64,000 nucleotides of DNA, taken from contig CAVXVB010000005.1 in the NCBI GenBank assembly GCA_963765205.1, forward strand, positions 480,001 through 544,000, written 5' to 3'. The position numbers and the translations under genes were made by a program. Position 1 is the stretch's first letter. The number at the start of each line of letters is the position of its first letter. Source of the stretch: an uncultured Verrucomicrobiae bacterium. GTDB lineage: Bacteria > Verrucomicrobiota > Verrucomicrobiia > Opitutales > JABDGR01. Under the pieces are notes generated by a model. It was not told where the DNA came from and ran no database searches. It worked only from the letters and a program-made list of their open reading frames with translations. This document shows positions 1 through 64,000 of the stretch, piece by piece.

Positions 1-1
1 C

Positions 2-133
2 CTCGAAAAAATCGAAGCGGCGATGATCGAGCGCGCGCTGAAGGAAACCGACGGCAACCACGCCCAGGCTGCCGAACTCCTCGGCATCACCCGCGCCACC
101 TTGAAGAAACGGGTGGAGGCTTTGCAGAAATGA
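2..133 (+). CDS. C-terminal Fis-type HTH of a probable sigma-54-dependent (NtrC-family) regulator, 5' partial
   Basis: Frame 2 reads LEKIEAAMIERALKETDGNHAQAAELLGITRATLKKRVEALQK*, a typical HTH_8 pattern. Confidence 0.8.
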   Translation, partial: LEKIEAAMIERALKETDGNHAQAAELLGITRATLKKRVEALQK

Positions 134-135
134 GG

Positions 136-216
136 TTCACCGCAAAGAAGCAAAGGGCGCAAAGAAAGATTTTTAAATCCTGACTTTCTTTGCGATCTTC
201 GCGCCTTGGCGGTGAA
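136..216. repeat. Palindromic TTCACCGCAAAG...CTTTGCG..GCGGTGAA repeat, copy 1
   Basis: Inverted arms ttcaccgcaaagaagcaaagggcgcaaag / ctttgcgatcttcgcgccttggcggtgaa; related copies at 11724, 34178, 45530 and 51910. Confidence 0.8.
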
Positions 217-1213
217 TTTTCCTCTTATCGTCAAACCCTTTGGGATGCGCGCGGTGCCAGGCCCAGGCGGTTGCGACGATTTGATCGAGCTTCGGATACT
301 CGATTTTCCACCCCAGTTCGCGCACGGCTTTTTGATTGTCCGCATAAAGCGCGGGCGGGTCGCCGGCGCGGCGCGGCGCGAACTTCACCTTCACTTTTTT
401 GCCGGACGCCTTTTCGACCGCGGCGATGACTTCGCGCACCGAATTCGGCGCGCCGGTGCCAAGATTATAAAACAACTGCGCGCCGGGCTTTTTGAGTTTG
501 TCGAAGACGAGGATGTGGGCGCGCGCCAGGTCGTCCACGTGGACGTAATCGCGCAGGCAGGTGCCGTCGGGGGTGGGGTAGTCCGTGCCGAAGATTTTGA
601 TATGCGGCAACTGGCCGAGCACCTGCGCGATGGCGAGTGGGATGAGGTGCGTCTCTGGGGCGTGATCTTCGCCGATGGCGCCGTTGCGCGCCGCGCCCGC
701 AGCGTTGAAATAGCGCAGGGCGGCAAAGCTCAGGCCATCGGAGCGCGCGAGGGCTCTCAGGACATTTTCCAAATCGAGCTTCGATTCGCCATAGGGGTTG
801 ATGGGGCGCTGCGGATGGTCTTCGGTGATCGGCAGGCGCTCGGGCACGCCGTAGGTGGCGCAGGTCGAGGAGAGCACGAATTTTTTCACGCCGCTGGCGA
901 GCATGGCCTCGAGGAGGTTCAGTGGCGCGGCCAGGTTGTTCTGATAATACTTGAGCGGGGCGGTCACCGACTCGCCAACATAGCAATAGGCGGCGAAGTG
1001 CATGACCAGCTCGATGCGGTGCTTTTTCAAAATCGCCCGCATGGCCTTGCCGTCGCCGAGGTCGGCCTCCTGGAACGGCACGCTGTTGGCGACGGCTGCG
1101 CGGTGGCCGTAAACCAGGTTGTCCACCACGACCGGGCGGTGGCCCTGCGCGCTGAGCTGGCGCACGCAATGGCTGCCAATATAGCCGGCTCCGCCGACGA
1201 CGAGAACATTCAT
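173..1213 (-). CDS. galE: UDP-glucose 4-epimerase
   Basis: MNVLVVGGAGYIGSH Rossmann motif, YGESK (YxxxK), LRYFNAAGA, DGTCLRDYVHV; start placed at ATG 1213. Confidence 0.95.
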   Translation of the reverse strand: MNVLVVGGAGYIGSHCVRQLSAQGHRPVVVDNLVYGHRAAVANSVPFQEADLGDGKAMRAILKKHRIELVMHFAAYCYVGESVTAPLKYYQNNLAAPLNLLEAMLASGVKKFVLSSTCATYGVPERLPITEDHPQRPINPYGESKLDLENVLRALARSDGLSFAALRYFNAAGAARNGAIGEDHAPETHLIPLAIAQVLGQLPHIKIFGTDYPTPDGTCLRDYVHVDDLARAHILVFDKLKKPGAQLFYNLGTGAPNSVREVIAAVEKASGKKVKVKFAPRRAGDPPALYADNQKAVRELGWKIEYPKLDQIVATAWAWHRAHPKGFDDKRKIHRQGAKIAKKVRI

Positions 1214-1450
1214 GGGCGCGCAGTGTGGGGGCAAACCGGCCCCGTTGCCAAGACGGAAAGAGGGCGCGCGCGACAAGAGCACCCGACCGCCCACGGTCTT
1301 TTTTTATGTTGATTAGGCCCGCTGAACCGGGTTAGCTATACCCTGACTAACCAAAACCAGCCGGAATTACGTGAGTTTTACCCGACGCATGAACAGCACA
1401 CAGCATCTCGCAGGGCGGCCATCCGGGCTTCGCCCCAACCCCCTGCGTTA

Positions 1451-2383
1451 ATGGCCGTTCAATACACCAGCACGGGGGCGCAGCGCCCGATGGCTCCGCG
1501 CCCGCCAATGGGGCCGATGGGACCGCGGCCACCCATGGGTCCGCGGCCCCCGATGTCCGGGGGTTCCTCGATGGGTTCGCGCGGCCCGCGCCGCCCGTAT
1601 CCCGCTTCGCACACGCCGCAATTGCGCAAGAACGAGCGCATCCGCGCGCTCGAGGTCCGCGTCATCGGCCCCGACGGCAAGCACCTCGGCATCCTGCCCA
1701 CGCGCGAGGGGATGCGCATCGCCCAGGCCCACGCGCTCGACCTCGTCGAAGTTTCGCCCGGCGAACGGCCGCCCGTTTGCAAAATCCTCGACTACGGCAA
1801 ATTCATGTATGAGGAGGGCAAGAAGCAGAAACACAGCAAGCCCCACGCCTCGAAACTCAAGGAAGTCAAATTCCGCCCCCGCATCGAGCAGCACGACTAC
1901 GACACGAAGCTGCGCCACGTCGAGGAATTCCTCTTCCACGGCGACAAGGTCAAGCTCACGCTCTTTTTCAAAGGCCGCGAAATGGAGCACAAGGAACTCG
2001 GCTTCGAGACGATGAAGCGCGTCCTCGCCGACCTGACGCACGTCGGCCTGGCCGACCAGCCCCCGCGCCTCTTTGGCCGCAACATCAACGCGACGCTTTC
2101 GCCCCTGCCGCCCAATAAACGCAAGTGGAAACATAATTTGCGCGAGGACGGTTCCGCGCCGCACGGCCACACCCATACGCCCCGCACGCACGAAGATGAC
2201 CAGGCCCGTGGTCACACGCACGATCACAGCCACGAGCATGGCCACCAACATGGCCCCGCGCATGACCAAGCGGCGCCCGCCACGCCCGCGCCCGGTGGCG
2301 CGGTCACGTTGCTCGGAGCCGCGCTTGATTCCGCGCCCACCGTCCCGCCTCCATCTCCCGGCGGGCCGCCGGTCAGCGCGTAA
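1451..2383 (+). CDS. infC: Translation initiation factor IF-3 with Pro/Met-rich N-terminal and His-rich C-terminal extensions
   Basis: NERIRALEVRVIG, LDLVEVSP..PPVCKILDYGKF, KEVKFRPRIEQHDY. Confidence 0.93.
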   Translation: MAVQYTSTGAQRPMAPRPPMGPMGPRPPMGPRPPMSGGSSMGSRGPRRPYPASHTPQLRKNERIRALEVRVIGPDGKHLGILPTREGMRIAQAHALDLVEVSPGERPPVCKILDYGKFMYEEGKKQKHSKPHASKLKEVKFRPRIEQHDYDTKLRHVEEFLFHGDKVKLTLFFKGREMEHKELGFETMKRVLADLTHVGLADQPPRLFGRNINATLSPLPPNKRKWKHNLREDGSAPHGHTHTPRTHEDDQARGHTHDHSHEHGHQHGPAHDQAAPATPAPGGAVTLLGAALDSAPTVPPPSPGGPPVSA

Positions 2384-2404
2384 TTTTGCGCGTCTCATCG
2401 CCCC

Positions 2405-3499
2405 ATGAAACAGGCCACCCCCGCCTGGTCCCACCCCGCCCGCCGTTGGGCGCGGCTTGTTGCCTGCTTGATCGCGGTTCTGCTGCTGCCCGGTCCCACT
2501 TCCACAGTGCGCGCCGATGACCAGCCCATTGACGGCAATGATTACCGCCCGTTCTCGGATGTCGCCGCCCTCTACGGCATGAAAATCACCTGGGTGACGC
2601 CTGCGCAAACCCTTCAGGCGCAAAACCAATACTGCACGATCGAAGCCACGGTGAGCGAGCGCGTCCTGCGCCTCAATGGCGAGCCGCTGGCCCTCGGCTT
2701 CCCCATCGTCGAGCACAAGGGAATGCTCTTTGTCTCGAAAAGTGATTTTGATAATAATATCTTTCCGCTCCTTTCGCCTGCGCAAATCCCCCCCCCCATC
2801 CCCCCCCTACATCGCATCGTCATCGACCCAGGCCATGGCGGCACCGACCCTGGCACCCCCCACCCCGAACTGGATACCACTGAAAAGATCAACACCTTGG
2901 ATACCGGCCTGCGTCTGGCGGTCGAATTGCAAAAGCGCGGCTATGAGGTAGTCCTTACGCGCCAAACAGATACGAGAGTCGAAGTATTGGACCGACCCCT
3001 CATGGCCAATCGGGCCAAAGCCGACCTATTTATTAGCATTCACTTTAACGATGCGGCCCAGACCAGCGTGACCGGCGTCGAAACCTGGATTCTGCCGCCG
3101 CCCGGCCAGATGACCAGCTTTGAGGATAAGCCCTCGGTATCTGAACAGACCGTTCTGTCTGGCAACCGTTTTGATGCCTGGAACGCCATCGCCGCCTATT
3201 CCGTCCAGCGCGCGGTGGCGCAGGAGCTGGGGGCGGCCAACCGGGGGGTCAAACGCGCCCACGACGGGGTGCTACGCGCCTTGGACATGCCCGGAATGCT
3301 GGTCGAGTGCGGCTTTTTGAGCAGCCCGGTGGAAGGCCGAAAAATCATCACTGGCGACTACCACCAGAAAATCGCCATGGCCATCGCCGACGGCGTGGAC
3401 TCGTATAAGGCTACCCTCGACCGCCTGCGGCCCAAGCCGGCGGCGGCGATTGCGGCGTCGGCGACCACCAAAACAGCCGCGCCTGCGGCCAAAAAATAA
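2405..3499 (+). CDS. N-acetylmuramoyl-L-alanine amidase (Amidase_3)
   Basis: Signal peptide; IVIDPGHGGTDPG, ISIHFN, LVECGFLS zinc-amidase motifs. Confidence 0.92.
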   Translation: MKQATPAWSHPARRWARLVACLIAVLLLPGPTSTVRADDQPIDGNDYRPFSDVAALYGMKITWVTPAQTLQAQNQYCTIEATVSERVLRLNGEPLALGFPIVEHKGMLFVSKSDFDNNIFPLLSPAQIPPPIPPLHRIVIDPGHGGTDPGTPHPELDTTEKINTLDTGLRLAVELQKRGYEVVLTRQTDTRVEVLDRPLMANRAKADLFISIHFNDAAQTSVTGVETWILPPPGQMTSFEDKPSVSEQTVLSGNRFDAWNAIAAYSVQRAVAQELGAANRGVKRAHDGVLRALDMPGMLVECGFLSSPVEGRKIITGDYHQKIAMAIADGVDSYKATLDRLRPKPAAAIAASATTKTAAPAAKK

Positions 3500-3613
3500 G
3501 GGGCAAAAAGAGCAATTTTCCGTCGGTTACTGCCTCTACGCAGTGCTCACGCATTGATGAACAAGCGTGCGAATCCCCTTCACCATCTTGTGCTTGTGCG
3601 ACACATCACCCAA

Positions 3614-3909
3614 CTATGCGGCAATGACTTGGAGTTTGAGCCGGCAGCCGACGATGGCGGCGGCGCGCGTGAGGGTGTGGATGGTGATGGAGGTGTTGCG
3701 TTCGTCCAATACCCGGTTCACGGCGGCGCGGCTGGTGCCCAGTTGGCGGGCCAGGGCCGTGACGCTGAGGTGTTTGCGCTTCATCCTTTCGGACAGCGCG
3801 GCGGCAATGACCTTTTTCAATGCGGCGCCTCCACTTCTTCCAGCAGGCCCTCCTGGCGCAGGAAGTCGTCTAAGTTACTGCCGTGGCGGGGGTTGGTGAT
3901 TTTCTTCAT
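3614..3909 (-). pseudogene. Frameshifted XRE/HTH antitoxin (HigA-like)
   Basis: MKKITNPRHGSNLDDFLRQEGLLEEVEA in one frame continues as LKKVIAAALSERMK...TSRAAVNRVLDERNTSITIHTL in another; apparent 1-nt loss near 3825. Confidence 0.75.
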
Positions 3910-4040
3910 ATTCGCGTTTTCTCCGTTTGGCCAGAGCGAGTTCTTGCTTCGGCGTGGTGGTATTTCAGCCATGCACGCACCGGCTCATTGTCCGCCGCGG
4001 TGCGGTAAAAGACGCAGGATAGCGGACGCAGCTTCGACAT
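3872..4040 (-). pseudogene. Internally deleted RelE/Gp49-like (HigB-type) toxin remnant
   Basis: N-terminus MSKLRPLSCVFYRTAADNEPVRAWLK is joined out of frame directly to C-terminus TTPKQELALAKRRKREYE; the core is missing. Confidence 0.7.
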
Positions 4041-4480
4041 CGGCGGGAATGTGCATCAAAAAAGATTCGCTGTCAAGGGCGGAAATAAATAAGCCTGCTG
4101 AATTGTCGCCGGCGACGCCCTCACTCGTCCCGATCCAAGCTCACCACCTTAACCAAAAAACTTCTGCCATGTTTTCAAAAATCCAGGTAATAAGGTGCAG
4201 CCTGACCCCTTCCCCTCCCATCCAACCAACCCCCTTAAACGCCCCTGCAGCGCGCATTAAGACCGCCTTTTTCGCCCACTTTGACCCTTGCAAATTTTAC
4301 GATTTTTCCCAAACCTTCGGTTTTTGTGCCCAAACCGAACGGCGTTTTACATCGGCGATTCAATTTTTAAGTTTTTCATTGAATATTGGATTAAGACAAA
4401 CCTCAAAGAGCCAGTGTTGACTGTGTGCCTGTGTCGAACATATTAACTTAATTGGATCATGGATAACGGGCGAAATGCCA

Positions 4481-4963
4481 TTATGTAGAAATACATTTAA
4501 TAATAGAACATACTATCCAAAACAGAGTAAAAAGTAATGGCAGCAGAGTCATGTTCAAGGTCACGGAGGGTTTCAATAAGATCGCTTCTCGATAAATCTT
4601 ATGGACTCCACCTCGTTCATCAGCTTTAAAGCTAGCCTTTACATCTTCTATTACTCTTGCCGTGTTCGTGTTGAATAGATGCAATTCCGGGTCTAAATCC
4701 TTCTCAAGTTCTTTCAGTCGGAATTCCCAACGAACTTGCCAAAATTTACTACCTAGGTTCGTCCAAGTCCACAGAATGGAAATTCCTGCGCCGATTAAAC
4801 AGAGCCAGATACCCATTGCTTTATTTTCTACAGTAAGAAAGGCTGCGGCAATCGCGGTATCGAGAACCAGATAATAATTAGAACGTTCCCAGAATAGGCC
4901 AATTTCCATATTCCGGGTCTCCGCGGCAATCTTGTAGAATTCCAGTTTATCTTCGGATTTCAT
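4481..4963 (-). CDS. AT-rich small membrane protein resembling the RipA/Rip1-like octameric membrane protein family
   Basis: YKIAAETRNMEIGLFWERSNYYLVL motif followed by about 3 hydrophobic helices; GC far below flanks; family assignment from memory. Confidence 0.55.
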   Translation of the reverse strand: MKSEDKLEFYKIAAETRNMEIGLFWERSNYYLVLDTAIAAAFLTVENKAMGIWLCLIGAGISILWTWTNLGSKFWQVRWEFRLKELEKDLDPELHLFNTNTARVIEDVKASFKADERGGVHKIYREAILLKPSVTLNMTLLPLLFTLFWIVCSIIKCIST

Positions 4964-5156
4964 ATTTGAAATTGGGCTGTCAGGTTGAGCCTGTCGGACT
5001 AAATGCCATCTCTCAATAAGATGGCTGACATTGACATAGGCTGGAAGATAACATTGGTCGGGCTGGCAGGCAATAATGGAATCAAGGCTGGGGCAACGCG
5101 CAATTTTCCTGGCTCGGTATCTCAATGGGTAATTAACCCCCTTCCCGAAGCTCAGT

Positions 5157-7910
5157 TCAGTTCTGCCGCAACACAAAATACGGCGTGTTGGCCAAGACTG
5201 AATTAAAGCCGGGAAACAACGTCGCGCGCCCGGCGGCGTCTCGCAATTCAAAGTAATACGTCAGCGCGAAGGGCGAGTCGGTGTAACTGGCGGGAATTTC
5301 CGCTTGGAAACCCGCTCCGTCCGGCGTCAGCGCGAGGGTGTTCCAAACTGCGGACTGGTCGGTGTGGCGGTAAAATAATTTGGCCGTGGCGGGGGGCGTT
5401 TTCGTTTCCACGGGCGTGAGCGCGAGTGGCACCGCCGCACCCCGGCGGAAGACGAGCGGGGAGGCGTGTGCTACGTTGGGCGCGGGTCGCGCGTCGGGCG
5501 CGCCGGTGACGCGGCGGATGAGTTCGGCCATCGCGTCGTCGGTCGTCCCCGTCACCTTCGGCGCGGGGGGCTGGCGCTGCTTCATCAAGGCGATGTCCTG
5601 GTCCATCAGCGCCACGCGGTCGTCCCAATTTCCGCGCTGGAACCAGCCGTCGCCATAAGTCAGGTCGGTGACGTAGGCACGGCCCATCGCGTCCACAAAA
5701 TCCGACCAAATCTGCCGCGCGGCGGTGTAGGCCTGCAACGCGGCCACGAAGGCGGCGGGATGGCTGGTGTTTTCAAACAGCGCATACAGCACCGCGGCGC
5801 GGAATTTTTTCGCGAAAAAGCGCCCGAGGCCGATTTGCGTTTGCACGTCCAGCGCGTAGCGCCGCCAGGAGCCGATGCGGCGGTCCGGCACTTCGTTCAC
5901 GGCCTTGAAATAGCCGTCTTCCGCGGTTTGCGCCAAATCCTCCAGCCACTGCGCGACTTCGATAGGCGTGTATTGGCCGGTCAGGCCGACGTTCGGATCG
6001 AGCAAAGCCGTCACATAGTCATCCATGCGGTAGAAAAGCTGCGGGTCGAGCGGGCTGACGGCGTCGAAGCGCTTCGGCGACGGCGTGTCGGTGTAGGGTT
6101 CCGGGTGCGAGGCGTCCACGATGGACATGTTCTCATACATCTCCGGCCAGTAACTGTTGTTCGACGCCGAGGGCAGGTGCGCGGTCGTCACCAGCGGCAG
6201 GATGCGGCTGGCATGGGCGAGGGAAAGCTCGACGGTGCCCGCGCCGTCAAAAAACTCCCGCCGCAAATACCGCCCCCACGTCTGCGGCTGCGCCTCGGTC
6301 GAGTAGAAGAGCCGGCCCCACACGCGGTAAGTGTATTCATATTTCGCGGATTCGCCGGCCGGCGAGCGCAGCGAGGGGTCCGCATAGCCGTCGCGCCCGC
6401 CGGGCAGGCCGGAGCCTTTGCGCCCTTTGAACGACAGCGGGTCAAAAATCTCCTGGCCGAGGCTGCCGCAGAAACTCCCGGCGCGGCTGTAGCCGGCCGC
6501 CAGCACCGGGTCGCCCCACAGCAACACGCGTTGCGTGCCGGGCCAGATGCGGTGGAAAATCCCGTATTTGCGGTCCTCGGTCAGCAAATCGCCGTAGCTG
6601 TAGCGCAGGAAGCTGCGCGCGCCGCTGCTCTGCGCGAACGCGCCGGTGCCGCGCGCGCGCGTCGGCATCTCGAGTTGGCGGATGGCGGCCTGGTGGTAGG
6701 GCAGGCTCATGTGCTCGGCGGAGAATTTCGGCGAGACCGTCACCGGCAGCCCCGTGCCCAGCGCGACGTCGAGGGTTTCCTGATCCATGCCCTTGGCGTG
6801 CATGTCGAGTTCGACGGGCCGGCCGCTGCGCACGCAGCCGTCGAAGATCGTCCGCCACAAATCATAACTGCCCTCCGGCACGCCGCTCTCGCCGTGGATG
6901 CGGAAGGTCACGCCGGTGATGTTCGGGCATTCCTTTAAAATGATTGCCAGCGCGTCGCGCGAGTAGGGCGCCTGCGTCTGCGCGGTGAGGCCGGTGATGA
7001 GGTGGTTCGCGTTCGGGCTGTTCGGGAATTGATAAGCGTGCGTCCAGAGGCCGAGTTGGAATTGCAGGCCGCGCGCCGCCGCCTCGTCGCTGATGAAGCG
7101 CAGCATGGCGAAGTTCTGGTCGCGTTCCGCGTCGGGCAGGTTGGTGGCCGCGACGTTGTAACCGGGCACGGAGAGCAGGAACGGGTAGGCGAAATACAAA
7201 TACGTGTCGCGCACCCCGCTCGGGGAATCGTAGCCCAGCCCGAACGCCAGGTTGAAGCGGTTGAAGCGTTGCGTCGCCAGCGTGGTCAGGTAACTGCGCC
7301 AGAAATCGCGGTCGTTATACCAGGCCTTGTCCTCGACATCGCTGACGAACATCCGCATCACGCTGCGGATTTTGTTGGCCGGGCGTTCGACCAGGGCCAC
7401 TCCCTGCTGGTTCCCGGACGGCAGGGCCGTCGCCGCATTGCCCGTGTGGGCGACGGCGTCGGCGAGTTCCGTCACTGCATACATCAAGCCGCGCGCGTCC
7501 GCCCCGCTGGCGACCAAGAGATCGCGCGCGCCGAGCCGGCCTGGCGCAATGGCGAGCGCTTCGGCCTCGTTGGGAGCGGCGGTGGCGCCCGCGTCGCGCA
7601 CCCGCGCGCTGGTGCGGCCTGCAGCCACAATACAAACCGCGCCCGGCGGCGCGGCGTCCAAGTTCGCCGCCACATTGACCACGAATCCCCGCGCCGCATA
7701 GGCCGCGCGCAATTGCACGATGGCCCATTGCGCCGGCGCGGAGGATGCCACTGGGTCCGCCGGGTCGGCGATGATGCAGGCGGCGTGGCCGGCCACATTT
7801 TGCCCTGCCACGGGAGTGCCCGGCGTTCCCGCGCAACCCCCGAGCGCACCGCCAACCATTCCACCGGCCGCGGCCAGGCCGGTCTTAATCAAAAAATCGC
7901 GCCGTTCCAT
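5157..7910 (-). CDS. Tat-exported large protein, probable glycoside-hydrolase-like TIM-barrel enzyme
   Basis: MERRDFLIK twin-arginine signal; GH20/GH67-like N-terminal domain (LLVASGADARGLMYAV..LAD); FRIHGESG; beta-sandwich-like C-terminus. Confidence 0.6.
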   Translation of the reverse strand: MERRDFLIKTGLAAAGGMVGGALGGCAGTPGTPVAGQNVAGHAACIIADPADPVASSAPAQWAIVQLRAAYAARGFVVNVAANLDAAPPGAVCIVAAGRTSARVRDAGATAAPNEAEALAIAPGRLGARDLLVASGADARGLMYAVTELADAVAHTGNAATALPSGNQQGVALVERPANKIRSVMRMFVSDVEDKAWYNDRDFWRSYLTTLATQRFNRFNLAFGLGYDSPSGVRDTYLYFAYPFLLSVPGYNVAATNLPDAERDQNFAMLRFISDEAAARGLQFQLGLWTHAYQFPNSPNANHLITGLTAQTQAPYSRDALAIILKECPNITGVTFRIHGESGVPEGSYDLWRTIFDGCVRSGRPVELDMHAKGMDQETLDVALGTGLPVTVSPKFSAEHMSLPYHQAAIRQLEMPTRARGTGAFAQSSGARSFLRYSYGDLLTEDRKYGIFHRIWPGTQRVLLWGDPVLAAGYSRAGSFCGSLGQEIFDPLSFKGRKGSGLPGGRDGYADPSLRSPAGESAKYEYTYRVWGRLFYSTEAQPQTWGRYLRREFFDGAGTVELSLAHASRILPLVTTAHLPSASNNSYWPEMYENMSIVDASHPEPYTDTPSPKRFDAVSPLDPQLFYRMDDYVTALLDPNVGLTGQYTPIEVAQWLEDLAQTAEDGYFKAVNEVPDRRIGSWRRYALDVQTQIGLGRFFAKKFRAAVLYALFENTSHPAAFVAALQAYTAARQIWSDFVDAMGRAYVTDLTYGDGWFQRGNWDDRVALMDQDIALMKQRQPPAPKVTGTTDDAMAELIRRVTGAPDARPAPNVAHASPLVFRRGAAVPLALTPVETKTPPATAKLFYRHTDQSAVWNTLALTPDGAGFQAEIPASYTDSPFALTYYFELRDAAGRATLFPGFNSVLANTPYFVLRQN

Positions 7911-8070
7911 GCCAGTAAAGGGGTAAGGCCGCGATTACATGAAGACCCGCGCGCGTTGGCAATCACCAATGAGAAAAAAGGGTGGGGGACGTTCACTTTT
8001 ATTCGGCAATAATCTTCTAACAAACTTCCGGCTGGCACGTCTTGACCTTAACCACCAAAATCCCTCCTCT

Positions 8071-9555
8071 ATGAAATCCCTGCTTTTTCCCGCCCTGCTG
8101 GCCGCCCTGCTGCTTCCGACCGTGCTGCCCGCCCAGCCCTCGCTGACTATTTACAACCAGAACTTCGCTGTCGTGCGCGACCAGGTGCCGCTCGACCTGC
8201 ACGCCGGTGAGAACGTCGTCCCCTACACCGGCGTCACCGCGCAACTCGAACCTGATTCCGTCGTGCTCCGCGACCCGGCGGGCCTGGTGCCGCTGACAAT
8301 CCTGGACCAGAGTTATCGCGCCGACACTCTTTCACAGGGCTATATGCTCCAGGTCAATGAGGGGAAAACGATTGATTTCCTGGTGCGGGACAAGGACAAC
8401 AAGGAATATACCGTGCCGGGGAAAATCATCCGCAGCGGCTACACGCCCGGCTCCGGTTACAACCCCGCCGAAGACTACAATCCCCGGCCCGCCGGCGACA
8501 CCCCCATCATCGAAGTCGGCGGCCAGTTGCGCTTCTCCCTGCCCGGCGAGCCGATTTTTCCCGCGCTCGCGGACGACGCCGTGCTCAAGCCCACGCTCAC
8601 CTGGCGGCTCGCCGCCGCGGCCCCGGCCAAGCTCAACGCGGAATTAAGTTATATCACCAATGGATTAAGCTGGAAGGCCGCCTACAACTTTGTCGCCCCG
8701 GAAACAGGCGACACCCTCGACCTGGTCGGCTGGGTCACGTTCGAGAACGAGTCCGGCAAGGAGTTCACGAATGCCACCGTCAAATTGATGGCCGGCGACG
8801 TGAATAAAATCCAGACGCCCCAGCCGATGTTCGCGCGCGCCGGCGCGATGGCCGCGATGGCTCCGATGGCCCCGCCGCCCGTCACCGAAAAAGCCTTCGA
8901 CGAATTCCACCTCTACACGCTTACCCAGCCGGTGACGCTCCACGATCACGAGACCAAGCAGGTCGAATTCATCCGCGCGACCGGTGTGAAGGCCGCGACC
9001 CTCTATGTTTACGACGGCGCGGCGCTCGGCAACTTCCAGGGTTGGGACCCCATTAACATCCGCACCAACCCGGACTACGGCACGCAGTCGAATAAAAAAG
9101 TCTGGATCATGCGCGAGTTCAAAAACAGCGCGGACAACGGCCTCGGCCTCGCCCTGCCCGCCGGGCGCGTGCGCTTTTACCGCCGCGACGACGCCGACCA
9201 CAGCGTCCAGTTCGTCGGCGAAAACACCCTCGACCACACGCCCGAGGGCGAAGTCGTGCGCCTCTACACCGGCGACGCCTTTGACCTCGTCGGCGAGCGC
9301 TCACGCACGGACTACCAGCTTGACCAGCGCAACAACCAGGCGCAGGAATCCTTCGCCATCACGCTGCGCAACCACAAGAAAGACCCCGTCGAAATCCGCG
9401 TCGTCGAGCACCTCTACCGCTGGAACAACTGGCAAATCACTGAGAAGTCGGACGACTTCGTCAAGACCGACGCGCAAACCGTCGAGTTCCGCGTCACCCT
9501 CCAGCCCGAAGAGGAAAAGGTCGTCACTTACAAGGTGTTGTATAGTTGGCGGTGA
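8071..9555 (+). CDS. DUF4139 domain protein
   Basis: Signal peptide, LTIYNQNFAVVRD, LSYITNGLSWKAAY, LPAGRVRFY, FVGENTLDHTP. Confidence 0.85.
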   Translation: MKSLLFPALLAALLLPTVLPAQPSLTIYNQNFAVVRDQVPLDLHAGENVVPYTGVTAQLEPDSVVLRDPAGLVPLTILDQSYRADTLSQGYMLQVNEGKTIDFLVRDKDNKEYTVPGKIIRSGYTPGSGYNPAEDYNPRPAGDTPIIEVGGQLRFSLPGEPIFPALADDAVLKPTLTWRLAAAAPAKLNAELSYITNGLSWKAAYNFVAPETGDTLDLVGWVTFENESGKEFTNATVKLMAGDVNKIQTPQPMFARAGAMAAMAPMAPPPVTEKAFDEFHLYTLTQPVTLHDHETKQVEFIRATGVKAATLYVYDGAALGNFQGWDPINIRTNPDYGTQSNKKVWIMREFKNSADNGLGLALPAGRVRFYRRDDADHSVQFVGENTLDHTPEGEVVRLYTGDAFDLVGERSRTDYQLDQRNNQAQESFAITLRNHKKDPVEIRVVEHLYRWNNWQITEKSDDFVKTDAQTVEFRVTLQPEEEKVVTYKVLYSWR

Positions 9556-9586
9556 GGGGCGGAGGGACCTTACTGTTTTGTTCCAA

Positions 9587-10012
9587 CTATGGCTTGGTTT
9601 TTGTCTTGGGCGGCAGCATCTGCTGTTTTAAAGCGCCGTAAATGGCGCGAAATTCTGGGTCTTTGTGGATCAGTAATCCTTCCACGCGCAAGGCGGTCGC
9701 GGCCACGAACGCGTCGGCCAAAGAGACCGTATAAACGGCTTTGATTTTGGCTGCTTCACTGCAAAGAACCTCGTCCGTATGGTGCCATTGAATCGGCCAT
9801 GCTTTGATCTTGGCGAGGGCTTTAGCGGCGTCGGTTGCGCCCCGCTCGCGGGTTGTGATGTATTCGATTTCAGTCAACGTGGCGAAAGACGCATGGACGG
9901 ACGCCATACCCGATTTTGCGTTTAACAAACAGGCTTCAACAATCTCCGCCCCCGCCTCGTTTTCAAGGAACGCCAGGCAAGCAGAAGTGTCGAGCACGAT
10001 GACCTCAGCCAC
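9587..10012 (-). CDS. PIN-domain (VapC) toxin
   Basis: IVLDTSA, TLTEI, SLADAF, HKDPEF acidic PIN motifs; overlaps upstream small ORF. Confidence 0.88.
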   Translation of the reverse strand: MAEVIVLDTSACLAFLENEAGAEIVEACLLNAKSGMASVHASFATLTEIEYITTRERGATDAAKALAKIKAWPIQWHHTDEVLCSEAAKIKAVYTVSLADAFVAATALRVEGLLIHKDPEFRAIYGALKQQMLPPKTKTKP

Positions 10013-10241
10013 GACGACGTTCCTCCGCCCGGCTGGCCAGCAATGCCGAGGTCAAATGGCTGCCGGCAAACATCCCCCGTGCGGATTGGATCGGGTCGTC
10101 GTCCTCTCGCAGATTGGGAGTGCCATTTTTCTTCTGGCCGCTCGATTGCTTGGCGGCAAACGCGTCAAACCACTCCGAAAAGCGGGCTAATTCGGCGCCG
10201 GAAAGCCGGCTTACGGCAGACTCGATTTCTTGGACGCTCAT
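10005..10241 (-). CDS. Putative antitoxin
   Basis: 78 aa, overlaps the PIN gene by 8 nt; MSVQEIESAVSRLS...PIQSARGMF. Confidence 0.7.
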   Translation of the reverse strand: MSVQEIESAVSRLSGAELARFSEWFDAFAAKQSSGQKKNGTPNLREDDDPIQSARGMFAGSHLTSALLASRAEERRRG

Positions 10242-10291
10242 GATACTAAGGTTAATATAATTAATTTAAAAAGCAAGCTTGCTTCAAGCAA

Positions 10292-11476
10292 CTACCCCTT
10301 TTCCGCCGCCAGGAACGCCCGTAGCAGGGCATACAAATCCGGTGAGTTGAGCAGGAACGAATCGTGGCCGAGGTCGGAGGTGATTTCCGCGAAGGTGGCG
10401 CGTTTGTTCGCGCGCAGCATGGCTTGCGCGATTTCCTGGCTCTGCTCCGTCGGAAACAGCCAGTCCGACGTGAAGCCGACGACGAGCGCGCGCGCCGTCA
10501 TGGCCCGGAAGGCGTCTTCGAGCCGCCCGTCCGGCCCGTGCAAATCAAAGCGGTCGAGCGCCTTGGTGAAATAAAGATAGGTGTTCGCGTCGAAGCGGTT
10601 CACGAAGCTTTGCCCCTGGTGCTGCAAGTAACTCTCGACCTCGAACTCGACCGCGAAATGTCCCGACGCGTCGCCGCTGTTGCCCGCGGGCGCCGGCTCG
10701 CGCCGCGCCCGGCCAAACTTCGAGTCGAGGCTCTTGTTCGACAGATAGGTGATATGCGCCATCATCCGCGCCACGGCCAGGCCGACGTTCGGTCCCGCCT
10801 CCGGCGGGTAGTCGCCGTGGTTCCAGGCCGGGTCCTGCATGATCGCGCTGCGCCCCACCGCGTTGAAGGCGATGGCCTGCGCGCTCTGCCGCGCGGTCGT
10901 CGCCAGCGCGATCACGCTGCGCGCCTGGTCGGGAAAATCAATTGCCCACTGCAGCGCCATCATCCCCCCCATCGAGCCGCCCACCACCGCCGCCAGGCTG
11001 CGCACCCCGAGGTGTGCGACCAGCCGGGCGTGCGCCCGCACCATGTCGCGGATGGTCAGCGCCGGGAAATCGAGGTTGTAGCGCCGGCCCGTGCGCGGGT
11101 TTGGCGAACTCGGCCCGGTCGAGCCGCGGCACCCGCCCAGGCAATTCGCGCAAATGACGAAATACTTTTTCGTGTCAAACGGGCGGCCCGGGCCGATGAT
11201 CTGGTCCCACCAGCCCGGCTTGCGGTCGCCGGCGGCGTGGCGGCCCGCGCAATGGTGGTCGCCGCTCAACGCGTGGCAGATGAAGATCGCGTTGGAGCGG
11301 GCGGCGTCCAACTCGCCGTAAGTCTCGTAGCGCAGCGTGAACTCCGGGATTTCCACGCCGCAGTCGAACTTGAACGGCTCCGGGCACACGAAGTCCTGCG
11401 GGCATACCACGCCCACGCCGCCGCTCTCAGCGGCGGGGTCGGGCGCGGTTTCCAGAGCGGTGCGGTCATCGGTCAT
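10292..11476 (-). CDS. metX: Homoserine O-acetyltransferase
   Basis: YETYGEL, CHALSGDHH, GGSMGGM nucleophile elbow, RFDANTY, GHDSFL. Confidence 0.93.
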   Translation of the reverse strand: MTDDRTALETAPDPAAESGGVGVVCPQDFVCPEPFKFDCGVEIPEFTLRYETYGELDAARSNAIFICHALSGDHHCAGRHAAGDRKPGWWDQIIGPGRPFDTKKYFVICANCLGGCRGSTGPSSPNPRTGRRYNLDFPALTIRDMVRAHARLVAHLGVRSLAAVVGGSMGGMMALQWAIDFPDQARSVIALATTARQSAQAIAFNAVGRSAIMQDPAWNHGDYPPEAGPNVGLAVARMMAHITYLSNKSLDSKFGRARREPAPAGNSGDASGHFAVEFEVESYLQHQGQSFVNRFDANTYLYFTKALDRFDLHGPDGRLEDAFRAMTARALVVGFTSDWLFPTEQSQEIAQAMLRANKRATFAEITSDLGHDSFLLNSPDLYALLRAFLAAEKG

Positions 11477-11482
11477 TCAAAA

Positions 11483-11512
11483 AGGATGAAGGATGAAGGA
11501 TGAAGGATGAAG
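11483..11512. repeat. GGATGAA heptamer tandem repeat
   Basis: aggatgaaggatgaaggatgaaggatgaag; the same unit forms an inverted pair at 35874-35897 / 35990-36017. Confidence 0.8.
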
Positions 11513-11556
11513 CAAAAAAGCATCCAAGGCCGACCATCCTGCATTTGGGCAAAAAA

Positions 11557-11658
11557 AACGGTCAGGCACCCTACGGCACTCGCGAAGCCTGGTTACCGTT
11601 GCACCCTTCCGGGCCTGGCGGAGTTCACCGGTTCTACGTTGCATAGGACCCGACCGCC
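11557..11658 (-). ncRNA. ffs: Signal recognition particle RNA (small bacterial 4.5S type)
   Basis: Minus strand reads GGCGGUCGGGUCCUAUGCAACG...GCCAGGCCCGGAAGGGUGCAACGG...GUGCCGUAGGGUGCCUGACCGUU: helix-8 GGAA tetraloop with CAGG loop, paired ends, U-run after. Confidence 0.9.
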
Positions 11659-11723
11659 CGGAAGCATCGCACAGGCGGGCGGGTAGGGCAATCCTTTTAA
11701 TTGAGCGGTTTACGCGCCGGGAT

Positions 11724-11825
11724 AATTCACCGCAAAGGCGCGGAGAACGCAAAGGGGGTTTTTGATAGAATTAACAAAATTGACAGAATTAATTCTTAGC
11801 GGTCTTCGCGTCTTCGCGGTGAATT
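11724..11825. repeat. Palindromic CGCAAAG-family repeat, copy 2
   Basis: aattcaccgcaaaggcgcggagaacgcaaag ... cggtcttcgcgtcttcgcggtgaatt. Confidence 0.8.
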
Positions 11826-11849
11826 GCCTTGGTGTTTTTCGAACCCAAC

Positions 11850-12470
11850 CTAATCCAGCTTGTCCGCCGGCCGGAGAAACTCCGCCGCCACCCGGCCCGT
11901 CGCGCGCAGTTGCCGCACCAGCGCCGCCGGCGCGTTGACGACGATGAGCTTCCGCGCCGCCGCCCACACCGGCACATCCACATACGAATTGCCCGCGTAA
12001 TCGAAGCCGCCCCGGCCAAACCGCGCCACCAGCGCCGCGCACTTCGCCCGCCCGCGCAAGTTCGTGCGCCCGTCGCTCGCCAGCACTTCGTCGAACAAAC
12101 CGACGTGCGCCGCCACTTTTTCCACCAGTGCGCGCTCCGAGGCGCTGGCCAGCACGAGCTTACGCCCGCGTTTTTTTTCCGCGCGTAAAAAGTCCACGAA
12201 CGGCGTGATGTAGGGCAGCCGCGCCGGGTCAATCGTCGCGCGCGCGGCCACCTGGCGCTTCAAGTTCGCCCGCCCGCGCAAAAACCAAACCGGCACCAGC
12301 AGCAGGTATAAAAAGTTCCGCCGCCGCAAAACCGCCAGCGACTCCCAGAGCAAGTCCGAGTAGATCAGCGTCCCGTCCAAATCCACGCACAGCGGCACCG
12401 CGGAGGCCGGAGCCTCGTCGGCCGCCGCCGGGGTGGGAGAGGATTCATTTGCCAAGCCCGGCCATTCCAC
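11850..12470 (-). CDS. HAD-like hydrolase domain, as found at the N-terminus of HAD-UbiA fusion proteins
   Basis: PLCVDLDGTLIYSDLLWES, LASAS, SDGRTNLRGRAK, FDYAGNSYVDVPVW. Confidence 0.8.
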   Translation of the reverse strand: MEWPGLANESSPTPAAADEAPASAVPLCVDLDGTLIYSDLLWESLAVLRRRNFLYLLLVPVWFLRGRANLKRQVAARATIDPARLPYITPFVDFLRAEKKRGRKLVLASASERALVEKVAAHVGLFDEVLASDGRTNLRGRAKCAALVARFGRGGFDYAGNSYVDVPVWAAARKLIVVNAPAALVRQLRATGRVAAEFLRPADKLD

Positions 12471-12565
12471 CCCAAACCCCGCTCCGCCTCAAGCCTTTCC
12501 GGGGCGAAGCCTAACCGCCGCATACGGGTCTTGCTTTTGTCGCAGAAGGTCTTACTATGAGGTTT

Positions 12566-12817
12566 ATGTCCTCCCTAACCATCAAGCTTTCTCCCGCGTT
12601 GAAATCGGAATTGGAAAGCACCGCGCGTCTGCGCGGAAGGAGCGTCTCCGCCGTCGTCCGTGAGGCGGTCGAGGGGCGTTTGCGCCAGGGCCAGCGCAAG
12701 GGCAAGTCGTCCTTGTATGAACGCACCGCTCATTTGCGCGGTTGTTTTGACAGCGGGGTCAAGGATTTGGCCACCAATCCGAAATACCTGGAAGGGTTCG
12801 GCGAGTGGAAACGGTGA
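12566..12817 (+). CDS. Ribbon-helix-helix (CopG-like) antitoxin
   Basis: LTIKLSPAL..ELESTAR..GRSVSAVVREAV; C-terminal GCFDSGVKDLATNPKYLEGFG; overlaps PIN gene. Confidence 0.8.
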   Translation: MSSLTIKLSPALKSELESTARLRGRSVSAVVREAVEGRLRQGQRKGKSSLYERTAHLRGCFDSGVKDLATNPKYLEGFGEWKR

Positions 12818-13221
12818 TTGCCGACGCTGGGCCACTGGTGGCTTATTTTGATCGTGGTGAACTGCACCACGAATGGGTTTGTTCCGTTTTGCAGAAAATG
12901 ACGAAACCGATGGTCACTTGCGATGCGGTCTTGGCCGAGACAGCTTTTGTGCTCAGTCGCAAAGGCCAGCATGCAGACATGGTTTTCTCGCTCCTCACCG
13001 AGGGGCTGGTCACCCTGGGCTTTGAAACGGCGAAACACCATCGTGAACTGGCGGCGCTCATGCGGGTTTATCGCGACGTCCCGATGTCCTTGGCCGATGC
13101 TTCGTTGGTGCGAATGAGCGAACTAAACCGCGACAGCGTCCTTTTCACTCTTGATCGCGATTTTCGGGTGTATCGCCGCAACGGCCGCCAGCGCATCCCG
13201 TTATTGGCGCCCTTTGCTTGA
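12805..13221 (+). CDS. PIN-domain (VapC) toxin
   Basis: VIADAGPLVA, VLAE, MSLADASLV, TLDRDFRVYR. Confidence 0.88.
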   Translation: METVIADAGPLVAYFDRGELHHEWVCSVLQKMTKPMVTCDAVLAETAFVLSRKGQHADMVFSLLTEGLVTLGFETAKHHRELAALMRVYRDVPMSLADASLVRMSELNRDSVLFTLDRDFRVYRRNGRQRIPLLAPFA

Positions 13222-13282
13222 TTTTCCTTTTGCTCCAAAACCTTGCTTCTACCGGGCGGGAGTGTCATTTTCATCCTTTTGC

Positions 13283-14803
13283 ATGAGCGATCAACCGTCA
13301 AACCCATCCCTGCCCGCCGCGCCGTCCGTTTCCGCCGTCAGCCATGACTTGCGCGCGGTGCGCCTGCTGCGCCTGCAGGAATTGCGCGCGCAGGGGCAGG
13401 ACCCGTTTCAGAACAACTGGACGCAATCGCACACGTCCCAGCAGGCCATCGCGATGTATGTCGAGGGCACGGAACTCGGCCCCGAGGTCTCCGTCGCCGG
13501 GCGCATGACCATCTCGCGCGACCAGGGCAAATCCTGCTTCATCAAGCTGCTCGACCGCGACGGCCTCATTCAGGTTTACGTCCGCAAGGACGAAATCGGC
13601 GACGAGGCCTTCGCCGAGTTCAAGAAACTCGATCTGGGCGACATCCTCGGCGTCGCCGGCCCGATTTTCAAAACCAAGACCGGTGAAATCACCGTCCGCG
13701 CGAAAAAATACGCCTTGCTCGCCAAGGCGCTGCGCCCGCTCCCGGAAAAGTGGCACGGACTCACCGATAGCGAGCAGATTTACCGCCAGCGCTACCTGGA
13801 CCTCATCGTCAACCCCGCCTCGCGCGAGCGCTTTCAACTGCGCAGCCGCATCGTGCGCGCCGTGCGCGAATACCTTTGGAGCCGCGATTTCGTGGAAGTC
13901 GAGACGCCGGTGCTGCAAACCCTGGCCGGCGGCGCGGCGGCGCGGCCCTTCATCACGCACTTCAACGCCCTCGACTGCGATTTTTACCTCCGCATCGCGC
14001 TCGAGCTGCACCTCAAGCGCATGTTGGTCGGCGGCTTCGACCGCGTTTATGAAATCGGCCGCGTTTTCCGCAACGAAGGCCTCTCGCGCCGGCACAATCC
14101 CGAGTTCACCATGCTCGAGGTTTACCAGGCCTACACGGATTACCGCGGCATGATGATGCTCATCCACGACCTCATCCAGTATATCTGCCGCACGGCGCTC
14201 GGCGGGCGCACCAGCATCCCGCGCCCCGAAGGCGGCGAAATCGAACTCGCCGGCAAATGGCGCGAGGTCAAATACAAGGATTTGATCATCGAGGCCACCG
14301 GCGACGCCGAGTGGTTCACGCGCCCGCGCGAGGCCAAGCTCGCCGCCTGTGCCGGCCTCGGCCTCGAGGTTAACCCCGCGCTGCCCGACTTTGCCATCAC
14401 CCAGGACGTGTTCGAGAAGCTCATCGAACCCAAGCTCATCCAGCCCACCTTCGTCACGCACATCCCCGGCGAATTGTGCCCGCTGGCGAAAATCACCCGC
14501 GGCGACCCCTCGACCCTCGACGTTTTCGAACTCTGCATCAACGGCCAGGAAATTGCGCCCGCCTATTCCGAGCAGAACGACCCCCTGCTCCAGCGTGAGC
14601 AATTCACCCGGCAAGTCGGCGACGACATCCAGAAACTGGACGAAGACTTCCTCACCGCCCTCGAACACGGCATGCCCCCCGCCGGCGGTATGGGCGTCGG
14701 CATTGACCGGCTCGTCATCCTGCTCACCGGCGCCGCGAATATCCGCGATACGATTCTCTTCCCCTCGCTGAAGCCGGAAGCCGGCCCGGAGCGGGGGACC
14801 TAA
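13283..14803 (+). CDS. lysS: Lysine--tRNA ligase (class II)
   Basis: YRQRYLDLI, EVETP..GGAAARPF, FRNEG...HNPEFTMLE, GMPPAGGMGVGIDRL. Confidence 0.96.
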   Translation: MSDQPSNPSLPAAPSVSAVSHDLRAVRLLRLQELRAQGQDPFQNNWTQSHTSQQAIAMYVEGTELGPEVSVAGRMTISRDQGKSCFIKLLDRDGLIQVYVRKDEIGDEAFAEFKKLDLGDILGVAGPIFKTKTGEITVRAKKYALLAKALRPLPEKWHGLTDSEQIYRQRYLDLIVNPASRERFQLRSRIVRAVREYLWSRDFVEVETPVLQTLAGGAAARPFITHFNALDCDFYLRIALELHLKRMLVGGFDRVYEIGRVFRNEGLSRRHNPEFTMLEVYQAYTDYRGMMMLIHDLIQYICRTALGGRTSIPRPEGGEIELAGKWREVKYKDLIIEATGDAEWFTRPREAKLAACAGLGLEVNPALPDFAITQDVFEKLIEPKLIQPTFVTHIPGELCPLAKITRGDPSTLDVFELCINGQEIAPAYSEQNDPLLQREQFTRQVGDDIQKLDEDFLTALEHGMPPAGGMGVGIDRLVILLTGAANIRDTILFPSLKPEAGPERGT

Positions 14804-14853
14804 ATCACGATTTGAAGATTGCCGGGCGGGCGGCCTTTGCCTAGATTTTCTCC

Positions 14854-15048
14854 ATGAAAACTACCCTGATCAGCAAGCCCCGTCGAACCCGTCGCCTGCG
14901 CGTGGCCCGCCCGGCGATCAAACCCGCGCGGCCCACCCTCTGGGAAGTCATCCAGCCTTTCGTCGGCATGGCGGATAATTTGCCCGCCGATCTCGCGCTG
15001 AACCACGATCATTACCTCTACGGCGCGGCCAAACGCGCGGGCCGATGA
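14854..15048 (+). CDS. Putative antitoxin
   Basis: 64 aa ending LPADLALNHDHYLYG; ATGA overlap with the PIN gene. Confidence 0.75.
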   Translation: MKTTLISKPRRTRRLRVARPAIKPARPTLWEVIQPFVGMADNLPADLALNHDHYLYGAAKRAGR

Positions 15049-15449
15049 AAGCGGTTTTTGCCGACACTTTTTATTTTTGCGCCTTGCTCAATCGCGCGGA
15101 CGCCGCCCATGGCCGCGCCGTGGCCTTTGCCCGCCAGAACACGCAGCCGCTGGTGACGACGGTGTTGGTGCTCGCCGAGTTGGCCAATACCTTTGCCGAA
15201 ACTTCCCTGCGCCGACGCACCAGCGAATTTATCCGCGCCCTCGAATCATCAGCCCAGTTCCGGGCGTGGCCTCTGACCATCGAGTTATGGGACGCCAGTT
15301 TACTTCTTTACCAAGAGCGAGAGGACAAAGGATGGTCGCTGACCGACTGTAGCTCCTTTGTTCTCATGCGCCAGTTGGGTTTAAGCGTGGCGCTGACTGG
15401 TGACCACCATTTTATCCAAGCCGGTTTCGAGGCGATGTTTGCGAAATAG
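15045..15449 (+). CDS. PIN-domain (VapC) toxin
   Basis: VFADTFY, VLAE, DKGWSLTDCSSF, LTGDHHFIQAGF. Confidence 0.9.
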   Translation: MKAVFADTFYFCALLNRADAAHGRAVAFARQNTQPLVTTVLVLAELANTFAETSLRRRTSEFIRALESSAQFRAWPLTIELWDASLLLYQEREDKGWSLTDCSSFVLMRQLGLSVALTGDHHFIQAGFEAMFAK

Positions 15450-15535
15450 ATCAACTATCTTGTGCCTGGTGGCCACCTTCCGGCTTCCTTTTTCCTGCTT
15501 CCGTCTTCTTAATTCTGCCTTCTTAATTCGTCCCC

Positions 15536-17017
15536 ATGCCCTGGCCCGTTTATCTCGCCTGCAAGCACCTCTTCCCCACCGGGCGCGGGCTGACTTGGCG
15601 CGCGATGCGGAGAGTGTGCTTGATTGCGGTCGTGGTCTCGGCGGTTTTATTCGGCAGCCTGCTTTGCTTTTTGTGGTGGCGCGGCGTGCTGACACGACTG
15701 CATCTCCATAACCCCTCGACGCTGGCGTTGGCGGGGCAACTCGGCCTCGTCTGGCTTTGGCTGGCGTTTGCGGTGTTTGTCGTCGCCTTTCTTTTTCATT
15801 GCACGCCGTTTTTCAACGCCATGTCCATCCTCGGCATCATGCTGGGCGTCACGGTGCTTATCACCGTGCAGAGCGTCATGAACGGCTTCGCCAACGAATA
15901 CGTCCGCGTCTTCATCGAAACGCAGGGCCATTTGACTGTTCGGGCGGACGAACCCATGAAAGATTCCAAGCAAGTGGCCGACGTCATCAAACGAGTCTCC
16001 GGCGTGACGCTGGCCGAGCCGGTGGCGGAAGGGGCGGTGATGCTCTTGAGCAGCGCGGGCCGCCCCGCCTTCCCCCAAGTGCGCAGCTTCGACATGAACA
16101 ACCCCGACACCCAGCGCGACCCGCTCGTGCCCGATGTCACGGCAGGCAAGTTTGACGACCTTGACGACCACAGCGTCCTGCTCGGTTACGGCCTGGCCCA
16201 ACTGCTGCAGGCGAACGTCGGCGATACAGTGGATGTATACACGCTCTATATGTTTCAAAGCATCAAGCGTGACGACGTGCTCCGCCCCAAGCAATTGACC
16301 GTGGCCGGCATCTTTGACACCGGCTTCGCCGTGTATGACGACAACACCATGGGTGTCACCTTGCGCACGATGCAGGAACTCTATGGCTTCAGCGACGAAG
16401 TGGGCGCCATCGAAGTGCGCCTCGATAATGACGATGAAGGCCACCTCTTGGACGTGCAAAACGCGATTGAAAAGGCGCTGCAGCCCCTCAACCAGCAGCG
16501 CCTCGCCGCCGGCGGGCCGGGCGCGCTCCTGCAAGTGGAAAACTGGGAAGAGCGCAACCACGACCAACTGCAAATCCTCTTTGTCGAAAAATCGGTCATG
16601 TTCTACATCATGATCGTCATCGTCATCGTGGCGGCCTTCTGCATCCTGTGCTCGCTCGCCACCTCCGTGGTGCGCAAGACGCGGGAAGTCGGCGTGCTCG
16701 GCGCGCTCGGCGCCCGGCCCACGCAGGTGGCGGCGGTGTTTTGCCTCCAGGGCCTCCTCATCGGCGCGGTGGGCACGCTCTTGGGCGTGGGCCTCTCGCT
16801 GCTGCTGCTCCATTACCGGCAAGTCATCGTGACCGCCTTCGTGGACCAATACCTCATCGAGGAATTTTATAAGTTCTACAGTTTTCCGGCGGAGTATCGC
16901 CTGGTGGATTTTGCCCGCATCATCGGCTTTACCTTCGTCATCACCACCCTGGCCGGCCTGCTCCCCGCCTGGTGGGCCGCCCGCCTCAAACCCGCGGAAT
17001 GTTTGCGGTATGAGTAG
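15536..17017 (+). CDS. LolC/E (FtsX-like) ABC transporter permease
   Basis: GIMLGVTVLITVQSVMNGF, MacB-like periplasmic domain, VVRKTREVGVLGALGA, PAWWAARLKPAECLRYE. Confidence 0.88.
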   Translation: MPWPVYLACKHLFPTGRGLTWRAMRRVCLIAVVVSAVLFGSLLCFLWWRGVLTRLHLHNPSTLALAGQLGLVWLWLAFAVFVVAFLFHCTPFFNAMSILGIMLGVTVLITVQSVMNGFANEYVRVFIETQGHLTVRADEPMKDSKQVADVIKRVSGVTLAEPVAEGAVMLLSSAGRPAFPQVRSFDMNNPDTQRDPLVPDVTAGKFDDLDDHSVLLGYGLAQLLQANVGDTVDVYTLYMFQSIKRDDVLRPKQLTVAGIFDTGFAVYDDNTMGVTLRTMQELYGFSDEVGAIEVRLDNDDEGHLLDVQNAIEKALQPLNQQRLAAGGPGALLQVENWEERNHDQLQILFVEKSVMFYIMIVIVIVAAFCILCSLATSVVRKTREVGVLGALGARPTQVAAVFCLQGLLIGAVGTLLGVGLSLLLLHYRQVIVTAFVDQYLIEEFYKFYSFPAEYRLVDFARIIGFTFVITTLAGLLPAWWAARLKPAECLRYE

Positions 17018-17027
17018 CATTGCTGCC

Positions 17028-17717
17028 ATGTCTCCGCCCATCCTCAGCGCCGCCGGCCTGACCAAGAGTTACGCGACCCCCGCGGGTCCGTTGCCCGTTT
17101 TATGCGGCGTGGACCTTGCCGTCACCCCCGGCGAAAGCGTGAGCATCCGCGGTGAGTCCGGCTCCGGCAAAACCACCCTTTTGTATTGCCTCGCCGGGCT
17201 GGAGGAAATTGACGGCGGCGCCCTCGCCTGGGACGGCCTCGCCGTCACCCCCCTGCGCCCGGCTGCCCGCGCCCCGGCCCGCGCCCGGCTATTGGGATTT
17301 GTCTTTCAATCCTATTATCTAACCCCGGAGCTGGACGCGCTCGAGAACGTCCTCCTCGCGCGCCGCCTCCTCGGCCCGCTGCGGCCGGCGGACACGGCGC
17401 GCGCGCGCGACCTGCTCGGCCGCGTCGGCCTCGGCGGGCGTCTGCGGCACGTTCCCGGGAAGCTCTCCGGCGGCGAGGCCCAGCGCGTGGCCCTCGCGCG
17501 CGCGCTGCTCAACCACCCGCGCCTGCTCCTCGCCGACGAACCGACCGGCAACCTCGATGAACGCACGGCCGAGGAAGTCATCGCGCTGCTCCTGCGCCTC
17601 TGCGCCGAGGAAAACACCGCGCTCGTCCTCGTCACCCACCACGCCGGGTTTGCCGCGCGCACGGCCCGCGCCCTCCGCCTCGCACACGGCCTGCTCGCGC
17701 CCGCGGCCCGCGGTTAA
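17028..17717 (+). CDS. lolD: LolD-like ABC transporter ATP-binding protein
   Basis: GESGSGKT, LSGGEAQRVALARAL, LLADEPTGNLD; follows lolCE; alternative start at 17010. Confidence 0.8.
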   Translation: MSPPILSAAGLTKSYATPAGPLPVLCGVDLAVTPGESVSIRGESGSGKTTLLYCLAGLEEIDGGALAWDGLAVTPLRPAARAPARARLLGFVFQSYYLTPELDALENVLLARRLLGPLRPADTARARDLLGRVGLGGRLRHVPGKLSGGEAQRVALARALLNHPRLLLADEPTGNLDERTAEEVIALLLRLCAEENTALVLVTHHAGFAARTARALRLAHGLLAPAARG

Positions 17718-17786
17718 GTTTCCTAACCGTCCGCCGATTTATAAAAATGCTGTTGATTTCCGCGCCCCGCCGCCTACAACACCCCG

Positions 17787-18473
17787 ATGCTCGCGTGTTT
17801 TAACCCCAAACACCTCCCCGCCGCCGCCTTCTTCCTGCTGGCTGCGACGCTGCGTGGTGGGGCCGCCGACGCTGCCGCGCCCGCCCCGGCGCTGGCCACC
17901 ACGGGCGACGAAATCTCCGTCACCGGCTTCAATTTTAACCCACCCTTGGTGGATCCCTATGCCAAGGCCAGTTGGCTCGTGGCCGAAGTGGATTTCATGG
18001 GCAAGGCCGCCAGCGGCAAATGGTTGGACGACGTGGACGTCAACCTCACCCTCGGCTGGGGCACGACCGGCGTCAAAGCCTCGATTGACGTGGCGCTCAC
18101 TTCGACCGTCCACCTGCTTTCCATCCAAAGCGGCACGCGTGAAGTGGTTTTTTTCTTCGTCCCGCCCGAAGTGCTCGCCCGCGGCGCGAAAAACCAGGCC
18201 TTCGTCGCCAACGCCGCGCCGACCTTTTACGCCGTCCAATTCAAGGAAGGCGGCGCCGCCCTCTCCACCGACTACAAGAAATCCGACGTCTCCGCGCAAA
18301 CGCTGCCCAACAAAGACTATGTGGACGCGTTCGTCGCCAAAGGCGCCGACAACGGCCAGCTCATGTCCGAAGCCACCGTGCCCTCCCATATTCTCTACCT
18401 CGTGCTCGTGAGCAGCCGCGTCGGCAGCAATGTCTTTCCAACTTTTGTGCAAAATTCCACCGCCGGGCATTGA
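17787..18473 (+). CDS. Secreted protein, probable Amuc_1102-like pilus-system protein
   Basis: Signal peptide; WLVAEVDF...WLDDVDVNLTL; sits directly upstream of the PilM-like gene. Confidence 0.55.
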   Translation: MLACFNPKHLPAAAFFLLAATLRGGAADAAAPAPALATTGDEISVTGFNFNPPLVDPYAKASWLVAEVDFMGKAASGKWLDDVDVNLTLGWGTTGVKASIDVALTSTVHLLSIQSGTREVVFFFVPPEVLARGAKNQAFVANAAPTFYAVQFKEGGAALSTDYKKSDVSAQTLPNKDYVDAFVAKGADNGQLMSEATVPSHILYLVLVSSRVGSNVFPTFVQNSTAGH

Positions 18474-18562
18474 CACTGCGGATAATTTCTGCCAAAACCT
18501 TCAATTCCCCCTGAGGAAAAGCCCTTATACCTCCCTAAAATCCGCCCACCCCATTTTGCCGG

Positions 18563-20320
18563 ATGTCCTCCAAAACCCTCGTCATTAACTGCGGCGCCAG
18601 CCATGTGGCCGCCGCTGTTTTTTCTTACACCAACGGCAAGCTTACGTTGGAAGATTTGGACACGCGTGACCTCCGCTACGATGTCGCCAAGGAAGAAGCG
18701 TGGCTGCCCGCCGTCGCCGAGGGCCTGCGCGACCTGACCCGCGCGAACCCCAAGTTCAAAGGCAAAGCCACTTTTATTCTACCCGGCTACCAGCTCCTTA
18801 TCAAGCCCATCAAGATCCCGCATGTGGATCCCTCGAAGCGCACGCAGATCATAGCTTTCGAAGCCCAGAACAACATTCCCTTCCCGCTCACCGAGGCGGT
18901 CTGGGGCAGCCAGGTCATTGCCGATGACGGCATTGAAACCGAAGTCCTCCTCGCCGCCCAAAAGGCCGAGGCCGCCAACCGCTTTTGCGGCCTGATGTCC
19001 ACCATCGGTTTCGAGCCGGTGGCCCTCCAGCCCAGCTCGCTGCTCGATTTTAACGCTTACAAGCTTGTCCACGGCAACGACCTCGAGGACACCCTGGTCG
19101 TCAACATCGGCGCCCGCTCGACCAATCTCACGTTCATCAGTCCGGCCGGCATCTTCATCCGCAACGTCAGCCTGGGCGGCAATTCCCTGACCCAGATGGT
19201 GGCCGACGGCCTCGGCAAGCCCTTCCTGCAAGCGGAGGAACTCAAAGTCAACTTTTACACGGGGGAGACCCCCTTCCAGGCGGACGACCCCTCGGTCGCC
19301 CCGCTCCAAGCCAAGGCGCAGGATTTCATGAAGCGCCTCAGCCAGCAGATTACGCAGTCTATTATAGCTTACCGCCGCGCCAGCAACCGCGCCGCGCCGG
19401 CGCGCATCCTCCTGACCGGCCGCGGCAGCCTCCTGGCCGGCCTGCCCGAATACCTCAGCGAGATGCAAAAAGTCTCGGTGGACTATTTCAACCCCACGGC
19501 CGTCCTCGGCGTCGGCGCCCGTGTTAATCGCGGCATGTTGGGCCAGCTCTATTATCAAATTAGCGAAATCACGGGCGAAGCCGCGCGGCTGGCCAAGCCC
19601 GATGCCATGGGCGTCAACCTCCTTCCGCCCCTCATCCGCTCCCGCCTCGCGTTCCAACGCAAACAGCCCTTTCTCGTCCTGGCCGGCGTCTGCCTGGCCC
19701 TCGCCCCGTTGCCAATGCTTTACCGGCTCTACGCGCAAAAATCCACCATCCTGGCGGAAACGAAGGAATGGAAGAGCCGGTCGGACACCCTCGCTTCGAT
19801 GGCCAAACAGATTTCGACGGCTTCCGACCAAGCCGATGCCACGGCCAACCAAATCTCCCAGTATCAGAATCTGTATGAATCCCGCTTTAACTGGATCACT
19901 TTCTTCACCGACCTCCAAAAGGCGCTCGTAGACACGAAGGACGTTTGGATTGATAATCTTTCCGTGGACCGGGAAATTCCGCTGGCGGTTCCCATCCTCA
20001 GCCGCCCAACCCGGGGACGGGCCGCGGGCACGGCCGCCGCCGGTTCGCCGGATGCCGCCACGCCGCCCCCGCCCGCCGCCGTTTACAAAATTGACATCCA
20101 AGGCCGCATGTTGCTCCGCGATGTGGATCCGGACGCCAGGGTCGCCCGCTTCAGCCAGGTGGGGGCGCAGGCGAGCATCAAGAAACTCATGGAAGCCTGC
20201 GCCAGTATTCCCTTTGTCAAGGCGGTGCCTCCGGAAAGCTTCAAATCCGACTTCCTCACTGACCGCCGCATTGTCGGTTTCGAGTTCACGCTGGTTATCA
20301 ATCCCCAAAACCCCCTTTAG
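18563..20320 (+). CDS. PilM-like actin-fold protein fused to a PilN-like C-terminus (Amuc_1101-like)
   Basis: INCGASH, IAFEAQNNIPFPL, VVNIGARSTNL, LLTGRGS, then VNLLPP + TM + coiled coil. Confidence 0.85.
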   Translation: MSSKTLVINCGASHVAAAVFSYTNGKLTLEDLDTRDLRYDVAKEEAWLPAVAEGLRDLTRANPKFKGKATFILPGYQLLIKPIKIPHVDPSKRTQIIAFEAQNNIPFPLTEAVWGSQVIADDGIETEVLLAAQKAEAANRFCGLMSTIGFEPVALQPSSLLDFNAYKLVHGNDLEDTLVVNIGARSTNLTFISPAGIFIRNVSLGGNSLTQMVADGLGKPFLQAEELKVNFYTGETPFQADDPSVAPLQAKAQDFMKRLSQQITQSIIAYRRASNRAAPARILLTGRGSLLAGLPEYLSEMQKVSVDYFNPTAVLGVGARVNRGMLGQLYYQISEITGEAARLAKPDAMGVNLLPPLIRSRLAFQRKQPFLVLAGVCLALAPLPMLYRLYAQKSTILAETKEWKSRSDTLASMAKQISTASDQADATANQISQYQNLYESRFNWITFFTDLQKALVDTKDVWIDNLSVDREIPLAVPILSRPTRGRAAGTAAAGSPDAATPPPPAAVYKIDIQGRMLLRDVDPDARVARFSQVGAQASIKKLMEACASIPFVKAVPPESFKSDFLTDRRIVGFEFTLVINPQNPL

Positions 20321-20372
20321 GCCGCATCCGGCTCCACTCCCTTTTCGCGCCCATCCCTAATTTTCCGCCCCC

Positions 20373-21371
20373 ATGGATTTCGTCAAACGATACCCGATTT
20401 TGACCGCGATTTTGGTCTTCTGCATTCTCGCGTTCGCCGGCGAGATGTTTTTCCTCCGCACCTTCAGCCGCAGCGTGGCCATCGCGGAGAGGGATCGCAG
20501 CACGGCCAAGCAGCGGGCGCAAGGCTCCCTGGGCGAGCAAATGGCCATCGCCCCCACCCCTGACAATCTGGCGGCCGCCCAGCAAAATGCCAATGACCTG
20601 AAGGCGGTTCTCGACACGGTCAAATCCACGTTGCAGGACACGCCGGACAAAATCACGGATGCGCCCGGCAGCGGCCCCGAGTTGCTGGTGGACATCCAGA
20701 GTTATGCTTCCGACCTGCAAGCCAAGGCCAAGGATAAAGACGTCGTGCTGCCCGACCCCGATTACACCTTTGGCATGGCCATGTATGTCGGCCGCGGCGT
20801 CTCCGCGCCCCCCGCCGATAAAATCACGGCCGTTTACACCCAGATGAAAGTGCTTCAGTATATCCTGAACCATCTCATGGATGACGCCAAGCTGCCCAAC
20901 CAGCCCATGAAACTCGTCTCGGTGCTCCGCGAAGATGTCACCGCCGTCAAGCGCACGGGCTTTGTGGCCGCCGCGACCGCCCAGACTGATGACGAGAAAA
21001 CAGAAATTTTCAGCATTGACCCCGCCGTTACCGCCCGCGTCCCCGGCTTTATTGACACGCTGGCCTTCCAAATCAAGTTCATCAGCTACACCGAATCCCT
21101 CCGGCTGCTCCTGCAAGACCTCAAGAATTTCGAGTTGCCCCTCGTGGTGCGCAGCATTGAGGTCGAACCGGCCACTGACGACCGCGCCGGCGCGACGCCC
21201 AACACCGGCAAGAAAAACGTGAGCGATGCCGCCAAGCCCGTGATCGCGGAGAATCTCTCGCAATTCACCCTCGTCATCGAGTATATTCAGTTGCCCACGC
21301 CCCCGGCTCCCGCCGATGCCGCCGGCATGGCCGCTCCCGCGACTACGGCCGCCCCCGCCGCCAGCAATTGA
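20373..21371 (+). CDS. Amuc_1100-like (PilO-like) pilus-system protein
   Basis: N-terminal TM, coiled coil, YTFGMAMY, FQIKFISYTESLR, LVVRSIEV; synteny. Confidence 0.7.
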   Translation: MDFVKRYPILTAILVFCILAFAGEMFFLRTFSRSVAIAERDRSTAKQRAQGSLGEQMAIAPTPDNLAAAQQNANDLKAVLDTVKSTLQDTPDKITDAPGSGPELLVDIQSYASDLQAKAKDKDVVLPDPDYTFGMAMYVGRGVSAPPADKITAVYTQMKVLQYILNHLMDDAKLPNQPMKLVSVLREDVTAVKRTGFVAAATAQTDDEKTEIFSIDPAVTARVPGFIDTLAFQIKFISYTESLRLLLQDLKNFELPLVVRSIEVEPATDDRAGATPNTGKKNVSDAAKPVIAENLSQFTLVIEYIQLPTPPAPADAAGMAAPATTAAPAASN

Positions 21372-21420
21372 TTTTCATTCCGCCCCCCAACTTTAACGCC
21401 ATCCCCAGCCATCGTCCGGC

Positions 21421-22524
21421 ATGAAAAATAATTACGACAAAATTCTCTTCCTCCTCGGGCTAATCATTCTAGTCATCGGGGCCGGCATCTTTTTCCAAAA
21501 AGGCGGCACGCCCAAGCCCTTGCACATTGCTCCCCCGCACCTCACCGGCGCCAGTTATACGCCCATTCCGGTGCCCGAAACAAAGCAACAGAATCCGCTT
21601 TGGGAGCAGCCGCCGGACCAGCGTGAGGATCTCAATGACCCCGGCTGGACCTATTCCATTTTCACCCCGCCCAAAATTTGGTGGGAAACCGGCAATGGCT
21701 GGATTGTCCAGCCCCCCGTGCCGGTCGGCCCGCCGCCGCCCTTTGGCGTGCATCTCGTCAAATCCGGCGAGGAGCTTTACCGCGTGCAGGTGCAAGGCGT
21801 CTCCGGCGCCGGCAACAAGGATGACATTATCAATTTCAGCGACGAGGATGACGGCAACGACTTCCAGCTTAAAGTCGGCGAGGAAAACACGCTCCACCAA
21901 ATCAAGGTGCTGGACATGACCATTCCCGACCAGCCCGATGTGTCGCACGGCGTCTGGAATAAAAACGCCACCGTCACGATCCTCGACGAACGCACCAACG
22001 AGACGCTCACGCTCACCCAGGGCGTCCTCTATTCTCCGACTGGCAACCGCTTTTGCATCCTCCAATTCGAGGAGCCCTTCGGCACCGACGAATGGAAAGT
22101 CTCCAAAGTTGGCGACAGCCAGGAATTCCCCGGCAGCACCATCAATCTCCCCGACCCGGTAAAATTCGTTGTGGACGCTATTGACTTCGATACCCCGACT
22201 GTTACGGTCGAACGTCAGACCAAAAATAAACGCCATCTGGACGTTCCCCCCACCATCCAAACCCTGGCCCTGCCGGACACCTCCACCCCCGCGCCCGTAG
22301 TGAGCGCAACCACCGCCCCCAAAACCCTGACCCACTCCTTCAGCACGCCCGCGTCGAAGCCGCCCGCCTCCAACTACGCGGCACCCCAGCCCATGCATGC
22401 CGCCAGCACGATCACGGTCAACAAGGTGCCCGCCGCGGCTTCGACCACCCCCAAAGCCGGCTCGGCCCAATCCATCGGTGTCAAACAAACCCCGGCGTCG
22501 AGTAGTGGTACCGGTAATAGATAA
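21421..22524 (+). CDS. Amuc_1099-like pilus-system protein
   Basis: MKNNYDKILFLLGL N-terminus, IFTPPKIW motif, Pro/Thr-rich tail; synteny. Confidence 0.65.
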   Translation: MKNNYDKILFLLGLIILVIGAGIFFQKGGTPKPLHIAPPHLTGASYTPIPVPETKQQNPLWEQPPDQREDLNDPGWTYSIFTPPKIWWETGNGWIVQPPVPVGPPPPFGVHLVKSGEELYRVQVQGVSGAGNKDDIINFSDEDDGNDFQLKVGEENTLHQIKVLDMTIPDQPDVSHGVWNKNATVTILDERTNETLTLTQGVLYSPTGNRFCILQFEEPFGTDEWKVSKVGDSQEFPGSTINLPDPVKFVVDAIDFDTPTVTVERQTKNKRHLDVPPTIQTLALPDTSTPAPVVSATTAPKTLTHSFSTPASKPPASNYAAPQPMHAASTITVNKVPAAASTTPKAGSAQSIGVKQTPASSSGTGNR

Positions 22525-22587
22525 CGCCATTCACCCCCTTTCCTCACCCCATCCCCTTCAACACCAGCTCCACGCTTGCACCCGCCT

Positions 22588-25500
22588 ATGAAGACGCATC
22601 GGAAATCCCGCCGCTCCACGACCAACGCTCTGGCCCTCGCCGCCGGTTTGCTGGCTGGCGCCCTCCTCCTCGCAACCCCTGTCCTGGCCCAGGCCGCCAA
22701 CCCCGTCGGTTCGGCCAGCGACAAGATCGGCTATTATACCGATGCCATCACCGCCGAACAAAGCGGTGATTACGCCAAAGCCAAAGACCTCCTGAACAAA
22801 ATCATTGCCATGGATCCGACCGATCCGGGCAACAAGGAAGTCGAGGCCCACATCGCCCTGCTCGACCAGGCGATGGCGGCCCAGACCAAAGGCAATCCCA
22901 CCCTCTTTGCCACCAATGGCGCCCCTGCCGCCGCCGCCGTGGCCCCCATCGTGGTAACGCAGTTGCCGGCGGACGCCGCCGCGCCCGCGCCCAGTACCGC
23001 CCCCATGGCCGCACCCATGGCCGCACCCGCGCCGGCCGCCGCGGTTGCGCCCACGGCGGAAGCCGCTGCCGCCATGAAAATCGCGGCGCAAAAACAACAA
23101 AACCAACTCACGGCCGCCCGCTCGGCGATTGCCGAAGCCCGCAGCCTCGAACAAGCCGGCCAGTTTGATGACGCCCGCGCCAAACTCGCCCAGGCCCAGC
23201 AGCAATTGCCCCCCGGCCTCGGCTCGCTCTATGTGGCGCAGGAAATTAACAGTGAAATTGCCAATTCCTATTACAACCAGGCGGTGGATCACTATAACAC
23301 CAAGGCCTACGCGGCGACCAAGGATGACCTGGCCAATTACCTCAAGGCCGGTGGCGACCCCGCCCGCGCCAAGTCCATGCAGGACAAGGTCACCAGCGCG
23401 ATCAACAACCCCATGCTGCAGGATGCCAACGTCGTGGCCCCGGGGTTTGAGTCCAAACAAGACATGATCAAGCAACTGCTCATCAAGGGCGAAGCCGAAT
23501 ACATCCTCGGCGACTTTACGGACGCCATGCAGACGTTTGACACCGTCATCACCAACGACCCGGACAACATACCCGCGCAGGCCTACGAAAAGAAAATCAA
23601 CCAAGTGCTGTTCGACAAGTCCTCCATCAGCCATGATACGACCCGCGCCCAATTCCTCAAGGAAGTCAATGACGACTGGCGCCTGCCCAGCGTTTACACC
23701 GGCACGGAAAATGGCAATACGGGGAACGTGACTATTTCGCCCGACATGAAAAAACTCGGCGAAATCGTCGTGCCCCTGGTGGACATTGACATCCCCACCC
23801 CGCTGGACGAAGTGGTCAACACATTCAGCATGCTCTCCCAGAAATATGACAAGGACGGCAAAGGCCTGACTTTCCACGTCACGCCTCCGCCCAATGGTGA
23901 GGCGATGCCCAAGGTCAAATTGCAAAATTTGCGCGACCAGTCGTTGGAACGCCTCCTCGAATTGGCCTGCCGCGACGTCAATTTCGGCTATTTTGACGAC
24001 AATGGCATCATCGAAGTCAGCCAAGGCTCCAGCAGCGCCATGGGCATGACGGGGCAATTTGAAACGAAGTCCTTCCCCATGACCGAGAGCACGCAGACCC
24101 GCCTGCTCGGTTACACCAGTGGCACGGGCGATACTTCCGGCGGGGCCTCGAGCACCCCGTTCTCCGATTCCTCCAGCGGCGGTTCGAGCAACAGCACCGC
24201 GGGCAGCAGCACCTCTTCCGACTCCGGCAGTTCCGCCCCCGCCCCCAGCGATGTGGAGCAGCGCCTCAGCGACTTCTTCCAGCGCGCCGGCATTGACTTC
24301 CCCCCCGGGGCCCGCATCGCCTACACCCCCGGCGAAATTTATGTGACCAACACGCCCAAGAACCTGGAGATGCTGGGCAACTTCCTCAAGAAGTATAGCT
24401 CGGTCAAGCAGGCGGAAATTGAAGCCCGCTTCCTTGATGTCAGCGAGGGCGACCTCGAGCAATTTGGCACCAATTGGAACGTGGCCAGCCCCACCGGGAA
24501 CACCCAACTCTTCCAAACCAGCTCTGTGGGTGGCGGCAATGCCAGCCTGCGCAACATTGGCGCCGCCTTCCCCCTGGGCAATACCGGCGCCCAGCCCACG
24601 ATTGTGACCGGTCTTTCCACCAGTACGGAAGTCACCACAGACACACTCGAATCCGTGGGCAACACGACGGGATTGGTTGAGTCTACCGGCAATGTCACCA
24701 CCCCTCTGCCCAATCTGACCATCCCGCAAGCCATTCCCACGCTGCCCAATCAAATCAACGTCGGCGGCCAAGCCTCGAATTTGTTCCAAGGCGTCCTGGG
24801 TTATGTCGAAGGCTACAAGCTTAACTTCATCCTCTCGGCCCTGTCCCAGAAGCAAGGCAATGACTTGATGAGCGCGCCCAAAATCGTCTGCATGACCGAG
24901 CATGACGCCAACATCACCATCGCGCAGCAATTGTCCTATCCCGAAACCTTCTCGCCGATTCAGTCGCAAGTCAGCCCGGCCAGCGGCTCCGGCGGCACGG
25001 CCAGCGGCTCCGGCGGTGTGACCATCACGGCCGGCACGCCCAACGGTTTCGTGACGGCCAACATCGGTGTCACCATGAGCGTGGTGCCCAAGATTTATGA
25101 GGACGACACCATCGAGTTGAGCCTCTCCCCGGTGGTGACCGAGTTCGAGGGCTTTATCGAATACGGCGGCACCTCCCTCGCCATTCAGGCCGGCACCACC
25201 GCCAGCGTCCCCTCCGGCTTTATCCAACCCATCTTCGACGTGCGCCAAATCAACACCAACGTCACCATCTTTGACGGCGCCACGGTGGTTCTCGGCGGGC
25301 TGACCCGCGACCAGGTCGAGACCGTGGACGACAAGGTGCCAATCCTGGGCGACCTTCCCCTCGTCGGCCGCCTCTTCCAATCCAAAGGTGAAACTTCGCA
25401 GAAGCGCAACCTGATGATCTTCGTCACGGCCAACATTATATCGCCCGGGGGCGCCCCCGCCAACCAGTCCATCGCCAATATCACGCCTGGCGCGGTCTTC

Positions 25501-25590
25501 CAGAACCCGACCATCGTCACGCCACGGGGTGACGTTCCGCGCGTGCCGGAGAATGCCTTGGGCGCGCCTGCCGCCAACGCGGCCCCCTAG
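22588..25590 (+). CDS. Secretin (PilQ/GspD family) with TPR-like N-terminus (Amuc_1098-like)
   Basis: QAEIEARF, LMSAPKI, IGVTMSVVP, DGATVVLGGL, DKVPILGDLPLVGRLFQS, NLMIFVT. Confidence 0.92.
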   Translation: MKTHRKSRRSTTNALALAAGLLAGALLLATPVLAQAANPVGSASDKIGYYTDAITAEQSGDYAKAKDLLNKIIAMDPTDPGNKEVEAHIALLDQAMAAQTKGNPTLFATNGAPAAAAVAPIVVTQLPADAAAPAPSTAPMAAPMAAPAPAAAVAPTAEAAAAMKIAAQKQQNQLTAARSAIAEARSLEQAGQFDDARAKLAQAQQQLPPGLGSLYVAQEINSEIANSYYNQAVDHYNTKAYAATKDDLANYLKAGGDPARAKSMQDKVTSAINNPMLQDANVVAPGFESKQDMIKQLLIKGEAEYILGDFTDAMQTFDTVITNDPDNIPAQAYEKKINQVLFDKSSISHDTTRAQFLKEVNDDWRLPSVYTGTENGNTGNVTISPDMKKLGEIVVPLVDIDIPTPLDEVVNTFSMLSQKYDKDGKGLTFHVTPPPNGEAMPKVKLQNLRDQSLERLLELACRDVNFGYFDDNGIIEVSQGSSSAMGMTGQFETKSFPMTESTQTRLLGYTSGTGDTSGGASSTPFSDSSSGGSSNSTAGSSTSSDSGSSAPAPSDVEQRLSDFFQRAGIDFPPGARIAYTPGEIYVTNTPKNLEMLGNFLKKYSSVKQAEIEARFLDVSEGDLEQFGTNWNVASPTGNTQLFQTSSVGGGNASLRNIGAAFPLGNTGAQPTIVTGLSTSTEVTTDTLESVGNTTGLVESTGNVTTPLPNLTIPQAIPTLPNQINVGGQASNLFQGVLGYVEGYKLNFILSALSQKQGNDLMSAPKIVCMTEHDANITIAQQLSYPETFSPIQSQVSPASGSGGTASGSGGVTITAGTPNGFVTANIGVTMSVVPKIYEDDTIELSLSPVVTEFEGFIEYGGTSLAIQAGTTASVPSGFIQPIFDVRQINTNVTIFDGATVVLGGLTRDQVETVDDKVPILGDLPLVGRLFQSKGETSQKRNLMIFVTANIISPGGAPANQSIANITPGAVFQNPTIVTPRGDVPRVPENALGAPAANAAP

Positions 25591-25943
25591 GTTGTGTTCT
25601 AAAATTGGCTTGATCCGTAGCGCGGAGGCCACTCCCTCTTTTTCCCACTTGACCTTAGTGATTGATATAAGGCCATTTGCGAAAGAATGGAGAGTTTTGC
25701 GGATACCGATGGGCCAGTGAGTGGGAACGAACCAAAGACCACTCTTAAGCCCGTTCCGACCCGAAATATACGTGTTCCGAACCTAAAAATCGAGCCAAGT
25801 TTCATCGTTCACCACCCGCAAACCGGGGTGGCTAACGGTTGCCTAAGAAGCCCCAGCAATGCTGCCTAATTGAGTCAGAGGCACCCTATTGGAGTGTGGA
25901 AAAAAGGCCTTGCAAGCGGCAGTTCCTGGTGGCACAGTGTCTA

Positions 25944-25997
25944 GAGCGACCAGTTGGGCCGGTTTCATACCGACCCGGGTTTATCCCCTGGCCGCTC
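25944..25997 (-). ncRNA. Structured RNA overlapping the 3' end of the DUF3800 gene (DUF3800-RNA-motif-like three-way junction)
   Basis: GAGCGGCCAG / CUGGUCGCUC outer stem encloses hairpins GGG-AUAAA-CCC and GGGUCGGU-AUGAA-ACCGGCCC; preceded by an A-run. Confidence 0.65.
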
Positions 25998-26762
25998 CTT
26001 TTTTTGTTGGGAAACCAACCAGTCGATAGTGTCCTTATAGGCTTCGTTGCCGCGATAAATGAGCGGCTCGATTAAGCTAACGCCGCCATCGTCAATCGGT
26101 CTTGAGGGGAAGCCAGCCTTGGCTTCCTCTTTTTTACGCGCACTGTAAACGCACAGGTCGCATAGTTGAATTAGCAAGCTTGATGCCGAATCGATAAAGA
26201 AGCCTTTTTCGATGATCTGTCCAAGTTTCAGCGTTCCTTCCGCGCCCCGGAGAAGTTTGATGGCTTTCTCAACGTCGCCAATAATTTCCCGGTTGTCATC
26301 CGCAATAAAAATACCCAATGGCGACCCAGGCAAAGCCTTGAGATATTCATCCACGACCCGGGCAACCAGAGGAAAAGCAGCAACATGCGGATTGATAATC
26401 ACGCCGGAGCCGAACGTGCTTTGAATCCAACCTTGAAAACGCTTTTTGCTGATTGCCCGATAAATGAGTTTGAGGCCATGCTTTTGAGCGACTTTCAAGC
26501 ATTCGTCACGAAAAGCCAAACGATGACTTACCGGGAAACTGCGGAAGTGCCCCTCGCCATTGCGCAAGCCTTTAGCATGAATTTCAAAGCGATCCGGGCG
26601 AGGCGAAGGGAAATATTTTTCCACGATTCCCCCAAGCTCCTTCTCCATAGGCAGCCAAGTGGTTTCAGGAACGACCAAGGCAGCCAAAACGAAAACGGGT
26701 TGTGCCGCGTCGTTGAGGTTGTTTCCTGTCTGGCCTGATTCGTCAAAATAAACAAGGTGCAT
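25965..26762 (-). CDS. DUF3800 domain protein (predicted RNase H-like fold)
   Basis: MHLVYFDESG start, FEIHAK, IFIADD, SLLIQLCD (QxxD) motifs. Confidence 0.85.
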   Translation of the reverse strand: MHLVYFDESGQTGNNLNDAAQPVFVLAALVVPETTWLPMEKELGGIVEKYFPSPRPDRFEIHAKGLRNGEGHFRSFPVSHRLAFRDECLKVAQKHGLKLIYRAISKKRFQGWIQSTFGSGVIINPHVAAFPLVARVVDEYLKALPGSPLGIFIADDNREIIGDVEKAIKLLRGAEGTLKLGQIIEKGFFIDSASSLLIQLCDLCVYSARKKEEAKAGFPSRPIDDGGVSLIEPLIYRGNEAYKDTIDWLVSQQKKERPGDKPGSV

Positions 26763-26923
26763 GATAACGAGCAACAAGGGTGCAACGTCAGGCCATTTAA
26801 GTCCATGCCATACTTGCCGGAAGATAAATCTGCCTGGATCCGCCCTGATTTCAATTGATCAAAGAGAAACGGCGTGCTTAAAGTTCCATAGCGGCTAAGG
26901 AACTTGGACTGTCTTGGGCTAGA

Positions 26924-29479
26924 TCACCCAAAATCCAAACGCGGAGCGGAAACCTCATTTTCCAAATCCATTCGATAGCCCATTTGCCTATAGGCGCTGC
27001 ATCGGCGACGGAACATTGCCAATGTCACCGGGTGGTCGTCAAGGTAATCGTAGATTTGGACTTCGTGCTTATCAATATGCGGACGATGCAGACGACCGGC
27101 GTATTGAATCAGCCGGCCTTTGAACGAGAGCGGCATCGAGAGGATCAGCGTATCCAGCCGAGGAAGATCGTACCCTTCACCGATAAGCGAAGCGATGGCG
27201 AGAATCACAAACTTACCACCAGTCTCGAACCGGTGATCAATTTCTTCCCTCATCTTTTGCCGGAGTTTTTTGCCGGTACCACTTTCAAGTCGAAAGACCA
27301 CCACATCTGCGGAGCCAATGGCTATTGCGAGCGCTGCTTCGATCTTGGCAAGGTGGCCCTTCCGATCCGACAGCACCAGCGGGCACCGACCCGCATCAAG
27401 GGAAAGTTGGATGTCTGCCACGACTTGCTTTGTGCGGACAGGATCGTCCACGAGCGCCTGCCAGATGCGGTGAATGGGTTGTCGCGCACCATGATCTGCT
27501 GGGACAAGAAATGAACTTCTGCGCACATGCACGGTTTTCGACAGTGTTTCTTCGACTGAGGCGCTTGCCGTGTGGCGAATCGGTCCACATTGCAAATATA
27601 GCAATTTCTCAAGGCTGTCCTTCCGGACAGGGGTTGCCGTGAGCCCGACGATCTTTCGGACAGGACAAGCCTTGAGCAGCGCCTCGAAAGAAACGGCGGG
27701 CACATGGTGGCATTCATCAATGATCACCAAGCCATAACCCTGAAACAGCGCGGAGTAATTCTCCGCCCGTGTAAGGCTTGGCAACATGGCGATGTCGAGT
27801 TGGTGGGTGAGGCGCCTAGAGCGCCCACGCCAGACGCCGATTTCCTTGCGCTTGAGACCGAGCAAGTTTCCCGCTTCCTGACGCCATTGATCAAGGAGTA
27901 TGTTGCGGTGAACCAGCACCAGCGTAGAGGTGCGATGGCGGGCAATCAGCGCGCAGCCAATCACGGTCTTACCCGTCCCCGGCGGGGCACATAAAACGCC
28001 ATAATCATGCCCAACCATTTCTTTTACGGCAGCTTCCTGGTCCGGACGTAGCTCCCCGTGGAATTTCCAGCGCACACGCGCCCCATCAGAACGAGCGTCC
28101 AGAAGAGTGACATTTGCGCCAGCAGATTCTAGAATCGCGACGGCGGCATCTACCGTTCCGCGAGGAAGCACCAGCCGATCAGGATGCCATTCTCCCGCGA
28201 AAATAAACCGCGGCGTGTCGTAAGTCGGGAAACGCAACCGCAATTTCTCGTGAAAAACTGGATTTGCAAAAGTTGCGAGCCGCTTCAGTGCGGCCAGCAG
28301 GCCCGCGGGAATTGAGCGTGGAATATGCAGCTGCGCATCAAGGCGAACGGTGAGTTCGCCCGAAATGACGCCGCGCTCAATCGCGGGCCGAGACAAATCC
28401 AAGGCGCATTCATCGCTCTGCAAGGAGAAAGCCGAACTGGGTGAGTTCGTAATTGGGCCGAGTTGAATTAGCGGAGCGATGCGCGCCAAGATTTGATCCA
28501 GATCAGGCCGCGCCAAACGGTGGATAGCGGACAAAAACGACCATTGATCGGTGTGCGGTTTGAATTCGTCGTCTAAAAAAACAGTGTTCGCCATTTTGCG
28601 TGGCGCTTTGGCCAACGGCAGGGCGATGAGGTTGCCAAATCCTCCTTCTGGCATTGTGTCTTGGTTGGGGAAGAGCCGGTCGTAGGCCCCGAGGCTCATG
28701 GCGGGGTGTGTAGCTGACGCTTTCGCGAGCAGGATAGTGCCTAATCTCCGGGCCAGTGCCGCTGGAACTGGTTCGGCAAAAAAGATCCAAGCGTGAGCAC
28801 CATTGCCGGAACGCGAGCGTTCAATTGAGACTTCAACCCCGCACTTTCGGGCAGCATCCCGATAAGCGACAATATCGTTTCGCCAACCGTCCCCATCAAA
28901 ATCAGCCGCGATAAAAACACATGAATCGTTCTCCCGCAGGGCATAGACGCCAATGGTCTGATCCCCACGCAAGTGCGCCTCAATGGCGCGCTCATCGAGG
29001 GGAGGAAACCGTTGATGGCAACACTCCGCGCATTTTATCTGTGGCTTCCGGCAGATGCCCGGCTTCCACTCGTTGTCGCAGGCTGGCGAGTAACCCTTCT
29101 TCCCTGTCTTGGTGTTCTCCCAGAATTTCGGATAGACGGATTTCCTGGCACCAAACAAGTCAAGGAAGAGCGCAATTTTTTCACCGGGTCGCAATCCCGC
29201 AGTTCCACTCCGCTCGCGTTTCGTGAAATCCAGCTCCGATGCTGGCCGATTTTGCAACCGCTGTAACTCTTGTTCGGTGGCTCGTTTTTCAATTTCAAGT
29301 GCATCTACCCGCCGGCGCAGTTCCTCAATTTTGGACTCACGGCCCGTCTCCACACCGACAACGGGAGTGTCTTCGCCTAGGTGGCCGGCGCGCGGGTTCA
29401 TGGCAATCGGACTTATCTTCGTCGGCAACGCCTTATTCGCAAGCTTTTCGTGCGCTAGTTTGTCCGGCGTGTATTTCAC
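26924..29479 (-). CDS. TOTE-type archaeo-eukaryotic primase domain fused to a ResIII-like SF2 helicase
   Basis: GYSPACDNEW, FIAADFD, ERSRSGNGAHAWIFF, YDRLFPNQD..GGFGNLIALPL; APPGTGKT, IIDECHH, GLTATP, QYAGRLHR; start uncertain. Confidence 0.88.
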   Translation of the reverse strand: MKYTPDKLAHEKLANKALPTKISPIAMNPRAGHLGEDTPVVGVETGRESKIEELRRRVDALEIEKRATEQELQRLQNRPASELDFTKRERSGTAGLRPGEKIALFLDLFGARKSVYPKFWENTKTGKKGYSPACDNEWKPGICRKPQIKCAECCHQRFPPLDERAIEAHLRGDQTIGVYALRENDSCVFIAADFDGDGWRNDIVAYRDAARKCGVEVSIERSRSGNGAHAWIFFAEPVPAALARRLGTILLAKASATHPAMSLGAYDRLFPNQDTMPEGGFGNLIALPLAKAPRKMANTVFLDDEFKPHTDQWSFLSAIHRLARPDLDQILARIAPLIQLGPITNSPSSAFSLQSDECALDLSRPAIERGVISGELTVRLDAQLHIPRSIPAGLLAALKRLATFANPVFHEKLRLRFPTYDTPRFIFAGEWHPDRLVLPRGTVDAAVAILESAGANVTLLDARSDGARVRWKFHGELRPDQEAAVKEMVGHDYGVLCAPPGTGKTVIGCALIARHRTSTLVLVHRNILLDQWRQEAGNLLGLKRKEIGVWRGRSRRLTHQLDIAMLPSLTRAENYSALFQGYGLVIIDECHHVPAVSFEALLKACPVRKIVGLTATPVRKDSLEKLLYLQCGPIRHTASASVEETLSKTVHVRRSSFLVPADHGARQPIHRIWQALVDDPVRTKQVVADIQLSLDAGRCPLVLSDRKGHLAKIEAALAIAIGSADVVVFRLESGTGKKLRQKMREEIDHRFETGGKFVILAIASLIGEGYDLPRLDTLILSMPLSFKGRLIQYAGRLHRPHIDKHEVQIYDYLDDHPVTLAMFRRRCSAYRQMGYRMDLENEVSAPRLDFG

Positions 29480-29640
29480 CGCTTGAAATAATAGTGATAA
29501 TAAATAATATTAAAATATATAAAATCTATTATTAATAAATAGTAATCGTATTACAGCCGCTAATGGTATATGGATCGTCGCCTGAAAACTAAGGTGATTT
29601 CACTAACACATTATTCAACAAACGCTTATGAAACCTAAGC

Positions 29641-29668
29641 GCGGGCGTAGCCGGGCGGCTACTCCCGC
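29641..29668. other. attP-like junction: 13-bp inverted repeat centred on a GG dinucleotide
   Basis: gcgggcgtagccg-GG-cggctactcccgc; 12 of 13 arm positions are complementary. Confidence 0.75.
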
Positions 29669-29787
29669 TTTTTGCCACTTGCACTTAGTCATTGCATATA
29701 AACAAGTTGCGGTAAATCGGCGATCCAAGCGAGCTTAATTCACCGACTATTTTCGCCCAAGTGGGAAAGGTAAGGCCCCAACCCCTT

Positions 29788-30093
29788 TCAGGCCCCCGAT
29801 TGCAAATAACTCTCAATGCGCTGATTCACAAAATGCAAATGCCGCAATGACAAATAAATAATGGTGGCAGTCACGCAAAATATGACCGTCAAATTGGCTG
29901 CGAAGCTAGTCATGCCAAATCCAAAATAATATCCGTAAACGGCTAGTAAAGGAATCGAAAGGCAAATGATGGTGATAAGAAACGCAATGTGACGCTTCCG
30001 AAACTGTGCATCTTGGCGGAATAACAGACTGTGGATGGCTTGCCTTTTGGCAAGGCGTTCGCGTTTCGTCCAGATGTAGGTTTGTAGTTTCAT
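29788..30093 (-). CDS. Hypothetical two-TM membrane protein (cargo of cassette 2)
   Basis: 101-aa AT-rich ORF with two hydrophobic stretches. Confidence 0.55.
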   Translation of the reverse strand: MKLQTYIWTKRERLAKRQAIHSLLFRQDAQFRKRHIAFLITIICLSIPLLAVYGYYFGFGMTSFAANLTVIFCVTATIIYLSLRHLHFVNQRIESYLQSGA

Positions 30094-30570
30094 ATTGCCG
30101 GGGTCGGGAGACGGGGGTTAAGCATTCTCGCTCCCAAATCTCAAACTGACTTATCACCTTAAAAACAGCACTTGGCAAATCTGAAAGCGCAATTTATTAT
30201 AAGCACAGTCGTTGCAATCCGAACGATATTTTTATAAATACATAAACAAAAAACACTTAAGAAACACCAGCGTGGGCGTAATCGGGTGCTTTAGTCCGCG
30301 CTTTAAGCGCTACGAACGCCTCCGAGCGCGGGCTAAAGCACCGCGCTACGGACAACTGGCCAAATTGATTCATGGGTTAAAACAGAACCTAGTCGGGGCA
30401 TCTATTCGTGGCCATGATGCCGCTCCTCATCCAGACTCCCAGCTCCCGGCTCGGAGCCTGGGTTGTTTTTCCCGAGGGCCGGACACTGCCAGCCGCTGGG
30501 TCGTCGTCCCATCCGTCCTATCTACCGCATTCCTCCCATCCCTTGCCCAATGGAATTGCGCAAAATCGCC

Positions 30571-30993
30571 TTATCCGAAAACTTCATCCGCCCGGAAAAA
30601 GCGCTGGATTTCCGCCGCCGCCGCCGCCGGGCTGTCCGACGCATGGCAAATATTCGCCATCTTGTCCGTGCCGAAATCGCCGCGGATGGTGCCCTTGGGC
30701 GCTTTGGCCGAGTCCGTCGGCCCCAGCAATTCGCGCACCCGGTCCACCGCCCGGTCGCCCCGCAGGATGAGCACGATCACGGGACGCGAGCCCATGAACT
30801 GCTCAATTTCCGGAAAGAAGGGCAATTTGACCAAGTGGGCGTAATGTTCGCGCAAAAGCGGGGTCGTCAAGCGCATCATTTTGCCGCCGACGATTTCAAA
30901 GCCCGCGCGCTCAAAGCGCTCGAGCACGGCCCCCGCGGCGTGTTGGTTCAGGCAGTCGGGTTTGAGGATGACCAGGGTTTTTTCAGCAGACAT
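30571..30993 (-). CDS. ndk: Nucleoside diphosphate kinase
   Basis: TLVILKPD, HYAHL..PFF, GTIRGDFG, NICHASDS. Confidence 0.96.
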   Translation of the reverse strand: MSAEKTLVILKPDCLNQHAAGAVLERFERAGFEIVGGKMMRLTTPLLREHYAHLVKLPFFPEIEQFMGSRPVIVLILRGDRAVDRVRELLGPTDSAKAPKGTIRGDFGTDKMANICHASDSPAAAAAEIQRFFRADEVFG

Positions 30994-31177
30994 GGGTTCG
31001 TGGCGGATGGGTGGATAAGGTTATCGAAAGCTCGGCTCAACATGGCCGGAGGGTGCGCCCGCGGCCCGCGGGAAAGTCACAAAACATCCAAAATGACAGC
31101 CTAACGGCGCATTTCAAGCCTCTTTACGCGCTTGACCTTTTGCCCGTCACCCTATTGATACAAACCTTTTACCCCGC

Positions 31178-31732
31178 ATGAACCTCACCAAGCTAACCAC
31201 GCTCACCCTGATCCCCCTAACCCTCGCGCTGTCCACGGGCTGCACGCTTCTGAAAAAGAAGAGCGCACCCGCGCCTGCTCCCGCCGACGCGACCGCTGCC
31301 GCCACGCCCGTCAAGGCACCCAAAGCCCCCGTGTGGCAGGATGTCGTCATTCGTTCCGTTCCGTCGGGCGCGACGGTCGTGATTGACGGCCAGGAAGTCG
31401 GCGTCACCCCGCTCAGGGCCTCGCTTGATCTCGCCCAGAGTTACGACCTCGAACTCAAGCTTTCCGGCTACCTGCTTAGCATGCAATCCCTGCATGCGGT
31501 TGCTTCCGGCGGCAGCGGCGTTTCCCTTGGCAAGTCCGGCCTGGCCGGGTATCACCCGCCCGCCTTTCCCCGCCAGGTGCGCATTCCCCTGGTCTTGAAC
31601 AAGGACTCCTTCAAGGCGCTCGAAAACGCCATCGCCACGCTCGACAACCAGCTCAAACGGCAGAAAATCACCGCCGCAGCCTACCAGCAAAAAGTCACCG
31701 AAGTTACTCGCTTCTACAGCCAGGGCAAGTAA
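31178..31732 (+). CDS. PEGA-domain lipoprotein
   Basis: LSTGC lipobox; [19 protein letters not shown]. Confidence 0.75.
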
Positions 31733-31743
31733 CGTTGGGGGTG

Positions 31744-32856
31744 ATGACCGCCGCTCCCTCGCGCACGCCCCTCCACGGCTGGCACGCCCGGCATGGCGCA
31801 CGCTTCGTGCCCTTCTCCGGGTGGGAAATGCCCGTGCAATACACCGGCATCCTCGAGGAACACCGCGCCACGCGCCAGGCGGCGGGCCTCTTCAACGTCT
31901 CCCACATGGGCGAGGCCCTGGTCTCCGGCCCTCAAGCCGCCGCCTTCCTCGACCACGTCGCCACCAACCGCCTTGGCGATCTGGCGGTCGGGCGGGCCCG
32001 CTACACCCTCCTCTGCGCCCCCGACGGGGGCGTCGTGGACGACATCATCGTCTACCGCACTGGTCCCCAGAGCTACCTCCTCTGTCTCAACGCCGGCAAT
32101 ACACCCACCGACCTCGCCTGGCTCAGCGAACACGCCAAGCGCTTCGATTGCGAGTTCCGTGACGCTTCCGCCGACTACGCCCAGCTCGCCCTGCAAGGCC
32201 CGCGCGCGGTCGAGATTGCCACCCGTCTCGCCCCCTCTGCCGTTCGTCTGGCCGATGTGCCTCGCTTCAGTTTTGTGGAAATTGTCCTGTCTGGCGTCCC
32301 CATGCTCGCCAGCCGCACCGGCTACACCGGCGAAGACGGTTTCGAGTTTTACCTCCAGCCTGGCCAGGCCGAAGCCTTTGCGGACGCCCTTCTTAAGGCT
32401 GGCGCCGACCTCGGTCTCAAGCCTTGTGGTCTTGGCGCGCGCGACAGCCTGCGCCTCGAAGCCGGCCTGCCTCTGTATGGCCATGAAATCAGCCGTGAAA
32501 TTTCGCCTCTTCAAGCCGGTTTGGCCTGGGCCGTCAAACTCGACAAACCGGGCGGCTTTATCGGGCGCGATGCCCTCGCCGCCGAAGCCGCCGCCGGCCC
32601 CGCCCGCCGCGTGGTCTTTTTCACTCTCGACGACCGCCGCGTCGCCCGCGCCGACATGGTCGTTAGCGCCGCCGGTCAGCCCGTTGGCCGCGTCCTTTCC
32701 GGCACGGTCTCACCCATCCTGAACCAACCCATCGGCAGCGCCCTCGTCGCCAGCGCCGCGCTGAAGTCCGGCGCCCCGCTCACCGTGGACGTGCGTGGCG
32801 CGGCGCTTCCCCTGCGCGTGGCCAAACCGCCGCTGCATAAGGCCGGAAAATTATGA
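31744..32856 (+). CDS. gcvT: Glycine cleavage system aminomethyltransferase T
   Basis: [43 protein letters not shown]. Confidence 0.95.
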
Positions 32857-33005
32857 ATTATGATTTATGAGTTATGAAATCAAACCAGCCGCTGAAAATT
32901 CCGGTGAAAAGTTTTTATTTTACCTTTCGCTTCGGGCGTTGTATTTTGGCTTATTCTTCATTCCGCCCTCTTCACTTCATAAATCTTAAATCATAATTCA
33001 TAATT
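32851..33005. repeat. Inverted pair of TTATGA(A/T/G) heptamer arrays
   Basis: ttatgaattatgatttatgagttatgaa ... ttcataaatcttaaatcataattcataatt. Confidence 0.75.
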
Positions 33006-33010
33006 CTTCC

Positions 33011-33391
33011 ATGTCTTCCGTCCCCGACGATTTCCACTACACCAAGGACCACGAATGGCTCCAGCCCGCGGGCGCGGGCGTCGCGCTCGTCGGCGTCACC
33101 GATTACGCGCAGCAAAGCCTCGGCGACATCGTTTATGTCGAGCTGCCCAAGCCCGGCGCGCGCTTGGCCGCCGGCGCCACCTTCGGCGTGGTCGAGTCCG
33201 TCAAAGCCGCCTCGGATTTATATATGCCTGTCGCGGCCGAGGTCCTGGAGGTTAATTCCGCGCTGGAGACCATGCCCGAACTCGTCAACCAAGTCCCCTA
33301 TGCCGGCGGCTGGATGCTCAAAGTGCGCCTCGCCGACCCCGCCGCCGCGACCCAGTTGCTCGACGCCGCCGCCTACCGGAAACTGATTTAG
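33011..33391 (+). CDS. gcvH: Glycine cleavage system H protein
   Basis: YTKDHEW, GVTDYAQQSLGDIVYVELP, VESVKAASD lipoyl-Lys. Confidence 0.96.
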   Translation: MSSVPDDFHYTKDHEWLQPAGAGVALVGVTDYAQQSLGDIVYVELPKPGARLAAGATFGVVESVKAASDLYMPVAAEVLEVNSALETMPELVNQVPYAGGWMLKVRLADPAAATQLLDAAAYRKLI

Positions 33392-34182
33392 TTTTGCCGC
33401 CCCAGTCCATGCGTCTGTAAAAATCCGCGCAGTCCCTCGGCAAACGCCGCGCGGTTTTCCAAATGCGCCAGATGCCCGGCCTTTGGCACCAGTAACAACT
33501 GCGCTCCGCTGATGCCCGCCAGCATTTTTTTGGCCAGCGCCGCGTATTTTTCGTCCTCGGCCCCCGCGCACACCAAAACTGGCAGGCGCAACTCGCCCAG
33601 CCGCTCCCACACCGGCGCGAGCGCGCCCTGGCCAAATTGCCGCAAACTTGCCGCCAAACCCGCCGCGCGCAAAAGCCGCCGCCGCTCCCGCATCGCTGCG
33701 CGCCACGCCTCCGGCAACCGCGCCTGGGTGGCAATCAACGACCGCCGCTGCCACTCTTCGAGAAACGCCGGCACGCCCTCCACCCTAATTTTGTCCGCCA
33801 GCAATTCATCCGCCGCGCGCCGCTGGGCGCGTTCGGCGGCCTCCTCGATGCCCGGTGAAACGCCGATCAACACCAACGCCGCGCAGCGGCCCGGCCGCGC
33901 CAGCGCATACCGCAGCGCCAGCCGGCCGCCCAGCGAATAGCCCAATAAAATTATCGGCGCGCCGTTTGTTGCAGTAATCAATTCATCCAAATAGCGCAGG
34001 CCCACTTCCAACCCGCAGTCATCCGTTGGCGCACCCGGCGCGGAAAGCTCCGGCGCGTGACCCGGCAGATCCGGTGTGAGCCACTTGAACTCCGGTAAAA
34101 CCTCAACCAGCGGCGCAAAATCACCGCTGCCGCCCGTAAAGCCGTGCAGGGCGAGGATAGTTGGGTGCGAGGAAAGGTTCAC
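33388..34182 (-). CDS. menH: Alpha/beta hydrolase, MenH-like SHCHC synthase
   Basis: LHGFTG, DLPGH, GYSLGGRLAL, RRAADELLA, GHLAHLENR. Confidence 0.7.
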   Translation of the reverse strand: MNLSSHPTILALHGFTGGSGDFAPLVEVLPEFKWLTPDLPGHAPELSAPGAPTDDCGLEVGLRYLDELITATNGAPIILLGYSLGGRLALRYALARPGRCAALVLIGVSPGIEEAAERAQRRAADELLADKIRVEGVPAFLEEWQRRSLIATQARLPEAWRAAMRERRRLLRAAGLAASLRQFGQGALAPVWERLGELRLPVLVCAGAEDEKYAALAKKMLAGISGAQLLLVPKAGHLAHLENRAAFAEGLRGFLQTHGLGRQN

Positions 34183-34266
34183 CGCAAAGGCGCCAAGGGC
34201 GCAAAGAAATCAAAGCTGGGTCAAAACAAAAAACTCCCTTTGCGCTCTTCGCGTCTTGGTGGTGAA
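34178..34266. repeat. Palindromic CGCAAAG-family repeat, copy 3
   Basis: ttcaccgcaaaggcgccaagggcgcaaag ... ctttgcgctcttcgcgtcttggtggtgaa. Confidence 0.8.
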
Positions 34267-34275
34267 AAAAATTAG

Positions 34276-34761
<486 letters not shown>

Positions 34762-34806
34762 GGGAAAGCAAAAGATGACGAATAAAAGGCCAAGGGTAAA
34801 GTCTCT

Positions 34807-35211
34807 TTAAAGTTGCCGGCGCAACAAAGGGTCGAAGCCGGCCTGCGCAAAATGCTCGTCGTAAGCCGGCGCCCGGGTAATGCCTTTCGCCCGCATCAAG
34901 TGGAATGAAATGCAATCCGTGAGCGACCAATCTTTGTCCATCCGGGTGAAGTGCAGTCGCAAGCCGGAGTCAAAAATATCTTGCGCCGCAGGAACGCATT
35001 CCCACCCCTTGGCTACGCGAACCTGGTTCACCAAAACACGCGCGCTGGCCCGGTTCCGGGCTTTCGAAAGAGTGTTCACGCACTCCAGCAGGACATACTC
35101 TGTCGTGATCACCGGTTCGTTGACGGCGGCCGACCAAGCCACCGCTCGCTCATGCAGTTGGTCGCGCGGTGTGAAAAGCGCGATAAAATAACCCGTGTCG
35201 GCAAAGATCAT
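34807..35211 (-). CDS. PIN-domain (VapC) toxin
   Basis: MIFADTGYF, VLLE, DKDWSLTDCISF, DEHFAQAGF. Confidence 0.88.
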   Translation of the reverse strand: MIFADTGYFIALFTPRDQLHERAVAWSAAVNEPVITTEYVLLECVNTLSKARNRASARVLVNQVRVAKGWECVPAAQDIFDSGLRLHFTRMDKDWSLTDCISFHLMRAKGITRAPAYDEHFAQAGFDPLLRRQL

Positions 35212-35468
35212 CGGTGCTTGGGCACCCCATAAAGGTAATGGTCGTGTTGCACCGCGGCATCTGCGGGCAAATCCGCCGGCGTGAGCGCGGCGGCGCGGGC
35301 CAGACGTTGCAGCGGGGAAATTTGCGAAAGGCTTTTTGCGGCGAACGGCTTACTTTTCAAGCCATTCAATCGCCGGCCAAAAGACCCCCGCAAACGCGCC
35401 GCCAGTGCCCGGGCTTGGCGCGGAGGCAGCTTGCGGATGGCGGCTTCGATCTCGGCCACAGTACTCAT
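35208..35468 (-). CDS. Putative antitoxin
   Basis: MSTVAEIEAAIRKLP...LPADAAVQHDHYLYG; ATGA overlap with the PIN gene. Confidence 0.75.
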   Translation of the reverse strand: MSTVAEIEAAIRKLPPRQARALAARLRGSFGRRLNGLKSKPFAAKSLSQISPLQRLARAAALTPADLPADAAVQHDHYLYGVPKHR

Positions 35469-35524
35469 GGCGAAAAAATGGGCAGGCCGGGCTGATTTGT
35501 CAAACACTCTGTGTCGGCGCCTCG

Positions 35525-35866
35525 CTAAAATATCCGCAGCTCCGCCACCGGGCGGCCGCCGACGAGGTGCTCCTGGATGATCCGTTCGAGGTTCGCTGGC
35601 GTGCAGGAGTGATACCACACGCCCTCGGGATACACCACCGCGATGGGCCCGCGCTCGCACACGCGCAGGCAATTCGCCTTGGTGCGCGCCACGCCGCCGC
35701 GCTCGGACAGGCCGAGTTCCTTCAGCCGCCGCTTCAGGAAATCCCACGAGGCCAGGCCCGCCTCCTTTGCGCAGCATTTTGGCTCCGTCTGGTCCGCGCA
35801 CAAAAAAATATGCCGGTGCACGGCGTCGAGGCCGTAACTCGCGGCGATTTCGTCCAGGGCAGGCAT
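35525..35866 (-). CDS. Thioredoxin-like [2Fe-2S] ferredoxin
   Basis: [33 protein letters not shown]. Confidence 0.88.
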
Positions 35867-35873
35867 GGGGAGA

Positions 35874-36017
35874 AGGATGAAGGATGAGGGATGAAGGAGA
35901 AGACAAAATTTCGAATGATGAAGGGAAAACCACAAAAGTGCTGGCCTGCAAAGTGTCTTAGGTGAAATGCAAACCTGGCCTTCGAAATATTCATCCTTCA
36001 TCCCTCATCCTTCATCC
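35874..36017. repeat. Inverted pair of GGATGAA heptamer arrays
   Basis: aggatgaaggatgaggggatgaagg ... tcatccttcatccctcatccttcatcc. Confidence 0.75.
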
Positions 36018-36658
36018 CTGCTTCTGCCCCGCGATTCCCTTTCCTGCTGCCGGAATTCCTCCACCGGCAGCCCCATGCCGGCAAATTTCAGATACAACAG
36101 CCGGCTGATCCACGCGTCCGTCGCGGCATAGGTGATTTGCGGCTGGGTCAGGTCCGGCCGCGCCCAGTTCGTCACTTGCGCGCCCTTCGACACCCGGTAG
36201 CCTAAAAACATCGCGCTCAAATTGCGCAGGCCCGTGTTGTTCACCTCCAACCGGCGCGACATGTCGCTGATCTCCACAAAATTCCGCGGCGTGAAGTCAC
36301 CCAGTTCCTGGAGTTTTTTGATGTCGTCGCGGATGGCCACGCCGGCCTTGCGGATGGCCGGGTCGGCCAGCAGCGCCAGCACCGGGTCCAGATGGTCCAG
36401 CAGATGCAACTGGAACAGATAGACCCGCTCCGCCCCCGCCATTTGCAGCAGCGCCACCGGGTGGTTGTCGCCCCGGCGGAAGGACGGGCGCGACTCGGTG
36501 TCAAAGCCCACCAGCGTTTCGTCGCGCAGGTAATCCACCGCCGCGTGGGCCGCCCGTGCGTGCGCCACCAGCGTGATCGGGCCTTCGTAGCGCGCCAAGG
36601 GCAGGGCGTTGACGTCCGCCTTGGCGATGGTGGTGGGAAACGTGGTCGGGCTGGGCAC
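36005..36658 (-). CDS. 3'-5' exonuclease (DEDDy, RNase D/WRN-like)
   Basis: VGFDTESRP, ALLQ, TNWARPDLTQPQITYAATDAW; start at GTG 36658 is tentative. Confidence 0.88.
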   Translation of the reverse strand: MPSPTTFPTTIAKADVNALPLARYEGPITLVAHARAAHAAVDYLRDETLVGFDTESRPSFRRGDNHPVALLQMAGAERVYLFQLHLLDHLDPVLALLADPAIRKAGVAIRDDIKKLQELGDFTPRNFVEISDMSRRLEVNNTGLRNLSAMFLGYRVSKGAQVTNWARPDLTQPQITYAATDAWISRLLYLKFAGMGLPVEEFRQQERESRGRSRDEG

Positions 36659-36779
36659 AGGATGCAGATTAAAACACCACTCTAGCGAAGTTGCCTTCGC
36701 GAGAAAAGCCCGAAGTGCGGCGGGCCAAAAATCCGCGGACGCCGCGGAGCGGCGTCCCCACCGAATTACCGCCAATTTT

Positions 36780-37871
36780 CTACAACTCAACTTCCAATCC
36801 ATCATACGCCAAAAACACTTCGGCGGGGAATTTGCCGGACTGCGGGTTCTTCCGGTTCATTTCCTGGTGATACAATTCCGCATACATCCGCGTGTTGAAC
36901 AGCGACTCCGACAACTCCGCGTCGCTGTGGTGCGGGTCGTGGTGGAACAGCGCCAGGCGCTTGACCCGCGCGCGCGCCGCCAGCTCGACGCCGATCACGC
37001 TGCTCGAGTGGCCCCAGTCGGCCTTGTCGAAAATCGCCTCCTCGAGCGAATACATCGCGTCAAACACCAACAGGTCGGCGTCCGCGTAAAAGTCCAGCAG
37101 CGGATAATTCGGCGAGGCCGTGTCCGCCTGTTTGTGTTCGCAATCCGTGGAATAAACAAAAACCTTGCCCGCGCGCTCCACGCGAATGCCGAAGGAAGTG
37201 CCGGGGTGGTTTTGCTCGCACAGCCGCACCCGCAGGCCGGCGATGTCATGGTTCTCACCCTGGCTGAGGTGCTGAAAGTGGATCTTCGCCTTGAGGTATT
37301 CGTAGGGCACCGGAAAATACGGCGTCGAAAATTGCGTGCGCACCGCCTCCTCGATTTTCTCATGCACCCCGTAGAAGGTCACCTGCGACCCGGGCGCATA
37401 CATCGGGTAAAAAAACGGCAGCCCCTGCACATGGTCCCAATGCAGGTGGGAAAGAAAGATGTGGAAATGCGCCCCGCCCGGAAACCCCGGCTGGGTCCCG
37501 CGCAATTGTTGCCGGCGGTAATCAAACGCAAAATCGCGCAAGCCCGTCCCCGCGTCCAAAAGCACGATATCCGCCGCGTTGGCCCCCACCTGCACGCACG
37601 CCGTGTTGCCGCCGCACGTCCCCCGCGTCGCAAACGGCAAATGCTGGTCCACCCAGGCCGCCAGCGCGATTTCGTCGGCGGGCAAGTCCCGGCCCCGCGC
37701 GACCGCCAACGCCTGCACCACCTTGTCGCGCACTTGCGCGGCAGTCAGCGGGGTGGGCAGCGAGCCACGGGTTCCCCAAAACTTTATCTTGATGGTGTCC
37801 AGAGCGGCGGCATTCTGCCCGCTCCCTTGCCCACTGGCGAGCGAAAAGACGGGCCGGCCGGGACAAACCAC
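36780..37871 (-). CDS. MBL-fold metallo-hydrolase
   Basis: FWGTRGSLP, GGNTACV, LDAGTG, SHLHWDHVQG, WGHSS, LFHHDP; true start probably near 37800. Confidence 0.88.
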   Translation of the reverse strand: MVCPGRPVFSLASGQGSGQNAAALDTIKIKFWGTRGSLPTPLTAAQVRDKVVQALAVARGRDLPADEIALAAWVDQHLPFATRGTCGGNTACVQVGANAADIVLLDAGTGLRDFAFDYRRQQLRGTQPGFPGGAHFHIFLSHLHWDHVQGLPFFYPMYAPGSQVTFYGVHEKIEEAVRTQFSTPYFPVPYEYLKAKIHFQHLSQGENHDIAGLRVRLCEQNHPGTSFGIRVERAGKVFVYSTDCEHKQADTASPNYPLLDFYADADLLVFDAMYSLEEAIFDKADWGHSSSVIGVELAARARVKRLALFHHDPHHSDAELSESLFNTRMYAELYHQEMNRKNPQSGKFPAEVFLAYDGLEVEL

Positions 37872-37880
37872 CCCGCCCGT

Positions 37881-40800
37881 TCAGGGCTTGGCTGTAATTA
37901 CCGGGGCCAGAATCACGCGCAAACCGATGTTATCGGTCGCCGTGTCGGGCGGGACGCCGTCGTCCCGGGGCCGCGCGGCCGAGCGCGCGTCAGTGGCGTT
38001 GTCCCGCCAGCCCCCCCCGCGGAAGAACCGTTTGGCGTTCGGGTCGCCGGCCCCGGTCGCCGGCGCCGTGATGGCGCCGCCGGGCAGCCGCGATTTATAC
38101 GGATCGAGCACCCATTGGGCCACGTTGCCATTTACGTCGTAAAGATGGAACGGATTGGGCTTATACGAGCCGACCGGCTTGGTCCCGCTCACGCTATTTT
38201 GCGCAATCAACTCCGACCCCGACCCCGTCGGGTAGGTGCCGTTAAAATTGGCGTTCGTCGGGTCGGCATGATCGCCGAACCAGAAGGCCGTGGTGGTGCC
38301 GGCGCGCGCCAAATATTCCCATTCCGCCTCGGTCGGCAGCCGGAATTCATAGCCCGCCGGCAGCCGGTGGGCGGCGGCCTCCCGTTCCGTCAGCCGCCGC
38401 GTGAACTCCACCGCCTTGCTCCACGAGACGCGCTCGACCGGGAAATTGCCCTGCTGGGGATCGTTCTGGCCAAACGCCGACGGATTCTCGCCCATCACGG
38501 CTTGATACTGCATTTGCGTCACCGTGTATTTACCGGCCCAGAACCCGGCTGGAATCTGGACCTGGGTGGCCGGGCCTTCGCTGGCCCGGCGGGCAATTTC
38601 GCTCCCGGGGCTGCCCATGGTGAAATTGCCGGGCGGAATCCATTCGAGAACCAAATTCAGGTAGGGAACGTTATACTCCTGGCCGGCCGCCGGCGGCTGC
38701 ATCCGGCTCAAGGGCACCGCCAAATGCATCGCTTCATTGGGAGCGGGTTTGAACACGCGCTCGTAGTTCGAATAGTCCTGGGCCTCGACGCGCACCGTGT
38801 CCGCCTGGTTCGGCGGCAGTTCGTAAGAGCCATCCGGTTTTGCCGGCAGCGGGTGGTTGTTTAAAAACACGGCAACCGGCACGACCGGATCCGGCTGGAT
38901 GACCAGCCGCGCGGGCCGGGGCTGCAAATCGGCCGCGGCGGCGGCGGTTTTGCCCGCTTCGATGGTGACGTTCTTGTCCACCGGGAAATAATCCGGATGC
39001 GTAAAAGTAACTTGATAGGAACCTTCGAGCATGTCCGGCACCTGCTTCGTCGAAGCTGGGAAAGGATTCTGGTTGACGAGGATTTTCGCGTCGCGTTGTT
39101 CCAGCGCCGTGGGCGCGTGGCCCGCCAGTTTGAAGTCCAGGCTCAAGGCGCCCATGCGCGCCGTCAGGTCGCCCACGTCAATGTTGCCCGTAAAGCCGGG
39201 GCCGACCCGCAGCGTGCGTTCCACGGTTTGGTAGCCGGCCAATTCAAACGTGAGCTTCACCGTCGTATCCACCGGAATTTTGGTCGTCGTCAGCGGGGTC
39301 GTCCCCAGCACCTGCGAGCCGATGCGCACGGTGGCGCCGGGCTGTTTGGTGCTCAAGTAGATGGTGGCGGGCTGGGCGGTGAGGTTCAGGTCGAAATGGT
39401 AGGTCTTGGTCAATTCGATTTTTTGATCCGTCAACTGCGCGCTTGTGTAATCCTCCTTGTTGGCCGCAAACGTGTAGGTGCCGTCGCCGAGGTTTTGCGT
39501 GATGCGCAGCTTGCCCTTGTCATCGGCCACCCCCAACGGGATGGGCGGCCCCTTGGCCGGTTGCGCCGTGATGGTCGCGCCCGGCGCGGTCGAGAAATCC
39601 ACAATCGCCCAATTCGGATCCAGATTAATAAACCGGTGGACGCGTTGCGCTCTGCGTGCTGAAGTTGAAGTGCATCGGGCGGTATTGCGGCGGCGATTCC
39701 ACCGTGATGTTGTGTTCGCCGGGGGCGACTTCCAGGCGCAATTCCCCGTCGGCTATCGGCATTTTGTTGTTGTCAATCGTCACCATCGCGGTGCGCGGCG
39801 TCACCGTCAGCTCAAGGTTCAGGCCATGCGCCCCCTCCGGCACGCGCACCGCCGGCAGGTCCGTGGTCAGATCGTCGTCGCTGGTTTCCACCTGCACATA
39901 AACAAACGCCGCGATGGCGACGGCGATCAGCGCCGGCAGCCCGATGAAGAGCAGGCGTTGCACCAGCGTCAACTGCTTGCGCGCGAGGCGCGGCGCCTTG
40001 CCCGGTTTGTTGACCTTGACCAGTGGCGATTTGCTCCCGCCCGGCTTTTTGGGGGCGGGTTTGGGCGCGGGTGTTTCCGGCCCCAGCAAAAGTTCGAGCG
40101 GCTGCTTTTGGGCGGTCGGGGTCAGGTGCGCGATGTTGCGCAGGTCGGCCAGCGCGGCGTTCGCGGTCGCATAGCGTTCCTCCGGTTTGCGTTGCAGGCA
40201 GCGCAGCGTAAACGCGTCCCAGCCCGCCTCGATCCCCGGCTGCACTTGCGACGGTGGCTGGTACGGCGATGTCGGCTTGCGCCCCGTCAGCAGCCAGTGG
40301 GTGTTGACGCCGATGGCGTAAATGTCCGAGCGATATTCCAGGGCCTGCCGCAGGCGCGCCTCGGGCGACAAAATGTCCGTCGTCCCCAAAAACGAACGGT
40401 TCGGGTCCAGCTTCAACGGCGGAATCCCCGCCGACACCAGCATCTCGAACAACTCCTGCCCGAGAATCGCCAGAAAATGATAGCCATAAACCTTCACCCC
40501 GCCGAAACCCGAGCGCAAAATTTTCGTCGGGTTCAGGTTCAGGTGCATCGCCTTGTTTTCGTGCGCGTAGGCCAGCCCCGCCAGCACCTGTTCCAGAATC
40601 GGTGTCACCTGCGATGCCGGCAGGTTCACCGGCTCCTTGTTGTCCGACGCGCTCAGTTGCGAGCCGGTCAGCATCATCAAGTGGTCGGGAATGCTCAGCC
40701 CCTCGAACTCCTCGCCGATCAGGCAGTAATTGTTTTGAATGATGATCGGCTGCGTGAAATTCAGCAGGTTCGCGTGCTTGAGCTGGCACAGCTTCTTCGT

Positions 40801-41031
40801 TTGGACCACAAACCGGTCGGGAAATTCCTTATCTTGCGCCACCAGCGTCGGAAAGACGAACAACGTTTCCTTTTTGCCCGACTGCTGGTTTTGCGCCAGA
40901 TACAGGCTCCCCAGCATGTCATACGCCAGGCAGCGCAGGATGACATAATCGCCGAACGGCTTCCCGTCCTCGATGATCTCGTAGGCGCGGCCCGGCGGTG
41001 CCGACGGCTTCTTGGAGCTGAATTCGAACAT
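37881..41031 (-). pseudogene. Kinase-like + TM + PEGA repeats + FGE/SUMF1 domain gene, split by one frameshift near 39650
   Basis: ORF 39625-41031 has a degenerate kinase fold, a TM and the start of a PEGA repeat. ORF 37881-39602 has PEGA repeats and FRLPTEAEWEY, LYDVNGNVAQW, IGLRV. The second frame is open upstream as AQRVHRFINLDPNWAIVDF. Confidence 0.75.
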
Positions 41032-41285
41032 GGGCGGTGAAAAGGCGACAATAAACCTCTCCGGCGCGGGAACGCCGGCTCCGCCCAGTATAGGAACCCC
41101 GGCCCCGCGCAGAAGCATAAAATGCACCAACCCACCGCCCCGGCCCGCAAGGGCCGGGGGGCTTTTGTTGGCGGGCCTGAGCTTGTTCTAACTTCTAATA
41201 AGTCCCAATCCTCAATAAGGAATTTACTGTCAATTTAACGAATTGTTGTGGGATTTTACGGTTTGGCGGTTCTATATAGGGTAAG

Positions 41286-43541
41286 ATGAATGACTTGCTG
41301 GCCGAGGACGCCGATCTGCTGCGGCATTATGCCGTCGGTTCCGAAGCGGCGTTTCGCGAATTGGTGCGGCGCCACCTCGGCATGGTCCATGCGACCGCGC
41401 GACGTATTCTGGCGACGGCGCCGCATTTGGCGGATGATGTGACCCAGGCCGTATTCACGGACTTGGCGAAACAGGCCCCCACTCTGCAAGCGGGTTTCGT
41501 GCTGGGCGGCTGGCTGCACCGGCACACTTGTTATCTCGCACGGAACGCCGCGCGCGCCGAACACCGCCGCCGCGCGCGGGAAAGGACCGCCATGGAAATC
41601 AATGCCCTCCACGAAAATTCCGGCCAGGACGCGCACTGGGCGCAACTGGCCCCGGTGCTCGACGCCGCGCTCAACCAGCTCGAAGCTGCCGACCGCGACG
41701 CCCTTGTGCTGCGCTATTTGGAGCAGCGCGATTTGCGCAGCGTTGGCCGCGCCCTTGGATCGAGCGAAGACGCCGCGCAAATGCGCGTGGCCCGCGCGTT
41801 GGAAAAGCTGCGCGTATTCCTGGTTCGCGCCGGAGTAACGGTCGCCTCGGCCTCCGCTTTGGGCACCACGCTTAACGCCAGCGCCTCGGCCCCGTTGCCA
41901 GCGGGCCTGGCCGCATCCGTTGCTACCAGCGCTTTGACTGGTGCGACGGTGGCGAGTGTCACCCCCTTCACCCTCGTCCCTGTAAAAACCTTGGTCGCGT
42001 CGAAACTCGCCCTGAGCGTTGCCGCAACTGCCGCCATTGCGGCCGTTCTTGCTTATTCGATTGGCTTGTCGCACCATTCGCCGCCTGTTGAAGGCAACGC
42101 CAAGCCGATGGCAAAACAAGCGCCAGCAAGGCCTTCAAGCACAGTCGTCAGGAATAATGATGGCACTTTAACTATTACAGATGGCATTTTAACAACGCCA
42201 TACGGCACTTTACATATTAAGCCAGGAGCATCTTTAGGCCTTGATGAATATAGATCGCTTATAACGCTTCAGTTGGGTCGACTTATAAAAACAGACCCGC
42301 AGAAAGCGTTGGAGGGTTTAGCTAAATGGCCGCCTGGTCCCGACACAGATAAAATGTATCGCCAAATTTTTACTCTCTGGTCCAATGACGGTAAATCTTC
42401 ACCACAAGCCGCCGCTACGGCCTACAACCTACCTATCGGCAAGGATCGGGATTTAGCGATACAAGCCGTTGTTGACAATTGGGCCAAATCTGATCCTGCC
42501 TCACTACTCAATTGGGCCAGCAGTCTCGCTACAGCCGACTCTGGGACACTGACGAACGCCTTTAGCGAGGTCGCCACCAAGGAGAACCAGCCTGCCTTGG
42601 CGGCCCAATATGTGGACGACATCACCGACGCCACTACGCGCGCGCAAGCAATAGTTACCATTGCGACAGCTTGGGGTATTACAGACCCCATGGGGACGTT
42701 GACATGGCTCGACAACACTGCCACGGGCGACGCCTATGACACCAGCGTCAATAACCTCATGAGCAACCTAGCCAAGCAAGACCCGGCCCAGGCCGCCGCG
42801 CTGGTGGGCAACATCACCGAGCCGGGCGTGCAAGCCGCCGCCATCATCAATACCGCTGGCGCTTGGGGAGCCACCGACCCCCAGGCGGCCTTGGCGTGGG
42901 TGAACAGCTTACCCGCCGCCGAGGCCGGCGCCCAAAACGTCGCCCTCAGTTCCACGGTCGCTAGTTGGGCCAAAAACGACCCCGCCGCCGCCCTGGCCTA
43001 TGTGCAAAATTCCCCCGATGCATCGATTTACCTAAGCGCGGCGCCTGTTATCGCTGGTTCGCTGTCGCAGTCCGATCCGCAGGCGGCGCTCAACTGGACG
43101 AATAGTCTGCCCGCGGGCGCTGACAAAGACCAGGCACTCAGCAACGTGCTCGACAACATGGCGGGAACCGATTTCAACTCGGCGTGGAATTATGCATCGA
43201 GCCTGCCCGTCGGCGATGGCCGCGACCTCGCCATGGCCGGCCTTATTGGCGTCGAAGCCAAAACGAACCTGTCCCAAGCCGTCACGATGGTGGGGCAGTT
43301 TCCCGCCGGCAGCGCGCAGAACAGCGCGACGGGCCAACTGGCCGACGTGTGGGCGGTGCAAAACCCGAATGCCTTTGTCCAATGGGTCACGGCGCTGCCG
43401 CCGGGAGGCCAGCAAGACGCGGCCCTCGCAGCGGCCATCACGGCCGCGAATTCCTCGAATAAATCCCAGGCTGCGCACGCGAGTCTCGTGCAAAGATTGA
43501 CCAAAATCCAAGCCGCCCTCAAAAGCCAATCGTCCAACTAA
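41286..43541 (+). CDS. ECF sigma-70 factor with TM and long helical-repeat extension
   Basis: SEAAFRELVRRH, DDVTQAVF, LDAALNQL..DRDALVLRY, RVARALEKLR; repeated W...DPxAALxW units. Confidence 0.88.
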   Translation: MNDLLAEDADLLRHYAVGSEAAFRELVRRHLGMVHATARRILATAPHLADDVTQAVFTDLAKQAPTLQAGFVLGGWLHRHTCYLARNAARAEHRRRARERTAMEINALHENSGQDAHWAQLAPVLDAALNQLEAADRDALVLRYLEQRDLRSVGRALGSSEDAAQMRVARALEKLRVFLVRAGVTVASASALGTTLNASASAPLPAGLAASVATSALTGATVASVTPFTLVPVKTLVASKLALSVAATAAIAAVLAYSIGLSHHSPPVEGNAKPMAKQAPARPSSTVVRNNDGTLTITDGILTTPYGTLHIKPGASLGLDEYRSLITLQLGRLIKTDPQKALEGLAKWPPGPDTDKMYRQIFTLWSNDGKSSPQAAATAYNLPIGKDRDLAIQAVVDNWAKSDPASLLNWASSLATADSGTLTNAFSEVATKENQPALAAQYVDDITDATTRAQAIVTIATAWGITDPMGTLTWLDNTATGDAYDTSVNNLMSNLAKQDPAQAAALVGNITEPGVQAAAIINTAGAWGATDPQAALAWVNSLPAAEAGAQNVALSSTVASWAKNDPAAALAYVQNSPDASIYLSAAPVIAGSLSQSDPQAALNWTNSLPAGADKDQALSNVLDNMAGTDFNSAWNYASSLPVGDGRDLAMAGLIGVEAKTNLSQAVTMVGQFPAGSAQNSATGQLADVWAVQNPNAFVQWVTALPPGGQQDAALAAAITAANSSNKSQAAHASLVQRLTKIQAALKSQSSN

Positions 43542-43578
43542 GGTTCCGGCGTGACCGGGGCCAAAAACCACCAAGGCC

Positions 43579-45441
43579 ATGAAAAACTCACTCCGCGCGA
43601 AAGTCCTTTACCCCGCCTTTCTGCTCATGGTCGTGGGCGTGGCATATTACGGTGGAAAATCCGCCTGGTTCCAGCCGAGAGAAATGCCCACCGCCCCAAT
43701 GCCTCCCAAGAAAATGCCTGCCACCCAGACGCCCGACGCAGCCCAACCCGCGCGTCCCGTCAAGGTCAAGACCCTTGAGGAATCCAAAGCGTTTTTTGCC
43801 GATTTGCTGGCGGGGAATTGGCCCGACCAATTCAAAAGCAAGAATGACAAGCAAAATTATATTCGTGGTTTCCTGCGCAGTGCGGAATTCGATCCGAAGG
43901 ATGTTCCCGATTTGATCGCCCTGCTCCATGACGCGCCGGACAACGCCGACCAGCAACTGATGATTTTTGAGTTGCTCGGTCGGATTGCGGGAAACATTCC
44001 GCCAGGACTGGGAGGCGCGAATCCTGCGCTGGCCTTGCAACTGCTCGACAATTTGTCGGACCCCGCCCAGTGGAAGCAAATGTTGGGCACCGCCCTGAAT
44101 CGCCTGGCTACGGATGATCCGCAAGCCGCCTGGAAAGAATTGACCAGCCTCCCGCCCGGCACCGCGCCAACCGATATCTACGCCGCCATTTTCTCGAACT
44201 TAGCGAAGCAAGACCCGGCGGGTGCGGCAGCGGATGCGGTCAACCTGCCACCCGGCCCGGACCGTGATAACGCCTTGCAAGGGGTGGGTAAAAGCTGGAT
44301 TTCCACCGATCCGCAAGCCGCCCTCAATTGGGCCTCCAGCCTGCCAGGAAGTGAGAGCTTGGTTAACGGCATGATCCAGAGTCTGGCGGCCAACAATCCT
44401 AAGCTCGCCGAATCCTATGTGAACGACATGACCGACCCCATCATGCGCAACGACACAATTACGACCATTGGCCGCAGGTTGCAAAATGGACCAAATGGCG
44501 ACCCGGCCGCCGCCTTGGCTTGGTTTAACCAGACAGCAACGGGTAGCGCCTACCAAACCGCAGTGGCCAACCTCTTTGAGGGCTTGTCCACGCCCAGCAT
44601 GCAAACTTTGACTAGCTCCGACGGTAACCCGGTTATCTCCCTTTCCACGAATATGAAGGATATTTCACTGGCCGTCTCCTTGGTGGCTAACGTCACCGAT
44701 CCGACCGCCCAACAGGCGGCCATTGCCAGCGTGGCGGGCGGCTGGGCCCAAAGCGACCCACGGGCCGCCTTAACCTGGGTGAACAGCTTGCCGGATTCTG
44801 AGGCCACCGCCCGCGCCGCCGCCATGAACACGATCGTGACCACCTGGTCGAATACCGATCCGGCCGCCGCGGTTGCCTTTGTGCAAAACTCCGCCGACCC
44901 ATCGGTTTTTCAATCTATCGCGCCGACCCTCGCGCAAACCTTGGCGGCAACTAATCCGCAGGCGGCGCTGGCCTTCGCGCAGAGCCTGTCGGCGGGCACG
45001 GCCCAAACCCAGGCGCTCAGCAATGTTTTGGTCGGCTTGGCTGGATCGAATTTTACGGCAGCCTGGACCGATGCAACCAACCTGCCGCAGGGCGATGCCC
45101 AGAACACCATCATGACCAATCTCGTTGCGACCGAAGCCAAAGCCAACCCGGCCCAAGCCGCCGCGTTGCTGAATAATATTCCCGACCCAACCGCTCAAAT
45201 CACCGCCACAAGCACGCTGGCCACCACCTGGATAAAACTCGATCCGCAAGCCTTTACGACCTGGCTCGACACGCTGCCCGCCGGCGACGTGCGCGACACG
45301 GCGATCGCGCAATTGGTCTCCTCAAAGCAGGCCACGAAGAATCCCGCGGGCGTGCTGGCCTGGGCGAACACGGTGGCGAATCCGCAAACGAAAGCGGCCC
45401 TCTTGCAACAACTCGCGCAAGCCCAAACTGCGGCCAAGTGA
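43579..45441 (+). CDS. Secreted or membrane-anchored DPxAAxxW helical-repeat protein, paralogous to the sigma factor extension
   Basis: N-terminal TM; WISTDPQAALNW, WAQSDPRAALTW, WSNTDPAAAVAF repeats. Confidence 0.75.
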   Translation: MKNSLRAKVLYPAFLLMVVGVAYYGGKSAWFQPREMPTAPMPPKKMPATQTPDAAQPARPVKVKTLEESKAFFADLLAGNWPDQFKSKNDKQNYIRGFLRSAEFDPKDVPDLIALLHDAPDNADQQLMIFELLGRIAGNIPPGLGGANPALALQLLDNLSDPAQWKQMLGTALNRLATDDPQAAWKELTSLPPGTAPTDIYAAIFSNLAKQDPAGAAADAVNLPPGPDRDNALQGVGKSWISTDPQAALNWASSLPGSESLVNGMIQSLAANNPKLAESYVNDMTDPIMRNDTITTIGRRLQNGPNGDPAAALAWFNQTATGSAYQTAVANLFEGLSTPSMQTLTSSDGNPVISLSTNMKDISLAVSLVANVTDPTAQQAAIASVAGGWAQSDPRAALTWVNSLPDSEATARAAAMNTIVTTWSNTDPAAAVAFVQNSADPSVFQSIAPTLAQTLAATNPQAALAFAQSLSAGTAQTQALSNVLVGLAGSNFTAAWTDATNLPQGDAQNTIMTNLVATEAKANPAQAAALLNNIPDPTAQITATSTLATTWIKLDPQAFTTWLDTLPAGDVRDTAIAQLVSSKQATKNPAGVLAWANTVANPQTKAALLQQLAQAQTAAK

Positions 45442-45447
45442 AATTTA

Positions 45448-45521
45448 ACCACGGATGCCACGGATAGCACGGATGATAAAATCCTCGGAGAAAAATCCGT
45501 GCTATCCGTGAAATCCGTGGT
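45448..45521. repeat. Inverted CACGGAT nonamer-array palindrome
   Basis: accacggatgccacggatagcacggat ... atccgtgctatccgtgaaatccgtggt, between convergent genes; degenerate relative at about 60114-60234. Confidence 0.8.
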
Positions 45522-45585
45522 TCTCCGCTCTTTGCGCCCTCCGCGCCTTTGCGATGAAAATGTGTGTTTACCTCGCAGCCCGAAA

Positions 45586-45855
45586 CTAATTCGCCGCCGA
45601 CGCTTCCGCCGCTTCCGGGATCACATGCACGGTGCGGTGCGCGGCGTCCCATTTCACCAAGCCGTCCTTCAACGCATACAGCGTGAAGTTGCGCCCCTGG
45701 CCGACGTTGTCGCCCGGGTGCATCTTCGTCCCGTGCTGGCGCATGAGGATGTTGCCGGCGATGACGTATTCGCCGCCGTAGCGTTTGATGCCGAGGCGCT
45801 GCGCGTGGCTGTCGCGGCCGTTCTTGGATGTGCCCTGACCTTTTTTGTGTGCCAT
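45586..45855 (-). CDS. rpmA: 50S ribosomal protein L27
   Basis: [24 protein letters not shown]. Confidence 0.97.
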
Positions 45856-45903
45856 GACGGGAAGAAGTTAAGAATGGAAAATGGAAAAATGCAAGCAAGC
45901 CGC

Positions 45904-46218
45904 TTACGCCTTGATGCCTTCGATTTTGATGACCGACAATTCTTGGCGGTGGCCGCGGCGGCGTTCATAGCGCTTGCGGCGCTTTTTCTTGAACACATGC
46001 ACCTTGTCCCCGCGCTTGTTCTCCAAAATGCGCACCGAGACGGACGCCCCGGCCACCAGCGGCGTGCCAATGCGCGCGTCCGCGCCGTCGCCCACGAGGA
46101 GGACGTCATTGATCTCGACCAGGTCGCCGGCGGAGGTGTTCGGGAAACGGTTTACTTTCAGGATGTCGCCTTCCTGCACGATGAACTGGCGTCCCTGGGT
46201 CTTAATGGTGGCTTTCAT
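45904..46218 (-). CDS. rplU: 50S ribosomal protein L21
   Basis: [18 protein letters not shown]...[16 protein letters not shown]. Confidence 0.96.
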
Positions 46219-46327
46219 GGAATGGAATACGGGCAAACGGTAAGCAAAACGCATCCGGCTGCCCGAGGCAAGCGTTTTTCCCGCCTTTTTTCGGATGTGG
46301 CATGGTTTGGTGGTTCCGTCCGGTTTT

Positions 46328-46356
46328 CGTAGCGCGGGCTGAAGCACCGCGCTGCG
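46328..46356. repeat. GTAG-type REP-like palindrome
   Basis: cgtagcgcgggctgaagcaccgcgctgcg; same family as 62525 and the split copy at 25614/30287. Confidence 0.8.
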
Positions 46357-46490
46357 AAGGAAACAACTCCTCAAATTACGCCCTCTTTTCTTCACTCTTG
46401 CCCATTCCCCCAAAATGTGCAACCTTGACCCTCTTGGCAGGTTTTTAACGCATGGTGCGGGGCTGGCCCCGGCTCCGCTCCATGCTCGCT

Positions 46491-48026
46491 ATGGGAGACG
46501 CTTGGTCATTGTTGCTGCCGATTGGAACTGGGGCCGCGGTTACGCTGCTCATCGGTTGGGCCTTCCTGCGCGCCCGCAAACGCGACCTCCTCGAAAAGGC
46601 CGACAACATCCTCAACCTCGCCCGCAAGGAGGCCGAAATCCAGGCCCGCGACCTCCGCCTCCAGGCCGAGCAGGACATCGCCCACGCCCGCGCCCAATTC
46701 CAAGGTGAGCAACAGGCCGCCGCCTCCCAGCGCCAGGCCGCCGAAACCGAACTCGCCGAGACCCGCGCCCGCCTCGAAACCCGCGAGGACGAAATCTCCC
46801 GCCGCGAAGCCTTCTCCAACAGCCGCCGCGCCGAAATCGAAGCCCTCCGCGACCAGCTCGAACGCCAGAGCCAGTTCTACCGCGAACGCCTCCGCGGCGC
46901 CGCCACCCTCAACGAAGAGCAGCTCCGCGCCGCCCTCCGCGAGGAAGTCCGCACCGAGTCCGCCATTGAGCTGCGCGAGCTGCGCAACCAGCTGCGCAAC
47001 CGCGCCGAAACCGAGTTGCAGGACGAAGGTCGCCGCATCCTCATTGACTCCCTCCAGCGCCTCACCTCGACCGTCCCCGCCGAAATCGGCGCCACCCTCG
47101 TCCGCCTGCCCAACGAGGAAATGAAAGGCCGCATCATCGGCCGCGAAGGCCGCAACATCAAGGCCTTCGAGTCCGCCACCGGCGTCACCCTCATGATTGA
47201 CGAGACGCCCGACGCGGTCCTGGTTTCGAGCTTCGACCCCGTCCGCCGCGAAGTCGCCCGCCTCGCCCTCGAACGCCTCGTCGCCGACGGCCGCATCCAC
47301 CCCGCCAGCATCGAGGAATTCGTCCACAAAGCCGACGACGAAGTCCGCCACAACTTCGCCGTCCTCGGCGAAAAAGCCGTCGCCCGCCTCCACCTCACCT
47401 CCGCCGTCCACCCCGAACTCGTTTCCCTCCTCGGCAAACTTCATTTCCGCCTCTCGAACAATCAGAACACGCTCGACCACTCCGTCGAAGTCGCCTCGAT
47501 TTGCTCCTTCATCGCCGCCGAACTCGGCCTTGACCCCGAACCCGCCCGCCGCGCCGGCCTCTTTCACGATCTCGGCAAAGCCCTCAACGGCGACCACCCC
47601 GGCAGCCACGCCCTCGCCGCCGCCGACCTCCTCCGCTCCTACGGCGAAGACCCCCGCGTCATCAACGCCGTCGCCGCCCACCATCAGGAAATCCCCCCCG
47701 AAAGCGTTTACGCCCCCCTTCTCATCATCGCGGACTCCCTCTCCGCCGCCCGCCCCGGCGCGCGCTCGGAGTCCATCGCCGGCTACCTCCAGCGCGTCCG
47801 CTCCCTCGAAGACCTCGCCCGCGCCTTCCCCGGCGTCACGGAAGCCTACGCCATGCAAGCCGGCCGCGAAGTTCGCGTCATCGTCGCCCCCGAGCGCCTC
47901 ACCGACGACCAGGCCCGCCAGCTCGCCTTGGATCTGCGCCACCGCATCGAAAACGACCTCAATTACCAAGGCGCCATCAAAATCACCGTCATCCGCGAAA
48001 CGAGGTTCAGCGAAACGGCGAAGTAG
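46491..48026 (+). CDS. rny: Ribonuclease Y
   Basis: N-terminal TM, coiled coil, KH domain MKGRIIGREGRNIK, HD domain FHDLGK, ADSLSAARPGAR; start may be 46452 or 46482. Confidence 0.93.
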   Translation: MGDAWSLLLPIGTGAAVTLLIGWAFLRARKRDLLEKADNILNLARKEAEIQARDLRLQAEQDIAHARAQFQGEQQAAASQRQAAETELAETRARLETREDEISRREAFSNSRRAEIEALRDQLERQSQFYRERLRGAATLNEEQLRAALREEVRTESAIELRELRNQLRNRAETELQDEGRRILIDSLQRLTSTVPAEIGATLVRLPNEEMKGRIIGREGRNIKAFESATGVTLMIDETPDAVLVSSFDPVRREVARLALERLVADGRIHPASIEEFVHKADDEVRHNFAVLGEKAVARLHLTSAVHPELVSLLGKLHFRLSNNQNTLDHSVEVASICSFIAAELGLDPEPARRAGLFHDLGKALNGDHPGSHALAAADLLRSYGEDPRVINAVAAHHQEIPPESVYAPLLIIADSLSAARPGARSESIAGYLQRVRSLEDLARAFPGVTEAYAMQAGREVRVIVAPERLTDDQARQLALDLRHRIENDLNYQGAIKITVIRETRFSETAK

Positions 48027-48232
48027 GCGGGTTGGCCTGGCCGCCCATCATAACCAGGGGCGCCCAGCGGCGACCCGGGATCTGTCAACCTCCCGGCCCC
48101 ATCTTGCGTGCGATTTTATAGGATGGCGCAAAAGAGGGTCGCCTGTGGAAAATGGGGCAGGGTACTGCCCGGTGATAATACCCTTGCCCGCTAACGGGAA
48201 TTGGCACAAGTTTTGCATTGAGCCATCAATCC

Positions 48233-50314
48233 ATGAGTTTAGGCGATGACACACGGCCCCACCCGGGTGATTCCCCAGCCGACTTGATTAAATTATTTGA
48301 GCGTTACTCCAGCATTGTGGAAAACGCCATCGAGGGCATTTTTCAATCCACTCCCGAAGGACACTACCTGCTGGTCAACCCCGCCCTGGCGCACATGTAT
48401 GGTTATGCGTCCCCGGAAGAGTTGATCAACAGCGTGCGCGACATTTCCAAAAGCGTTTACGTGGATGATGCGATGCGCTTGGAGTTCAAGCGGCTCATCG
48501 AGCGCGACGGGTTCGTTCACGGGCTGGAATACCAGGTGTATCGCAAGGACCGGAGCATCATTTGGATTTCGGAGCAGGCCCGGGTCGTGCGCGGCCCGGA
48601 CGGCCAGGTGGCCTACTACGAGGGCTTCATCCAGAACATCACCGCCCGCAAACTCATCGAACAGGAATTGCTCGCGGCCAAAGAGGCGGCCGTTGCCGCC
48701 AGCGTCGCCAAAAGCCAGTTTCTCGCGGTCATGAGCCATGAAATCCGCACCCCCATGAACGGCGTCATCGGCATGACCTCGATCCTGCTCGACACCCAGC
48801 TCACCCCCGAGCAGCGCGACTGCGTCGAGACCATCCGCCAAAGCGGCGACGCGCTGCTGTTGGTGATCAACGACATCCTTGATTTTTCCAAGATCGAATC
48901 CGGCCGCCTCACCCTCGAGCACGAGGAATTTTCCGTGGTCGAATGTGTCGAGGGCGCGCTTGACATTCTGGCCCCCAAAGCCGCCGAAAAACAGCTCGAT
49001 TTGCTTTATGAAATCGCCGCCGGCGTGCCGCCCCTGGCGCGGGGTGACGAGACCCGGCTGCGCCAGATCCTCGTCAACCTGCTCGGCAATGCGATCAAGT
49101 TCACCGCGCGCGGCGAAGTCGTGCTCACCGTCGGCGTGCAGCCGCTCGCGGAACCCGCGGCCGCGGGCGGGCCGGAACGCGTGCGCCTGCTTTTTTCCGT
49201 CCGCGACACCGGCATCGGCATTTCCGCCGGGGCAATGGCCCGGCTCTTCCAGTCCTTTTCCCAGGCCGACGCCTCCACCACCCGCCGCTACGGCGGCTCC
49301 GGCCTGGGCCTGGTCATCAGCAAACGACTCGCCGAGTTGATGCACGGCGAGATGTCCGTGGAGAGCAAGGTGGGCAGTGGCTCGACCTTCCGCTTCAGCG
49401 TGGTCGTCGAGAATGTGCCCGTCAAACCCCGGCAGTATCATGCGACCGGGTATCTCCCCCTGGCCGGCAAACGCCTGCTGATCGTGGACGACAACGAAAC
49501 CAACCGCCGCATTCTCCTGCGCCTGGCACAGGGCTGGAACATGCTCGCCCAGGCGGTGGACTCCGGGCCGGCGGCGCTGGTCTTGCTCGAGTCCGGCGCC
49601 CGCTTTGATTTTGCCATCCTCGACATGCAGATGCCCGACATGGACGGCCTCATGCTCGGCGCCGCCATCCGCCAGCATTTCAGCGCCGACACCCTGCCCA
49701 TGGTGCTGTTGTCCTCGCATGGCGAACGCGCCCACATTGCGGACAAATCGCTCTTCGCCGCGTCGCTGGTCAAGCCCGCGAAGCCGGCCCAGTTGATTGA
49801 CGCCCTCGCCAAATTATGCACCGCCCGGGCCGAAAAAGCCGCCGGACCCTCCTCCTCCGGCACGCCTCCCGGCTTCCTCCTCCACCACGAAAAAGTGCTC
49901 CTCGCCGACGACAACGCCATCAATCAAAAGGTCGCCGCCACCATGATCTCCAAGCTCGGATATCGGGCCGACCCCGCGGCCAACGGGCTGGAGGCGCTCA
50001 CCGCCGTCAAGCGCCAGCACTACGACATCATTTTCATGGACGTGCAAATGCCGGAGATGGACGGCCTCGAGGCCACCCGCCGCATCCGCTCCCTTGCCGC
50101 CGCCGCTGGCCGGCGCGGCCCCTGGATCATCGCCCTCACCGCGAATGCCATGCAGGACGACCGCGAACTCTGCCTGGCCGCCGGCATGGACGACTACGTC
50201 ACCAAGCCCTTCAAGCAGGCTGACATCTCCGCCGCCTTTGCCCGCGCCCGCGCCGCCGGGCTGGCCGTGGTGGCGAAGGTGGGCCGCGCCGCCACCGACG
50301 GCGCCAGCGCGTAA
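48233..50314 (+). CDS. Hybrid sensor histidine kinase (PAS-HisKA-HATPase-REC-REC)
   Basis: MSHEIRTPMNG, NLLGNAIKFT, DTGIG, GSGLGL, LDMQMP, MDVQMP. Confidence 0.93.
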   Translation: MSLGDDTRPHPGDSPADLIKLFERYSSIVENAIEGIFQSTPEGHYLLVNPALAHMYGYASPEELINSVRDISKSVYVDDAMRLEFKRLIERDGFVHGLEYQVYRKDRSIIWISEQARVVRGPDGQVAYYEGFIQNITARKLIEQELLAAKEAAVAASVAKSQFLAVMSHEIRTPMNGVIGMTSILLDTQLTPEQRDCVETIRQSGDALLLVINDILDFSKIESGRLTLEHEEFSVVECVEGALDILAPKAAEKQLDLLYEIAAGVPPLARGDETRLRQILVNLLGNAIKFTARGEVVLTVGVQPLAEPAAAGGPERVRLLFSVRDTGIGISAGAMARLFQSFSQADASTTRRYGGSGLGLVISKRLAELMHGEMSVESKVGSGSTFRFSVVVENVPVKPRQYHATGYLPLAGKRLLIVDDNETNRRILLRLAQGWNMLAQAVDSGPAALVLLESGARFDFAILDMQMPDMDGLMLGAAIRQHFSADTLPMVLLSSHGERAHIADKSLFAASLVKPAKPAQLIDALAKLCTARAEKAAGPSSSGTPPGFLLHHEKVLLADDNAINQKVAATMISKLGYRADPAANGLEALTAVKRQHYDIIFMDVQMPEMDGLEATRRIRSLAAAAGRRGPWIIALTANAMQDDRELCLAAGMDDYVTKPFKQADISAAFARARAAGLAVVAKVGRAATDGASA

Positions 50315-50347
50315 TCCGCCCGCCGCGCCCGCCCCGGGCGTCGAAGC

Positions 50348-50440
50348 CTGCGCCACCGCATCGGAAACGACCTCAATTACCAGGGCGCCATCAAAATCAC
50401 CGTCAGCCGCGAAACCCGGTTCAGCGAAACGGCGAAGTAA
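50348..50440 (+). repeat. 93-bp direct copy of the rny 3' end (47934-48026)
   Basis: 87 of 93 identical by manual alignment, ending at the stop codon (tag versus taa). Confidence 0.9.
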
Positions 50441-50654
50441 CAACCCTGGCACGAAGTACAGGGAATTGCCCTGAGCAAAGCGAGGGGGATTAAGTGATGC
50501 TTGCTTGGCTGTTTTGGGGTTGCCGGGGTCGGTGAGAGCGGGCTAAGTTCGTTTTTAAACCTCGCCGCAGCCGGTGCCGAACCAGGCGGGAAAGCGGGCG
50601 CTGTAATCCCATGGATGGATAACCACATTGGCACGTGGACTTTGAGGAACAAAG

Positions 50655-51056
50655 ATGACCCGAATAAATTCGAATCTGGATCCCAAAACCCTCAAGCGCA
50701 TGCACCTGATCGCCGAGTATCGCGAGATTACCATGGTGCCGGCGGCCTTGCGCCGCAGTCTGCGCACCCGGAAGAAAGAAGACATCCTTGCCGGCATTCC
50801 GGAAAAGTTTACGTTAAACCAAGGACACGTGGCTTTCTTTTATAATAAGCAACGGTTCCTGAAAAAAAGATTTGGGCGATTATGTAAAGAAATGGCCCGG
50901 CGTGGTTACAAATTTGATCTTACTCGCGGAAAGGCCTTTGACGGGTTTGACGACGACTTTAACGGCTTTTGGAATTCCACCCCCGCGGATGATGGCCTGG
51001 TGTTGGCCCGTATCAGCCTGCGGATATCCCAAAAGCCCCACCTGTATACAGACTAA
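50655..51056 (+). CDS. Pyrimidine-dimer DNA glycosylase / T4 endonuclease V family
   Basis: MTRIN N-terminus, HLIAEYREI, LNQGHVAFFYNK, EMARRG. Confidence 0.88.
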   Translation: MTRINSNLDPKTLKRMHLIAEYREITMVPAALRRSLRTRKKEDILAGIPEKFTLNQGHVAFFYNKQRFLKKRFGRLCKEMARRGYKFDLTRGKAFDGFDDDFNGFWNSTPADDGLVLARISLRISQKPHLYTD

Positions 51057-51941
51057 AAATGACGGAAACTTGCTTTTTGGAGTTCGGCGGCGGCCAGATG
51101 CGGCTCCCGCCGCTTGGCCGGGGCCGGGAGGTGGGGGGGGGCCCCCCATCTATTATTTCACTGCCTCCGGCGCCGCCGGCACCCACGCCACCGGCCGCTC
51201 ATTCCCCGGGAAATCCACCCACGTCTTCGTCGCCAGACTGTAAACACTCAAATACATTTTCTGCATCTGATCGTTATTCTGGAGTTTGTTGGCGTCATAC
51301 ATGGCGATGATTTATGCGTCTTCTGCGTTTTTTGCGGTAAAAAACGCCCCAGCCCTCCCAACCTATCCAACCCATCCCACGCATCAAACGCAGCCAACGG
51401 AGTCCTTCCCATTTTTTGGTTTCGTGCTAAACTGCGGGGACAAGCGGGGAGCCGGGAGCACGGAGCCAGCCCTCTCTCAGTTCCTTTGTTCCCCCGTTCC
51501 ACGATGCCTCAGTGCCCATGCCGTCTAATCCCCACACCCCGCCTCTCGAAACCTTGGTGCAGTGGGGCCCTGCCCCTCGAAGCCTCGGCGAAGTGGGGCC
51601 TCAGTGCCTCAGCCCCTCTGTGCCCATGTTCTTTCGTCCCTCCGTCCCTTTGTCCCTAAACTCGTCAACCTCCCGTCCAAAGATGTCCAACCCAGTCCAA
51701 GTAAATCCAACCAAATCCAACCAAATCCAACCAGTAATTACAGGGGGGCCTCCCCATTACCGAGTGAAACGCCATGCAGACCGCAAACTCCAATCTGCCA
51801 CCATTCTCCGAACTCCACACTTCACATTGCACACTTCACCCCCCCCACACACACCGCCAAATTAAACCCCGGGCAAAACATGAACTTTACTTTCCTGGCT
51901 TCACCCCTCCTTTGCGCCCTTCGCGCCTTTGCGGTGAATGC

Positions 51942-53393
51942 TCACTCCGCCCGCGCCACCACCAGCCCGCCGGTTTCCCAACCGCCGCCCAGCGCCTTGT
52001 AAAGCGCGATCAAATTCTGCGTCACTGCCTGGTCGCTTTGCACCAAATCATCCTGGCTCTGATACAACGAGCGTTCCGCATCGAGCACGTTGATAAAATT
52101 CGTCAACCCATTTGCATAAAGTTGATTCGACAAATTCAGCGCGTCCTGGCTGGTGCTGACGGCCTGAGCGAGCGAACGATGCCGCACTTGTTCCTTGGCA
52201 TAGGCCACCAGCGCGTTCTCCACGTCCTCGAATGATGTGAGTACCGTCTGCTCGTAAGCCGCCAGCGCCTGCTCCTGCCGCGCGTTTTGCACCTGGATGT
52301 TCGCGCGGATGCGCCCCGCGTCAAAAATCCGCCACTGCACCGTCGGCCCCAGCGACCAGAACTTGCTGCCCGGCGTAAACCAGTCGCCCGTGCCGACGCT
52401 CTCGAAGCCCGCGTCGCCCGTCAGCGAAAACTTCGGGAACAAATCCGCCGTCGCCACGCCGATGCGCGCGGTCGCCGCGACGAGATTCACCTCGGCTTGG
52501 CGCACATCCGGGCGGCGCAGCAACAATTCCGATGGCAAGCCCACTGGCACTTCCGGCGGTGTGGTGGGGATGGGAGCAGTCGCGCTCAATTCGTTCAACA
52601 GCGCGCCCGGTTGCTGGCCCAACAACACGCCCAGCCGGTGAATCGCGGTCTCAATCCCCGTTTCCAAAGTTGGCACCTGGGCCTGCGTCTGCGCGAGCAC
52701 CGTCGCGGCCTGCTGCGTGTCGAGGTCGTTGCCCAAGCCTTGCTTGAAACGGTCTTGCGTGAGCGCCAGCGCGTCCTGCTGCGCTTTGATGTTCTGTTGC
52801 GCAATCGCCAGCCGTTGTTGGAAGCCCCGCACCTCGACATAATTGCGCGCCACTTCCGCCACCAGCGTCACCTGCACGTCTTGCCGGCTATACTCGGCGG
52901 CGGTGACTTCCGCATTCGCCGCCTCGACCGCGCGCCGCGTGCCACCGAACACATCAATCTCCCACGACGCATCGAACCCCGCCTGGTAAACATTGTTCAC
53001 AAACGGAACACTCGCCGGCAATTGCAGCGCGCCGAGCACCGGCTGGTTCCGGCTTTGCGCCTGCCTCACTGCGGAACCGGTGGCATCCACGGTCGGCCCC
53101 AAATCCGCCGCGGTGATTCCCGCCTGCGCTCGCGCCTCGCGCACGCGCGCCTCGGCGATTTTCAAGTCAAGGTTCGCCGCGACGGCCCGGCTCACCAGCG
53201 CGTCGAGTTCGGGATCGTGGAAATTATTCCACCAAGTGGCGAGGGCGACTCCGTTATTCGACTCGCCGCCCGCCAGCGCCTCGCCCCATTGCGCGGGCGC
53301 GGTGCTCGCGGGCGTGTGGTAATCAGGGCCGACAGTGCAGCCGGTGAGCAGAATGGCCAGGATGGCTGGCGCGAGAATGATGGGTGTTTTCAT
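51942..53393 (-). CDS. NodT-family efflux outer-membrane lipoprotein
   Basis: LTGCTVGPDY lipobox, SWEIDVFG, LPSELLLRRPDV, LYKALGGGW. Confidence 0.93.
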   Translation of the reverse strand: MKTPIILAPAILAILLTGCTVGPDYHTPASTAPAQWGEALAGGESNNGVALATWWNNFHDPELDALVSRAVAANLDLKIAEARVREARAQAGITAADLGPTVDATGSAVRQAQSRNQPVLGALQLPASVPFVNNVYQAGFDASWEIDVFGGTRRAVEAANAEVTAAEYSRQDVQVTLVAEVARNYVEVRGFQQRLAIAQQNIKAQQDALALTQDRFKQGLGNDLDTQQAATVLAQTQAQVPTLETGIETAIHRLGVLLGQQPGALLNELSATAPIPTTPPEVPVGLPSELLLRRPDVRQAEVNLVAATARIGVATADLFPKFSLTGDAGFESVGTGDWFTPGSKFWSLGPTVQWRIFDAGRIRANIQVQNARQEQALAAYEQTVLTSFEDVENALVAYAKEQVRHRSLAQAVSTSQDALNLSNQLYANGLTNFINVLDAERSLYQSQDDLVQSDQAVTQNLIALYKALGGGWETGGLVVARAE

Positions 53394-53417
53394 GGATGTT
53401 CCTCCGGTAAAAAGTTT

Positions 53418-54977
53418 TTAGTGGGCGGCGACGGGGCCTTTGGCCCGCACGCGCTGGAACAAAATGACGGCGGGCACGCTCACCAGGCACAGCAACGCGA
53501 GCCAGCGGAAGGCGTCCACGTAGGCCATCGTGGTCGCCTGCCGGACGATGTCCTGATAAATCAGGCCGAGGGCGGCGGACGGCCCCTGGCCCCAGCCGGC
53601 ATTCGGCTGCGCCAGCGCGGAATTGATTTGCTGCAACTTCGCTTGCAAGGCCGGGTCGTAGGGCGTCGCGTGCGCCACGAGCATGACTTGGTGAAACTGG
53701 GCCTGGCGGGTGACCAACGTGGTCGCGATCGAAATGCCCACGCTCGCGCCGATGTTGCGCATTAAGTTGTAGATCCCCGCCGCGTTGCCGATTTGCGCGT
53801 CGCGCAACATGCCCATCGCCGTGGTGGTCAGCGGGACGAACACCAGCGCCATGCCCACGCCCTGCAGGAAATTGGGCCAGATGATGTTGGCGGTGGCCAG
53901 GTCGAGGCTGAGGTGGCTGAGCCAGAAAATGGCCGCAGCGTTGATGATAAAGCCCGTGCCGATCAGCTTCCGGCTGTCCACACGGCTGGTGAGGTAGCCG
54001 GCGACAAAGGTCAGCAGCAGCACGCCCAGGCCGCGCGAACTTTGGGCGAGGCCGCTTTCCTGGGCTGTGTAGCCCATGAGGTTCTGCAAAAATTCCGGCT
54101 GCAGGGTGAGCGGCACGTAAACCACCATGCCGACCATCGTGATGAGCAGCGTGCCCACGGCGAAATTGCGGTTCTTGAACACGCGCAGGTCCACAATCGG
54201 CTGCTTTTCGCGCAGCTCCCACACCACGAACACCGCCAGCGAGACGGCGGCGATGAGCGCAAACCAGCGGATCCACGGCGTGCCGAACCAGTCGTCCTCC
54301 TGGCCTTTGTCCAAAATGAGTTGCAGCGCGGCCAGCCCGATGGCCATCAAGCCGAAGCCGATGGCGTCAATGCGGCCTGGCTTGGAATCGCGGATATGGG
54401 CCGGGTCGTGGATGAAGCGCTTCATCATCAGGACGGCGAAGACGCCGACGGGAATGTTGATGTAGAAAATCCAGCGCCAGGAGTAATTGTCGGTGATCCA
54501 GCCGCCGAGGATCGGGCCGACGATGGGCGCGACAATCACGCCCACCGTGTAGGCGGCCATCGCCATGCCGCGTTTGGCCGGGGGAAAACTCTCCAGCATG
54601 ATGGACTGCGCCAGCGGTTGCAGCGCCCCGCCGCCGGCCCCTTGCAACACGCGTGCGGTAATCAGCAGCCCCAGCGTCGGCGCGATGCCGCACAGGAACG
54701 ACGCGCTGGTGAAGATGATGACACAGGTGATCAAGAACCGCTTGCGGCCAAAATACCGCGAAAACCAGCCGCTGGCCGGCAGCACGATGGCGTTCGAGAC
54801 CAGGTAACTCGTCACCACCCACGTCGCCTCGTCCACGCTGGCGGACAGGTTGCCCGCGATGTGCGGCAGCGCAACATTCGCAATCGCGGTGTCGAGCACC
54901 TCCATGAACGTCGCCAGCATCACCGAAATAACGATGAGCCAGGGGTTCACGAGCGGCGTGGTTTTCTCGGCGTTCAT
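53418..54977 (-). CDS. DHA2-family MFS efflux permease (EmrB-like)
   Basis: FMEVLDTAIANVALPHI, WVVTSYL, WRWIFYINIPVG, LDKGQEDDWF. Confidence 0.93.
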   Translation of the reverse strand: MNAEKTTPLVNPWLIVISVMLATFMEVLDTAIANVALPHIAGNLSASVDEATWVVTSYLVSNAIVLPASGWFSRYFGRKRFLITCVIIFTSASFLCGIAPTLGLLITARVLQGAGGGALQPLAQSIMLESFPPAKRGMAMAAYTVGVIVAPIVGPILGGWITDNYSWRWIFYINIPVGVFAVLMMKRFIHDPAHIRDSKPGRIDAIGFGLMAIGLAALQLILDKGQEDDWFGTPWIRWFALIAAVSLAVFVVWELREKQPIVDLRVFKNRNFAVGTLLITMVGMVVYVPLTLQPEFLQNLMGYTAQESGLAQSSRGLGVLLLTFVAGYLTSRVDSRKLIGTGFIINAAAIFWLSHLSLDLATANIIWPNFLQGVGMALVFVPLTTTAMGMLRDAQIGNAAGIYNLMRNIGASVGISIATTLVTRQAQFHQVMLVAHATPYDPALQAKLQQINSALAQPNAGWGQGPSAALGLIYQDIVRQATTMAYVDAFRWLALLCLVSVPAVILFQRVRAKGPVAAH

Positions 54978-55010
54978 GGCCCAAGAAGTTTCGATGGTTG
55001 GCGGAACTGT

Positions 55011-56165
55011 TTAACGAACGGTGACGGAGGGCGTGACGGACATGCCCGGGCCGAGTAGGTGCGCGGGATCCAGCGGGTCATCAAACACGATCTTCACCGG
55101 CACGCGCTGGACAACCTTGACGTAGTTGCCCGTCGCGTTTTCCGGCGGCAACAGGCTGAAGTGCGCGCCCGAACCGGCTTGAATGCTATCCACATGACCA
55201 TGGAATTTGTGGTCCGGGTAGGCGTCCACCGAGATTTCCACCGGCTCGCCCGGACGCATGTTGGCCAACTGGGTTTCCTTGAAATTGGCTACCACCCAAA
55301 TTTGTTGCGGCACCAGAGCGAGCAACGGCTGGCCCGGTTGCACGTAGTTGCCCATCTCCACCGAACGATGCGTCACAATGCCATCCTGCGGCGCGGTCAC
55401 CTTGGTGTAGGACAAATCCAGCGCCGCCTGGTTGACCGTGGCTTCGGCGAGTTGCACATTGGCCTCGGCGGTTTTGATGTCTGTCTGGCTCAGGCTCACT
55501 TGGGCGGTGGCGGCGAGGGCGCGGTTCTTGGCGACGGCCACCTGGGCGGCGGTCGCGCTGGCCTGGTCTTGCGCCAAATCAATCTGGCTGCGGGCCACCG
55601 CGCGGCTTTCCACCGCTTGGTAGCGTTGCAAGTCGGCCTGCGCGCGGGTCGCATCGGCGGCGGCGGCGGTCACCCCGGCCTGTTCCTGTTCCGCCTTGGC
55701 CTGGTCCACGGCAAACTGGGCCTTCGCCTGGTCGAGCCGACTTTGCGCGGCGGCCAGTTCGGCTTGCGCTTGCGCCAGCTTCACTTCGTAGCTGCGCGGA
55801 TCAATTTCCAGCAAAACGTCGCCTTGTTTGACGGCTTGGTTGTCGTGGAGGGACAGACTCACGACCTGTCCCGCGACCTGCGGGGCCATCGAGATCACAT
55901 CCCCGTCAATGAAGGCGTCGTCCGTGGATTCATAGGGGGCGATCTCGGCGACATAGTAAACGCTGGCCGCGACGCCGGCCAGGAGCACGCCGCTCGCCAG
56001 CAATACGCGCCGGAGCCATTTGCGCGGGGTCTGCGGGGTCGGCGCGGGCGTCGCCACGGCGACGCGGGGCAGGCGGTCGGCCACAGTCGGCCCTCCGTTG
56101 AGCAAAGCGGTCAGGTCGGAGCGCCCGTTATTCGAGGCAAGGGGACTGGTTTCGGTGGTGGTCAT
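55011..56165 (-). CDS. HlyD/EmrA-family membrane fusion protein
   Basis: ESTDDAFI, ANFKETQL, LLPPENATGNYVKVVQRVPV. Confidence 0.93.
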   Translation of the reverse strand: MTTTETSPLASNNGRSDLTALLNGGPTVADRLPRVAVATPAPTPQTPRKWLRRVLLASGVLLAGVAASVYYVAEIAPYESTDDAFIDGDVISMAPQVAGQVVSLSLHDNQAVKQGDVLLEIDPRSYEVKLAQAQAELAAAQSRLDQAKAQFAVDQAKAEQEQAGVTAAAADATRAQADLQRYQAVESRAVARSQIDLAQDQASATAAQVAVAKNRALAATAQVSLSQTDIKTAEANVQLAEATVNQAALDLSYTKVTAPQDGIVTHRSVEMGNYVQPGQPLLALVPQQIWVVANFKETQLANMRPGEPVEISVDAYPDHKFHGHVDSIQAGSGAHFSLLPPENATGNYVKVVQRVPVKIVFDDPLDPAHLLGPGMSVTPSVTVR

Positions 56166-56267
56166 GGCGGTGGGAGGGAAGAGGGTGATGGTGGTGTGGG
56201 AACTTTTGTTGAGGCCAGTATACTCCGAAAAAGAAGGGCTGGATAATATCATGTTGGTTGTGCTACG

Positions 56268-56282
56268 ATGCCCGAAAGGTAT
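56268..56282. promoter_or_regulatory. LysR-type T-N11-A operator between divergent lysR and emrA
   Basis: ATGC-ccgaaag-GTAT imperfect dyad just upstream of the LysR start. Confidence 0.55.
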
Positions 56283-56288
56283 CACCCC

Positions 56289-57194
56289 ATGGAACTGCGC
56301 CACCTGCGTTATTTCGTCGCTGTCGCGGAGGAACTGAACGTCCGCCGCGCGGCGGAGCGCCTGCACGTTTCGCAGCCGCCCCTCAGCCGCCAGATTCACG
56401 ACCTCGAGGACGAGATCGGCGCCAAGCTGTTCCTGCGCGGCAAACGCGGCATGCAACTGACCGAGGCGGGAAAATTCCTATTGGAGGAAGCCCGGCAAAT
56501 CCTCGGCCAGAGCGAGCGGGCCATCCGCCTCACCAACGCCGCTAGCCGGGGCGAGGCCGGCCGCCTGTCCCTGGCCTATTCGGCGGCCATCTTCGACCCG
56601 GCCTTCTCCCGCGCGGTCCGCCTGTTCCGCCAGCGGTTTCCCCTCGTGGAGGTGGCAATGCGGGAACTTTCCTTCTCCTTGCAATTGCAGGCGTTGCTGG
56701 ACCGGCAAATTGACATTGGCTACGTCGTATTTGGCGCCATGCAAACGGAAACGGATCTCGCGTTCGAGTGCATTCGCCAGGTCGCCACCTGCATCGCGTT
56801 GCCGCGCGACCACCCGCTGGCGAAGCGCAAGCAGCTCAAGCTCCAGGACTTGGCCAGGGAGCCGTTTATTTTTCCGCGCCAAAGCATGTCCACCTTTCGC
56901 GCGTGGCTCCTTGAACTCTGCCGCGCCGCCGGTTTTACCCCCCAAATCGTCCAGGAAGGGGACAACGCCATGGGCATCCTCGGGCTGGTCGCCTCCGGGG
57001 GCGGGGTGGCCTTTGCCCCGGACACGGGCCGGATCTTTCAGGCCATGGGCGTCGAGTTTCGCGCCTTGCCGCCCGCCACGCCGAAGTTTGACCTGCACTG
57101 CGTCTGGCGGCGGGACAATACTTCGCCCTTGGTGCCGGCCTTCCTGAACATTCTGCGTGAGTGCGCCCGCCCCGACGACAAACGCTCTCGCTAA
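56289..57194 (+). CDS. LysR-family transcriptional regulator
   Basis: MELRHLRYFVAVAEE..RAAERLHVSQPPLSRQI. Confidence 0.95.
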   Translation: MELRHLRYFVAVAEELNVRRAAERLHVSQPPLSRQIHDLEDEIGAKLFLRGKRGMQLTEAGKFLLEEARQILGQSERAIRLTNAASRGEAGRLSLAYSAAIFDPAFSRAVRLFRQRFPLVEVAMRELSFSLQLQALLDRQIDIGYVVFGAMQTETDLAFECIRQVATCIALPRDHPLAKRKQLKLQDLAREPFIFPRQSMSTFRAWLLELCRAAGFTPQIVQEGDNAMGILGLVASGGGVAFAPDTGRIFQAMGVEFRALPPATPKFDLHCVWRRDNTSPLVPAFLNILRECARPDDKRSR

Positions 57195-57212
57195 ATCCCG
57201 TGTAATCCGTAG

Positions 57213-58130
57213 TCAAATTGGACCGCCGCCATCCGGTAAATTCGCGTCCTTGTTCCCGCTGAACTTTTCCGAAACCCAATCCGCGACGCGGTTCAGCCGC
57301 AGCGCAAAAATGGCATAGACGAACGCCAGCCCGGCCCAGCAACCGTAGCCGAGATATTGGTAATTGCGCCGGATGTCGGCCCCGGTCCAGCCGAAATTGT
57401 CCATGAGCTGGTCCATGTCGCCGTTCGCGTCGTCCTCGCCGTTGATCATCGAGCCAAAGGGAATGTCATCCGTGCCGTGGTAAACCTTGTTCCAATAAAG
57501 GACAATGTGCAGGAAGGCGCTCGCCGCGATCAGGAAGAAAACGTAGCGGCAGAAACCCCATTTGAATTTCTCCGGCAACTGCACGTAGAACGAGGCCATA
57601 AGCAGCGCGCTCAGGTAGAACTCGCCGCCGACGCCGCCAAACGCGCTCCACCAAAACTCCTGCTCGTGCTCCGGCATCCGCCAGGTCATGTAGTATTGCA
57701 GGCTGGCCAATGCGACCGCCGCGACCATCGGCCAGGGTTTGCGCTCCTGCCAGCCCGCCACGAAGAGAATCCCAAACAATAGCAACACGCCGAAATAGAC
57801 GAAGGGCGAATAATCCGGCTCAACGGGCGTCCAGCCAAACGGCAGCGGCGTCGCGCGCCGGCCGGTCAGCCACGCCGCCGTCGCGTGCCCGAATTCGTGC
57901 ATCCACACGTGGAAGCCCTGCGCAAAGAACACCAGCGGACTTTCGTTGATGACCCACGCCAACCCCAGCAGCAGCGGCGGCACGAAGGTGTTGACGCGCC
58001 AGTCGCCAAACGCCAGCAGCGGATGCGTCTGCGTGTCCGCCTTGTCCAATTCCGCCAGCAGGATGGAATATTTGTCTTTCAAATGGAAAGGGCCAAATTG
58101 TGGACAGGGCACGCCGGTTGGCCAACCCAA
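57213..58130 (-). CDS. Multi-TM membrane protein with HExxH (M50-like peptidase candidate)
   Basis: HVWMHEFGHA, several TMs, GDMD; start uncertain. Confidence 0.6.
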   Translation of the reverse strand: MGWPTGVPCPQFGPFHLKDKYSILLAELDKADTQTHPLLAFGDWRVNTFVPPLLLGLAWVINESPLVFFAQGFHVWMHEFGHATAAWLTGRRATPLPFGWTPVEPDYSPFVYFGVLLLFGILFVAGWQERKPWPMVAAVALASLQYYMTWRMPEHEQEFWWSAFGGVGGEFYLSALLMASFYVQLPEKFKWGFCRYVFFLIAASAFLHIVLYWNKVYHGTDDIPFGSMINGEDDANGDMDQLMDNFGWTGADIRRNYQYLGYGCWAGLAFVYAIFALRLNRVADWVSEKFSGNKDANLPDGGGPI

Positions 58131-58145
58131 AAAACAAAACTTCCC

Positions 58146-58535
58146 TCACCCGCCGGCGAACACCGGGCGAAAACCCGCTTCCGTCAAAATGCGCGCGACC
58201 TCCGTTCGTTTGTCGCCTTGAATCTCGATGCGCCCCTCCTTCACCGTTCCGCCCGTTCCGCAGGCCCGCTGCATCGCCTTCGCGAGTTGTTCCTTTTCCG
58301 GCTGTCCGATGCCGACCCAGCCCGTCACCACCGTCACTGTTTTGCCGCCGCGTCCCGCCTTCTCCCGGATGATGTCCACCCGCCCGCGGCTCTTCCGGGC
58401 CGGTTTTGCCTCCGGTGCTCGTGGTGTTGGCGAATTAACGCGGGCAGTCGCCAGCTCTTCGCCCGACAGTCCGGCAAACGGATTTTGCCCAATGCTCTCT
58501 CCTCCATCGGTGCGAATGCGGCCACGTTCGTTCAT
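58146..58535 (-). CDS. SUI1/YciH-family translation initiation factor
   Basis: REKAGRGGKTVT, CGTGGTVK..IEIQGD. Confidence 0.9.
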   Translation of the reverse strand: MNERGRIRTDGGESIGQNPFAGLSGEELATARVNSPTPRAPEAKPARKSRGRVDIIREKAGRGGKTVTVVTGWVGIGQPEKEQLAKAMQRACGTGGTVKEGRIEIQGDKRTEVARILTEAGFRPVFAGG

Positions 58536-58564
58536 CGGTAATCAAAAATCGGCGCTGTTTTATG

Positions 58565-60013
58565 CTACACCTTGTCCGGCACGACGAAGGGTTTGCGGTA
58601 TTCAGTGGTAAGGAGAGCGTTCGCGTCGTCGCTGTTCGTGAATTTTTCCGTCTTCGGGTCGAATTCCAGCGCCGCACCGAGGGTCGCGGACGTTTTGTCC
58701 AAATCCACGCCATTCAAGCTGAGGTGCGCCGCCATCCGCTCGAAGGCCTCGCTCATCGTCGCATTGCCCTTGATTTGCTCGCGGATGACGCCGCCCGGCT
58801 GGGCCTTGCCGACGCGATAGGAAATGTTGGCCAAATGGCAGAGCGAACTGGAAAGGAACCCCTCCGTGATGGGCGCGTGCAGGTCGCTCACTTTGCGGCT
58901 GCGCACGGCGGCGATGAAGTTTGCCTCATGGTTCGACCCCCCGGAAAAATCCTTCAGCACCTTGCCGTCTTTGTCGGTGGCCTGCGCGCTGGTGTAAGTC
59001 GCCGGCACGATGACCCGCCCGCCTTCACATTCCACAATCACCCCGACGCTCTGGTTGTAAACTTTGTCCATCAGGGTGCTGCCCAGCCGCACCGGCAGCC
59101 CATGCACTTCAAAAATGAGCGGCGCGTTTTTATAGTCATGGACGACGGCCAGCGTATTTGGCGTTTCCCCGTCGTCCACATAACTCAGCCGCCCGCCGAT
59201 GCTGAGCACGCGCGGCGAGAGCGCCAGCTCGCCGAGGAACCAGCGCGCGATGTCCATCTGATGCACGCCCTGGTTGCCGATGTCGCCGTTGCCGTAGGGC
59301 CATTGCCAGTGCCAGTCGTAATGCAGCTTCGTGCGGCGCAGCGGCGCCTGCGGCGCGGGGCCGAGCCACAAATCGTAGTTCACCGTTGGCGGCACCGGCT
59401 GCGGCCCGGTCGTCAGGCCGATGCTGGCGCGCCGCTTGTAGCACAGGCCGCGCGCGGAAAGGATTTTTCCAATATTGCCCGCGCGCACCCACGCCACCGC
59501 CTCGATGATGCTGTCACTCGAGCGGGCTTGCGAGCCGACCTGGATGATGCGCTGGTATTTGTCGGCGGCCTCGATGATTTTGCGCCCCTCCCAAATGTTG
59601 TGGCACACGGGCTTTTCCAGATACACGTCCTTGCCCGCCTGGCACGCCCAAATCGCCTGGAGCGCGTGCTGGTGGTTCGGCGTGACGATGAAGACGGCGT
59701 CAATGTTGCCCTTGGCCAGCATATCCCGGTAATCGGCGTAGGTGTTGATCGTGAGGCCCTGCGCGCGCAGCGTTTTCGCCATGCCGTCGAGCACCGCCGA
59801 ATCCACGTCGCACAGCGCCGTAATGCGCGCGCCGGCCACGCTGGCCAGCTCCTTGGTGATGATGTCCTTGCCGCGGTTGTTAAAGCCGACGATGCCCAGG
59901 CGCACGTCGCTGTTCGCGCCTGCCACCTGCGCCCACGAGCGCGGCCGCAGGGTCGCGGCGGCCGTCGCGACGCCGGTGGTCTTCAAAAATGCTCGCCTGG
60001 AAATCCGGGGCAT
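58565..60013 (-). CDS. Tat-exported Gfo/Idh/MocA oxidoreductase
   Basis: SRRAFLK, TPNHQHA, DVYLEKP, NQGVHQMD. Confidence 0.9.
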   Translation of the reverse strand: MPRISRRAFLKTTGVATAAATLRPRSWAQVAGANSDVRLGIVGFNNRGKDIITKELASVAGARITALCDVDSAVLDGMAKTLRAQGLTINTYADYRDMLAKGNIDAVFIVTPNHQHALQAIWACQAGKDVYLEKPVCHNIWEGRKIIEAADKYQRIIQVGSQARSSDSIIEAVAWVRAGNIGKILSARGLCYKRRASIGLTTGPQPVPPTVNYDLWLGPAPQAPLRRTKLHYDWHWQWPYGNGDIGNQGVHQMDIARWFLGELALSPRVLSIGGRLSYVDDGETPNTLAVVHDYKNAPLIFEVHGLPVRLGSTLMDKVYNQSVGVIVECEGGRVIVPATYTSAQATDKDGKVLKDFSGGSNHEANFIAAVRSRKVSDLHAPITEGFLSSSLCHLANISYRVGKAQPGGVIREQIKGNATMSEAFERMAAHLSLNGVDLDKTSATLGAALEFDPKTEKFTNSDDANALLTTEYRKPFVVPDKV

Positions 60014-60274
60014 GGGGTGGGGGGCGGAAAGAGATGGAGTGGAGGCACGCCATCCTAGCCCCGGCCGCCGTATGGCAAGCCGACAGTCAGCGAAGAAAAC
60101 CTACCCCCCGGAAACCATGGATGGCCTGGATAACACGGAACCACGAAATCAAATAATAATATCAACTAAAAATTTTTATCAAATCTCTGGCCGCCTCCCA
60201 TTCATCCCATCCCTCCCATTTGTCCCATCCGTGGTAAAAAATTTCCCGAAAAAACACCAAAATTTCGCAAAAAG

Positions 60275-60427
60275 TTTTTCACAAGTTATTCACCGCGGGG
60301 TTATTCGCAGCCGTGAATAAGTGGTTCATTGGTTTATTCACTTATTTTCATGCACTAAGCCCCTGTTGGCGGCGAACTTGCGAAGTTGTTCACATGGGTG
60401 AAATTTTTATTACGCCAATGCTTCACA
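60275..60427. promoter_or_regulatory. Cluster of DnaA-box-like 9-mers
   Basis: TTTTTCACA 60275, TTATTCACC 60286, TTATTCGCA 60301, CGTGAATAA 60312, TTATTCACT 60334, TTGTTCACA 60386; compared with consensus TTWTNCACA. Confidence 0.55.
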
Positions 60428-60463
60428 AGTTACTGGATGGGGAAGTTTTTTTGCGCCAACCCC

Positions 60464-60510
60464 TTGCGAAAATTTGCCCCCTATGCGATAGTGCGCACGG
60501 TTCTTTGAGA
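60464..60510 (+). promoter_or_regulatory. Sigma-70 promoter (extended -10) followed by a boxA-like element
   Basis: TTGCGA-N17-GATAGT with TG at 60484-85; GTTCTTTGAGA at 60500-60510. Confidence 0.6.
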
Positions 60511-61405
60511 GAACGGAAGGTTTGCGCAGGGGTTGCCTCGCAAGAGGTGGCCCACCGGCGGGGCCTTCTGGGATAATCCCGGGTAACCGGGGAAAGGTCG
60601 GGGTTAGTTGGTAGTCCCGGCCCCTCGCGGTCAGTCCCCATCTTCGGATGACGGACGCCCGAGGCATGTTTCACCCCTCCCGCCTTGGCGAGTCGCATCG
60701 CCGGGGTTCCTATTGCGACAAAAGGGAGGCGGCGGCCAGGTGCGCAAACGAATGCGCCACCAAGCCGAATGAGGACTGTGGCTGGTTCGTAGCCGCAGTC
60801 AACACAGGGTGACCCCAAGGATTGGGTCAAATTTGACTACCCTGCATACCAATCTGCCGGACACGGAGTCACGAGGGCACCTCGTGGGAAGGCTTTTCCC
60901 GGATGGGAAGAGTACGTAAAGCTCCGGGCCAGGCGGGAGGCGCGACGGTTCCAGAAGCGGGAGCCGCCCGGCCTGCATCACAGCCGTGGGCGCGCAAATA
61001 ACGCGTCGGCGGCCTGCACCATCAAATGTCCATTGAGGGATAAGAGGCAAGACCCGTACCCTTCAGGCCAACGCTCCGGGGGCAGTTCCCGGGGGCCGAC
61101 CTGAAGGACAGCGGTGACGAGGCTGTGTCGCAGCAGTCTCACCACCATGTGCGGCGCACTTCCCCGGCAGGGGATGGGCGAACCGTGCTGAAAGGCCTCA
61201 CCCAACAATCGCCGGGAGCAATCCGGGCGGCGGTCCTGCCAAGAGACCGATAATTCCGCGTTGCCGCGGGAACTGGCGTCGAGGAGCCGGCCGCCCACCT
61301 GCGAAGGTGCGAGCGCCCAAGGACCGGCGAATGGGAAAGAGCGTGTGGCGAGCGCCCACCCCCGTTTTTAGGCCCCGGAAGTTGCAAAACCTCCGGGGTC
61401 TTTTA
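60499..61405 (+). ncRNA. Giant structured non-coding RNA, probably MISL-class
   Basis: About 900 nt with no credible ORF; many GNRA/UUCG-capped stems with G-U pairs on the + strand; long-range helix 60520-28/60741-49; pseudoknot 60692-97/60714-19; own promoter and terminator. Confidence 0.78.
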
Positions 61406-61410
61406 ATTTT
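61370..61410 (+). terminator. Intrinsic terminator
   Basis: ggccccggaagtt-gcaa-aacctccggggtc followed by ttttaatttt. Confidence 0.8.
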
Positions 61411-61461
61411 GGCTGTTTCATTCGCTTGCCCGCCGCGCGGTTTTGCGCTTTTCCTTCTTCC

Positions 61462-62499
61462 ATGTCCGTTGACGCAACTAAGACCGCCCCCAGCGATGCT
61501 CCCCCCGCCCGCAAGGTCATCCTCACCTGCGCGCAGCCGACGGGGGCGCTGCATTTGGGCAATTACCTGGGGGCCGTCCAGAACTGGCGGCGAATGCAGG
61601 ATGACTACGAGTGCTACTTCGGCGTCGTAGATATGCACGCCATCACCCTGCCGTATGAGCCGGCCAAACTGCGGGCCTCCACGCTGGAACTGGTCGCGTG
61701 GTATATCGCCTGCGGACTCGATCCGGCCAAGGCGCATTTCTTTATCCAATCCCATGTCATCGGCCATGCCGAACTGGCCTGGGTGCTCGGTTGTTTGTGT
61801 CCGCTGGGCCAACTCGAGCGCATGACGCAGTTCAAGGACAAGTCCGCCAAGCAGGAGAGCATCGGCGCCGGACTGCTCTATTACCCGGTGCTGATGGCGG
61901 CGGACATCCTGCTCTATAATGCCGACGCCGTGCCCGTGGGCGAGGATCAGAAACAGCACCTCGAACTCGCGCGCGACCTCGCCGAAAAATTCAACCGCAC
62001 CTATTCTCCGACCTTCAAGGTGCCCGAGCCGTTTATCGCCAAGACCGGCGCACGCATCGCCTCGCTCGCGAACCCGGAGAAAAAAATGTCCAAGTCCGAC
62101 GAAGACCCCTCCGGCACGCTTTACCTGAACGACCCGCCCGCGGTGTTGCGCAAAAAAATCATGTCGGCCGTCACCGACTCCGGCGGCGAAGTTGTGGCGC
62201 GCGACGACAAGCCCGGCGTGACGAATTTGCTGCACATCCTCAGTGCCGTCACCGGCCGTGCGCTGTCGGAACTCGAAGCTGAATTTGCGGGCCAAGGCTA
62301 TGGTGCGTTTAAAGGCGCGGTCGCCGTTGCCGTCATCGCCACGCTCGAGCCCGTGCAGAAAAAATACGCCGAGTTGATGGCGAGCAAGGATCACTTGCTC
62401 GAAGTCATCAAAACCGGTGGCGACGTTGCGCAGAAGACGGCCTACAAAACCCTCGCCAAAGTTTACCGCAAAGTCGGCTTCCTCGAACGCGCGCGATAA
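61462..62499 (+). CDS. trpS: Tryptophan--tRNA ligase
   Basis: QPTGALHLGNY, RMTQFKDK, YPVLMAADIL, VPVGEDQKQH, KMSKS. Confidence 0.96.
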   Translation: MSVDATKTAPSDAPPARKVILTCAQPTGALHLGNYLGAVQNWRRMQDDYECYFGVVDMHAITLPYEPAKLRASTLELVAWYIACGLDPAKAHFFIQSHVIGHAELAWVLGCLCPLGQLERMTQFKDKSAKQESIGAGLLYYPVLMAADILLYNADAVPVGEDQKQHLELARDLAEKFNRTYSPTFKVPEPFIAKTGARIASLANPEKKMSKSDEDPSGTLYLNDPPAVLRKKIMSAVTDSGGEVVARDDKPGVTNLLHILSAVTGRALSELEAEFAGQGYGAFKGAVAVAVIATLEPVQKKYAELMASKDHLLEVIKTGGDVAQKTAYKTLAKVYRKVGFLERAR

Positions 62500-62524
62500 G
62501 CGCTTTGTTGAAACCGACTTGCTC

Positions 62525-62553
62525 CGTAGCGCGGGCTGAAGCACCGCGCTACG
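62525..62553. repeat. GTAG-type REP-like palindrome
   Basis: cgtagcgcgggctgaagcaccgcgctacg. Confidence 0.85.
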
Positions 62554-62663
62554 AAACTGGCCTTGGCCGCAAAGTGCGGATTCCCCTCAAAAAATCCGCG
62601 AAATGAGCCTTGACAAGTCAACTCTGTAATGCAAAGCTAACGACCAGCCACCCATCCTCCGCC

Positions 62664-63251
62664 ATGGCCTTACCCCTGCTGCTTGCGCCGTCCGTTCCCG
62701 CTTGGGAGATGCTCACCCGCGTCGCCGCGCCCGCCGCAGCGATGTCCGGTGCGTTTCCGGGGTCGGCCGAGGGTTGGATGATACCCGCCGCGCTTTTATT
62801 GCCTTTGACGCCCTTGTTTGGGCCGGCTGACTCGACCGGCGCGGAAAACTACCTCGCCGGCCTGCAGGCCGAGCATTTGCTGGGTTCGTGCGTTTTACCG
62901 GCGGGCAACCGGCGGCGCGGGCCGTTGGCCTGGCTGGGGGTCGCCCTGCGCGACCAGGGGCGCAAGCTCTTTGCCGACCTGCGCGGCGGTTGCTGGATTC
63001 CCGGGTTTCCGGCGATTGGGCGGGGCCGGGAACTGTTGCGCGCGGCGGGGATCGCCGATGGCGCAGGTTTGGCCGCAGCCTTGCTCGAACTGGGCCTGCC
63101 CGGCACGGTTGGCCCCGAGTTATATTTCAACATCCACGATGCCCAGCCCGGCCAGGAGTGCGCGCGGGTTTATGTCCTCGACGCCTCGGCCCGGCGCCTG
63201 CACGGCTTTGCCCTGCCGCCATCCGCGCTTGCGCCATGGGGGGCGAAATGA
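62664..63251 (+). CDS. Hypothetical protein
   Basis: ORF downstream of TTGACA at 62610 and abutting the next gene; no family recognised. Confidence 0.5.
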   Translation: MALPLLLAPSVPAWEMLTRVAAPAAAMSGAFPGSAEGWMIPAALLLPLTPLFGPADSTGAENYLAGLQAEHLLGSCVLPAGNRRRGPLAWLGVALRDQGRKLFADLRGGCWIPGFPAIGRGRELLRAAGIADGAGLAAALLELGLPGTVGPELYFNIHDAQPGQECARVYVLDASARRLHGFALPPSALAPWGAK

Positions 63252-63254
63252 TAG

Positions 63255-63935
63255 TTGGGAAGTGATAATTCAATCGCCGTGAAAACCTCGCTCCATGAAG
63301 CCTTGCGCCAAGTCCGCGACCTCCAGCAGGCGATTTTGGAGAAACAGCGATTCAAAGGCTACTCCGGCCGCGCCCGCGCCATGGGCGGTTGCGTCGCGCT
63401 GGCGGCAGGGATGATATTCGGCTCGGCATTCATGCCGGACACGCCACAGGCGCATTTGATGGGCTGGGGGATTGTTTTTGCGCTGGCGTTGGTGCTCAAC
63501 TATTGGGCGCTAATTTACTGGTTCTTGCACGACCCCGAAGTCGGGCGCGACACGCGCCGGTTGCGGCCCGCGCTGGAAATCGTCCCCTTGCTGGTGGTGG
63601 GCGGCGTGTTGACGGCGGCGCTGGCGCTGCACGATGAATTCAACCTCTTGTTCGGCATGTGGATGGCGATGTATGGGTTGATGAATTTCACGGCGCGGGC
63701 GGTGCTGCCGCGCGGGCTGTCCTGGGTCGGGCTTTATTATCTCTTGTGTGGCGTGCTCTGCCTGCTCGGCCTGCCGACTCTGTCGTTCACACGCGACGCC
63801 TGGGTGATGGGCATGGTGTTTTTCATCGGCGAATTTTTTGGCGGCCTCGTGCTGCACTATGACGAAAAGCCGCTGCCCGCGCTGCGCACGTTTTTTGGAT
63901 TTCCCGCCCCCGCCGGCACCGAAGAGGTCGAGTGA
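63255..63935 (+). CDS. Six-TM membrane protein
   Basis: LHEALRQVRDLQ...RFKGYSG followed by hydrophobic helices, GLSWVGLYYL, FFIGEFFGG. Confidence 0.75.
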   Translation: MGSDNSIAVKTSLHEALRQVRDLQQAILEKQRFKGYSGRARAMGGCVALAAGMIFGSAFMPDTPQAHLMGWGIVFALALVLNYWALIYWFLHDPEVGRDTRRLRPALEIVPLLVVGGVLTAALALHDEFNLLFGMWMAMYGLMNFTARAVLPRGLSWVGLYYLLCGVLCLLGLPTLSFTRDAWVMGMVFFIGEFFGGLVLHYDEKPLPALRTFFGFPAPAGTEEVE

Positions 63936-64000
63936 TTGCCCGCCAAAAACCAGCGACTAAAAACAAAAAACTAAATAACTTCCAAAGTTCATGTCCGACA

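What the first reader, a model, noticed from the sequence alone, without database searches (positions are those of the whole stretch)
25614..30352. Recombinase-free gene cassettes stacked in tandem at a GG dinucleotide inside a REP palindrome
Seen in sequence: a GTAG-REP arm is cut in two. tccgtagcgcGG ends at 25625 and tgctttagtccgcgct resumes at 30287; rejoined, it is the near-perfect reverse complement of the intact arm at 30325-30352. Two units lie between, 25626-29653 (about 4.0 kb) and 29656-30284 (about 0.63 kb). Their left ends match each other (25624-25664 vs 29654-29694, 34/41 ungapped) and their right ends match each other (29616-29655 vs 30247-30286, 31/40 ungapped). All three junctions carry GG. 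The middle junction is a 13-bp inverted repeat centred exactly on GG (gcgggcgtagccg-GG-cggctactcccgc), and the REP has CGTAGC at the same distance from GG. Established knowledge: serine recombinases exchange strands at a central dinucleotide flanked by inverted half-sites, IS607-family serine transposases use GG, and IS110-family recombinases use 2-bp cores and some target REPs. Inference: the layout is attB-P'1...P1-P'2...P2-B', i.e. successive integration of non-autonomous circular cassettes by a trans-acting recombinase that uses REPs as landing pads. That would be an integron-like route for accumulating defence-type cargo, and I do not recognise it as described.
Basis: partly seen in the sequence, partly recalled or inferred. 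Interest (0 to 1): 0.88.

Follow-up and report, generated by a model that had tools for sequence, protein, structure and literature searches.

The report
Recombinase-free gene cassettes inserted in REPs
Two gene-carrying DNA cassettes with no mobility gene of their own sit back to back at one exact spot inside a short repeated palindrome, and they belong to a family of at least 31 such cassettes in a group of soil and peat bacteria, which looks like a way of collecting genes that depends on an enzyme encoded elsewhere.

Summary
A REP arm is split at a GG by 4.66 kb made of two units (U1 25626-29655, U2 29656-30286) that share left and right ends.

These are two of at least 31 copies of one cassette family. 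It was found only in one family of Opitutales (Verrucomicrobiota) and in peat and soil metagenomes. Cassettes are 0.63-12.1 kb. Cargo is diverse: a TOTE primase-helicase with DUF3800, a kinase/regulator pair, a rhamnosidase cluster, a P-type ATPase, an ATP-synthase operon and small membrane proteins. None of 83 scanned ORFs is a recombinase.

Of 31 left junctions, 20 follow the REP head GTAGCGC (two or fewer mismatches) and 7 follow another cassette's right end, so tandem stacking is common. The ends mimic both halves of the target. A divergent subfamily sits in a second REP family.

The best reading is conservative site-specific recombination at the GG, through a circle, by an enzyme acting in trans. 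The enzyme was not found. The closest precedent is the IS110-family ISPpu9 A'/B' modules and expanded IS110 loci, so the layout is not unprecedented. Membership in IS110 is unproven.

Verdict: real, a new variant of a known kind, interest about 0.6.

The parts
25614..25625 (+). Left half of the split REP-1 arm (tccGTAGCGC + core GG at 25624-25625); the left part of attB
   Evidence: The same GTAGCGC-GG flank (1 mismatch or fewer) precedes 17 of 31 left ends (with two rows re-read by one base).
25626..29655 (+). Cassette U1 (4.03 kb), including its terminal GG at 29654-29655, which is shared with U2
   Evidence: Left end and right end found by profiles. GC content is 0.43-0.60 against 0.60-0.70 in the flanks.
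25626..25780 (+). Conserved non-coding left end (LE, about 150 nt). It contains the GGCTAC-type terminus, a TTsCCAyTTG block, TTAGTGATTGAT, and the inner block CCGTAG/CCAAAG..CTTAAGCCCG, which resembles the REP.
   Evidence: Alignment A1 of 28 left ends. nhmmer E-values of 1e-43 to 1e-50 among the four long copies in the own genome. A 7-bp long-range inverted repeat with compensatory changes.
25965..26777 (-). Cargo gene: DUF3800 protein (270 aa)
   Evidence: Pfam PF12686, E = 5.3e-13
26924..29479 (-). Cargo gene: AEP-TOTE primase domain fused to an SF2 (ResIII/DEAD) helicase (851 aa)
   Evidence: Pfam PF22548 E = 5e-91, PF04851 E = 3.4e-23. PADLOC PrimPol E = 5.3e-80.
29616..29655 (+). Right end (RE) of U1, ending ..GCGCGGGCGTAGCCG-GG
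29641..29668 (.). RE-GG-LE junction between U1 and U2. It is a 13-nt inverted repeat (12 of 13 complementary) around GG, and is the sequence expected at the joint of an excised circle.
   Evidence: Equivalent RE-GG-LE junctions occur in 7 of 31 left-end contexts.
29656..30286 (+). Cassette U2 (0.63 kb). Its left end is conserved for only about 50 nt plus a degenerate inner block.
29788..30093 (-). Cargo ORF of U2: a 101-aa hydrophobic protein with no family match
   Evidence: translation. No Pfam or PADLOC hit.
30247..30286 (+). Right end of U2, ending ..GCGTGGGCGTAATCG-GG
30287..30302 (+). Right half of the split REP-1 arm (tgctttagtccgcgct); the right part of attB
30325..30352 (-). Intact partner arm of the REP-1 doublet (REPIN-type, head to head)

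Best explanation
U1 and U2 are two members of a lineage-restricted family of non-autonomous mobile gene cassettes. Each cassette has a conserved non-coding left end of about 150 nt, a right end of about 40 nt, and arbitrary cargo between them (0.6 to 12 kb).

Proposed mechanism: cassettes enter the chromosome by conservative site-specific recombination. The exchange is between a GG in the cassette's joined RE-GG-LE site (carried on an excised circle) and the GG that ends the 5' stem arm of a REP (GTAGCGC|GG|TGCTTTAG). Insertion is in one orientation only. A second cassette can enter at the GG regenerated at either hybrid junction, which gives tandem stacks.

The enzyme is supplied in trans. 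The most likely kind is a recombinase with a dinucleotide core of the IS110 (DEDD, bridge-RNA) type, because the layout works like the ISPpu9 A'/B' modules.

Shown: the anatomy, the family, the target rule, tandem stacking, the absence of a recombinase in the cassettes, and the same cassette at different sites.

Inferred: the circle, the exchange at GG, action in trans, and the kind of enzyme. My odds for IS110-type given this general mechanism are about 0.45.
For: - Split REP and shared ends.
- 31 left ends compiled from 6 genomes (the own genome and 5 relatives) and 10 metagenome contigs. The core is GG in 30 of 31.
- Left flanks of the 31: the REP-1 head GTAGCGC with 1 mismatch or fewer in 17 and with 2 mismatches in 3, another cassette's right end in 7, the REP-2 head in 1, ambiguous in 1, other in 2.
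- 11 cassettes have both ends. The right end is followed by the REP-1 right half in 8 and by another left end in 3.
- The ends mimic the target on both sides. RE ..GTAaCCa-GG resembles GTAGCGC-GG, and LE GG-nGGCTACnCTCCC resembles GG-TGCTTTAGCCCGC.
- A divergent pair on contig C10 follows the head of a second REP family (TAGCCGT-GG), and its ends mimic that REP.
- 0 of 83 ORFs scanned matched a recombinase or transposase family.
- The same 116-aa cassette lies at three unrelated left flanks, with homology starting within 4 nt of the left-end boundary.
- All 6 same-genus genomes keep the two flanking genes 110-308 bp apart, against 5.0 kb here.
- Precedent: ISPpu9 inserts in a REP between nt 9 and 10, has an AG core at both ends, has long A and short B boxes, and has tandem and orphan recombinase-free ssr9 modules that form circles (PMC12288879, sections 4, 13, 14). 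ISPpu10 recombinase acts in trans (10.64898/2026.03.19.712850, abstract and section titles only).
Against: - No IS110-type recombinase is linked to any cassette. PF01548 gives 0 hits in the own genome and a hit in 1 of 5 relatives searched (G003). That copy has no LE, RE or REP next to it.
- The own genome has only a 3' relic of an IS110-type gene (PF02371, 33 bits). The genome is 92% complete, so a gene could be missing.
- No guide-like covariation was seen between the left-end sequence and the cassette's own ends (by eye). There was no Rfam match.
- IS110 elements need no likeness between donor and target beyond the core, yet here both halves are alike. That fits recognition by a protein better.
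- No circle or excision product was seen (contigs only).
Confidence: 0.55

Rival explanations
1. A protein-only site-specific recombinase moves the cassettes. It could be a serine recombinase with a 2-bp GG crossover, or an integron-like tyrosine recombinase acting on folded strands. It would recognise the REP and the REP-like RE-GG-LE site directly.
For: - GG is non-palindromic and invariant.
- The RE-GG-LE junction is an inverted repeat around the core (12 of 13).
- Both halves of the cassette site resemble the target, and this holds for two subfamily/REP pairs.
- The left end can fold so that its terminus pairs with the inner AAGCCC block, and a second helix shows compensatory changes. This loosely resembles a folded attC.
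Against: - Integron integrase model TIGR02249: 0 of 5 genomes above the cut-off. The best hits, about 80 bits against a cut-off of 265, look like ordinary Xer-type recombinases.
- The 505-aa serine recombinase of the own genome sits at the edge of an 11-kb low-GC island inside a comM-like gene. Its orthologues are missing from G008, which has cassettes.
- The other serine recombinase is resolvase-like, and nothing links it to cassettes.
- No IS607-type gene was seen.
- The inverted repeat is absent in the C10 subfamily (by eye).
Confidence: 0.15
2. A REP-associated HUH tyrosine transposase (RAYT) moves the cassettes as single strands. It would cut after ..GTAGCnnGG both in the left flank and at the right end, as IS200/IS605 enzymes cut at a target-like motif.
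For: - The targets are genuine REPIN-type repeats. REP-1 occurs in 9 of 10 genomes of the family, with 26 head-to-head doublets in the own genome.
- One RAYT gene (contig C5:148180) is flanked by inverted copies of a REP-2-like sequence, and REP-2 is the target of the C10 subfamily.
- The right end carries the same GTAnCnnGG motif as the left flank.
- All junctions can form hairpins.
Against: - The crossover lies inside the REP stem arm, not outside the hairpin. RAYT and IS608 cleavage outside the hairpin is recalled, not read here.
- No RAYT flanked by REP-1 was found.
- G004 and G007 have REP-1 (7 and 15 copies) but no cassettes.
- Cassette orientation against GC skew is mixed.
Confidence: 0.15
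3. The cassettes are internally replaced (MIC/MITE-like) derivatives of a DDE-transposase insertion sequence with terminal inverted repeats and a 2-bp GG target duplication.
For: - Terminal inverted repeats are present: 12 of 13 at the U1/U2 junction and about 9 of 13 between the consensus ends (by eye).
- A GG on each side is formally the same as a 2-bp duplication.
- Some DDE insertion sequences of the IS3 family target REP loops (recalled; Tobes and Pareja PMC1525189, abstract only, lists REP-targeting insertion sequences).
Against: - The base next to the GG varies at both ends (a/c/g/t at the left end). That is unusual for DDE termini.
- There is no inverted repeat in the C10 subfamily.
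- The ends mimic the target halves.
- No autonomous copy with these ends was found in 6 genomes or in the metagenome contigs.
- DDE families were not searched one by one in the genome, so absence is not shown.
Confidence: 0.1

Closest known systems
ISPpu9 A'-ssr9-B' modules (IS110 family, Pseudomonas putida; PMC12288879, sections 4, 13, 14 read)
   Same: - The target is a REP, at a fixed position (between nt 9 and 10) and in one orientation.
- A dinucleotide core sits at both junctions, with one copy from the element and one from the target.
- The left box is long and the right box short, and the left box resembles the target.
- Recombinase-free modules occur in tandem with another module or as orphans, and are moved in trans through circles.
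   Different: - There the cargo is one small RNA gene, and the transposase-bearing master copy is in the same genome and usually adjacent.
- Here the cargo is protein-coding, up to 12 kb and highly diverse. At least 31 copies were seen and none has a master copy.
- The core is GG rather than AG, and the host is Opitutales.
- IS110 membership is not shown here.
Expanded IS110 loci and partial circles (bioRxiv 10.64898/2026.08.14.744561; abstract and sections 8 and 9 read)
   Same: - Cargo accumulates stepwise at an occupied target, with tandem modules.
- Partial circles without the transposase reintegrate at independent sites.
   Different: - Those loci are anchored on a resident IS110 transposase and bridge RNA, and their internal boundaries match only one donor half.
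- Here every cassette has both conserved ends and no resident transposase.
Integron gene cassettes (attC x attI, IntI). Features are recalled; only titles and abstracts of integron papers were seen in a search listing.
   Same: - Recombinase-free cassettes with a foldable recombination site, stacked in one orientation.
- A diverse cargo pool, with the enzyme acting in trans.
   Different: - There is no intI, no single platform with attI and a promoter, and no attC core motifs.
- Cassettes land in dispersed REPs, can hold several genes in either orientation, and form short stacks. Only pairs were seen.
REPIN-RAYT systems (PMC3116915 and PMC3337134, abstracts only)
   Same: - The target repeats are head-to-head REP doublets conserved across the bacterial family.
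- The cassette ends are REP mimics.
- They are non-autonomous elements that depend on a gene elsewhere.
   Different: - REPINs carry no genes.
- The cassette ends are not REP copies, and no RAYT could be tied to REP-1.
Mobile insertion cassettes (IS231-MIC231) and Acinetobacter pdif modules (both recalled, not read)
   Same: Passenger genes sit between recombination or transposition sites, without their own enzyme.
   Different: - MICs use DDE ends with longer duplications and low target specificity.
- pdif modules use 28-bp XerC/D sites on plasmids. No such site is evident here.

Membership tests
IS110 family (as a non-autonomous derivative) | A DEDD recombinase (PF01548 + PF02371) in the element or, for a derivative, in the same genome with matching ends | tested here: not met
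   - 0 of 83 cassette or flank ORFs matched.
- PF01548: 0 hits in G000, and a hit in 1 of 5 relatives (G003). That copy has no LE, RE or REP beside it.
- G000 has only a 3' relic.
- Genomes are 83-96% complete, so absence is not proven.
IS110 family (as a non-autonomous derivative) | A short core (usually 2 nt) shared by donor and target, with no further duplication | tested here: met
   GG at 30 of 31 left junctions and at all 11 right ends. Rejoining the flanks gives a single GG in the REP.
IS110 family (as a non-autonomous derivative) | A long non-coding end that encodes a bridge RNA, whose loops pair with target and donor | tested here: inconclusive
   - The left end is conserved for about 150 nt, and about 220 nt in 9 copies.
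- One long-range helix shows compensatory changes.
- No Rfam match, and no covariation of candidate guides with the cassette's own ends (by eye).
- The promoter-like motif seen by eye was not called by the scan.
- No RNA data.
IS110 family (as a non-autonomous derivative) | A double-stranded circular intermediate with an RE-core-LE joint | not testable with these tools
   Only assembled contigs of public runs were available, and none joins RE to LE of one cassette.
Integron | An integron integrase (IntI) gene | tested here: not met
   TIGR02249: 0 of 5 genomes above the 265-bit cut-off, best about 83 bits.
Integron | One platform (attI + Pc) with an array of mostly promoterless single-ORF cassettes, each ending in attC | tested here: not met
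   - Insertions are dispersed in at least 5 loci of G000.
- Cassettes hold up to 6 genes on both strands.
- Stacks of two only were seen.
REPIN/RAYT | An element bounded by two inverted REP copies, with a cognate RAYT flanked by the same REP | tested here: inconclusive
   - The ends are REP-like, not REP copies.
- A RAYT flanked by REP-2-like repeats exists.
- No RAYT flanked by REP-1 was found.
IS607-type serine transposon | A serine recombinase with an N-terminal DNA-binding domain, and a GG core | tested here: not met
   The GG core is met. However, both serine recombinases of G000 have the catalytic domain at the N-terminus (residues 26-158 and 17-161), and one is the integrase of an island in a comM-like gene.
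DDE insertion-sequence derivative (MIC/MITE) | Conserved terminal inverted repeats shared with an autonomous insertion sequence, and a duplication made by staggered cuts | tested here: inconclusive
   - Inverted repeats are present in the main subfamily (12 of 13) and absent in the C10 subfamily.
- The terminal base is variable.
- No autonomous copy was found.
- DDE families were not searched genome-wide.

The most novel reading that the evidence does not exclude
These cassettes may be a gene-capture system built on the cell's own REP machinery. Their attachment site would be a REP mimic, and a REP-specific enzyme would shuttle multi-gene cargo between the many REP copies of the chromosome. 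That enzyme could be a RAYT or a still unknown recombinase kept by the host rather than by the element. This would be an integron-like cassette pool without an integron, and the first case of REP/REPIN machinery moving protein-coding genes.
Probability: 0.17. Interest if true: 0.85.

Novelty: new variant of a known kind. Interest (0 to 1): 0.6.

Why it matters
If the reading holds, one bacterial family keeps a shared pool of plug-in gene cassettes that need only two short ends and any of dozens of REP copies as sockets. The cargo seen includes a conflict system, a polysaccharide-use cluster, ion pumps and regulators.

That would extend the recently described modular mobility of IS110-type elements in three ways: from a small-RNA passenger to large and diverse protein-coding cargo, from Proteobacteria to Verrucomicrobiota, and to genomes where no master element is visible.

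It also gives a clean natural test set for how a recombinase tells donor from target. There are two cassette subfamilies paired with two REP families, and the ends mimic the target.

For annotation, it explains islands of foreign genes that have no integrase, tRNA or insertion sequence beside them.

Tried and rejected
- **Read mapping.** All runs offered were assembled contigs. The best holder has the same structure across all three junctions. No circle joint and no empty site was seen. One joint (25716 to 30325, one run, side 28) is a different cassette between an LE-like stretch and a REP, not an excision.
- **Precise empty REP alleles in relatives.** At this locus, and at five orthologous loci of other cassettes, the other species has neither REP nor cassette. 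These comparisons show presence or absence of the whole block, but not the exact empty site.
- **Large serine recombinase of G000 as the enzyme.** Rejected. It borders an 11-kb low-GC island in a comM-like gene. Orthologues or fragments were found in G002, G003 and G006 but not in G008.
- **IS110 copy of G003 and IS110 relic of G000 as master elements.** Neither has LE, RE or REP beside it.
- **The 453-aa ORF of the 1.95-kb cassette as a novel transposase.** Rejected. It has a signal-peptide-like start, and the query matched only itself, in G008, among the 5 genomes searched.
- **A gene between two outward-facing REP-1 copies on contig C2.** It is a sigma/anti-sigma pair by sequence, not a transposase.
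- **Bridge-RNA reading of the left end.** No Rfam hit. Two local hairpins were no better than shuffles. Candidate guide segments do not covary with the cassette's own ends.
- **Promoter in the left end.** TTsCCA-18-TGnTATAAg was seen by eye but not called by the scan.
- **Orientation against GC skew.** Mixed and weak.
- **Viral contigs.** 0 matches to the left-end pattern.
- **Earlier notes of this scan.** Nothing bears on this locus.
- **Over-broad motif scans.** These gave mostly noise and were not used.
Full report
**1. Observation**

- The REP arm tccgtagcgcGG stops at 25625 and resumes as tgctttagtccgcgct at 30287.
- Taken together, the halves match the reverse complement of the intact arm 30325-30352 at 27 of 28 positions.
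- The two left ends match at 34 of 41 and the two right ends at 31 of 40.
- The arms of the middle junction are complementary at 12 of 13.
- Across both strands of the window, the next-best ungapped matches are 23 of 41 and 25 of 40.
- The inserted block has a lower GC content than its flanks.

The palindrome belongs to a real repeat family, which I call REP-1 (GTAGCGCGG TGCTTTAGC CCGCGCT).
- The genome holds 64 copies with 4 or fewer mismatches.
- With 5 or fewer mismatches there are 74, of which 52 form 26 head-to-head doublets.
- The GG is the end of the 5' stem arm.

**2. What is inside**

- U1 carries an 851-aa AEP-TOTE primase fused to an SF2 helicase, and a DUF3800 protein. Both are on the minus strand, and the first also matches PADLOC PrimPol models.
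- U2 carries one 101-aa hydrophobic ORF with no family match.
- Neither unit encodes a recombinase.
- The left neighbour is a secretin gene.

**3. A family, not a one-off**

The window lies in a 4.02-Mb, 12-contig genome that is 92% complete. BLAST and profile searches of it found five further copies:
- A, about 0.7 kb.
- B, 4.04 kb, carrying a hybrid histidine kinase and a response regulator.
- C, carrying a 905-aa CarboxypepD_reg protein.
- A divergent tandem pair on contig C10.

The left end is also present in relatives.
- It was found in 7 of 41 genomes searched, one of them marginal. Within the own bacterial family that is 6 of 9 other genomes, and 0 of 31 in other families.
- In a wider pattern scan of 151 genomes of the order, the only convincing matches are in the same family. 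Three single 1-mismatch hits elsewhere look like chance.
- Record titles name uncultured Opitutales.
- Metagenome contigs gave ten more copies. Viral contigs gave none.

**4. Rules of insertion**

I compiled 31 left ends. I re-read two rows, M073 and M074, by one base.
- The core is GG in 30 of 31.
- The left flank is the REP-1 head GTAGCGC with 1 mismatch or fewer in 17, and with 2 mismatches in 3.
- It is another cassette's right end in 7, the head of a second repeat (REP-2) in 1, ambiguous in 1 and other in 2.

Eleven cassettes have both ends and measure 0.63 to 12.1 kb. The right end is followed by the REP-1 right half in 8 and by another left end in 3. Orientation relative to the REP is always the same.

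**5. Cargo**

Pfam scans of 83 ORFs in and beside cassettes found no recombinase or transposase family. The cargo includes:
- a 12.1-kb cluster with GH78 and GH106 rhamnosidases, esterases and a LacI regulator;
- a P-type ATPase;
- PPK2 together with an ATP-synthase operon (9.9 kb);
- sigma and anti-sigma factors;
- FMN reductase, SnoaL and LysR;
- Imm33, DUF1264, a PALP enzyme and several small membrane proteins.

"Defence-type" describes U1 but not the family.

**6. Evidence of movement**

- A cassette with a 116-aa membrane protein (95.7-98.3% amino-acid identity) lies in three metagenome contigs. The nucleotide homology (94.7-98.2%) starts within 4 nt of the left-end boundary, and the left flanks are unrelated.
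- At the window's locus, all 6 same-genus genomes keep the secretin gene and the downstream gene 110-308 bp apart, against 5.0 kb here. They have neither REP-1 nor a cassette there.
- Five orthologous loci of cassettes from relatives are likewise empty in the own genome, and they too lack a REP.
- So no exact empty REP allele was obtained. The rejoined REP is the best substitute.

**7. Anatomy of the ends**

- The right end (about 40 nt) finishes ..CTAAGCGyGGGCGtAAcCa-GG.
- The left end starts GG-nGGCTACnCTCCC-TTTT-sCCAyTTG..TTAGTGATTGAT and stays conserved for about 150 nt. In 9 copies it is conserved for about 220 nt.
- Both ends resemble the target. GTAaCCa-GG resembles GTAGCGC-GG, and GG-tGGCTACnCTCCCGC resembles GG-TGCTTTAGCCCGC.
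- An inner block at about +105 to +130 (CCGTAG..CTTAAGCCCG) again resembles REP-1.
- A 7-bp long-range inverted repeat (alignment columns 20-26 with 115-121) is paired in 85.7% of cells, against 54% or less when slid. It has compensatory changes (CG 17, GC 4, GU 2 at one pair) and 0 of 500 shuffles reach it.
- RNAalifold on 9 long copies extends this helix and pairs the terminus GGGCT with AGCCC of the inner block.
- Two local hairpins are not supported.
- A promoter-like motif seen by eye was not called by the scan, and Rfam gave nothing.

**8. Two subfamilies, two REPs**

- The C10 pair has a divergent left end and follows TAGCCGT-GG.
- That is the head of REP-2 (TAGCCGTGGACTTCAGTCCACGG, 14 copies).
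- Its right end (GTAATCGT-GG) and left-end start mimic REP-2 rather than REP-1.
- A REP-2-like sequence flanks one RAYT gene in inverted copies.
- REP-1 itself is conserved in 9 of 10 genomes of the family. These include G004 and G007, which have no cassettes.

**9. The enzyme**

It was not found.
- IS110-type: none in the own genome by PF01548, a 3' relic by PF02371, and one unlinked copy in G003.
- Serine recombinases: one is an island integrase next to a comM-like gene, and one is resolvase-like.
- Integron integrase: 0 of 5 genomes above the cut-off.
- Tyrosine recombinases: 17 matches in the own genome, not examined one by one.
- RAYTs: three clear genes, none flanked by REP-1.
- DDE families were not searched.

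**10. Mechanism and comparison**

Several features point to conservative exchange at a dinucleotide between a circular RE-GG-LE site and the REP, by an enzyme in trans:
- the invariant non-palindromic GG;
- the single GG in the rejoined site;
- the fixed orientation;
- the exact RE-GG-LE joints in stacks;
- the long left end and short right end.

The nearest described system is ISPpu9 (PMC12288879; sections 4, 13, 14 read).
- It has a REP target between nt 9 and 10.
- It has an AG core at both ends.
- It has a 43-bp A box and a 16-bp B box.
- It has recombinase-free A'-ssr9-B' modules, in tandem or orphan, that form their own circles.

A 2026 preprint (10.64898/2026.08.14.744561; abstract and sections 8 and 9 read) reports IS110 loci that grow by added cargo and release transposase-less partial circles that reintegrate. 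For ISPpu10 I saw only the abstract and section titles (10.64898/2026.03.19.712850). For bridge RNAs I read passages of PMC11208160.

Membership in IS110 still fails its key test here, because there is no recombinase. The likeness of donor and target halves fits a protein-read site at least as well. I therefore file the finding as "works like ISPpu9 modules, enzyme unknown".

Searches for a prior description of REP-targeted protein-coding cassette pools listed nothing closer. Supplements of the bioRxiv preprints were not available to me and may hold relevant cases.

**11. Verdict**

This is a real and well-defined family of recombinase-free, REP-targeted gene cassettes. It is a new variant of a known kind. 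The open question is which enzyme moves them.

Noticed in passing
G000 contig C5:146680-150027 (locus L007), outside the window: A 172-aa Y1 (RAYT-like) transposase gene is flanked by two nested inverted-repeat pairs. The outer pair is a near copy of the 14-copy REP-2 hairpin. This is a classic REP-RAYT arrangement in an Opitutales genome.
   Followed up: partly
G000 contig C9:about 1449000-1460000 (loci L006, L099): An island of about 11 kb with low GC content (0.45-0.57 against 0.62-0.68 in the flanks) lies inside a comM-like gene. It has a 505-aa large serine recombinase at one edge, a NucS/PDDEXK-like gene, and a tyrosine recombinase near the other edge.
   Followed up: partly
G000 contig C9:211040-211186 (locus L095): A 3' relic (about 130 codons, frameshifted) of an IS110-type transposase gene. 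It has no recognisable ends.
   Followed up: partly
window about 25815-25840; also L040 (G008) and seven other long left ends: About 200 nt inside U1, the sequence ..caaaccgGGgtggctaac.. looks like a second RE-GG-LE joint. The conserved left module might therefore itself be a tiny non-coding cassette fused to the cargo, much like the ssr9 module of ISPpu9.
   Followed up: partly
L068 (twice), L073, L047, L076: A motif of about 22 nt (..aaaaagcaatttcctatcagt..) recurs just upstream of ORFs inside several cassettes. It could be a shared promoter or leader, or another kind of joint.
   Followed up: no
window 26110-29194, as laid in runs X2 and X18: Near-identical relatives of U1's cargo genes occur in other peat metagenomes (for example 57 differences over 2.07 kb), together with left ends attached to other flanks.
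   Followed up: no
G008 contigs C52 and C58: Several tyrosine-recombinase genes lie side by side on two short contigs. This may be a recombinase-in-trio type element.
   Followed up: no
G000 contig C5:215733-about 216425 (locus L001), cassette A: Cassette A lies between GTAGCGC-GG and the outer part of the opposite REP arm (..gtGGcaccgcgctacgga). The inner REP halves and a normal right end are missing, so it is probably a deleted or fixed copy.
   Followed up: no

Follow-up and report, generated by a model that had tools for sequence, protein, structure and literature searches.

Between a divergently transcribed oxidoreductase gene and trpS, this uncultured Verrucomicrobiae genome carries some 900 nucleotides of hairpin-rich DNA, and the locus raises the question of which RNA, if any, it encodes, where such a gene begins and ends, and what the RNA and the DNA in front of it might do. 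The initial annotation had left the identity at a member of the MISL family or a new class of large RNA. MISL is a stand-alone noncoding gene with a terminator and without fixed neighbors, and it belongs to a small number of very large bacterial RNAs to which no function has been assigned and on which there is almost no literature. We presume the source paper of the family to be PMC5737381 (2017). The accessible portion of its main text does not name MISL, and the literature covered, with subscription papers mostly outside its scope, yielded only Ribonanza, the available part of which holds probing data for a MISL window.

An Rfam scan of the whole window, that is, the entire 64,000-nt stretch of DNA that was analyzed, gave two matches above cut-off, MISL (RF03079) and the SRP RNA. 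The first of these lies between the two protein-coding genes:

58565-60013, minus strand: divergent oxidoreductase of the sugar dehydrogenase type, outside the element (NCBIfam matches under their cut-offs)
60571-61356, plus strand: core of the MISL RNA (Rfam RF03079, whole model; 348.3 bits, cut-off 274.6)
61462-62499, plus strand: trpS, downstream and outside the element (TIGR00233, 348.6 bits)

The MISL match (E 1.5e-103) spans the full model, positions 1-751, and the hairpins of the sequence agree with the structure line of this entry, which is typed 'Gene; sRNA' and has its hosts in the Verrucomicrobiota. Between 60200 and 61500, no other family came near its cut-off at E<=10, and the models for GOLLD, ROOL, OLE, group I and II introns, RNase P, tmRNA, 6S, and SRP gave no match at that level. 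Since RF03079 is matched over its whole length and above its cut-off, a novel RNA class was dropped from consideration; the stretch is a full-length MISL RNA, a point on which we have practically no doubt, and the locus is a further copy of a family already known.

The limits of the gene extend beyond those of the model, which lacks the first 71 nt of the RNA and whose structure line cannot display pseudoknots:

60464-60492, plus strand: sigma-70-type promoter-like pair TTGCGA-17 nt-GATAGT, stopping 8 nt short of the G that opens the 5' element
60500-60514, plus strand: conserved 5' element GUUCUUUGAGAGAAC, a boxA-type sequence that forms a 4-bp hairpin with its loop in pseudoknot A; outside the Rfam model
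60514-60570, plus strand: leader stem-loop of variable length, holding the hairpin at 60530-60553 and the 5' arm of a rejected long-range helix
61370-61410, plus strand: intrinsic-terminator-like hairpin with a T-rich tail (-21.9 kcal/mol)

The predicted start lies about 70 nt upstream of the start of the model. An element with the consensus GTTC[T/C/A]TTG[A/G]NAGAAC, or a near variant, precedes the Rfam start by 39 to 158 nt in 126 of 128 loci, duplicates included, the other two being cut by contig ends, and its hairpin is paired in 273 of 276 cells among 69 aligned homologues. Because this conserved element at 60500-60514 falls outside the Rfam model, the limits proposed initially, 60499 to 61405, are better than those of Rfam. 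The corrected 5' end matters for probing or cryo-EM constructs: one that begins where the Rfam model does would be without pseudoknot A and might misfold. For the promoter and terminator that had been said to bound the unit, putative sites are present: TTGACA or TTGCG stands in relatives at the same offset as the -35 hexamer of the window, and a terminator-like hairpin follows MISL in 78 of the 79 homologues that could be scored. In a consensus scan, the promoter fell below threshold and the terminator hairpin was likewise unlisted. Of 97 distinct leaders, all but one are closed by a stem (median z of -3.1); in the window, 60515-60521 pairs with 60563-60569 at probabilities of 0.74 to 1.0.

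The claim that the unit is noncoding held as well. There is no conserved reading frame, and a protein frame is excluded by the indels relative to the window copy, which are multiples of 3 in only 330 of 2311 cases. MISL is present in RNA libraries: 24 RNA runs from 19 studies contain the stretch, and in all four runs compared, assembled contigs, several of them identical to the window, jointly cover 60515-61358 in pieces. Contigs from two studies begin at 60515 and contigs from two studies end at 61358, these being contig limits that speak to neither the ends nor the strand nor the level of a transcript. None of the contigs from the four runs lies over the promoter, the array of boxes upstream of it, the terminator, or the oxidoreductase gene, and trpS is met by shallow pieces only. 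The gene can be described as a self-contained unit of about 860 to 900 nt, with a promoter-like site, a noncoding body, and a terminator-like hairpin, which is usually single copy and chromosomal.

One copy of MISL is found in the source genome. Among 41 relatives, it was found in 17 (14 above the cut-off), with one copy apiece, and in a sample of the phylum it was found in 8 of 121 genomes, 7 of them from the same order; in both surveys few candidates were scored per genome, and remote copies can be missed. As it was not found in 24 of the 41 relatives and 113 of the 121 phylum genomes, MISL is not essential across the group. Nor is it a substitute for RNase P RNA, 6S RNA, tmRNA, or SRP RNA, since each of these is encoded elsewhere in the source genome, apart from MISL; the small SRP RNA gene of the window lies at 11557-11655 on the minus strand. 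A pattern scan recovered 114 MISL stretches, and the record titles of 113 name Verrucomicrobiota taxa, the remaining one saying 'bacterium.' When searched with the 5' 15-mer, the relatives gave two extra matches that are not MISL, and 20 further 15-mer regions included 5 MISL copies and 7 tmRNA leaders. One MISL copy belongs to another class and keeps both a box at -82 and the 5' word. Against the rRNA and the other loci of the source genome itself, the matches listed for MISL (the best 30) show no likeness beyond chance.

In a tree of 69 MISL copies, the genus and the family of the source genome form supported clades, with long branches flagged, while the neighboring genes vary by lineage, a pattern that points to vertical descent. 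The oxidoreductase and trpS adjoin MISL only in close kin; 176 flanking frames fell into 79 neighbor clusters, the largest of them lineage bound, and no conserved partner gene was found among them. In many Opitutaceae, the neighbors are a DEAH helicase and a translational GTPase. We note that in three lineages (L001, L012, and L059) the gene 3' of MISL is a translation gene of the same orientation, namely, trpS, a gene that by eye is asnS-like, and a GTPase that is presumably TypA-like. A mobile origin was rejected: phage and plasmid records gave no MISL matches, and no viral contig carries the 5' pattern of MISL. With a second pattern, three of seven matches in a viral database (L263, L268, and L269) were MISL pieces fused to unrelated frames on contigs of 2.2 to 2.4 kb, one with a phage maturation domain. 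Because two of these contigs share a partner sequence in opposite orientation and with different joints, they are probably assembly or library chimeras.

The plus strand folds at -443.9 kcal/mol, better than its shuffles (z of -5.29; none of 20 as good) and better than the minus strand (z of -3.67), in keeping with the strand assigned initially. For comparative analysis, 126 loci were reduced to 82 full-length copies and, once near-duplicates had been removed, to an alignment of 69 sequences with an effective number of 26.5. Against a tree-aware null, the covariation check that had been advised gave 8 column pairs at E<=0.2, all canonical, and 113 of 813 columns are at least 97% conserved. All ten strings quoted in the initial annotation occur where it placed them, with unequal standing as structure among the 69 homologues. 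The hairpins at 60578-60591 and 61060-61107 are paired in 343 of 345 and 488 of 550 cells, respectively, and the core of the one at 60774-60800 is conserved; those at 60530-60553, 60639-60650, and 61296-61309 are present as strings, but they fall in length-variable, poorly aligning parts. The 9-bp long-range helix gtttgcgca/tgcgcaaac (arms at 60520-60528 and 60741-60749), thought to close a domain of about 230 nt, failed: its pairing probability is 0.0 in the fold of 60500-60769, it is paired in 196 of 365 cells, and it reaches at least 9 bp in 3 of 69 homologues versus 2 in the control. The domain is correspondingly unsupported, the 5' arm lying within the local stem at 60514-60570. The initial description missed the boxA-type start of the unit, its pseudoknots, and the array of DnaA-box-like sequences upstream.

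The alignment supports a conserved fold in which five predicted loop pairings cross the nested structure:

60506-60673, plus strand: pseudoknot A, 60506-60510 (loop of the 5' hairpin) with 60669-60673, mutual best partners
60608-60852, plus strand: pseudoknot C, 60608-60612 with 60848-60852, paired in 68 to 69 of 69 homologues at each of five positions
60692-60719, plus strand: pseudoknot B, loop GUCGCA (60692-60697) with UGCGAC (60714-60719)
61014-61278, plus strand: pseudoknots D and E, around a long helix of 61044-61048 with 61195-61199

In pseudoknot A, 63 of 69 homologues have a canonical pair at 60509:60670 (including UA in 38, AU in 11, CG in 5, GU in 5, and UG in 3), with an E value of about 1.5 in the all-pairs scan, which is not significant alone. 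The pairing is canonical in 39 of 41 held-out nonredundant loci, which are still kin, versus 24.9 expected (3 were unscorable), and the copy from another class has a G-C form of the pair. As loop pairing A is supported, the 5' element is to be regarded as part of the folded RNA. Pseudoknot B reaches 5 bp or more in all but one of the 69 homologues, with a mean of 5.7 versus 3.5 when shuffled and with compensatory variants. Two-sided changes also occur in pseudoknot C, single pairs not being significant, and the same holds for single pairs in D and E. Pseudoknot D (61014-61018 with 61129-61133) is paired in 58 to 68 of 68 homologues per position, with a CG/UA switch at 61017:61130; pseudoknot E (61237-61241 with 61274-61278) is paired in 69 of 69 at all five positions, with UA, CG, and UG at 61240:61275; and the long helix is paired in 344 of 345 cells. 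Two further candidates, 61071-61075 with 61275-61279 and 61130-61133 with 61236-61239, were discarded because better partners outcompeted them.

A pseudoknotted core of this kind, crossed by five loop pairings and containing long invariant single-stranded words, could be an active site, and MISL could then be a ribozyme or a ligand-binding RNA; catalysis is frequent among large complex bacterial RNAs, according to the accessible part of PMC5737381. We regard this reading as rather unlikely: no likeness to a catalytic family appeared at E<=10, the catalytic triad of group II intron domain V is absent and an AGC-like word varies, no neighboring enzyme or substrate gene is conserved, and the RNase P RNA has its own gene. 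GOLLD, ROOL, OLE, and raiA resemble MISL in size, in having several pseudoknots, and in their unknown biochemistry. They differ in that MISL has no Rfam match to them and no phage or plasmid match and in that the loops of its 69 homologues give no clear signal of symmetric kissing or palindromic-loop covariation and no convincing adjacent-base covariation. The part available of 10.1101/2024.12.08.627333 describes the covarying loop pairings of ROOL and GOLLD as bridges between chains, and the five loop pairings of MISL could form within one chain or between chains. By analogy with these RNAs, MISL may act as a scaffold, a role to which we give somewhat less than an even chance.

The 15-nt 5' element matches the boxA of the rRNA leader in the source genome, where GTTCTTTGA is a word of both the rRNA leader and the rRNA spacer. 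Six rRNA leaders from five other genomes carry G[T/C]TCTTTGAAA (four of six) or CTTCTTTGAAA (two of six), and GTTCCTTGAGA occurs additionally farther upstream in two of those leaders. As described in the accessible part of PMC13753749, boxA recruits NusB-S10, and NusB of Bacillus subtilis binds AUGAUCUUUGAAA; the gammaproteobacterial consensus is given as GYTCTTTAANA in the portion available of PMC5725501. NusB is encoded in the source genome. Like the rrn leader, MISL would be a long untranslated transcript headed by this word, which is base paired later, and in six of six leaders tested the rRNA word lies within the 16S processing stalk. The two arrangements differ: in MISL, the word stands at the very start and is held by a 4-bp hairpin and a 5-bp pseudoknot, whereas the rrn stalk has 40 bp. 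A stalk-like 9-bp pairing of the 5' word with 61279-61287 (-10.3 kcal/mol) is left as a weak candidate, with a C.A mismatch in 30 of 69 homologues and no two-sided change. The commonest MISL variant, GTTCCTTGA (76 of 113), departs from the rRNA word by a single change, C at position 5, and this form is found in only two of the six rRNA leaders.

The RNase P and SRP RNA genes of the source genome have no boxA, the single boxA match upstream of 6S RNA is a 1-mismatch site 162 nt away, and the sole carrier among 55 tRNA genes checked is the tRNA in the rRNA spacer. On balance, we think it likely that the 5' word functions as a boxA, while the C variant and the use of the word in pseudoknot A leave room for a second view, that it may be conserved for the pseudoknot alone. 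A 10-nt form of the word also precedes tmRNA in the source genome (G000:C9:790160), and in family f33, which has no MISL match in 11 genomes, the 15-mer heads the tmRNA gene in seven of the eight hits examined, out of 10 (L240 and L242 to L247). This distribution suggests boxA-type control of tmRNA in the order, a subject on which a literature search combining boxA with tmRNA, SuhB, and ChIP-seq found nothing.

Upstream of the promoter lies a second distinctive element:

60275-60427, strand not assigned: array of DnaA-box-like 9-mers, matches to TTATTCACA

Six 9-mers with 1 mismatch to TTATTCACA start at -225, -214, -199, -188 (minus strand), -166, and -114 from position 60500 (60275-60394), and a seventh, with 2 mismatches, stands at -81. 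With 6 boxes per 400 bp, the cluster is denser than any other in the 4.0-Mb genome, the next having 3. At least one box occurs within 260 bp upstream in 81 of 88 nonredundant homologues, and the 88 together hold 206 boxes, versus 4.0 when the sequence is shuffled and 8 when the pattern is reversed; seven loci are box-less at 1 mismatch, and four of those seven are still so at 2 mismatches. Offsets of about -81, -101, -115, and -62 recur, and in the 88 loci not one box starts less than 45 nt from the start site. The last base of the box is mostly C rather than A (TTATTCACC, 107; TTATTCACA, 41), and the boxes of the Opitutaceae include inverted pairs. Four genome bins have two MISL copies (L035, L078, L088, and L099 against L082, L058, L127, and L047), one copy per pair being without boxes, in one case with only 241 bp of upstream sequence; in the tree, L078 is sister to L088, and L035 is sister to the box-less L038.

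The relaxed last base, the inverted pairs, and the box-less copies would suit another transcription factor, in which case, with the 5' word being structural, MISL would be a stable RNA without a link to DnaA or Nus. That reading is unlikely in our view, for the same 9-mers stand in tandem with a 2-nt spacer before dnaA in the source genome and the 5' word is common to the heads of rRNA and tmRNA transcripts. The 9-mer also occurs upstream of mnmG (gidA) and in the gap before nrdB, about 525 bp from the called start, smc has three 1-mismatch boxes upstream, and a perfect box heads dnaA in four of five other genomes. DnaA of the source genome retains the RDHGTVIHA helix. Only 3 of the 18 perfect boxes of the genome lie near known DnaA targets, and of 24 box sites inspected, 20 are next to unrelated genes or within frames. 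According to the accessible part of the review PMC8203912, dnaA and nrdAB are classic DnaA targets, and DnaA activates or represses nrdAB. As at DnaA-regulated promoters (dnaA and nrdAB) and the box clusters of B. subtilis, the tandem 9-mers of MISL stand upstream of a sigma-70 promoter; here, the target is a noncoding RNA gene. The terms 'small RNA' and 'non-coding' are absent from the part of PMC8203912 available, and a literature search for DnaA boxes with noncoding RNA and Verrucomicrobia found nothing. Taken together, these sequence patterns make it quite probable that DnaA binds the array.

Our main reading, to which we assign a probability of roughly 40%, is that MISL is a stable, compact RNA made in the manner of rRNA, with Nus antitermination, that its synthesis is tied to DnaA, and that it serves as a scaffold. 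DnaA on phased boxes upstream of the -35 hexamer would tune transcription, more likely as an activator, and the supply of MISL would follow the replication or growth state. The boxA word at the 5' end would load NusB-S10 and an rRNA-type antitermination complex, which would shield the long untranslated transcript from Rho and aid its folding; the word would then be buried in pseudoknot A, much as the boxA of rRNA comes to lie within the 16S processing stalk. In the weakest step, the folded RNA, with its conserved core, would be a stable trans-acting scaffold that binds protein or self-assembles through its loop pairings, as in OLE, raiA, ROOL, and GOLLD. For a first test of function, the array and the boxA word are defined targets that can be mutated.

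Density invites another interpretation of the array, in which the locus is chiefly DNA, a sink for DnaA off the origin like datA or the B. subtilis DnaA box clusters, with strong MISL transcription setting the amount of DnaA held; MISL RNA itself may also contact DnaA. With a matrix of MISL boxes, the cluster at MISL also scores highest in all three 200-kb stretches taken from the surroundings of MISL in other genomes, a result that is partly circular because the matrix was built from those boxes. B. subtilis clusters outside oriC restrain initiation, as reported in the part available of PMC3245932, and Hda was not found above its curated cut-off in any of 41 genomes. Yet Hda is missing with and without MISL alike, many homologues have only one or two boxes (at least three in 45 of 95), and the offsets of the boxes to the start site are fixed, as expected of promoter sites. 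MISL lies 0.55 to 1.9 Mb from parS in five chromosomes, the IHF consensus is found in only 8 of 94 upstream regions, and a role as DNA would leave 113 near-invariant RNA positions unexplained. We consider such a sink improbable. In a combined form, MISL would be a large RNA made like rRNA under the control of DnaA and would feed back on replication; the array would be the principal sink for DnaA away from the origin in these bacteria, and the availability of DnaA would be set by the RNA or by its transcription. This is a similarly long shot; if true, a large structured RNA would be part of the circuit that controls initiation.

The same density of boxes, with a GC skew that in the source genome is -55 per mille before the locus and +17 after it, could mark a replication origin, with MISL as an origin-flanking transcript like gidA or mioC. 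This is highly improbable. Because the skew keeps its sign across MISL in three of three near-closed chromosomes (-51/-38, -86/-53, and +56/+52), the array is probably not oriC, and it was set aside as such, parS also being distant; the skew of the source genome itself is ambiguous. In two of the three chromosomes, the skew passes from negative to positive at parS (the third having +13/-43), and the strongest turn in the source genome is at the parS beside mnmG (-109/+63), with weaker turns at dnaA and at MISL. The change at MISL includes an rRNA operon 10 kb away, and the AT-rich stretch upstream belongs to a copy of a dispersed CACGGAT/ATCCGTG repeat rather than to an unwinding element. Octamer polarity and dif-like scans of the source genome were too noisy to inform. 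In five chromosomes, MISL is 0.28 to 1.5 Mb from dnaA.

Several observations on the surroundings stand apart from these readings. The rRNA operon just mentioned, the sole one found in the assembly, is downstream of MISL and outside the window (G000:C5:551003); in five other chromosomes, the rRNA operon is far from MISL. Positions 60114-60235 of the window are a degenerate copy of the dispersed inverted repeat (CACGGAT ... ATCCGTG), the word of which, ATCCGTGGT, occurs 95 times in the genome versus 7 for the reversed word. A DnaA box stands upstream of the mnmG gene (G000:C7:84292-86537), the frame of which contains two parS palindromes and a long low-complexity insertion and lies at the sharpest skew minimum of the genome. 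The mnmG locus is the best candidate for the origin region and is far from dnaA. In the five near-closed chromosomes (G041, G042, G043, G044, and G019), dnaA and the main parS are 0.27 to 2.2 Mb apart, and dnaA is, by these distances, not linked to the likely origin.
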